IMG/VR virus record: IMGVR_UViG_3300047447_000093
Source of the DNA: a virus
Taxonomy: Duplodnaviria; Heunggongvirae; Uroviricota; Caudoviricetes
Direction: 5' to 3' (one strand)
Length of the DNA: 23,877 bases
The notes under the pieces were generated by a model, which had not been told where the DNA came from, searched no databases, and saw only the letters and a program-made list of their open reading frames with translations. Positions 1-23,877 of this stretch are shown here, one piece after another. Within the stretch, counting starts at the first letter, position 1. The number at the start of each line of letters is the position of its first letter. The position numbers and the translations under genes are program-made.

Positions 1-64
1 CATCAAGTGGCTCTCGCCAATCAGGGAGCCAATATTGAATAGCACGAGAGCCAATGAGTAGCAT
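1..64 (-). CDS. N-terminus of a putative pol-beta-type nucleotidyltransferase-like phage protein (runs off the window)
   Basis: ATG at 64-62 with AAAGGA RBS. Translates MLLIGSRAIQYWLPDWREPLD, matching the hG[GS]...DxD start of the NTase fold. Only 21 codons are visible. Confidence 0.55.
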   Translation of the reverse strand, partial: MLLIGSRAIQYWLPDWREPLD

Positions 65-77
65 TATTTTCCTTTAA

Positions 78-341
78 TTAACAATCGTAAGAAGAACTGT
101 TCCAATCGGGATGCATAGAGTCAATTGCTTCAATTTCACTCTCAAACACACCGTAAGAGCCACCAATCTTAACTTCAGCACCAGACAGTTCAACAACCTC
201 TTTAATCTCTTTCAGAATCATTTTGATTGCTGCCACCTTTTCAGCTACAAGTTTAGTGCCAACTTGTTTCGTCATAGGCACTTGAACAGAAGCTTTCAGC
301 AGTTCTTCAAATTTAGCACGAGAAATAGTTACAGTAGTCAT
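78..341 (-). CDS. Small protein ending WNSSSYDC (W-x-x-S-S..C family, copy 4)
   Basis: 87-aa ORF, AAAGGA RBS, C-terminal motif shared with three neighbours. Confidence 0.9.
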   Translation of the reverse strand: MTTVTISRAKFEELLKASVQVPMTKQVGTKLVAEKVAAIKMILKEIKEVVELSGAEVKIGGSYGVFESEIEAIDSMHPDWNSSSYDC

Positions 342-358
342 TTGTTTATTCCTTTATT

Positions 359-541
359 TTAGCAAGAAGAATAGTTCCAGTCAATCCAGTCACCCGTCAC
401 ATCTTCATATAGGTTCTGCATCGCACTGTCAAAATCAAAGTAGACGTTGTTACTATCGGCCAATTCTTTAGCAGAATTCAGCAGGTTCTTTGCATCTTCA
501 ATTTGTTGTGCAATTAGAGCCAGAATTTCTTGTTGAGTCAT
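359..541 (-). CDS. Small acidic protein ending WNYSSC (family copy 3)
   Basis: 60-aa ORF, AAAGGA RBS, shared motif. Confidence 0.9.
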   Translation of the reverse strand: MTQQEILALIAQQIEDAKNLLNSAKELADSNNVYFDFDSAMQNLYEDVTGDWIDWNYSSC

Positions 542-557
542 TTTAGTTTCCTTTATA

Positions 558-1001
558 TTAACAAGTGGATTGATGCCAGTTACGGGATTTATATTCCATC
601 TCTTCTAGTTTGCCGAACATTGTACTATTATCATCAATCAGTTCAAACAACTCTTGTCCGTTGTCACAAGATTCAAACTGATAGAAATAACCATCACTAG
701 ACCAATCAGTGTTATATGTCAGATAGTATGATACACCACTAATACCTGAAACAATATCGGCAAGTGTCAAGGCTTCAGCAGCCTCTTTAGCTTTTGCAAT
801 AATAATAGACTTTTCTTCTTCTGTGTATGGTTCTTCATCATCACTAGAGAAAGCCAACAGTTCATCCATATTACCTGTAGCTGTCTTGATGGCTTCTGCA
901 ATAATTTTGTTAGCATCCTTACGAACAGCCTCTTGTACCTTCTTCAGTTCTTCCAGCGTATAACCACCAATGACAATTGCATTAACATTGTTGTTGCTCA
1001 T
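558..1001 (-). CDS. Acidic protein ending WHQSTC (family copy 2)
   Basis: 147-aa ORF, AAGGAG RBS, shared motif. Confidence 0.9.
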   Translation of the reverse strand: MSNNNVNAIVIGGYTLEELKKVQEAVRKDANKIIAEAIKTATGNMDELLAFSSDDEEPYTEEEKSIIIAKAKEAAEALTLADIVSGISGVSYYLTYNTDWSSDGYFYQFESCDNGQELFELIDDNSTMFGKLEEMEYKSRNWHQSTC

Positions 1002-1014
1002 ATTTTCTCCTTAA

Positions 1015-1200
1015 TTAGCAGCTTTGGCTCGACGCAAACCATTCGCCCTCTGTACCATCATAAGTTCCGCCCATAACATACGTAGGTGTAATGTGGAAAC
1101 TCAGATTGTGTTCCATTGCAAAAGATTCTGCTTTGCTCAGTGCTGCCTCAAATTCACTTACCAATACTGTCAGTTGTGCGTTCAGTTCTTTCTTGCTCAT
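1015..1200 (-). CDS. Small protein ending WFASSQSC (family copy 1)
   Basis: 61-aa ORF coupled to the upstream gene (1-nt gap), shared motif. Confidence 0.9.
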   Translation of the reverse strand: MSKKELNAQLTVLVSEFEAALSKAESFAMEHNLSFHITPTYVMGGTYDGTEGEWFASSQSC

Positions 1201-1201
1201 T

Positions 1202-1567
1202 TTACAGTTCCTTATAATGTTTACGAATCACTTTTGCAATTTGTTTGAAAGTCCATTCTGCCTCATCGTTCAAATCAATCAGACTAACGGCATAAGGGAG
1301 TTCTTTAATCAAACCACGAGGGAATTTACCTGAGGCAGAATCCATACCTACCCATTCCCTCACTTCAAATGGAAGTTCATTTTCTTCTCCCATATATTCA
1401 AACATACTCGTTTGTTCAGCAGCGATTTCAGGATGCTCTTGTGCATGAATGTTGCACAGGACACCAAGGCAGCAGAAACGATCCATGTTACGAAGTTCAC
1501 CCCTTGTTTGTTGATACTCGCCACTCTCTAAAGCTTTTGCCCATTTACGAGCAATAGAACGTTTCAT
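1202..1567 (-). CDS. Conserved phage hypothetical protein (W..AL.SG.Y.Q...FCCLGVLC type)
   Basis: 121-aa ORF, ATGA overlap with the upstream gene, motif familiar from phage proteins. Confidence 0.85.
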   Translation of the reverse strand: MKRSIARKWAKALESGEYQQTRGELRNMDRFCCLGVLCNIHAQEHPEIAAEQTSMFEYMGEENELPFEVREWVGMDSASGKFPRGLIKELPYAVSLIDLNDEAEWTFKQIAKVIRKHYKEL

Positions 1568-1977
1568 GTTTCCTCCATGTAAAATTTATGTAAACCAATT
1601 GTACGACGATGTTTAAACTTCTTATTCCACTCAGGATGTTTGTCCAACCTATGAAAATGAGTACATCCTCTACAGACAGGAGACATTCTAAACAACTCTT
1701 CCCATCCTGTCAAGCTCTTTGTTTCAAGAATATTCTGCCATGTGAAGTCAGAGAATTGCTTAGGCTGTAGAGCCACAACAGGACAACTCTTGTTTGTACG
1801 TTTCATACGCTCTAGAACAACGTCTAAGACAGCACGCTTCCCTGCTAAAGTCTCTCCTGAAGCCTCATGCTCTACGACAGCTTTCAAACAAGTAATGTCA
1901 GAGACAGCGAAGCTCCTAGAGGGATTGTCTACGTTAATACAAACAAAGAACAGAAGAAGGCTCCACAGCCATTTCAA
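1564..1977 (-). CDS. SleB-like cell wall hydrolase (Hydrolase_2) with N-terminal signal or hydrophobic segment
   Basis: CL..VV.HEASGE...GKRAV..VVL.R, ALQPKQFS and HFH...P.W...IG.HKFY motifs; hydrophobic N-terminus. Confidence 0.85.
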   Translation of the reverse strand: MKWLWSLLLFFVCINVDNPSRSFAVSDITCLKAVVEHEASGETLAGKRAVLDVVLERMKRTNKSCPVVALQPKQFSDFTWQNILETKSLTGWEELFRMSPVCRGCTHFHRLDKHPEWNKKFKHRRTIGLHKFYMEET

Positions 1978-2228
1978 CGCAAATCCTCAACAGAAATGTC
2001 AATCTCGCACATATAGAAGGGAATCTCTCCACCAAGGTGAATGTGCGGGCCGAACAATTGAAACATGTGCCACATTTGTGATCTCATAGTGTCTCCAACT
2101 TTGTAACGAATTCCTCTTGAAGACCCTTGAGGAAGAATGTTTTCCCAATATTCTTCATTAGCGTTGAAGATGTCAGCACCTGTTTGTGTAAGGACAACAG
2201 AGACATAATTATTTATATTAAATTTCAT
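1974..2228 (-). CDS. Hypothetical phage protein
   Basis: 84-aa ORF coupled to its neighbours. Confidence 0.85.
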   Translation of the reverse strand: MKFNINNYVSVVLTQTGADIFNANEEYWENILPQGSSRGIRYKVGDTMRSQMWHMFQLFGPHIHLGGEIPFYMCEIDISVEDLR

Positions 2229-2622
2229 CAGCTACATCCTTCCAAATATCCACTTGTTCCCTCTCATGTTTTTTCTGAAGCTTCTCTCTTTCTTTCCTCC
2301 ATTGTTCAATGGCGTATGAGATATCCTCTTCAGCTTCTTCTTTAGTGTAATGGCGATGTTCTTTCATGCTGTTACGTGCGTCAATAGATTCTTCTTCAAA
2401 CATTTTTTTGTTCTCCCACATTTCGCACATGCCGTGCTCACGATCACTTACCGTGATGCTATCCATATCAGGGATAAAACAACCCCAACCAATAATATTC
2501 ATGGCAGAACCTTTGAACAACTCGATTCTGTTCCAAGGATGTTGATTCAGAGGTTTCTGCCATGTACAGTTACAACAGCAAGAGCCTTGCCAACTTCCGG
2601 GTTGTGTGCATTCATTTTCCAT
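2218..2622 (-). CDS. Cys-rich hypothetical protein (CCCNC motif), possibly metal binding
   Basis: Start refined to ATG 2622, GGAG 7 nt upstream. Confidence 0.8.
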   Translation of the reverse strand: MENECTQPGSWQGSCCCNCTWQKPLNQHPWNRIELFKGSAMNIIGWGCFIPDMDSITVSDREHGMCEMWENKKMFEEESIDARNSMKEHRHYTKEEAEEDISYAIEQWRKEREKLQKKHEREQVDIWKDVADEI

Positions 2623-2809
2623 TTGCACTCTCCATCAATTTCAAAGCATCCTCAATAAGTCCAATCGTAAAAACAGCACTTGGGATTTCAGCATGAAGAA
2701 GTTTTGTAAGCCAAAGAATTTCCTTCTTAGCTGCGCGCAAGGAATACAAAACAGTTTCTTCCTCTGTCATCCCTGAGCCGAATATAGCAACACATTGTTC
2801 ATTGTCCAT
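2612..2809 (-). CDS. Hypothetical protein
   Basis: 65-aa ORF overlapping both neighbours by a few nt. Confidence 0.75.
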   Translation of the reverse strand: MDNEQCVAIFGSGMTEEETVLYSLRAAKKEILWLTKLLHAEIPSAVFTIGLIEDALKLMESANGK

Positions 2810-3137
2810 AGGGAAAACCTCCGTTCATCTGTTCTTCTGCTAACGTTTTAATAATGTCATCATTCTTCTCAAACAACATTAGAACTTTGTTTGTCGCCCA
2901 ATTTCTTAGTGTTACAGGGAGGTGGCTCATCTTAAGCATCCATGGTTGTGCAAACCACCATTGATCATTCTTCCCTAATTTTACTACAAAATAGCCTTCA
3001 TGCCCAAACGATCCACTCCAATGTAAACTTTTGACAATTACCACTTCACAATCACGCAGTTCATCTATAATTTTAACATCATTAATCACCCTGCAAACCG
3101 TCCCTTGCACAAACCCATTCTCTCCGTATCGCGCCAT
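2799..3137 (-). CDS. Hypothetical protein, first gene of the leftward operon
   Basis: 112-aa ORF, GAGGAGG RBS, directly downstream of a promoter. Confidence 0.85.
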   Translation of the reverse strand: MARYGENGFVQGTVCRVINDVKIIDELRDCEVVIVKSLHWSGSFGHEGYFVVKLGKNDQWWFAQPWMLKMSHLPVTLRNWATNKVLMLFEKNDDIIKTLAEEQMNGGFPYGQ

Positions 3138-3169
3138 CTTCCCTCCTCTTTAGACTTCATACAAAGAAC

Positions 3170-3198
3170 ATTGTACAACACATTTCTGCAAAGCACAA
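3170..3198 (-). promoter_or_regulatory. sigma70-type promoter of the leftward operon
   Basis: TTGTGC-17-TACAAT on the minus strand. Confidence 0.7.
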
Positions 3199-3201
3199 GC
3201 A

Positions 3202-3230
3202 CAAAAAGAAAAAGGCTCCCGAAGGAGCCT
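3202..3230 (-). terminator. Intrinsic terminator of the beta-helix gene
   Basis: Minus strand AGGCTCC-TTCG-GGAGCCT followed by a T tract. The hairpin is identical to the one at 6237-6254. Confidence 0.9.
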
Positions 3231-3243
3231 AAAAGCATGCTTT

Positions 3244-4776
3244 TTATGTTATTTGTAGAAGTGTTGTTGGCAAACCTACAATCAAACTAACAAGTTCTGC
3301 GTCTAACCCTGAGAGGGCAGCACTCTTGTATACAGCATCATGCACTGTAGAAGTGTATTGCTTACTCCTAGAACCTAGTGTATGATTTTGGCTGTTCAGA
3401 GACAAGCCAGAGTAAACGTTAAACTGCTCCTTAGTCCATGCTACAGGGCCAGTGGTTGCATTTTTAACTTTGTACCCTGTGCCAGAGAACATATTGTTCA
3501 TACAGATAACGTTGTTCAAAAGTGATGCTGTAGAGGTAGTTTGGATAGCTGCATCTGTTATACCGATGAATACATTGTTGAAAACCTTGTTGTCACAAGC
3601 GCCTGCTGTATCTCCTAAGAAGAATCCTGTTTTCATTGTGACAAACTGATTGCCGTATATGTAATTGTTTGTGCATTTGCCAAGAATCATGACACCACAA
3701 CCACTATTGAATACACCAGCCTTACCTACAATATTGCTAATTTTGTTTCTACGTACAATTGTGTTCTTTGTTCCAATGTCTAACAGAATTCCGTTAGCAT
3801 CAATTGTACTTGTGTAGAATGTATCACCTACATTGTCTTGAATGATATACCTACCGTAGAAGCTATCTACGAATCCTGTTGGCCCTTGTATATTGGAGGC
3901 ATAGTTATCGGAGATGATGTTGTCACCGAATGTTGTATAGCTATATGACAGAGCAAAACCCCAAACACCGATACAACCGCCAAAGATGTCTGTTGGTGAT
4001 TCAAGTCCATTAAGGAACTTATTCCCTTTGATTTGGCACCCTTGCGCTTGGTATGCTTGGCCTGTTGTACCGGGGCAGGTAAGTTCGATAGCACATCCCC
4101 TATAGTTATTGAAGGTATTATAATTAATCTTAATATCTGCCATATACGCGGCAGAATTACTATCAGTTTGTGTGCGGAACTCAATAACAGAACGATTAGC
4201 AGCATTCGTGAATGTATTCCCCTCAATGGTACACCGAAGCATGCTAGAGTTAGCAGCACTTTGAACCCACCACCTCAAAGCTGCATGATTTGTAGAGCCT
4301 CCTGCTGTCGTGTTGAAAGTGTTTCCACGAATCTCAATGTCAGAGTGTGTATCACCAGAAGCAGAGAAGCGGATAGCAGATGTACCACCTGGAGTATCAA
4401 AGATGTTGCCAATGTAACGAGAACCCCAAGCAGCACCGTTGTGTGTAACAGCGGCAAGGGATTGGAAAAACATAATATTTGTACCAGTTCTTCCATTTGT
4501 TAGAGTGTTAGTAAGTGTAGGTGAAAATACGATACTACCAACAGACGGGGCGTAGTCACCACGAATTGTGCAAGGTGTTGTTACACTTCCTCCGTGTGCT
4601 CCTACAGAGATACCTGCTGCATAGGTGTGTACTCCGCAAACATAGAGGTCATCCCCACCTTTAACGCCAGAGGCTCCCCATACAATCTCACTCCATCCAC
4701 CCCATGCATTGGCGTAAGAAGTTCCGTTCCTTGTGCCTGAATGACTTGTATCAGGTCTTACATACCACGTAGCCAT
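3244..4776 (-). CDS. Right-handed parallel beta-helix (pectin lyase-like) protein, putative polysaccharide depolymerase, 510 aa
   Basis: Start MATWYVRPD..G..NGTS.ANAW with GAGG RBS. Repeated I.GN.F / I.DN / I.GN rungs; Asn/Gly/Thr-rich. Confidence 0.75.
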   Translation of the reverse strand: MATWYVRPDTSHSGTRNGTSYANAWGGWSEIVWGASGVKGGDDLYVCGVHTYAAGISVGAHGGSVTTPCTIRGDYAPSVGSIVFSPTLTNTLTNGRTGTNIMFFQSLAAVTHNGAAWGSRYIGNIFDTPGGTSAIRFSASGDTHSDIEIRGNTFNTTAGGSTNHAALRWWVQSAANSSMLRCTIEGNTFTNAANRSVIEFRTQTDSNSAAYMADIKINYNTFNNYRGCAIELTCPGTTGQAYQAQGCQIKGNKFLNGLESPTDIFGGCIGVWGFALSYSYTTFGDNIISDNYASNIQGPTGFVDSFYGRYIIQDNVGDTFYTSTIDANGILLDIGTKNTIVRRNKISNIVGKAGVFNSGCGVMILGKCTNNYIYGNQFVTMKTGFFLGDTAGACDNKVFNNVFIGITDAAIQTTSTASLLNNVICMNNMFSGTGYKVKNATTGPVAWTKEQFNVYSGLSLNSQNHTLGSRSKQYTSTVHDAVYKSAALSGLDAELVSLIVGLPTTLLQIT

Positions 4777-4810
4777 TGTAAAAATCCTCATAAACGTTTA
4801 TAGAAAGTGC

Positions 4811-4839
4811 TTGACAAGTGATCAGCTTATCTGTAGAAT
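4811..4839 (+). promoter_or_regulatory. sigma70 promoter at the divergence point
   Basis: TTGACA-17-TAGAAT. Confidence 0.9.
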
Positions 4840-4888
4840 CATAGCATTCGCAATACAATCAGTCAAAATTTACAAACAGGAGGATATT

Positions 4889-5281
4889 ATGAAAGTAAAG
4901 TGTATTAACAATGGCGATTATGAGAAATACCTCACAGTAGACAAAGTGTATGATGTAACGCAACGAGACGGCTTTTATTCATTTGTTGGAGATAATGGCA
5001 CAAAAGATTGCGAAGCTTTTCAATGGCGCTTTGAAGCAGTGAAAGAGGAAGAAACAAAACCACAAAACAAATACAATCGTGAAATTCGTCCGAACGTCTG
5101 GTGTGATGTTTACGATGTAATCCGTGCATTTTCTGTAAACGATCCATGCTTGCAGCATGCAATTAAGAAGCTACTGGCAGCAGGAGAACGGGGACACAAA
5201 GATCGTCTAGAGGATTTGCAAGATATTGTTGACAGTGTGCAACGCGCTATTGAGATGCACAAAGAGTGGAGTGAGCAATGA
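4889..5281 (+). CDS. DUF3310/SaV-like protein (T7 gp1.7 nucleotide kinase-related, tentative)
   Basis: True start ATG 4889 after AGGAGG. C-terminal DVYDVI.AF.V.DPCLQHAIKKLL..G.RG.KD...DL motif. Confidence 0.6.
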   Translation: MKVKCINNGDYEKYLTVDKVYDVTQRDGFYSFVGDNGTKDCEAFQWRFEAVKEEETKPQNKYNREIRPNVWCDVYDVIRAFSVNDPCLQHAIKKLLAAGERGHKDRLEDLQDIVDSVQRAIEMHKEWSEQ

Positions 5282-5547
5282 GTTATTTTCTAAATGAATA
5301 TGGTGATATTCTACCCTTCCATCAGATTCTTAGGGTAGGAGGGATTGGAAAAGGTGTTAGAATTTACTTTGTAAATGGTTGTGCAGATTTGGACGAAAAT
5401 GATGCAAGAGAATTTAAAAAGGCATATTTGAAATGGCTTGTAGATTCTGAATTTCAAAATAACAAAATGTACAAAACTTGTGCAGAAATTTATAAGATTC
5501 TTGTAGAGTGCCAATCTTTCGGAAACCCTACTGAACAGACGGAATAA
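5278..5547 (+). CDS. Hypothetical protein
   Basis: 89-aa ORF, ATGA overlap. Confidence 0.8.
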   Translation: MSYFLNEYGDILPFHQILRVGGIGKGVRIYFVNGCADLDENDAREFKKAYLKWLVDSEFQNNKMYKTCAEIYKILVECQSFGNPTEQTE

Positions 5548-5793
5548 CCCCCTTGTCTGTAGGAAATAAAACAGACAAAGCTTGCGCTAGAGTATGTTAT
5601 ACACAGTTTGTTTCTTCAAATAACTATTGTTATTGTTGTTTGGAAATATATCTTATGCACTTGCTTTTTGTTTGTTGTTTTGGGGAATGTTGTTCTTGTG
5701 AACTGTCGCGGAAATAACATTGATTTATGGAAACTTTTTGTAGACGCTTGCGCGGGGTGATGTTGCAGACACGTATATTGTGACACAACCTTG

Positions 5794-5802
5794 TGCTATA
5801 CT
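5794..5802 (+). promoter_or_regulatory. Possible extended -10 promoter
   Basis: TG-C-TATACT about 60 nt upstream of ORF 5865; no good -35. Confidence 0.45.
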
Positions 5803-5864
5803 CAAATTAAATATTGAGGATTGCATAACTGAAGTTACGCTGTATCTAATGAAAGTGAGAAGAA

Positions 5865-6224
5865 ATGACATGTGAAAAATGCGGAAGCTCAGGGCTTCAC
5901 GCTTGCCCCGGAGAGTCTGTTGAGTGGACAGAGGAGAAGATTCAGGAATTTATTGAAGCACTTAAGAAATATGAATTTGAAGCAAACGCTGGCCCCTCTC
6001 AGGGAGACATGCCCTTAGATAGATATGTGAAAAGTTTACCTCTCCCAAGCTACGAAACACTCAACAGTGAAAGTGTCAATGTCCCACAAGGATTGTCTAA
6101 GGAAGAAACTAGAGAATTCATCCTAGCTGTTGCCAAAAAAGAGACAGACAAAGATAATTGTCCAAAGTGCCACAAGCCGTGGCTAGATCATGAATTCGGG
6201 GTTCCTGCTCCCTTCTGTCCATAA
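5865..6224 (+). CDS. Hypothetical protein with CxxC motifs at both termini
   Basis: MTCEKCG..LHACPG at the N-terminus and CPKCH...FCP at the C-terminus; followed by a terminator. Confidence 0.8.
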   Translation: MTCEKCGSSGLHACPGESVEWTEEKIQEFIEALKKYEFEANAGPSQGDMPLDRYVKSLPLPSYETLNSESVNVPQGLSKEETREFILAVAKKETDKDNCPKCHKPWLDHEFGVPAPFCP

Positions 6225-6236
6225 CGCTCTATATAG

Positions 6237-6263
6237 AGGCTCCTTCGGGAGCCTTTTTCTTTT
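6237..6263 (+). terminator. Intrinsic terminator
   Basis: AGGCTCC-TTCG-GGAGCCT-TTTTCTTTT. Confidence 0.95.
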
Positions 6264-6339
6264 GCCCTCACTTTGTTTCCTCCTGTCATTGTTTTGCACA
6301 CATTCTTTCTTGAAAGTCAATACACTTTGCAAAATTTTC

Positions 6340-6368
6340 TTGACACATCAATCGTGTGTACTTATAGT
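6340..6368 (+). promoter_or_regulatory. sigma70 promoter
   Basis: TTGACA-17-TATAGT. Confidence 0.9.
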
Positions 6369-6443
6369 GAACACATGCACAACGTATTGATGTGCAAGCC
6401 TGTTAAAAAACTCAACTTTGTACAACTGCTAAGGAGAATTAAA

Positions 6444-7001
6444 ATGAACGCTCAAAACACCATCATGAAAGCTATCCCTTCTGTGATTGCTCGCTTCATT
6501 CCTGCCACTGGCAAGCCTAGCGTTTTCTTGGCTGATGAGATTCCGGGTAACACTGCCCGTATGTTCACGGACGGCGTACTGAAAGAAGTGCCGATTGAGT
6601 TTTACAAAGACACTCTGCCACTGAACGAATCGGACACTCACATTGCTGTCGAAGAATACAAGAAGTTTGCTGGAGTGGAAATGGTAAATATCCGTCAGCG
6701 TATGCCTTACACAAAGCTCAAATCACTTGCCTCTCGCCTTTCCGTAACCCCTGAAGCCATGCACAAGATTGTTGAAGAGGTTCCGAAGGAACAGAAAGAA
6801 GTGCTGAATCACATGGCTGAAAAGGAGGCTTTGATTACCCCTCGTCAACGGGCTGCTCGGGAACGCTACGCCCGAGAGAACGCTGTTAGTGTTATGAAGC
6901 ATATCAAAGAATTGCCTGAGAATGCAAGTCAAGCTGACAAGGAAAAAGCTGTGGAGGATTTGGGTAAAGCCATGGCTCGGGTTATTGCGGGGTTGCTGTA
7001 A
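6444..7001 (+). CDS. Monocistronic hypothetical protein, 185 aa
   Basis: ATG 6444 after AAGGAG; has its own promoter and terminator; CTG/CGT/GCT-biased codons. Confidence 0.9.
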   Translation: MNAQNTIMKAIPSVIARFIPATGKPSVFLADEIPGNTARMFTDGVLKEVPIEFYKDTLPLNESDTHIAVEEYKKFAGVEMVNIRQRMPYTKLKSLASRLSVTPEAMHKIVEEVPKEQKEVLNHMAEKEALITPRQRAARERYARENAVSVMKHIKELPENASQADKEKAVEDLGKAMARVIAGLL

Positions 7002-7017
7002 GGACGTAGTTAGGAAA

Positions 7018-7044
7018 GGCCCTCTTCGGAGGGCCATTCTTTTG
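7018..7044 (+). terminator. Intrinsic terminator
   Basis: GGCCCTC-TTCG-GAGGGCC-ATTCTTTTG. Confidence 0.85.
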
Positions 7045-7074
7045 TTGACACCTTGTTTGTTCATATTGTAGAAT
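7045..7074 (+). promoter_or_regulatory. sigma70 promoter
   Basis: TTGACA-18-TAGAAT; 12-bp inverted repeat around the -10. Confidence 0.75.
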
Positions 7075-7104
7075 GAAGATATTGAACAAACAAGAGGAGA
7101 ATAG

Positions 7105-7272
7105 ATGTATAGATTAGTGCAACAAATGGAGGATGGTTTTGCAACACCTTTAAGCATCGACGGCCTACGAATCGTTTGCTCAGACATCAACTACCCTGAG
7201 ACAATAGAATGGTTACAACAAGTGCAAGAAAAGAACATTGGAATAACTATCTTTTGGGAGCTAATAACATGA
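7105..7272 (+). CDS. Hypothetical protein, 55 aa (below the ORF-track cutoff)
   Basis: GAGGAG RBS; MYRLVQQMEDG...WELIT; ATGA overlap with the next gene. Confidence 0.8.
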   Translation: MYRLVQQMEDGFATPLSIDGLRIVCSDINYPETIEWLQQVQEKNIGITIFWELIT

Positions 7273-7640
7273 AATCCATGAAAGCCATTATTGCAATTGC
7301 TGCTGTTATATCCCTTTCTGCTTGTGCTGTGCAAGCCCCCCGCCCCATAGTGGACATGCAAGGCGTGTCTCCAGAGGTATATGCAAGAGATTATCAGGAT
7401 TGTCAGGCTTATGCAGCACAAGGGGGTGACGAGGGGCAATCCGCCCTCAACTCTGGCATTGCTGGTGGTATTGCTGGTGCAGCAACAGGGGCAATCTTTG
7501 GTAATCGTCACGATGCTGGCAAGTTGGGTTTGTTCACGATGCTTCTGTCTGCCGGGGAGGGTGCTGCCAAGGCTGCACAACATAAGCGTCAGATTCTCTT
7601 TCGTTGCCTTGAAGGGCGGGGATATAGGACTTTAGGATAA
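7269..7640 (+). CDS. Glycine-zipper lipoprotein
   Basis: Signal peptide with LSAC lipobox; RPIVD..GV..Y..D..DC..YA, then GxxxG zipper repeats and C-terminal CL.GRGY. Confidence 0.8.
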   Translation: MKSMKAIIAIAAVISLSACAVQAPRPIVDMQGVSPEVYARDYQDCQAYAAQGGDEGQSALNSGIAGGIAGAATGAIFGNRHDAGKLGLFTMLLSAGEGAAKAAQHKRQILFRCLEGRGYRTLG

Positions 7641-7649
7641 GGGTATTCA

Positions 7650-7868
7650 ATGACTTGTATCAGATTTAACGGAGGAATCCTTTGCGTGAGTCCATTTTAT
7701 CGCCTTCGGCTTGAGGATGGTACGTGTGTGTTCATGGATTGGCACCACTACTGCGGCCCTACGTTCTTCCGTGACAAGTGGGAACGTAGGGTGATTGACA
7801 ATTGGTGGGAAAATGAGCTAATCTGTAAGGCACTAAACTGGTTCCAAAACAGGGGAAATAAAGCATGA
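7650..7868 (+). CDS. Hypothetical phage protein
   Basis: 72-aa ORF in the operon. Confidence 0.85.
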   Translation: MTCIRFNGGILCVSPFYRLRLEDGTCVFMDWHHYCGPTFFRDKWERRVIDNWWENELICKALNWFQNRGNKA

Positions 7869-8059
7869 ATGCAATTACAACAAGCTTGAAAAAGCAACTC
7901 CGTCACACGGAAGACCTCATTAAGAACTTTGAACGCATGTGCGATCAATTCCCTAACAGTGCTGAATACAAGCGCACTTTGATGGAATTGCAAGGTGATA
8001 GGGTAGCTATTATTGATAAAATGCTTCTGCAAGCGAAGCAGAATAAGGGGGAAAAGTGA
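7865..8059 (+). CDS. Hypothetical protein
   Basis: 64 aa, ATGA overlap. Confidence 0.8.
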   Translation: MNAITTSLKKQLRHTEDLIKNFERMCDQFPNSAEYKRTLMELQGDRVAIIDKMLLQAKQNKGEK

Positions 8060-8325
8060 AATATTATAAAGGTGATTTAGTAGTAAATGAACAGCGTTTT
8101 GGTGACGTTTGGACATCACGCATCGATACAATCTCCGAACATGGTCATGTGTGGAATGGACGTATTCAGATTTATGGAGAGTCACAAGAGGAAGTGGAAA
8201 AGCTTCGTGATGAGTTTTTGAACCTTCGTCAACAACTGGAAGCAGCTAACAAGCTCATTGCACACATGCGAGAAGAAGCTATTGAGGCAAGCTGGAGGCT
8301 TAATCCTGAAAGGATGGGGCAATAA
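8056..8325 (+). CDS. Hypothetical protein
   Basis: 89 aa, GTGA overlap, GGGG RBS. Confidence 0.8.
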   Translation: MKYYKGDLVVNEQRFGDVWTSRIDTISEHGHVWNGRIQIYGESQEEVEKLRDEFLNLRQQLEAANKLIAHMREEAIEASWRLNPERMGQ

Positions 8326-8555
8326 TGGGCCTTCACAAACTTAAACCAAATGAATCATTCTGCTGCAACAATGGTTGTGGAGTGTGTGATGCTTTGAGAA
8401 TTTGGGACACATATTCTGAATCCATTTCTCCCTGTGGCACTCTGCGAGAAACAAAAGATCAACTCATTCATGTTAGCACATGCTGCCGTATAGGTGTATT
8501 TGTGTGGGACAATGAGAAGGATGAGGAAACCCCTTACAGGATGGATGATGAATAA
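8325..8555 (+). CDS. Cys-rich hypothetical protein
   Basis: 76 aa, TAATG coupling, CC..GCG.C and CC motifs. Confidence 0.75.
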   Translation: MGLHKLKPNESFCCNNGCGVCDALRIWDTYSESISPCGTLRETKDQLIHVSTCCRIGVFVWDNEKDEETPYRMDDE

Positions 8556-8703
8556 AACTGAATGGATGTATAAATATCATCTTGAAGAACTTGTTAAAGC
8601 TCTCGACAATGCTTTCATTTCTTCTTGGCAGTCTACTGCTGCTTGGCAACAACAACTAGAGGCAGCAAAAGAATTCCTTGCACACAAAGCAAAAACAGAG
8701 TAG
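8548..8703 (+). CDS. Hypothetical protein, about 51 aa
   Basis: Start refined to the ATG overlapping the previous stop. Confidence 0.7.
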   Translation: MNKTEWMYKYHLEELVKALDNAFISSWQSTAAWQQQLEAAKEFLAHKAKTE

Positions 8704-8706
8704 AAT
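8678..8706 (+). promoter_or_regulatory. sigma70 promoter for the 667-aa/132-aa pair
   Basis: TTGCAC-17-TAGAAT. Confidence 0.65.
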
Positions 8707-8764
8707 TCATCTCACTGTAACAATTTACGAAGTAAAACAATCCCTCTAAAACAGGAGCTATACA

Positions 8765-10768
8765 ATGTCTGACTTTAAGCCGTTTTCTCAAGCTGTACAC
8801 AAGCAATTCTCTGAAATGTCTAAACACGAACTGTTCGTTGTGGACGTATCCGGGGACGACCTCTTTGCTGCCTATCTGGCTGCATTCCCTGAAGGCACCA
8901 ACCCAATCTACCGTGAGCGCACTGAGCACGATTGCTCTTGCTGCAAAAATTTCATTCGTAATATTGGCAATGTTGTTACTGTTGTTTATGGTAAGGTTGT
9001 CACTGTGTGGGACAATGTTACCACTGGTGATGAATATGAAGTAGTGGCTGCTGCTCTAGCAGAAATCGTCAGCAAAGCTCCAATTAAATCCCTCTTCCGT
9101 GCATCTGAAAAGCAATACGGTGCAGAATCCACTGTCGAACTGAAAGACGGTGTTACGAAGCGCTGGAATCACTTCCACGGACAGATTGCCAACAAGCATT
9201 ACACGAAGGAAGTAGGCTCTGTCGTAGGTGAATACAACACGTCTGTGAGCGTCTTTAAGCGTGGCTTGGATGAACTCACTCCAGAAGCATTTGCTACTGT
9301 CATCGACCTGACCAATCAGAACAATCTTTACAAAGGAAATGATTTCCTTGCTTCTGTGACTTCTTTCTCTAAAGCACAGCAAGAATACAACAAACTGAGC
9401 GCACAAGAAAAGAATAATTATATTTGGCAGAATGCTGGCAATATGGCCCTGTCCCGCTTTCGTAACACCGCCATTGGCACCCTTCTGGTTGATCTGTCTG
9501 CTGGTGTGGACATTGAAGGCGCTGTAAAATCGTTTGAACAGAAAGTAGCTCCAACTAACTACAAACGTCCTAATGCTCTCATCACTCAGAAAATGGTTGA
9601 TGATGCAATGAAAACTATCGATTCTCTGGGTCTGGAGCCTGCTCTGGAACGGCGACATGCCACGCTGGAAGATGTTTCTGTCAATGACATCCTCTTCGTG
9701 GACAACAATGTTCGTGGTAAGCTGAAGGGCGGCGTGGCTAACGTTCTGGCTGATGCTGTTGCACCTGTTGAAGTGAAAGAAAGCAAAGCTCAAGAAATTA
9801 ATGTAGATGACTTCCTGAAGAACGTTGTTCCCGGTGCTAAGAGTATTGATGTTCATGTGAAAAATCAGCATCAAGCTAATTTTGTCAGCATCACGGCTCC
9901 TGTGCATGAGGAAGTGGAGCCTCTGTTCAAATGGGATAATAATTTTGCTTGGAGCTATGACGGCAATGTGACAGATAGTATCAAAGAACGTGTGAAGGCT
10001 CAGGGCGGTATTACGGATGCAAAATTCCGTGTGTCTCTGGCATGGTATAACAAAGACGATTTGGATTTGTATATCAAAGAACCTGATGGCTATCAAATCT
10101 ACTTTGGTAACAAAGGCGTGCGTAGCAAGAACACTGGTATGCTGGATGTGGACATGAATGCTTATGGCCCACACAGCGATACAGAGCCTGTGGAAAACGT
10201 TGTGTGGAGCCGCCCTATGGATGGGCAGTATGTTGTCACTGTAAACAATTACAATCAACGTACTACTGTCAATCCCGGCTTTACGCTTGAAGTGGAGTCG
10301 GATGGTATTGTGCATCAGTATAGCACTCCCACCTCTCCGCGCAGTGGAAACAACAAACATGCTTTGACTATCACTGTAAAGGGTGGTAAAGTGGTTGACA
10401 TCAAACCAACTCAAGGTGTTGTTGGTGGTGCATTCAGCCAAGAGAAATGGAACATTGAAACTGAAAAGTTTGTACGTGTCAACACCATGATGCTGTCTCC
10501 GAATCACTGGAATGGTAAGGAAATTGGCAGCAAACACGTATTCTTTGCTCTGGAAGGTTGTAAAAATCCTGTTCCAACGCGGGGCATTTACAATGAATTC
10601 CTGAAGGGCGACTTAGAGAAGCATCGTAAAGTATTTGAATTGTTGGGGCAGAAAACTATGTGCCAGCCTTCTGAGAAACAGATTAGCGGATTGGGTTTTA
10701 CGTCTGCTCGTGGTGATAGTGTTGTAGTGAAAGTGAATAATCAAAAGTTGTATAACGTTAAATTTTAA
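8765..10768 (+). CDS. Large conserved phage protein with N-terminal HDCSCC motif and a YfaP/DUF2135-like domain
   Basis: 667 aa; EHDCSCCKNFIRNIG, WNHFHG, RVSLAWYNKDDLDLYIKEPDG..IYFGNK...GMLDVDMN..PVEN; strong codon bias. Confidence 0.85.
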   Translation: MSDFKPFSQAVHKQFSEMSKHELFVVDVSGDDLFAAYLAAFPEGTNPIYRERTEHDCSCCKNFIRNIGNVVTVVYGKVVTVWDNVTTGDEYEVVAAALAEIVSKAPIKSLFRASEKQYGAESTVELKDGVTKRWNHFHGQIANKHYTKEVGSVVGEYNTSVSVFKRGLDELTPEAFATVIDLTNQNNLYKGNDFLASVTSFSKAQQEYNKLSAQEKNNYIWQNAGNMALSRFRNTAIGTLLVDLSAGVDIEGAVKSFEQKVAPTNYKRPNALITQKMVDDAMKTIDSLGLEPALERRHATLEDVSVNDILFVDNNVRGKLKGGVANVLADAVAPVEVKESKAQEINVDDFLKNVVPGAKSIDVHVKNQHQANFVSITAPVHEEVEPLFKWDNNFAWSYDGNVTDSIKERVKAQGGITDAKFRVSLAWYNKDDLDLYIKEPDGYQIYFGNKGVRSKNTGMLDVDMNAYGPHSDTEPVENVVWSRPMDGQYVVTVNNYNQRTTVNPGFTLEVESDGIVHQYSTPTSPRSGNNKHALTITVKGGKVVDIKPTQGVVGGAFSQEKWNIETEKFVRVNTMMLSPNHWNGKEIGSKHVFFALEGCKNPVPTRGIYNEFLKGDLEKHRKVFELLGQKTMCQPSEKQISGLGFTSARGDSVVVKVNNQKLYNVKF

Positions 10769-10781
10769 TTAGGAGAAATAA

Positions 10782-11180
10782 ATGTCTATTTTTGAAACCG
10801 CTTCCCGTAAAGCTTTCCGCTTCCCTTCAGTAAAGGGTGAACTGACCACTGAACAACTGTGGAATCTGAATCTGCTTGCTAATGGTGGATTTGATTTGAA
10901 CAATGTTGCAATTGATCTGAACAAATCCCTGAAAGCCATCACTGAAGAGAGCTTTGTCAGTGTGAAGCCAAATCGAGGTAAGACTGATCTGGAAAATAAG
11001 TTGGAAATCGTAAAGCATATTATTGCTGTGAAACAAGAAGAACAGGCAGCAGCACGAGATAAGGCTGACAAAGCCGCTAAACGTGAAAAGCTGGTGCAAG
11101 CTCTGGCGAATAAGGAAGACGAAGCCTTGAACAACCTCACCCCAGATGAGATTCGTGCAAAACTGGCAGAACTGGATTAA
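10782..11180 (+). CDS. Conserved helical or coiled-coil phage protein, partner of the 667-aa protein
   Basis: 132 aa; FE.ASR..FRF.S.KG.LT.EQLW.L motif and KLEIVKHII.VK helix; AGGAG RBS. Confidence 0.9.
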   Translation: MSIFETASRKAFRFPSVKGELTTEQLWNLNLLANGGFDLNNVAIDLNKSLKAITEESFVSVKPNRGKTDLENKLEIVKHIIAVKQEEQAAARDKADKAAKREKLVQALANKEDEALNNLTPDEIRAKLAELD

Positions 11181-11198
11181 CTTCTAGTGTAACATTTA

Positions 11199-11222
11199 GC
11201 CCCTCTCACGAGGGGCATTTTT
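11199..11222 (+). terminator. Intrinsic terminator
   Basis: GCCCCTC-TCAC-GAGGGGC-ATTTTT. Confidence 0.85.
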
Positions 11223-11235
11223 ATATGGAAAATAA

Positions 11236-11526
11236 ATGTCTGAACTAAAATACAAGCGAATCCCCACAACAGTAGAAGTGTGTTTTGCCATTGTGCGAGA
11301 GCACACCAAAGGAGAATATCCACAAGACTTATGTGTATATGAAACCTTCACAAATATTGTTGAGAATGGCATAAGCACAATTTACACAGTATGGGGATTG
11401 CGTGAAGCTGAAGTTGCTTTAGTAGGTGCTCATACCACTTACGAATCAGAAGACGACAAAGAGATTGAAAATACCCGTAAGAGTGAATATTGGCTGTGTG
11501 CGCCTTATTTAGAGGAAGACGAATGA
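11236..11526 (+). CDS. Hypothetical phage protein
   Basis: 96-aa ORF. Confidence 0.85.
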   Translation: MSELKYKRIPTTVEVCFAIVREHTKGEYPQDLCVYETFTNIVENGISTIYTVWGLREAEVALVGAHTTYESEDDKEIENTRKSEYWLCAPYLEEDE

Positions 11527-11708
11527 TTACAAAAAACCAACGTGAAGAACTTGAACTGTTGATTGACGATGTAAAATTCAAATACTCTAATTTCAAATAC
11601 GCTTTTCAATTCCTTACAGAACAATCTGTGAAAGATTCATGGACAGAATTGAATGCTTCATATATGTTTCTGAATGAATTTTTGGATTTTATTACGGAGA
11701 ATAAATGA
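11523..11708 (+). CDS. Hypothetical protein
   Basis: Start refined to ATG 11523 (ATGA overlap). Confidence 0.75.
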   Translation: MITKNQREELELLIDDVKFKYSNFKYAFQFLTEQSVKDSWTELNASYMFLNEFLDFITENK

Positions 11709-11827
11709 AATACTTTTTAATCATTTTTATAAGCCTCATCACAGGCTCCACTGTCGTCAACCTTGGCTTTGGAAAAAGAAAATCTACATATGTTGTTGCA
11801 GGTAATTTTGTACGGAGGATTCGTTAA
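11705..11827 (+). CDS. Small hydrophobic protein, 40 aa
   Basis: GGAG RBS; coupled on both sides; MKYFLIIFISLITG... Confidence 0.55.
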   Translation: MKYFLIIFISLITGSTVVNLGFGKRKSTYVVAGNFVRRIR

Positions 11828-11988
11828 TGATTTGTTCTAAATGTAATTCCGAAATGTATCATTCGGACGGATGGGAAGAATGTTGGGATGGAGAAACAGA
11901 AGAGTGTTATTGGTGGGGGCGGTGGGATTGTCTTGAATGCGGGCATTTTATCTGTTCATATGACGATGGATATGAGGGAGTGGAATGA
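11827..11988 (+). CDS. Acidic zinc-ribbon miniprotein, 53 aa
   Basis: MICSKCNSEM...WDCLECGH; coupled on both sides. Confidence 0.75.
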   Translation: MICSKCNSEMYHSDGWEECWDGETEECYWWGRWDCLECGHFICSYDDGYEGVE

Positions 11989-12242
11989 AAGGCATATATA
12001 GACCAATTGCAGAACATCTTCGCACATTCTGCGCACAAGATCAATTTGTTATTTATCTAGATTCTTTTCGCTGGAAGCGTTATAAGGAAGACGATCCTTG
12101 GTTGAATGATGAAAATCATCAAGACGAAGTGTTAAGCAACCATTATGATAGTATGTCTCTTGAACAACTAGCAGAAGATTTCGGATATGAGATTGATTGG
12201 AAATTTAATTTACATCATGTAGCCATTGTGAGGATGAAATGA
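11985..12242 (+). CDS. Hypothetical protein
   Basis: 85 aa, ATGA overlaps. Confidence 0.8.
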   Translation: MKGIYRPIAEHLRTFCAQDQFVIYLDSFRWKRYKEDDPWLNDENHQDEVLSNHYDSMSLEQLAEDFGYEIDWKFNLHHVAIVRMK

Positions 12243-12385
12243 AATGCCCTGAATGTAATTTTCCAATGACACGCTTCAATTCAGAGCATGATTATAATCC
12301 TCCCGGTGATTGGGAGTATTTTTATTATTGGCAATGCAACATGTGTTTTGAGACAATTGAAGAAGATGATATGGAGGAAGAATGA
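12239..12385 (+). CDS. Acidic zinc-ribbon miniprotein, 48 aa
   Basis: MKCPECNFPM...WQCNMCFE; ATGA overlaps at both ends. Confidence 0.75.
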   Translation: MKCPECNFPMTRFNSEHDYNPPGDWEYFYYWQCNMCFETIEEDDMEEE

Positions 12386-12564
12386 AACTAAAATCAGCAG
12401 TAACAACATATGAAATTTCTCTGGATGAATTGAAAGATCATTTTGCGGAGCAATTAAATGTTGACAAGAAGAAGATTTCTGTTGAACAACGAGAACGTTG
12501 GTCGGGGAGTCAAATTGATGAATACAAAGTGTTTGACGGATTGAAAATTACTGTGAGGGATTAA
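12382..12564 (+). CDS. Hypothetical protein
   Basis: 60 aa, GGAGG RBS. Confidence 0.85.
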   Translation: MKLKSAVTTYEISLDELKDHFAEQLNVDKKKISVEQRERWSGSQIDEYKVFDGLKITVRD

Positions 12565-12633
12565 TTTTAAAATCTGCTCAATATTTGTAAAACTACATTT
12601 CCAAAATTTTCCCACATGCCCCAGAAAATCATG

Positions 12634-12655
12634 GCCCTCCTAGTGAGGGCTTTTT
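12634..12655 (+). terminator. Intrinsic terminator
   Basis: GCCCTC-CTAGT-GAGGGC-TTTTT. Confidence 0.85.
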
Positions 12656-12803
12656 GCATTTCTCTTGCCTGTTTGTATGAAAGTATTCTTTAACAAGATT
12701 TGTTGTATTAAAGAAAGCTTACATTTGTGCAACACAAGCTCCCTCTCAAACAGCCTAGAACACTTTCCAACATTTGTCTAGAACTATTTTGACAACAAAA
12801 AGC

Positions 12804-12832
12804 TTGTTTCTTTGTTTTGTGCGTGCTAACAT
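12804..12832 (+). promoter_or_regulatory. sigma70 promoter (extended -10)
   Basis: TTGTTT-17-TAACAT with TG-n before the -10. Confidence 0.55.
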
Positions 12833-12874
12833 GGGTTCATTGAAGAACAGCCGACAGGCTTACAGGAAAACGAA

Positions 12875-13069
12875 ATGAAAAAACATATCATGCTTATTCG
12901 TGAAGTTGTAGACGGATGGGAGTATCGTATTGTGGAAAGCACTGTGCGCCGCCTTGTTAGTGCGGAATGGAAGTACATGAACCACAGCGAAAACATTTCT
13001 TTAGAAGATATTGCAGAGCATTTTAACAGTTCTACAATTATCAATGTGACGAATCATTTCAGGGAGTAG
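12875..13069 (+). CDS. Hypothetical protein
   Basis: 64 aa, AGGA RBS. Confidence 0.75.
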   Translation: MKKHIMLIREVVDGWEYRIVESTVRRLVSAEWKYMNHSENISLEDIAEHFNSSTIINVTNHFRE

Positions 13070-13074
13070 TCATC

Positions 13075-13140
13075 ATGAGCCAATCAGAACACGAACAAGC
13101 CCGACGAGAGCTTGGATTTCCATTCAATACGAAACGTTAA
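13075..13140 (+). CDS. Putative 21-aa peptide MSQSEHEQARRELGFPFNTKR
   Basis: GGAG 8 nt upstream; fills the gap between two genes. Confidence 0.5.
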   Translation: MSQSEHEQARRELGFPFNTKR

Positions 13141-13152
13141 GGGGAAGTAAAA

Positions 13153-13338
13153 ATGAACACCAATAAAGTATATAAACTTACCGCTTTCACAGCAACATAT
13201 AACGGGAAGAAAATTCAACGATTCATCATGTGTGAATACATTGATGATAAAGCTTACATGACTCCAAAGCAACTTGAAAAGATTTTCAAAGAACAATTTG
13301 GCTGGATGCCGCGTGGTGTTACTTTCACGGTGGGTTAA
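13153..13338 (+). CDS. Hypothetical protein
   Basis: 61 aa, GGGG RBS. Confidence 0.8.
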   Translation: MNTNKVYKLTAFTATYNGKKIQRFIMCEYIDDKAYMTPKQLEKIFKEQFGWMPRGVTFTVG

Positions 13339-13340
13339 TC

Positions 13341-13595
13341 ATGGCTGAAATCATTCAAGGCTACACTATCAGTAGCTCTAACTCATCGGCCAAACAACCT
13401 TCTAGCATCACTGTAAAATCCCCTTGTGGGACAATCCTAGCTCGTGTTCGTAGCGACGAATGCAAGCTGCTATCGAAAGTGAGGCTGTGGGCAAATCATC
13501 CTCTACGGGCAGAATTGACAGCACAGCTAAAAAGCTGCAACGTGCAAGAGGAAATTATTCAGGAAATTTTGAAGCCTAAGCGGAAGGAAAACTAA
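13341..13595 (+). CDS. Hypothetical protein
   Basis: 84-aa ORF. Confidence 0.8.
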   Translation: MAEIIQGYTISSSNSSAKQPSSITVKSPCGTILARVRSDECKLLSKVRLWANHPLRAELTAQLKSCNVQEEIIQEILKPKRKEN

Positions 13596-13596
13596 T

Positions 13597-13752
13597 ATGT
13601 ATTTTGATCTAGAATTCTCTAACGGTGTGTGGATAGCTTATGACTACTATTATGATGGTCACGAAGACGATTCTGTGATTTGCACTAAAGCAACGCGGCA
13701 AGAGTGTATCACTACAGCGGAAAAGATGGGATATCGTTGGGTTGGAGAATAA
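13597..13752 (+). CDS. Hypothetical protein, 51 aa
   Basis: AAGGA RBS; MYFDLEFSNG...RWVGE. Confidence 0.75.
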   Translation: MYFDLEFSNGVWIAYDYYYDGHEDDSVICTKATRQECITTAEKMGYRWVGE

Positions 13753-13765
13753 TTTATAAAAGTGC

Positions 13766-13794
13766 TTGACAGAGGGCTTACAACGTCCTAAGAT
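13766..13794 (+). promoter_or_regulatory. sigma70 promoter
   Basis: TTGACA-17-TAAGAT. Confidence 0.9.
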
Positions 13795-13824
13795 GGATAC
13801 ATAGACAAACAAACGGAGCTTTAC

Positions 13825-14145
13825 ATGATTCGCATTCGATATACTTTCAATTCTGCCAGTGATGGCGTAAGATGGGGTGACTTTCTTACATCATGCGTCA
13901 GTGTAGAGGGGGCTTTAAAATCTTTTGCTGGGAACAGCCCTAAGTTTATGCTTCAAAATCTGGTTGAAATGCATATTTTTGAAATAAATAACAAACAGCA
14001 TCAATCAAGAGAAACTTTGATTCAAGGTGTTGAGAAACAAATCACTGAATTCATTAAAGAAAATAAGGAGAAACAAAATGAACGCCATTGTAAAAGAATC
14101 CCTCTTGCAACAGCCAGCTATACCAGTAGCTTCTTTAATGAGTAA
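13825..14145 (+). CDS. Hypothetical protein (3' end overlaps the next gene by 68 nt)
   Basis: GGAG RBS after the promoter; 106 aa. Confidence 0.75.
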   Translation: MIRIRYTFNSASDGVRWGDFLTSCVSVEGALKSFAGNSPKFMLQNLVEMHIFEINNKQHQSRETLIQGVEKQITEFIKENKEKQNERHCKRIPLATASYTSSFFNE

Positions 14146-14734
14146 CGGCAAGCCCATTGTACAAGCTCGCCTCTCTACATCATTTGCAAAGTTGCGCGAA
14201 AAGGGTGCTTGCGAAGAAGGTTATAAAAAACTTGCTAAATATCTCGGAGGTGTTACAAAATACGGCAAGGATACGGAAATCAATCTGCTGACTATTCTGG
14301 AAAGCAATGGTTTTGATGATTGTGTGTGGTGTCTCCGTGCTACTTTACAAGATTCGGACAATGTAAAACGCCACATTGCAGCAGATTTTGCAGAAAGTGT
14401 TCTTCATATTTACGAAAAAGCCTATCCTACAGACAATCGGCCTAGGAAAGCTGTAGAAGCTGCACACATGTACGCTGATGGTGAAATTTCGCACGAAGTA
14501 TTAGCATCATTACGAAATAATGCTACTTATGCTGCTGATTCTGCTGCTTATGCTGTTGCTGTTGCTGCTACTTATGCTGCTGTTGCTGCTACTTATGCTG
14601 CTGATTCTGCTGCTTTTGCTGTTGCTGTTGCTGCTACTTATGCTGCTGTTGCTGCTGCAAAAACACGCGAAGAAAAGAAACAACAATTGACACAAATCGT
14701 TAAAAAATATTTGATTGCCGATGTCAATGAGTGA
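14078..14734 (+). CDS. Imm5-like domain phage protein with Ala-rich repeat
   Basis: AAGGAG RBS; AADFAE.VL.IYE...P.D.RPR.AVEAA..YA.GE motif, then ATYAADSAAYAVAVA repeats. Confidence 0.7.
   Translation: MNAIVKESLLQQPAIPVASLMSNGKPIVQARLSTSFAKLREKGACEEGYKKLAKYLGGVTKYGKDTEINLLTILESNGFDDCVWCLRATLQDSDNVKRHIAADFAESVLHIYEKAYPTDNRPRKAVEAAHMYADGEISHEVLASLRNNATYAADSAAYAVAVAATYAAVAATYAADSAAFAVAVAATYAAVAAAKTREEKKQQLTQIVKKYLIADVNE
14522..14653 (+). repeat. 66-bp tandem duplication (2 copies, 1 mismatch) encoding 22-aa Ala-rich units
   Basis: 14522-14587 versus 14588-14653 differ only at TAT/TTT. Confidence 0.95.
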
Positions 14735-14765
14735 ATTATTCTTCCCAAAGAAACAAAAATAACGC

Positions 14766-14793
14766 TTGACAATCACAAAATACGCTGTAAACT
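14766..14793 (+). promoter_or_regulatory. sigma70 promoter
   Basis: TTGACA-16-TAAACT. Confidence 0.75.
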
Positions 14794-14828
14794 GAGTGTA
14801 TTGAAACAACAAACAACCGGAGAATAGA

Positions 14829-15044
14829 ATGACAATCCCTAAAGACCTACAACCCTATTTGGATGCTAGGCATACCCTCACTGTAGAAGAGAAGAAAATA
14901 GTTGACAACACATTTAAATACCTTTATCGTGAGGGTATTGCAAATCTTGGTGTTAACCTCCCCGACGATGATCGGGCAGAGGAATTAGAAGCAACACTAA
15001 TCAAGTTTGTTTTGTACGGTCGTATCCAAAAGTTTTTTAAATAA
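14829..15044 (+). CDS. Hypothetical protein
   Basis: 71 aa, GGAG RBS. Confidence 0.85.
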   Translation: MTIPKDLQPYLDARHTLTVEEKKIVDNTFKYLYREGIANLGVNLPDDDRAEELEATLIKFVLYGRIQKFFK

Positions 15045-15061
15045 TTTTAAGGAGTAATGTC

Positions 15062-15265
15062 ATGGCCCGTCTGTATTTCAAAACCCGCGAAGCTGCCCGT
15101 TCCTCTCTGAAGGCCCACAAGCTTGTCGATGCTGGTGCAGAGGCTCCTAAAGGCCGTCGCTATGCCCGTGACATTTCCGCTCATGCAGCGGCTGCAAAAG
15201 AGGCTAAAGAGCTTATGCAAGGCTTTATGAACATTGCTAACGAAATGTACGAGGAGGCTGCATAA
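15062..15265 (+). CDS. Small Ala/Lys/Arg-rich phage protein
   Basis: 67 aa, AAGGAG RBS, strong codon bias. Confidence 0.9.
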   Translation: MARLYFKTREAARSSLKAHKLVDAGAEAPKGRRYARDISAHAAAAKEAKELMQGFMNIANEMYEEAA

Positions 15266-15453
15266 TGCACATTCAAAAGAATCCACAACAATTTCAAGTG
15301 GTGCTCACTACCAAAGAAATCCACTTGATTGCTTACGGCTTGTTTCTTTATGCTGCTAATCCCGGCACTCAGCAGCATAAAGTGGAAGAATGTATTAAGC
15401 TGATGCAACAATTTAATAATGCTGTGAAACAATCAGCTACGAAAGGTGTATAA
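15265..15453 (+). CDS. Hypothetical protein
   Basis: 62 aa, TAATG coupling. Confidence 0.8.
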   Translation: MHIQKNPQQFQVVLTTKEIHLIAYGLFLYAANPGTQQHKVEECIKLMQQFNNAVKQSATKGV

Positions 15454-15639
15454 TGAACAAACGTGAAGCAGCAATTGTAAGCGCCTACACAGGCTTCCTT
15501 AATGTCTCTCGTGTTTATTGTATATTTGATTAGTATTCTCCAAGCACAGGAAATTGGTGGAAAGGTTTTGCAAGTTATCCACCAAAAACTTGATAGCATT
15601 ATTAATGAGGATAAGCCTCAAAAGGAAACTAAAAAATGA
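15453..15639 (+). pseudogene. Apparently frameshifted small gene
   Basis: The coupled start frame stops at 15533. The +1 frame is open to a TGA overlapping the next ATG. The span is 187 nt (3n+1). Confidence 0.4.
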
Positions 15640-15881
15640 ATACACATAAAGCATTCAGCGTAGTTTTCACTATTGTGCAGATTATCATCGCTGTAGTGTT
15701 CGCTGCAATCATCGGCATCACTATCTATGACGTGTCTCAGGGCAATCCTAACAACCTCTCTGTGGGTTTCAATGGTATGATTGAGACACGCTGTGTAAGT
15801 GGTTATACGTTCGTTCTTGGGCAGGATGGTAATGTCAAGCAAGTGATGGACGAATACGGGAAGGGAAAGGCTTGCAAATGA
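15636..15881 (+). CDS. Membrane-anchored hypothetical protein
   Basis: N-terminal TM helix; ETRC..GY.FV.....Q..DE.GKG..C motif. Confidence 0.85.
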   Translation: MNTHKAFSVVFTIVQIIIAVVFAAIIGITIYDVSQGNPNNLSVGFNGMIETRCVSGYTFVLGQDGNVKQVMDEYGKGKACK

Positions 15882-16063
15882 CACACGAAACACAATTTAT
15901 TAGCAAACAATCCTTGATTAAAGCTATTGAGGATGCTACAGTGGATATTGAATATTGCCATGACTCTAAATATGTACATTTCTCTGGCAACCATGAGAAT
16001 GTATATAAAGTTATTTCTGTAGTCGATGCACATAAGCTGCTGGAGGTTTTGAAAAATGTCTAA
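15878..16063 (+). CDS. Hypothetical protein
   Basis: ATGA overlap; 61 aa. Confidence 0.75.
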   Translation: MTHETQFISKQSLIKAIEDATVDIEYCHDSKYVHFSGNHENVYKVISVVDAHKLLEVLKNV

Positions 16064-16382
16064 AGAAAAGACAATCAAAGAACACAAAATTGCAGCTTTG
16101 CAATGGGCTTACAAACAAATTAAAAATGATTGCAGTTACTATATTTGTTATGCTCTTAATGACTACTACTTCAAAGTAGATAATTCAAAAAAGTCTCAGA
16201 AAGCAGTGTACTATCTTACAAATTATATTTCCAAAGCTCTTAAGGGTTATACTTTCTTGGATAATTGGTTGGTTGATAAAGAAAATCTTAAATGGGCTAA
16301 AGTGTCTAATACAGACAAAATTCGTCGCACTCGCCTAGCTTGGATTAAGTGGATGCTCGCAGCTTATGGAGCGAAGCCATGA
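16056..16382 (+). CDS. Hypothetical phage protein
   Basis: 108 aa, GGAGG RBS; C-terminal RLAWI.WM motif. Confidence 0.85.
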   Translation: MSKEKTIKEHKIAALQWAYKQIKNDCSYYICYALNDYYFKVDNSKKSQKAVYYLTNYISKALKGYTFLDNWLVDKENLKWAKVSNTDKIRRTRLAWIKWMLAAYGAKP

Positions 16383-16738
16383 AAATGTACATTGCTGTGC
16401 TGGATGAATTCCCCGATTATATGACCCCTACCCTTGTGGCTCATGCTGTGTTGGGTGCTCACGAGGAATTCTGTGTTAATATGTACTATCATGCTTGGCA
16501 CAAAACTTCCTTCAAGAAATGTGTTGTCCGCGTCAATCAAAAAGAATGGGACAAAATATCGGCGTTGCCGAATGTCTACCTAGCACACGAGAATAGCACT
16601 CTAGAGGGCAGGAAAGCCTGTGCTGTAGTGTGTCCTAGGGAAGAGGTTCCTAATGTGCTGAAATTTGCAAAGCTGTGGAAGCCTAAGGAAACAGAAACTT
16701 TCCTTAATATAAGCGGTGTAGATAATAGAGGTACTTAA
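16379..16738 (+). CDS. Peptidyl-tRNA hydrolase type 2 (PTH2)-like protein
   Basis: KMYIAV.....LVAHAVL...W...FKKCVVRV..KEW...HE..L.G...V..PR...P..LKF.KL pattern follows the PTH2-like fold. Confidence 0.55.
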   Translation: MKMYIAVLDEFPDYMTPTLVAHAVLGAHEEFCVNMYYHAWHKTSFKKCVVRVNQKEWDKISALPNVYLAHENSTLEGRKACAVVCPREEVPNVLKFAKLWKPKETETFLNISGVDNRGT

Positions 16739-16739
16739 A

Positions 16740-16841
16740 ATGACTGATTTTATTGTTGTGGCACTCTCTCCTTTTGGATTGTGGAAAGTGTTAGAATTAT
16801 TGGATGATTTTCTTTGTTGGATATTCTGGGGTAAGAAATGA
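16740..16841 (+). CDS. Small hydrophobic protein, 33 aa
   Basis: GAGG RBS; ATGA overlap with the next gene. Confidence 0.6.
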   Translation: MTDFIVVALSPFGLWKVLELLDDFLCWIFWGKK

Positions 16842-17074
16842 CTAAAGTGACAGCAACATACAAAGAAGATGTTTTCCATGAAGGTGCATTCGTTGCCCCT
16901 AAAGACAAGCCTAACCAAGTTTACATGGTGACATGCATTGCACAAAAATATGAAGATAATCAGGAAGGGAGGTTTTGGGCTATTGATTTGACAGGCTCCC
17001 GCATCTCTGGTGGCAATTATCTTAAAGATTTGTTTATTCCTTTCCGGGGAACGATTCATATTGAGGTGGGCTGA
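16838..17074 (+). CDS. Hypothetical protein
   Basis: 78-aa ORF. Confidence 0.8.
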   Translation: MTKVTATYKEDVFHEGAFVAPKDKPNQVYMVTCIAQKYEDNQEGRFWAIDLTGSRISGGNYLKDLFIPFRGTIHIEVG

Positions 17075-17075
17075 A

Positions 17076-17315
17076 ATGAAAATGTATATTGTCCGTACCA
17101 AACTGAAAGACGGAGAACTCTATTATTTGAAATTTCTCAATGTTGGCGGTACATTTGCAGAATATTCTAAAAATCTTGACGATGCCTGTCAGTATACGAA
17201 AGAAGAAATGGAATATGTGAAAAATCATCATCTGCCGGGATTGGGTAGGTGGGTGGTTCTTTCTAAAGAGCAAGAAAGAACGGAGAGTGAGAAGAAGCGT
17301 TTAGAGGCTCTATAA
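17076..17315 (+). CDS. Hypothetical protein
   Basis: Start refined to ATG 17076 after GAGGTGG. Confidence 0.75.
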   Translation: MKMYIVRTKLKDGELYYLKFLNVGGTFAEYSKNLDDACQYTKEEMEYVKNHHLPGLGRWVVLSKEQERTESEKKRLEAL

Positions 17316-17402
17316 GGCGTTTTCTTTGTTTAGGCTAGGCTGGTATTGACAGGCATGTGTTCGTTCAACTGAGAGCGTTCTGATGCGTTTTGGAGGGGTT
17401 TT

Positions 17403-17579
17403 ATGAAGAGTGTTTATCTGTTGATGTATGAGTATAACAATTATCCAGACTATGACAGCATCATCAAGGCTGCATATCTTGACAAAGACAAAGCAGAAAC
17501 TGATTGTGCAGAGTACAACAGGACTAACAGACATGAGCATGTTGTATATTATGTAACTTCTGTTGAGTTGTGGGGGTGA
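17403..17579 (+). CDS. Hypothetical protein, 58 aa
   Basis: GGAGG RBS; MKSVYLLMYE...VELWG. Confidence 0.8.
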   Translation: MKSVYLLMYEYNNYPDYDSIIKAAYLDKDKAETDCAEYNRTNRHEHVVYYVTSVELWG

Positions 17580-17580
17580 T

Positions 17581-17754
17581 ATGATTACATTCCGTACAGA
17601 CAAACCGGGAGCGACAACAGTGTTGCAGGATGGGGAAACTATCGGCTTTGTTGTAAAAATGCAGGGAGGATATATGTACAATCCTCTTCCTGAAATTTCG
17701 TTGCGCTCAGTGTGGTTTCAGAATGTTTGTGATTTGGTGGATTACGTGGGGTAG
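17581..17754 (+). CDS. Hypothetical protein, 57 aa
   Basis: GGGGG RBS; MITFRTDKPG... Confidence 0.75.
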   Translation: MITFRTDKPGATTVLQDGETIGFVVKMQGGYMYNPLPEISLRSVWFQNVCDLVDYVG

Positions 17755-17917
17755 GTATGTCACAATTCTGGTATTCCATGTCGCTTTTGTGGAAAATAAG
17801 TAGTTTTATGCTACAAGATGATTGATTCTTAGTAGATTTTATTAGTGTCTCTCTATTCTGTAGCAGAATGTTGCTGTCTTTCCTCTTGTTTGTAGGATAA
17901 ATTGCTGAAAACTCTAC

Positions 17918-17946
17918 TTGACAGAGTAGGACTGTTCGTGTACAAT
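17918..17946 (+). promoter_or_regulatory. Near-consensus sigma70 promoter
   Basis: TTGACA-17-TACAAT. Confidence 0.9.
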
Positions 17947-17951
17947 GGCGA

Positions 17952-18222
17952 CATCTAAGAAATTGGATGGGGGCGACAGAGTAGGAGAGTGGGTCATTTG
18001 GCTCCAGATTGCATATCTTCCTTCTTACTCAATAGCATCTTCCGAATTCTTCCATATCGAGCCAAGCTCTGTGGGGGGTTTGGGGGGCTATTGAGTAGGG
18101 AGTGAGTATTTTCACCAGATTGCATATTATATTATAAGTATTCTATAAGGATACAGACAATTTAAGAAGTTATACACTGAGCATACGAGGCTGATTACTA
18201 CTAACGTAGAGTCGGCCTTTTT
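17952..18222 (+). ncRNA. Putative structured non-coding RNA, about 270 nt
   Basis: Bounded by a promoter and a terminator; no RBS-linked ORF; 82-nt hairpin at 18021-18102 with 10 G-U pairs. Confidence 0.6.
18188..18222 (+). terminator. Intrinsic terminator
   Basis: AGGCTGATT-a-CTAC-TAAC-GTAG-AGTCGGCCT-TTTT. Confidence 0.85.
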
Positions 18223-18335
18223 GCATTTATAAGGAAGAAAGACAAACTAATCCTGATGGAAGTCCTATGTGGTTTGAAGGAGTACGAGTGTACAACCAGA
18301 AAGAATACGATGAAGCAGGATGCCCGTTTTAGGGC

Positions 18336-18364
18336 TTGACATCCTCCCCCATCCCTCCTACAAT
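18336..18364 (+). promoter_or_regulatory. sigma70 promoter
   Basis: TTGACA-17-TACAAT. Confidence 0.9.
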
Positions 18365-18389
18365 ACATACATCAACCAAGGAGAACAAT

Positions 18390-18635
18390 ATGAAAGCATA
18401 CGAACAAAAGAAAGAAGGCTCCTTTGAGCGTGGCATGGTGTGGATGATTGTAGAAGGTGACAAAGAAGCTGTTAGGGCTATCTGTGGTGTGCTAGACGAA
18501 TTCTACCAGAATGATTCCTGCCCAACGGATGACACGATGTATGGAGGAAAGTATTCCGAAGGCTATATCATCTGGAGGGAAGAGAAGGAATATTTCATGG
18601 CTAAGTATAAAGAAGCTAAGAGGGGTGTAAAATGA
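18390..18635 (+). CDS. Hypothetical protein, 81 aa
   Basis: ATG 18390 after AAGGAG; the track start at 18336 is the -35 box. Confidence 0.85.
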   Translation: MKAYEQKKEGSFERGMVWMIVEGDKEAVRAICGVLDEFYQNDSCPTDDTMYGGKYSEGYIIWREEKEYFMAKYKEAKRGVK

Positions 18636-18790
18636 TGCCGACTAATCGAAAGCCACATATCCGTAAGCGTGGTGGCATGTGGTATTGCTCATTGGAATTC
18701 AATAGTAGGCTTGGCTGTGGGAGAACACCACTTGAAGCTTACAAGGATTATAAATATCAGAGTAATGTCTGGTGGTGTGGAACCCCTTGA
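18632..18790 (+). CDS. Hypothetical protein, 52 aa (KPHIRKR.G.W.C...G.G.TP..AY type)
   Basis: ATGA overlap, GAGGGG RBS. Confidence 0.8.
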   Translation: MMPTNRKPHIRKRGGMWYCSLEFNSRLGCGRTPLEAYKDYKYQSNVWWCGTP

Positions 18791-18815
18791 CACATCCTCA
18801 AAAATCCCCTAACAT
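18787..18815 (+). promoter_or_regulatory. sigma70 promoter
   Basis: TTGACA-17-TAACAT. Confidence 0.85.
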
Positions 18816-18850
18816 AGCCTTAACGACAAACAATTTATTGGAGCAAAAAC

Positions 18851-19108
18851 ATGAAAACTGTTATCATTTACAACACTGTCATCGACCCTCTGAAATTTAT
18901 CGTCGCAGAAGGCGATTTGTCCCGTTTTGATGGCATGATGATTAATGCCTGTGGGAATGATGAGAAGTTGCAAGATGAACTTGTAGATTTGCTGTATGAT
19001 CCTGTAACGGGGCAGAATACAGACCTGTTGAATTCGGCTGTCAGCACTTTCCCTGTGCAAGCTGTCAGGGATGGGGCTATTGTGATTGTTGCAGGATTCC
19101 TACCATGA
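18851..19108 (+). CDS. Hypothetical protein
   Basis: 85 aa, GGAG RBS. Confidence 0.85.
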   Translation: MKTVIIYNTVIDPLKFIVAEGDLSRFDGMMINACGNDEKLQDELVDLLYDPVTGQNTDLLNSAVSTFPVQAVRDGAIVIVAGFLP

Positions 19109-19284
19109 CCAACATTCCCACCGTCTACGTCGAAGGCGATGCTATCGACATTGATTTCAAGCTTGCTGATGATTGCACATTCGGCATCTGCCTGACGAAA
19201 GAGGAAGCACTTCTGTTGTATACAAAATTACATGTTGCTCTTTATTGTGCCCCAAAAGATGTTGGAAGGGTGGAGATAACATGA
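19105..19284 (+). CDS. Hypothetical protein, 59 aa
   Basis: ATGA overlap; AGGA RBS. Confidence 0.75.
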   Translation: MTNIPTVYVEGDAIDIDFKLADDCTFGICLTKEEALLLYTKLHVALYCAPKDVGRVEIT

Positions 19285-19457
19285 ACCTAGGCAACCACGC
19301 CACAGACAAGTAATGTTCTGTAATTGGCACTCCTACAGCCTTCTACATCTACATCCGAGAAGGTAAGACAAGAGGAAATTCTTGTGAGTGGATTAATGAT
19401 ATTAACTTGTTCTACAAAATCAAAGAGTTATACGAAAGAAATGGCAAGCAGGATTAG
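19281..19457 (+). pseudogene. Small gene interrupted by an in-frame TAA at codon 11
   Basis: Coupled ATG with GGAG RBS; TAA at 19311-19313; the same frame continues for 47 codons to TAG. Confidence 0.5.
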
Positions 19458-19504
19458 TATGATCTTTGTGTAAAAACTTATATGAAGAATTTGGAGAATA
19501 ATAA

Positions 19505-19828
19505 ATGAAATTAAAATGGAAAGTGGCAGAAGCCCCTACAGGCCGCTATCGAAGCTTTGAGAAGAGGGGGTGGCCTAGTGCTTATTATGTTGATAATGGA
19601 AACAATGCTGCTGTTGCCATCTATTGCGAGGATGAATACAGGCCAGAAAATGTCAAGATAGGTAAACATGCTGTACTGGAAGTGAGGATTGCTGATTGGT
19701 CTGTAGAACATGCTTTCAAATGGCGTACATTGAAACAAAGATTTGCCACGCTGCAAGAGGCTAAAGAAACTGTTACAAAGTTTCTTGAAGCCAATCCTAA
19801 ATATTGGCCTGAGAGCAACAATAAATGA
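19505..19828 (+). CDS. Conserved phage hypothetical protein
   Basis: 107 aa; W.V...PTGRYRSF..R.WP.A and W.TLK.RF.TL.EAK motifs. Confidence 0.9.
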   Translation: MKLKWKVAEAPTGRYRSFEKRGWPSAYYVDNGNNAAVAIYCEDEYRPENVKIGKHAVLEVRIADWSVEHAFKWRTLKQRFATLQEAKETVTKFLEANPKYWPESNNK

Positions 19829-20001
19829 TTATCCAAAATTCCCTATGTATTGCTGCAAAAGACATTCTCTCTGTCTGTATGGATGGACTTAAAATGTACA
19901 TCTATTCTCGTGTCCCTGATGTTTTCTGGTCAATCACTTTCACAGATGAGGAAGAGATGAAAAAGATGTTTAATGAAATTGCTAAGAGGCTGGAGGATTA
20001 A
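19825..20001 (+). CDS. Hypothetical protein, 58 aa
   Basis: ATGA overlap; ends 1 nt before the next ATG. Confidence 0.75.
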   Translation: MIIQNSLCIAAKDILSVCMDGLKMYIYSRVPDVFWSITFTDEEEMKKMFNEIAKRLED

Positions 20002-20388
20002 ATGAAAATTTCAGAAATTCTTATTGCTGCACGAGCTAAAATTGCAGATGAAGCTGCTTGGACTCAGGGTGAGTTTACGCGAGATGCTAAAGGCTATGCT
20101 GCTTGGAATTATCGTGAAGCTTGTTCCTTTTGTTCTCTCGGTGCTATTCAAGTGGTGGCCCCTCCAAGTGTCATTGCTTGGGATGTTGACAGCATCGGCC
20201 CTAGTGGCCCTATTCAATATTTGGTCGAGGCTATACCACAAGAATTCATAGATGATATCAGGGTGCGGGATGAGACAGATTTTTTACATGGATACGTTGC
20301 ACAATACAACGACAAGTATACACACAAGGATGTTCTTGCTATGTATGATAGGGCTATTGAGGCGGCTCTGGAGGATGAGGGTAAATGA
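20002..20388 (+). CDS. DUF6197-like phage protein
   Basis: WTQG..RD..G...A..FC.LGAI...YND..TH.DV..MYDRAI pattern. Confidence 0.65.
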   Translation: MKISEILIAARAKIADEAAWTQGEFTRDAKGYAAWNYREACSFCSLGAIQVVAPPSVIAWDVDSIGPSGPIQYLVEAIPQEFIDDIRVRDETDFLHGYVAQYNDKYTHKDVLAMYDRAIEAALEDEGK

Positions 20389-20663
20389 GCAACCATGAAG
20401 ATTTGATTCATCAATTCTCTGATGCAACATTCCGTTGTGGTATGTTGTCCGGGGATGAATTCTCTACTGTGGAATATGAGGTTCCTTACAATCAATCTGA
20501 GGAACTTGAAAAGCAACTGCTAGAGCGTGATAAGAAGCTTGTAGAGGCTTTGAAGGCTGTAGCTGCTGTCGAAGATAAAATGTATGGTGGGGATTGGGAT
20601 GAAATTGAAGAAGCCAGAAATATTGCTTGTGCAGCGCTTAAAGAGCTTGGAGAGGCTGTATGA
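20385..20663 (+). CDS. Hypothetical protein
   Basis: 92 aa, ATGA overlap. Confidence 0.85.
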   Translation: MSNHEDLIHQFSDATFRCGMLSGDEFSTVEYEVPYNQSEELEKQLLERDKKLVEALKAVAAVEDKMYGGDWDEIEEARNIACAALKELGEAV

Positions 20664-20857
20664 GAATCACAATGTCTGATGAAGAATTCAAAGAGAAAGC
20701 TATTCAATTGCTTCAGGGGCTTAAAAGGGATTTGATGTATGCTCGGAGGTTTAGTCCTGATACGCTAGACACATATCGTCGTGCTTGCACATCGGCAGAG
20801 TGTGACATTGAAGTGTTCTTGAAAGAAGCTACACGAATTCACTTCGGAGTGGTATAA
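20660..20857 (+). CDS. Hypothetical protein
   Basis: 65 aa, ATGA overlap. Confidence 0.8.
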   Translation: MRITMSDEEFKEKAIQLLQGLKRDLMYARRFSPDTLDTYRRACTSAECDIEVFLKEATRIHFGVV

Positions 20858-20859
20858 CA

Positions 20860-21072
20860 ATGAAAACTCTCTTTGTTGTACTAGCAGCAGCATTCGCTCT
20901 GTGTGGCTGTAAGCCATATATGAGCTATGAGAAAGTGATGGAGGCTGAAATGTATTGTGTGCATAATGGTCTTACACCGCTTCGTGCTACATATGGTAAG
21001 ATGGTGACAGAAGTTTATTGTATGGATAAGAATGGGAATGCTTTCACTGTTCCTGTAGAGGAGATTAAATAA
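20860..21072 (+). CDS. Small lipoprotein
   Basis: MKTLFVVLAAAFALCGC signal peptide with lipobox. Confidence 0.8.
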   Translation: MKTLFVVLAAAFALCGCKPYMSYEKVMEAEMYCVHNGLTPLRATYGKMVTEVYCMDKNGNAFTVPVEEIK

Positions 21073-21410
21073 TGAATGTACGTCATAAGTGGGCTGATGT
21101 AATTATTGCTATTGCAGAGGGAATTCCTGTGCAATTTAAAACTCAAAATGGAAGTCAGTTTGAAGATTGGAATCCTATAGATTGGAGTCCTCTTAGCTGT
21201 TATGTAATGGACAACAAGTGGGAATGGCGCATCAAGCCTAAAGAGCCTGTGAAGAGGTACAAGGTGGCTTTTGCCTTCTTTGATGGCGGTCATACCATTG
21301 AGCATATTTCAAATCAATATTATTCTAGCATACAAGAATTTATTGATGTACAAAAGAACATTGTGTGGGCTGTCCTGCTGGAGCCTACGATGAAGGAGTT
21401 TGAAGAATGA
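21072..21410 (+). CDS. Conserved phage hypothetical protein (HK.A.VI.A.AEG..VQ...W...WRIKP type)
   Basis: 112 aa, TAATG coupling, GAGGAG RBS. Confidence 0.85.
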   Translation: MNVRHKWADVIIAIAEGIPVQFKTQNGSQFEDWNPIDWSPLSCYVMDNKWEWRIKPKEPVKRYKVAFAFFDGGHTIEHISNQYYSSIQEFIDVQKNIVWAVLLEPTMKEFEE

Positions 21411-21547
21411 ACCAGACAAGAACTTTCTGGTTTGTAACAAATGTACTCTGCGCTGTGTGTATGTTGTGCTCTGGGGAATGGGTAGGTATTCTGAATGTAT
21501 GCGCAGCTACATTGTTGTTTGCTGGTTGGCTTGATGGGGTGACTTGA
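21407..21547 (+). CDS. Small two-TM membrane protein, 46 aa
   Basis: Coupled on both sides; two hydrophobic stretches. Confidence 0.7.
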   Translation: MNQTRTFWFVTNVLCAVCMLCSGEWVGILNVCAATLLFAGWLDGVT

Positions 21548-21723
21548 TGGCAATATACTACACTGCCGAACAGAAGGCTTTACAGGACGTTATAGAATGC
21601 CCTATAGAGCGTGCTAGACAGGCCGCTATTCAACGATTCATTGATTGTAATGGGAATGTACCCTACACTGTGACAAGCAGACGTAGGATGGGGCATGTTG
21701 TGTTTGTTGTGAGAGAGGAGTAA
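21547..21723 (+). CDS. Hypothetical protein, 58 aa
   Basis: TGATG coupling; MAIYYTAEQK...VVREE. Confidence 0.75.
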   Translation: MAIYYTAEQKALQDVIECPIERARQAAIQRFIDCNGNVPYTVTSRRRMGHVVFVVREE

Positions 21724-21725
21724 TT

Positions 21726-21974
21726 ATGGATGAACTGCAAAAATTGAAAGATCAAATGTTTGTTTTGTCTGGTATTGTGTCACAAGCTATCAGCGACTTA
21801 GAAGACATTGCAGAAGGAAAACCACAAACCTATGCAGACACTCTTGACAACCAATTAAAGCATGGTTCAAGGGGTAGGCGTGCAATGACTATGAAAGATG
21901 TGAAGCCAATCGCAAGGCGTACTGCTAAAGCTTTAAGGGAAGTATGGGAATTTCTTGATCCGACAGGTAACTAA
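21726..21974 (+). CDS. Hypothetical protein
   Basis: 82 aa, GAGGAG RBS. Confidence 0.85.
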   Translation: MDELQKLKDQMFVLSGIVSQAISDLEDIAEGKPQTYADTLDNQLKHGSRGRRAMTMKDVKPIARRTAKALREVWEFLDPTGN

Positions 21975-21977
21975 ACA

Positions 21978-22196
21978 ATGAAGACAATAATCCACGTCAA
22001 TCAACATATCATCAAGTCTAACAGGATTAATGGGGAGAATAATCCTACATTGACAGTGAAGACATACAAGAGTAACACGTATGCTCACGAAGTGGAGATT
22101 GATGGCCCATGTAAAATTATTTATAATTCTGAAAAACCATTAAGTTGTGGGGCAAGAGTTTGGATTGAGACAGAGGCAAACGTAATTTGTAAATGA
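21978..22196 (+). CDS. Widespread conserved phage hypothetical protein (IHVNQH...TVKTYKSN.YAHEV...KPLSCGARVWIET)
   Basis: 72 aa, recognisable conserved motif; last gene before the non-coding block. Confidence 0.9.
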   Translation: MKTIIHVNQHIIKSNRINGENNPTLTVKTYKSNTYAHEVEIDGPCKIIYNSEKPLSCGARVWIETEANVICK

Positions 22197-22353
22197 AAAA
22201 CTATTTACGTTTGCAAATGAGAATTGGATTTTTGATTTCAAGAATTTTCCCCATTCCTGCCGAAAAATTCCCTTGCTTCTAAGGGAATCCCTCCACCCCT
22301 CTCCTGCCTAATAATGTGGCATTTCAGGAATGAACTAAAAGGTTTACTCCTGA

Positions 22354-22392
22354 AAGATTCATCTTTATAAGATTCATCTTTATAAGATTCAT
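22354..22392. repeat. 15-bp tandem repeat AAGATTCATCTTTAT (2.6 copies)
   Basis: Copies at 22354, 22369 and a partial copy at 22384. Confidence 0.95.
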
Positions 22393-22694
22393 ATGTGGAC
22401 AGTTCCATTATGAATGATTCCATTTGAAGCTTTCCGCTCCTGTCTCTCTAGCTGACTATTTGTACAGCCTGTCTAGCTTGTCCTATTCTCCCCCTATTCC
22501 TAAGTGTTGCCTAGGTGTATTGTTAATACCCTGATAAGGTATGGACAATCCCCTTGACATGGTTTTGTCTGTTTTCTCTCTTTGTAAGCTTCTTTGTTTA
22601 TTTATTTCTCTGAGACATTCTTTGTCATACATAGCTGACACGCTATTTGCATTGTCAAAACCTATGCCAGCAGGTGAAAGTTATCACTCTGTCC

Positions 22695-22757
22695 ATGTCT
22701 TATAGAAGACATCTCCTGTGTCTTATAGAAGACATGCACAAGTCTTGTAGAAGACTT
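22695..22757. repeat. Three phased 18-bp palindromes (A/G/A)(T/T/A)GTCTT-RTAG-AAGAC(AT/AT/TT)
   Basis: At 22695-22712, 22718-22735 and 22740-22757. Confidence 0.9.
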
Positions 22758-22807
22758 TAAGTGCTTGATTCCTAAGCACATTCCCCCATTTCCTCCTCAT
22801 TTCAGCC

Positions 22808-22958
22808 TGTGGATAACCATAAAATTCTATGTAAATTTACATGAGACAGATAGAGTCATTTACATAAAATGCTCAAAAACGTCTGAAAAATGGGGAAAGT
22901 TATTCACAATGGCATCCAATAGGAAGCGTTTTAAGGGGGCTACAGGCGGTTATCCACA
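22808..22958. promoter_or_regulatory. Cluster of three DnaA-box matches around an AT-rich segment
   Basis: TGTGGATAA 22808-22816, TTATTCACA 22900-22908, TTATCCACA 22950-22958. Confidence 0.7.
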
Positions 22959-23044
22959 GCAGGGTATGGCACGGTATCAACCATACCTAAAAAACGCCTC
23001 TATCGCGTTTTGCTGTATTTTCATACAGTGTCAATAAATCAGGC

Positions 23045-23060
23045 TGGCACGGATATTGCT
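23045..23060 (+). promoter_or_regulatory. sigma54 (-24/-12)-type promoter motif
   Basis: TGGCAC-GGATA-TTGCT, exact GG-N10-GC spacing. Confidence 0.55.
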
Positions 23061-23151
23061 ACGCGCGTGCGGGCGCTGTCTTGTACAGGCAAGGCGCGAG
23101 GGACAAAGAGAGACACAATAAAAATAATTTGAAAATTTCTTGTGTAGGGTA

Positions 23152-23180
23152 TTGCGCATAACAGTAGTACAGGTTAATAT
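23152..23180 (+). promoter_or_regulatory. sigma70 promoter with AT-rich UP-like region
   Basis: TTGCGC-17-TAATAT; A/T tracts at 23117-23140. Confidence 0.7.
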
Positions 23181-23186
23181 TCGTCC

Positions 23187-23535
23187 TGTAGTAGATGTTT
23201 TGTAGTGCGGGGCAGAAGAAACCCCAAGGTTACGAGTAGAAGTAGAGTAGACATGGCGCTAATGTTGTTTGTTACCAGCCCTAAATCCTCCTTCTACCTA
23301 ACTGAGCAAAAACCGCTTTGATCCTTTAGTAGCCCTGTCGGGATGACAGTACAAACAAGGGGAGCGCCAAACGTCTAAGATGCTAGACGGAAAAAACACT
23401 ACTTGGGAAAACGTCTAATGTCGGGATGACATAAGCGCCCAATACACTAGCCATTCGGGATGAATCGCTAGCAGGGAATAAACCTAGGGAACATTTGAAC
23501 GTGAGTGTTCCCGAATTTATTAACCTGAAAGGAAT
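23187..23535 (+). ncRNA. Structured long leader or sRNA with repeated GGA-loop hairpins
   Basis: Three C(GGGAT)G stem-loops with covarying stems, two further hairpins and eight GGA motifs. Confidence 0.55.
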
Positions 23536-23540
23536 TCAAA

Positions 23541-23726
23541 ATGAAAACTTATCTTTTCATTGTAACTAGTAAAGCAACGGGATGCCGTTATGGTTTGCCT
23601 GTATGGGCATCTTGCTTCGGGGAAGCTTGTAACGCACTCATTAGTGCTTACCCTAAGTCCCAATATAAATGGGAATTTGAACGAGAGAGTGACGATAGGT
23701 TTTTCACTGGCATTTCTTGTGATTAA
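23541..23726 (+). CDS. Hypothetical protein
   Basis: 61 aa, AAAGGA RBS. Confidence 0.8.
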   Translation: MKTYLFIVTSKATGCRYGLPVWASCFGEACNALISAYPKSQYKWEFERESDDRFFTGISCD

Positions 23727-23792
23727 CATTTCAGGCCATAGCGCATTTTAAACGTGCGCTATTACATGCGGTGTTTTTAAAGGGGATTTAAA

Positions 23793-23877
23793 ATGAAATA
23801 CTACGATACCAAAGTGATCGAAATTCTAGACGGTAAAAACAAGACCAATCGCCAGAATAAAACGGAAATTGAACAAG
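23793..23877 (+). CDS. Hypothetical protein (partial, runs off the window)
   Basis: AAAGGGGA RBS; MKYYDTKVIEILDGKN... Confidence 0.7.
   Translation, partial: MKYYDTKVIEILDGKNKTNRQNKTEIEQ

Follow-up and report, generated by a model that had tools for sequence, protein, structure and literature searches.

The window analyzed here, a 23,877-nucleotide stretch of DNA from a Caudoviricetes virus (IMG/VR record IMGVR_UViG_3300047447_000093), carries at one end four small genes and the beginning of a fifth. The initial annotation described four consecutive open reading frames (ORFs) of 61, 147, 60 and 87 aa whose products have Cys-terminal tails, each followed by a TAA stop and a ribosome binding site. 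The window sequence bears out this description, to which the minus-strand placement of the genes has to be added; in the ORF listing, their order runs from position 1200 down to 1:

1015..1200, minus strand: A-type tailed protein, 61 aa, pI 4.6, ending GEWFASSQSC; phrog_899 match with E 1.9e-10
558..1001, minus strand: B-type tailed protein, 147 aa, pI 4.25, ending MEYKSRNWHQSTC (WHQSTC)
359..541, minus strand: A-type tailed protein, 60 aa, pI 4.05, ending DWIDWNYSSC; phrog_899 match with E 0.003
78..341, minus strand: A-type tailed protein, 87 aa, pI 5.1, ending PDWNSSSYDC; phrog_899 match with E 0.005
1..66, minus strand: 5' end of the enzyme gene, 21 full codons and a partial codon (MLLIGSRAIQYWLPDWREPLD); the rest lies beyond the window

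All four tailed genes end in a TGC or TGT Cys codon followed directly by TAA, and past each of the four stops come AAGGAG or AAAGGAA and, at 11–17 nt, the next ATG. The last of these, at position 66, starts the enzyme gene, whose first residues hold an hG[GS] motif and the first catalytic Asp (LIGS...PLD). Among the 201 window ORFs of at least 40 aa, the pattern W..S[ST].{0,2}C$ is matched by exactly four, namely the four array genes, against ~0.004 expected from residue frequencies. The array forms the end of a run of eleven tightly packed minus-strand genes that follows a terminator-like hairpin at 3213–3230. No terminator-like sites were found inside the eleven-gene run, and a promoter scan gave a signal no higher than chance.

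A megablast search of the region against GenBank phages returned no match. The nearest record, a 90,390-bp IMG/VR phage with terminal repeats (G001), shares 78% nucleotide identity over the region and shows the array as well, with the gene for a 304-aa enzyme next in line. Compared to G001, the window is 96% identical at the DNA level from 3200 down to 894, while from 894 to 599, a segment that covers the B-type gene from its middle to its end, the two sequences do not align and the B-type proteins share 41.5% identity. The G001 counterpart of the last A-type gene (78..341) is a paralogue with only 33% protein identity. A second relative (L011) combines the last gene of the window (93%) with the B-type gene of G001. 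This mosaic of B-type and last A-type genes shows that single paralogues are swapped cassette-like between near-identical phages, those exchanging them being 91–98% identical elsewhere. Such cassette swapping suggests host selection.

The family of Cys-tailed small proteins

Three of the four window proteins match the C-terminal part of phrog_899 (PHROG), and a Pfam search of all four returned no family above threshold. Given these matches, and since alignments and BLAST clustering place all four proteins in one family, the common amphipathic helix pointed out in the initial annotation reflects true homology. As judged from their sequences, the four proteins are paralogues of one family. A word-indexed homologue search with the 61-aa protein returned 2 proteins only, and a profile search was needed to reveal the family. 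A profile built from 49 members and run against 1.84 billion representative proteins matched 1516 representative clusters at E <= 1e-3, 520 of them at E <= 1e-10, and in almost all matches listed the match extends to the final residue. Cys is the last residue in 146 of the 150 best representatives, the other 4 being one residue longer. The tail logo reads G-W-x-[SAP]-S-S-x-x-C. Looser members, with ends such as WHSSRC, WNTSYC, GWQPSAGIC and GWEGSAC, retain the Trp, a Ser at W+3 and the terminal Cys, so that the tail invariants are Trp, Ser at W+3 and a closing Cys, 2 to 4 positions beyond that Ser. All four window proteins match the profile to their last residue and have all three residues in place. 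In some members the motif occurs twice, the extra copy lying internally, a few residues ahead of the terminal one, which suggests that the tail motif behaves as a modular unit.

The initial annotation had viewed the tails as borne on variable scaffolds. Instead, the proteins are paralogues of a single helix-plus-hairpin family, split into two old subtypes, A and B, in which the bodies diverge to 15–30% identity and the tail is the sole invariant part. The median pI of the small proteins is an acidic 4.4. In subtype A (~60–90 aa; in the window, genes 1015–1200, 359–541 and 78–341), an amphipathic helix leads, often via a YGMGGxY block, to an acidic linker and then the tail. Subtype B (~140–160 aa; window gene 558–1001) starts with (I/V)I(I/N)GG...ELK and ends with ME..S[RK].W..S.C. 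In the AlphaFold2 (AF2) model of the 61-aa protein (pLDDT 84 overall), a helix at residues 3–30 is followed by a loop with YVMGGTY and a beta-hairpin at 45–48/53–56, and the tail is predicted as a flexible, low-confidence end.

A structure search with the 61-aa protein gave a best PDB match of Z 4.0, which is not significant, and family members alone in BFVD; no match to HEPN proteins, whose motif is Rx4-6H, was found for the small proteins. Protein Atlas neighbours were unnamed viral clusters only (<0.8). The PDB sequence matches of the small protein were designed helical proteins only and were taken as composition effects. An identity as lanthipeptide or RiPP precursors was also considered and rejected, as no canonical enzyme adjoins the genes and the proteins are predicted to be folded domains of 60–150 aa. 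RiPP or lanthipeptide enzymes (LanB/LanM/LanKC, LanD, radical SAM) are absent from the conserved neighbours of the 80 enzyme loci described below, and no RiPP-type modifying enzymes were found among the Pfam and PHROG matches of the window genes.

The downstream enzyme and its structural relatives

A full-length homologue of the enzyme, with an N-terminus identical to that encoded in the window, is the 304-aa protein of G001 (L002, 5209–6123). It consists of Pfam DUF7277 (PF23942, residues 1–77) and DUF7275 (PF23940, residues 101–278) and also matches phrog_2141. When residue conservation was scored over 45 homologues, G5, D21, D23, E63, K105, S107, H108, K119, R145, H176, D177, H180, E220, E221, E228, R229 and R261 were invariant, S6 was present in 44 of the 45, and D123 was nearly invariant. 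An hG[GS] motif followed by Dx[DE] occurs in 80 of 83 enzyme ORFs from the IMG/VR loci. The candidate third acidic residue is the invariant E63, in a predicted strand at 61–66 that also holds E65 (41/45). Of the GS...DxD...D triad, which the initial annotation had proposed to look for in the full-length protein, the 304-aa homologue has the GS and DxD residues, with a Glu (E63) as candidate third acidic residue.

The AF2 model of the 304-aa enzyme (pLDDT 92, pTM 0.86) agrees with the pol-beta nucleotidyltransferase reading that the initial annotation had given to the downstream gene. The best PDB match of the model in Foldseek was MenT1 (E 3e-4, prob 1.00). In an exhaustive VIA-align comparison with 48,161 chains, MenT1 again ranked first (Z 10.1), followed by MenT3/TglT (9.6), ANT(2'')-Ia (9.3), MenT4 (9.1), a fungal nucleotidyltransferase-like protein (8.6), LnuA (8.5), TM1012 (8.3) and JHP933 (8.0). 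Below these eight nucleotidyltransferases, Z falls to 5.4 or less, among unrelated chains. Language-model neighbours of the enzyme, taken as a lead only, lie in AbiEii, DUF2204, DUF6036 and Aminoglyc_resit clusters. A comparison of the enzyme profile with PDB sequences gave no match at E <= 10. The residues H108...H176-D177 could be read as an HD phosphohydrolase; no HD-domain structure was among the Foldseek or VIA-align matches. Altogether, the catalytic motifs, the predicted-fold matches and the language-model neighbours make the protein a credible active nucleotidyltransferase of the MenT/ANT/Lnu branch of the pol-beta fold. In hmmscan at E <= 1, it matched only DUF7275, DUF7277 and one spurious family, with no match to Pfam AbiEii (DUF1814, PF08843), and at the sequence level it is not a member of DUF1814.

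The closest known systems by structure are MenAT1 and AbiEii, which share with the phage locus a bilobed pol-beta nucleotidyltransferase fold and one or more short ORFs upstream of the nucleotidyltransferase gene. They also have a conserved Lys/Asp pair in the helical lobe (MenT1 K137/D152; MenT3 K189/D211); in the phage enzyme, the invariant K105 and K119 and the nearly invariant D123, in predicted helices 98–106 and 117–129, are candidates for the corresponding Lys of MenT motif III and Asp of motif IV. Upstream of menT1 is a short ORF that encodes a blocker of the MenT1 active site (PMC7450476, PMC10435456). If the phage locus worked in this way, the enzyme would be a nucleotidyltransferase for tRNA 3' ends or other RNA, serving host takeover or tRNA handling, and the small proteins would be inhibitors or regulators whose tail plugs or reshapes the active site. 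Consistent with such regulation, MenT1 ranks as best structural match, with MenT3 and MenT4 close behind, its locus has the same gene order and equally close spacing, and the small phage proteins are acidic (pI ~4.4), as a mimic of a nucleic-acid substrate might be. However, the enzyme lacks the Pfam AbiEii match and, with a pI of ~6, is not basic. In addition, the MenT phospho-acceptor, two residues ahead of the first Asp, corresponds to position 19, where 29 of the 45 homologues have Pro and only 4 have Thr. The phage enzyme also differs from MenAT1 and AbiEii in its extra conserved set of H108, H176, D177, H180, E220 and E221 within DUF7275. Whereas the partner of MenT1 is the 68-aa MenA1, the phage partners belong to an acidic, Cys-tailed family present in several copies and with no relation to MenA1 or MazE, and they reside on large phages (T4-like and jumbo, which are lytic types) and not in chromosomal toxin–antitoxin loci.

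ANT(2'')-Ia and LnuA share the fold, and their chemistry is the nucleotidylation of a substrate hydroxyl. These enzymes are ~160–180 aa long and act on small molecules, whereas the phage enzyme has 304 aa, an additional helical domain and, by linkage, protein partners. Nucleotidylation of hydroxyls on dedicated partner proteins from neighboring genes is known from other pol-beta-fold enzymes, namely MNT-HEPN, in which MntA poly-AMPylates HepT, and GlnE, GlnD and DrrA; in the case of CitX and MdcG, an acyl carrier protein (ACP) has a prosthetic group attached at a Ser. The partners in these systems are HEPN RNases, PII/GS, Rab or ACP, and the acceptors are Tyr, or Ser in an unrelated context; none of these partners is known to have a terminal-Cys tail.

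Linkage between the enzyme and the tailed family

The initial annotation proposed co-occurrence and adjacency of the tail motif and the enzyme as a check, and the outcome was positive in both directions. In the forward direction, we analyzed 80 IMG/VR loci centered on the enzyme gene. The strict tail was found in 130 ORFs on the enzyme strand and in none of 4786 ORFs on the opposite strand. At least one tailed same-strand gene is present in 65 of the 80 loci, at 1 to 5 copies per locus, and almost every tailed gene is located upstream of the enzyme at a distance of no more than 2.5 kb. Three of the 15 untailed loci have almost no upstream DNA, and several of the remaining ones contain variant tails (e.g. 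WLPSSWESC, SWEASDC). Clustering of the same-strand ORFs across the 80 loci recovered the small family in 61, a SleB-like hydrolase in 20 and every other cluster in 14 or fewer; the small family is therefore the sole widely conserved neighbor of the enzyme gene in this set.

In the reverse direction, an enzyme-independent DNA pattern (MGGxY...W..SS..C-stop) returned 120 IMG/VR stretches, 24 of which hold a real in-frame family gene. A same-strand enzyme accompanies the family gene in 18 of these 24 loci, and the remaining 6 have less than 610 bp of downstream DNA; where at least 3.5 kb of downstream DNA is available, the enzyme is present in 12 of 12, although the forward and reverse sets share some contigs and the two tests are thus not fully independent. 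As an internal control, the enzyme occurs in only 2 of the 96 chance matches to the pattern.

The enzyme turns up in 685 phage records of GenBank, carried by T4-like phages of E. coli, Klebsiella, Acinetobacter and Aeromonas, by Phapecoctavirus, by ~90-kb Pseudomonas-type phages and by a Ralstonia jumbo phage. In the latter, RsoM2USA, two tailed genes abut the enzyme; the arrangement of tailed genes and enzyme is likewise present in the Acinetobacter T4-like phages Maestro and AM101 and in Pseudomonas phage Kremar, and the enzyme array includes four tailed genes in E. coli Dhakavirus MX01 and three in Phapecoctavirus tuntematon. Two contigs that are not of phage size, one of 2.2 Mb and one that looks bacterial, also carry the pair, with B-type genes immediately upstream of the enzyme. 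The pairing survives across unrelated phage types where other synteny is lost.

Such linkage might arise if the two parts had no direct connection: the tail would then act independently of the enzyme (in metal or cofactor binding via the Cys, in oligomerization or in recognition by a host factor), and co-regulated early genes would simply travel together. The enzyme can occur alone, as this would allow, and a common metal site could be assembled from several paralogues contributing one Cys each. However, adjacency and strand are kept across lineages that have no other neighbors in common, and the enzyme is there at every assessable family locus, so that we consider an indirect association improbable.

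The linkage is asymmetric. No family match at E <= 0.01 was found in a 96%-complete, 141-kb record that carries the enzyme, and distant enzyme homologues from Gordonia and Streptomyces phages likewise lack a tailed gene nearby (~4 kb). The converse, the family without the enzyme, was not seen among assessable loci. The asymmetry is more in keeping with a dependence of the small proteins on the enzyme than with an antitoxin that a toxic enzyme could not do without. This bears on the MenAT-like regulation considered above, since an enzyme toxic to its carrier should not tolerate being alone in a near-complete genome or in loci free of a nearby family gene. The 1 to 5 diverged paralogues per phage and their cassette swapping would also be unexpected for an antitoxin. 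On the other side, tRNA genes lie within 5 kb of the enzyme in 12 of 60 loci, and also adjoin the Gordonia phage homologue, as might be expected of a tRNA-directed enzyme. We regard MenAT-like regulation as unlikely on balance, yet as the main rival of the model in which the tail is an acceptor, set out below.

A possible role for the tail

We propose, tentatively, that the locus is a two-part phage module in which a nucleotidyltransferase (DUF7277+DUF7275) reads the tail of small acidic paralogues and uses its Ser as acceptor; we hold this reading with less than even confidence. From the family and its tail invariants, the fold and catalytic motifs of the enzyme and the two-way linkage, we infer physical binding, an acceptor residue, a chemistry and a biological role as follows. 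The enzyme would recognize the tail of the small proteins, which would be anchored by the Trp and by the terminal Cys with its thiol and free carboxylate. The hydroxyl of the Ser at W+3 would thereby be placed at the catalytic Asp/Asp/Glu center and accept a nucleotidyl (or phosphoryl) moiety. Once modified, the proteins would be led by their diversified bodies to different partners in the infected cell. The fixed Trp–Ser spacing, as opposed to the variable Ser–Cys spacing, suggests that Trp and Ser may set the catalytic register and the terminal Cys may act as an end-anchor; speculatively, the His/Asp/Glu cluster of DUF7275 could bind the Cys. The Ser hydroxyl is probably the acceptor by analogy, since relatives in this branch transfer to hydroxyls on tRNA or antibiotics and since MenT1 (T39) and MenT3 (S78) auto-phosphorylate a Ser or Thr in their own active site (PMC11375011).

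Several observations count against Ser as acceptor. Such a mechanism does not explain why the Cys must be terminal, and the Ser-to-Cys spacing varies from 2 to 4 residues. The occurrence of the enzyme alone in some phages implies that it has a tail-independent function. Among the closest structural relatives, the substrates are tRNA 3' ends or small molecules rather than proteins. Finally, no enzyme–tail fusion was found among the 83 enzyme ORFs or, as weaker evidence, among longer proteins. A bolder variant of the same chemistry would give the Cys a part: once the Ser at W+3 is nucleotidylated, the Cys would react with this Ser in its activated or eliminated state, forming a lanthionine-like or related ring, or carry the nucleotide onward. 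We give this new modification very little credence. If it were true, the Ser/Cys tail modification would define a family of covalently modified phage effectors and a RiPP-like chemistry driven by a pol-beta nucleotidyltransferase at the scale of ribosomal proteins.

The tail could instead be a docking peptide only, each body bringing the nucleotidyltransferase to a different host protein or nucleic acid, with the host target being modified. An adaptor of this kind would account for a tail that alone is invariant on bodies at 15–30% identity, for a copy number of 1 to 5, and for a family that depends on the enzyme while the reverse does not hold. It would also account for paralogues being replaced, as arms-race genes would be, between phages 91–98% identical elsewhere. 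Yet the invariant Ser and the obligatory terminal Cys exceed the usual needs of a docking peptide, and the bodies have a common, small predicted fold that offers hardly any obvious binding surface. Docking alone seems to us a doubtful explanation, less favored than Ser modification in the tail.

The matches of the window proteins and of the enzyme homologue, phrog_899, phrog_2141, DUF7277 and DUF7275, are families of unknown function only. Our literature search found no paper naming these Pfam or PHROG identifiers or their linkage, and the passages of a jumbo-phage survey that it returned do not describe the module. The nucleotidyltransferase of an RB69 paper is an unrelated sugar-nucleotide enzyme. 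These results suggest a previously undescribed two-part phage system. It is of a kind already known, a pol-beta nucleotidyltransferase with dedicated small partners, and the tail chemistry could prove categorically new.

The module is widespread, with 1516 family clusters and 685 GenBank phage records, and both of its halves are annotated as 'hypothetical'. An invariant, obligatorily terminal Trp-Ser-Cys tail tied to one enzyme makes for a sharply defined hypothesis. Acceptor chemistry at the tail would mean a new protein modification, and regulation through the tail would mean a phage MenAT-type control of a tRNA-directed enzyme; either would give a function to two large families. Either outcome would probably reveal a new route of host takeover or counter-defense.

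Genes and elements around the tailed array

The array of tailed genes, which encode small acidic proteins with a Trp- and Ser-containing C-terminal motif and a terminal Cys, shares the window with the following features.

1564-1977, minus strand: 137-aa protein with a hydrophobic N-terminus and a hit at E 7.7e-9 to Pfam Hydrolase_2 (cell-wall hydrolases of the SleB type)
3213-3230, minus strand: strong terminator-like hairpin, after the gene of the 515-aa protein
3244-4791, minus strand: 515-aa protein, rich in Gly, Asn and Thr
8765-10768, plus strand: 667-aa protein, aligned from end to end with phrog_1735 (E 1.7e-248), a large family that is conserved in phages and has no known function

The 137-aa protein also matches endolysin PHROGs. 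At 20 of 80 loci, a SleB-type hydrolase accompanies the nucleotidyltransferase-fold enzyme encoded downstream of the tailed genes, making it the second commonest neighbour of this enzyme; the association probably stems from the shared ancestry of a group of ~90-kb phages. The hairpin stands between the gene of the 515-aa protein and the small-gene operon that contains the tailed array. The 515-aa protein itself, for which a PHROG search returned no match, is possibly a beta-helix tail spike.

Settings of the enzyme gene elsewhere

On a 2.23-Mb JGI contig that appears giant-virus-like or derived from an intracellular bacterium, the enzyme (L211, 8001-8954) has a B-type (longer) tailed gene directly upstream and PTH2, aminoacyl-tRNA synthetase and ankyrin genes as neighbours. 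The same tailed-gene arrangement is seen on a 28-kb contig (L212) that also encodes a chemotaxis receptor together with a type III restriction-modification pair. Two IMG/VR stretches have the enzyme gene broken into three consecutive ORFs (L125, 10574-11402; L133, 1360-2188); frameshifts or errors in sequencing may explain this, or the copy may be decaying.

Gordonia phage Norvs (L217) carries a distant actinophage homologue of the enzyme that has no tailed genes nearby; a tRNA array follows ~1.2 kb downstream of it.

L217, 3792-4583: enzyme homologue
L217, 5833-8051: tRNA array

Among 60 IMG/VR loci of the enzyme, 12 have tRNA genes no more than 5 kb away from it. This proximity hints weakly at a tRNA-related core function, and could arise by chance in tRNA-rich phages.

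Variation within the tailed family

In some members the tail motif occurs twice. An internal W-x-x-S-S-x-C, after which Y-G-E or acidic residues often come, precedes the terminal copy.

Loci: L014, 3184-3827; L051, 2548-2769; L074, 4754-4984 (two further residues after the second copy); L077, 4729-4971; L083, 4377-4613
Proteins: P0147, P0184, P0223

When the window was compared with the nearest phage record, the DNA of the two being otherwise 91-98% identical, a diverged paralogue (41.5% protein identity) was found in place of positions 599-894, which make up the central part and the end of the B-type gene (558-1001). The last A-type (shorter) gene, 78-341, was wholly replaced by a diverged paralogue with 33% protein identity. 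A third phage has the opposite pairing of B-type and A-type versions. The pattern looks like cassette-type recombination inside the tailed-gene array.

Follow-up and report, generated by a model that had tools for sequence, protein, structure and literature searches.

A promoter-to-terminator unit with a long G-U-rich hairpin in an uncultured tailed phage is a candidate stand-alone non-coding RNA gene

Introduction

What function accounts for a stretch of phage DNA that carries a strong promoter, an intrinsic terminator and one very long hairpin, and no usable open reading frame? The question is raised by a short region of the IMG/VR virus record IMGVR_UViG_3300047447_000093, a sequence of 23,877 nucleotides that was analyzed as a whole (the window; positions are those of the window unless another contig is named). 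A preliminary description of this DNA had offered two readings: (a) a novel phage small RNA or decoy, and (b) an R-loop-primed replication origin. Function has been established for very few of the non-coding RNAs that phages encode, and lytic phages seem to produce them in large numbers. The unit is an unusually clean candidate, since it has its own promoter and terminator, is non-coding and contains the strongest RNA structure of its genome, and its two natural alleles separate an invariant part from a part under structural constraint only. We propose, on the evidence of the sequence, that it is probably a stand-alone early phage non-coding RNA gene with a predicted transcript of about 270 nt (approximately 17953 to 18222, plus strand).

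The source phage and the setting of the unit

The window was near-identical to the IMG/VR contig UViG_3300046513_000108 (G001; 90,390 bp), with a match of 100% at the locus, and represents an uncultured tailed phage of about 90 kb. The ends of G001 were classed as direct terminal repeats, and its gene content includes a large terminase, a portal, a major head protein, a DNA polymerase, a primase/helicase, a ribonucleotide reductase and an RNA ligase. The best cultured match of the large terminase (TerL) was found among Pakpunavirus-type Pseudomonas phages such as PA10, with 39% identity.

From about 4.8 kb on, the plus strand of the window carries a block of small genes with no assigned function, together with near-consensus sigma-70 promoters. 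Six sites matching the consensus at 11 or more of 12 positions were observed in the window, against 0.7 expected (maximum of 4 in 200 Markov simulations). Because all six are oriented like the genes and serve the small-gene block, the block looks like an early region transcribed by the host polymerase. The hairpin unit sits in the largest non-coding island of that part of the genome, and the early region around it is highly mosaic. Elsewhere in the early region, a 235-aa protein (14027-14734) matched Imm5-like immunity protein domains (PF21805, E 2.6e-07), and a 128-aa protein (20002-20388) was assigned to DUF6197.

The transcription unit and its coding potential

Promoter P1 (17918-17946, plus strand) is made of TTGACA at 17918-17923, a 17-nt spacer and TACAAT at 17941-17946, an 11/12 match to the sigma-70 consensus. 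The preliminary description had placed this promoter within a few bases of these coordinates. Transcription is predicted to start at A17951-A17953, and the RNA would begin with a G-rich 5' domain (17947-18007), the same in both alleles, that includes a 5'-terminal clamp hairpin at 17953-17968, where the previously noted 5' hairpin indeed folded. The long hairpin (18013-18109) follows, and then an AU-rich linker (18110-18188), mostly single-stranded in the predicted folds, with a small hairpin at 18138-18154. The AT-rich stretch reported within this linker, 18120-18175, was confirmed, with a G+C content of about 22% over 56 nt (counted by hand). The unit closes with an intrinsic terminator at 18189-18222, a stem of 12-14 bp (18189-18217) followed by U5, with a folding energy of -21.3 kcal/mol including flanks, and thus has the layout of some 270 nt and a terminator that had been described. 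The tail CTTTTTGCATTT is common to the plus-strand terminators at 12633-12661 and 18206-18228. The two signals expected of an Hfq-type trans-acting small RNA, a dedicated promoter and a Rho-independent terminator ending in a U tail, were both present, the tail being only 5 nt long, and an AU-rich stretch precedes the terminator.

A second promoter, P2 (18336-18364, plus strand), lies 110 nt beyond the unit and has hexamers identical to those of P1, TTGACA and TACAAT, again with a 17-nt spacer. From its position and sequence, P2 is predicted to drive the downstream operon independently of P1; the first gene of this operon (18390-18635, plus strand) encodes 81 aa and has the ribosome-binding site AAGGAG 6 nt before its ATG. 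Since P2, with identical hexamers, serves the next operon, the stretch from P1 to the terminator is a separate transcription unit. On the minus strand, a promoter-like site was found in the AT-rich linker, reading from 18160 to 18131 (TTGTCT, 18-nt spacer, TATAAT; 10/12). Any RNA made from this site would be antisense to both the 5' domain and the hairpin, and AT-rich DNA gives such matches easily.

No coding capacity was found in the unit. The 49-codon ORF, whose translation had been named as the alternative to a non-coding transcript, starts inside the -10 box of P1 and is cut to 32 codons in the second natural variant of the unit, allele B. Another frame, of 38 codons with a GTG start, is lost in allele B, and only about 1 nt separates its Shine-Dalgarno sequence from the start codon. 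No ORF was common to the two alleles, no ORF of the unit matched any family in a PHROG search, and in five independent contigs no gene had been called in the stretch. Because an 8-nt insertion and a 2-nt deletion in allele B break every frame, coding could be excluded, and the earlier statement that the unit has no usable ORF held. We also considered a type I toxin on the opposite strand and rejected it, as the minus-strand ORFs were neither hydrophobic nor conserved.

A long hairpin specific to the plus-strand RNA

Figures for the minimum-free-energy structure describe a hairpin at 18013-18109 with 43 pairs, 10 of them G-U, and an energy of -48.0 kcal/mol. Its core, 18021-18102, with the loop at 18063-18065 and outer arms of 16 nt (18021-18036 and 18087-18102), corresponds to the hairpin of about 37 bp first noted, and the number of G-U pairs agrees. 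Pyrimidines predominate in the 5' arm, and G6-T3-G6 followed by GCTATTGAGTAGGGAG makes up the 3' arm.

The strand specificity claimed for this fold was also recovered. When the RNA from 17953 to 18225 was folded, the plus strand gave -90.5 kcal/mol (z -4.8), with 0 of 200 shuffles as good, and the minus strand gave -56.5 kcal/mol (z -1.3). Both strands of G001 were scanned in 110-nt windows at steps of 10 (18,056 folds; mean -20.1, sd 6.05), and the hairpin was the most stable single window, at -48.2 kcal/mol, while its strand asymmetry of 23.9 kcal/mol ranked in the top ten. With DNA parameters, the hairpin shrank to an 11-bp core, and the single-stranded DNA gave nearly symmetric energies of -13.8 (plus) and -10.4 (minus). 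This weak fold of the single-stranded DNA makes the extended pairing a property of the plus-strand RNA. Folding that allows for G-quadruplexes picked none for the unit.

A very strong strand asymmetry of RNA folding was also noticed in another region of G001 that lies outside the window, at 24.1-24.7 kb (locus L005, ~4100-4700). There, folds per 110 nt ranged from -33 to -43 kcal/mol on the minus strand and from -8 to -24 on the plus strand; the region has the strongest negative G-C skew of the genome and lies within or beside a 284-aa minus-strand ORF.

Repeated motifs in the unit

Two direct repeats had been described, and both were exact in allele A. The 13-nt repeat CCAGATTGCATAT occurs at 18004-18016 and 18115-18127 (plus strand), on either side of the hairpin core, and the 12-nt repeat GACAGAGTAGGA at 17920 and 17975. 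The copies of CCAGATTGCATAT are able to pair with each other (TGCA palindrome, AGAT/ATCT), closing the base of the hairpin, and the consensus fold of the two alleles pairs them. The copies of GACAGAGTAGGA contain the first two of three GAGTAGG motifs, at 17924-17930 (overlapping the -35 box), 17979-17985 and 18093-18099; these are all the GAGTAGG 7-mers of the 23.9-kb window, and they fall inside the unit, on the plus strand, within 170 nt. The third copy is the complement of the hairpin 5' arm. The 5' copy, within GAGUAGGAG, can also pair with that arm before the 3' arm has been made, at -16.9 against -27.2 kcal/mol. In allele B, the left copy of each direct repeat has two mismatches, so that neither is conserved as a repeat; both changes in the first copy of CCAGATTGCATAT are wobble-compatible with pairing between the copies.

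Near the 5' end, at 17955-17962 (about +3 to +10 of the RNA), lies CTAAGAAA, which we take to be the 8-nt 5' handle of type I-F crRNAs. An RNA anti-CRISPR acting as a solitary repeat mimic was considered and rejected: only this 8-mer was present, unaccompanied by a repeat hairpin in either the window or G001, and we judged it a coincidence. A comparison of the window and G001 with type I-F, I-E and I-C repeats (approximate queries), allowing up to about 25% mismatches, gave no match.

Comparison of the two alleles

Only two alleles of the unit were found in all the collections searched, allele A of the window and allele B of a second phage genome (UViG_3300048090_000069; 89,651 bp). Between the two alleles there are 14 substitutions, besides the 8-nt insertion and the 2-nt deletion of allele B. 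All of these changes lie within 18008-18075, a stretch that takes in the hairpin base and 5' half. From 18076 on, the two genomes were identical for 690 nt. We attribute this block to recent exchange, and the boundary of the exchange is placed by the alignment at the hairpin apex, 18066-18076; the allele pattern is therefore in part a record of recombination. A number of short contigs from metagenomes (L015, L016 and three from Logan) begin inside or just after the unit. As contig starts fall at the unit and the exchange boundary sits at the apex, this suggests that assemblies break at this point because of coexisting alleles, as would be expected of a sample containing both, and it points to the hairpin as a possible recombination hotspot.

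Left of 18076, the divergence was uneven. It was heavy upstream of P1, with few changes in and just upstream of the P1 spacer, and both P1 hexamers were unchanged while the spacer and the upstream sequence differed. No difference was found across about 63 nt of the 5' domain, and both of its flanks differed at 20-45% of positions; the hairpin 5' arm had diverged by 20-30%. We read the constancy of the hexamers and the 5' domain amid such flanks as a signature of selection.

The changes in the arm left the hairpin as stable as before. Of the allele B changes at sites paired in the allele A fold, six preserve the pair by wobble and three disrupt it. The inner stem is shifted in register by the 2-nt deletion, and the 8-nt insertion places AATACT opposite an unchanged AGTATT, which gives a longer stem; the resulting hairpin contains a 3x3 internal loop. 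Its energy was -51.1 kcal/mol, compared with -48.0 for allele A, and under a null model of equal mutational load (mean -38.5, sd 5.8) only 2.3% of simulations were as stable as allele B. None of the pairs of the two alleles showed a compensatory change on both sides, and the structural test is a weak one because the G/U-rich partner arm tolerates any transition. The comparison thus gives evidence, at the level of these two sequences, for a retained structure, short of proof by covariation. The structural conservation in relatives on which the preliminary description had made its reading depend was accordingly seen between the two alleles and did not extend to more distant relatives, which were without the unit.

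Distribution of the unit

Searches of cultured phages with the DNA of the locus (blastn) and with both flanking small proteins (tblastn) gave no match. Rfam release 15 returned no family for the whole window at gathering thresholds; in E-value mode, only microRNA-precursor models appeared (E 0.7-5; 15-19 bits against thresholds of 63-230), matches that reflect hairpin shape alone. Four anchor patterns run across IMG/VR found only G001 and the genome carrying allele B (G003/L002). In the metagenome pattern scan, one match was obtained, by chance, in unrelated GC-rich DNA. A match in the genome scan, to a Pseudomonadales MAG, was also set aside as chance (estimated expectation about 0.5), sharing with the unit only the 12-mer TTACTCAATAGC. 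The contig concerned (JANQSV010000054.1; L036:1040-1150) carries two copies of a perfect palindrome of about 34 bp that contains TTACTCAATAGCGTAA; they lie upstream of a 428-aa ORF and are operator-like, and the 12-mer is probably common to the palindrome and the outer stem of the phage hairpin by chance.

The downstream 81-aa protein had three cluster matches among 5.8 billion proteins, and the contigs with its gene each carried allele A or allele B of the unit and nothing else. With TerL, two further complete genomes of the clade were found, G002 (93.7 kb; 74% identity) and G004 (86.2 kb; 76%). We built a covariance model from the two alleles (R1; 184 positions, 61 pairs). Neither BLAST nor this model found the unit in these complete genus-level relatives, and the model gave no match in the relative G005; the unit was recovered only in the two near-identical phage genomes, and G004 was also without the 81-aa gene. 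The covariance search that had been suggested as a check in related phages and Rfam was negative for these relatives and for Rfam. Because the unit is absent from G002 and G004 and confined to two alleles, it is, as far as the genomes compared can tell, an accessory cassette of one phage species in a mosaic early region.

Alternative explanations

The unit could instead be a cis-acting leader or insulator of the downstream operon, with read-through from P1 and the hairpin serving as an RNase III site or 5' stabiliser. It is co-oriented with the operon at 18390 and directly upstream of it, it was linked to the 81-aa gene wherever it was found, and its hairpin is a long dsRNA, with an internal loop in allele B. 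Compared with the R sites at which RNase III processes T7 early transcripts, the unit has the dsRNA stem of at least about 20 bp (37-45 predicted pairs) and lacks the position between cistrons of a polycistronic transcript, having a promoter and terminator of its own while P2 serves the operon. A leader role is possible only via read-through, and a good terminator and the near-consensus P2 both stand between the hairpin and the operon; with P2 present, such a role becomes unnecessary. Furthermore, G002 has its homologue of the 81-aa gene behind ordinary genes and an ordinary short leader, without the unit. We therefore regard a leader as improbable.

To about the same degree, we doubt that the unit is a non-functional relic, either a decayed moron cassette or an inverted-repeat insertion with target duplications, still transcribable and with no selected RNA function. 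Its accessory status, with absence from the complete genomes G002 and G004, and its place in a highly mosaic region would suit a relic, as would a 13-nt direct repeat flanking a hairpin with inverted-repeat termini. The marks of a MITE, dispersed copies and target duplications abutting inverted repeats, were nevertheless not found: the unit is single-copy in its genome, with no others in the viral, metagenome and genome collections, and the direct repeats are offset by 0-5 nt from the stem ends and overlap the stem on one side instead of abutting it. The extended pairing exists only in RNA, and the P1 hexamers and the 5' domain stayed invariant amid diverged flanks while the stability of the hairpin was kept, which also argues against decay.

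Under reading (b), the unit would be an origin primed by an R-loop, like those of ColE1 RNA II, T7 or T4 oriF: the P1 transcript would persist as a hybrid at the AT-rich stretch and there prime DNA synthesis. Several ingredients of such an origin are there: non-template G-clusters (G5 and G6-T3-G6) behind a strong promoter, the 56-nt stretch of low G+C, a location in the largest non-coding island of that genome part, repeated motifs that could be iterons, and the minus-strand promoter-like site, which could supply an antisense regulator. However, the terminator ends the transcript right after the AT-rich stretch, and the G-tract is sequestered in the RNA hairpin, which the allele changes preserve. 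No strand-compositional switch was seen at the unit, as the extremes of cumulative GC skew fell at about 4.8 kb and beyond 22 kb in the window, and at about 81 kb and 22 kb in G001, with the unit mid-slope in both cases (at 67.3 kb in G001). The unit was also missing from two complete relatives whose TerL proteins are 74-76% identical, and both direct repeats were degenerate in allele B. An origin is thus not supported, and we consider it very unlikely.

Least probable of all, and by our estimate hardly credible as a full account, is a protein-binding DNA control region in which the three GAGTAGG motifs, grouped as they are on one strand and with one over the -35 box, would be operators of a phage regulator shutting P1 off and the RNA would be incidental, for the -35 copy is altered in allele B (GACAGAGTAGGA to GACATAGTAGGG), the third copy merely complements the hairpin 5' arm, and the hairpin, the terminator and the invariant 5' domain are left unexplained. 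An operator role of GAGTAGG could be compatible with the RNA reading.

Discussion

The small-RNA reading is the one we prefer, because the unit is transcriptionally separate, its signals are strong, it has no coding capacity, its structure is extreme and RNA-specific, and an invariant sequence lies beside a part with structure-only constraint. Reading (a) of the preliminary description stands in this general form, that of a phage small RNA with promoter, terminator, no conserved ORF, a plus-strand fold and a hairpin kept between alleles. Its narrower proposals, a wobble-rich stem that evades RNase III or a decoy for a dsRNA-sensing defence, go beyond what the sequence shows.

How such an RNA might work can be outlined. 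Host sigma-70 polymerase would transcribe the unit from P1 to the intrinsic terminator, giving an RNA with the 5' clamp hairpin, the invariant G-rich 5' domain, an RNA-only hairpin of 37-45 bp, the AU-rich linker and the terminator hairpin. This RNA may be a stable one that works in trans, either as a regulator or as a sponge. Its hairpin, long enough to be an obvious ligand of such proteins, could be a docking or processing site for an RNase III-type dsRNA-binding protein, and would then either titrate that protein or be cut, freeing two halves. The invariant G-rich 5' domain and the unmasked G-rich 3' arm may carry the sequence-specific function, e.g., pairing with pyrimidine-rich targets, and the pyrimidine-rich 5' arm may be a mask only. 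If the 5' arm is a mask, this would explain that it is the sole part of the RNA to vary while its ability to pair is kept. A co-transcriptional alternative would have the 5' GAGUAGGAG pair with the 5' arm before the 3' arm exists. When targets were sought in the phage itself, exact complements at least 11 nt long occurred at chance level and duplex energies lay within the shuffled range, so that the 5' domain, the same in both alleles but partly structured in the predicted folds, had no phage target above shuffled controls.

A more specific version is that the unit encodes an early counter-defence or host-takeover RNA, either a dsRNA decoy or sponge for RNase III, a dsRNA-binding factor or a defence sensor, or a masked pro-sRNA released by cleavage. 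CBASS cyclases are known to sense structured phage RNA, cabRNA (PMC10686824). We hold this version to be unlikely; if true, the decoy or the masked pro-sRNA would be a new functional class of phage RNA, and a dsRNA sponge or processed regulator would provide a new mechanism of phage host takeover and a compact structured RNA part. Otherwise, the unit is one more orphan phage small RNA of a single uncultured species.

Among known systems, the layout of ColE1 RNA II, T4 oriF and the T7 primary origin resembles the unit in the succession of a promoter, a G-rich transcript and an AT-rich stretch. The unit differs from them in that its transcript is terminated, its G-tract is paired in RNA, no skew signal accompanies it, and it is not conserved in relatives. 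Closer parallels are found among the stand-alone regulatory RNAs of phages. Lambda OOP RNA, P22 sar, P1/P7 C4 and the P4 CI RNA have their own promoter and terminator, and each regulates a defined phage gene, to which it is antisense or from which it is processed. The unit shares with them a short promoter-to-terminator stretch without an ORF, dependence on host polymerase and stem-loops, all of these being predictions in its case. Unlike them, it overlaps no gene, has no complementary phage target among those searched for, is longer (about 270 nt) and is dominated by a single hairpin of 37-45 bp.

In virulent Pseudomonas phages, non-coding RNA candidates have been described by ONT-cappable-seq and grad-seq, including ncRNA1/2 of PAK_P3 and 5'UTR RNAs of phiKZ; both stand-alone and UTR-derived candidates are common, and they are abundant, structured, conserved only within a genus or species and mostly products of early termination or processing in 5' or 3' UTRs (bioRxiv 10.1101/2023.10.13.562163). 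The unit would likewise yield a structured small RNA of narrow distribution, and PAK_P3-type phages are distant relatives of the phage of the window. In contrast to those candidates, it comes with a near-consensus promoter of its own and is set off from the next operon by its terminator and P2; it also has a single very long, wobble-rich hairpin, with no sequence similarity to cultured phages. Another hairpin precursor encoded by a phage is that of 24B_1, a microRNA-size RNA of the temperate lambdoid Shiga-toxin phage Phi24B that is processed to 20 nt (PMC10732415). The weak Rfam matches of the unit were also microRNA-precursor-shaped, but there is no sequence relationship between the two. Collectively, these comparisons place the unit, which falls in no Rfam family, with an already known kind, the stand-alone phage non-coding RNAs, and it is most likely a real, well-delimited non-coding RNA gene candidate and not an origin.
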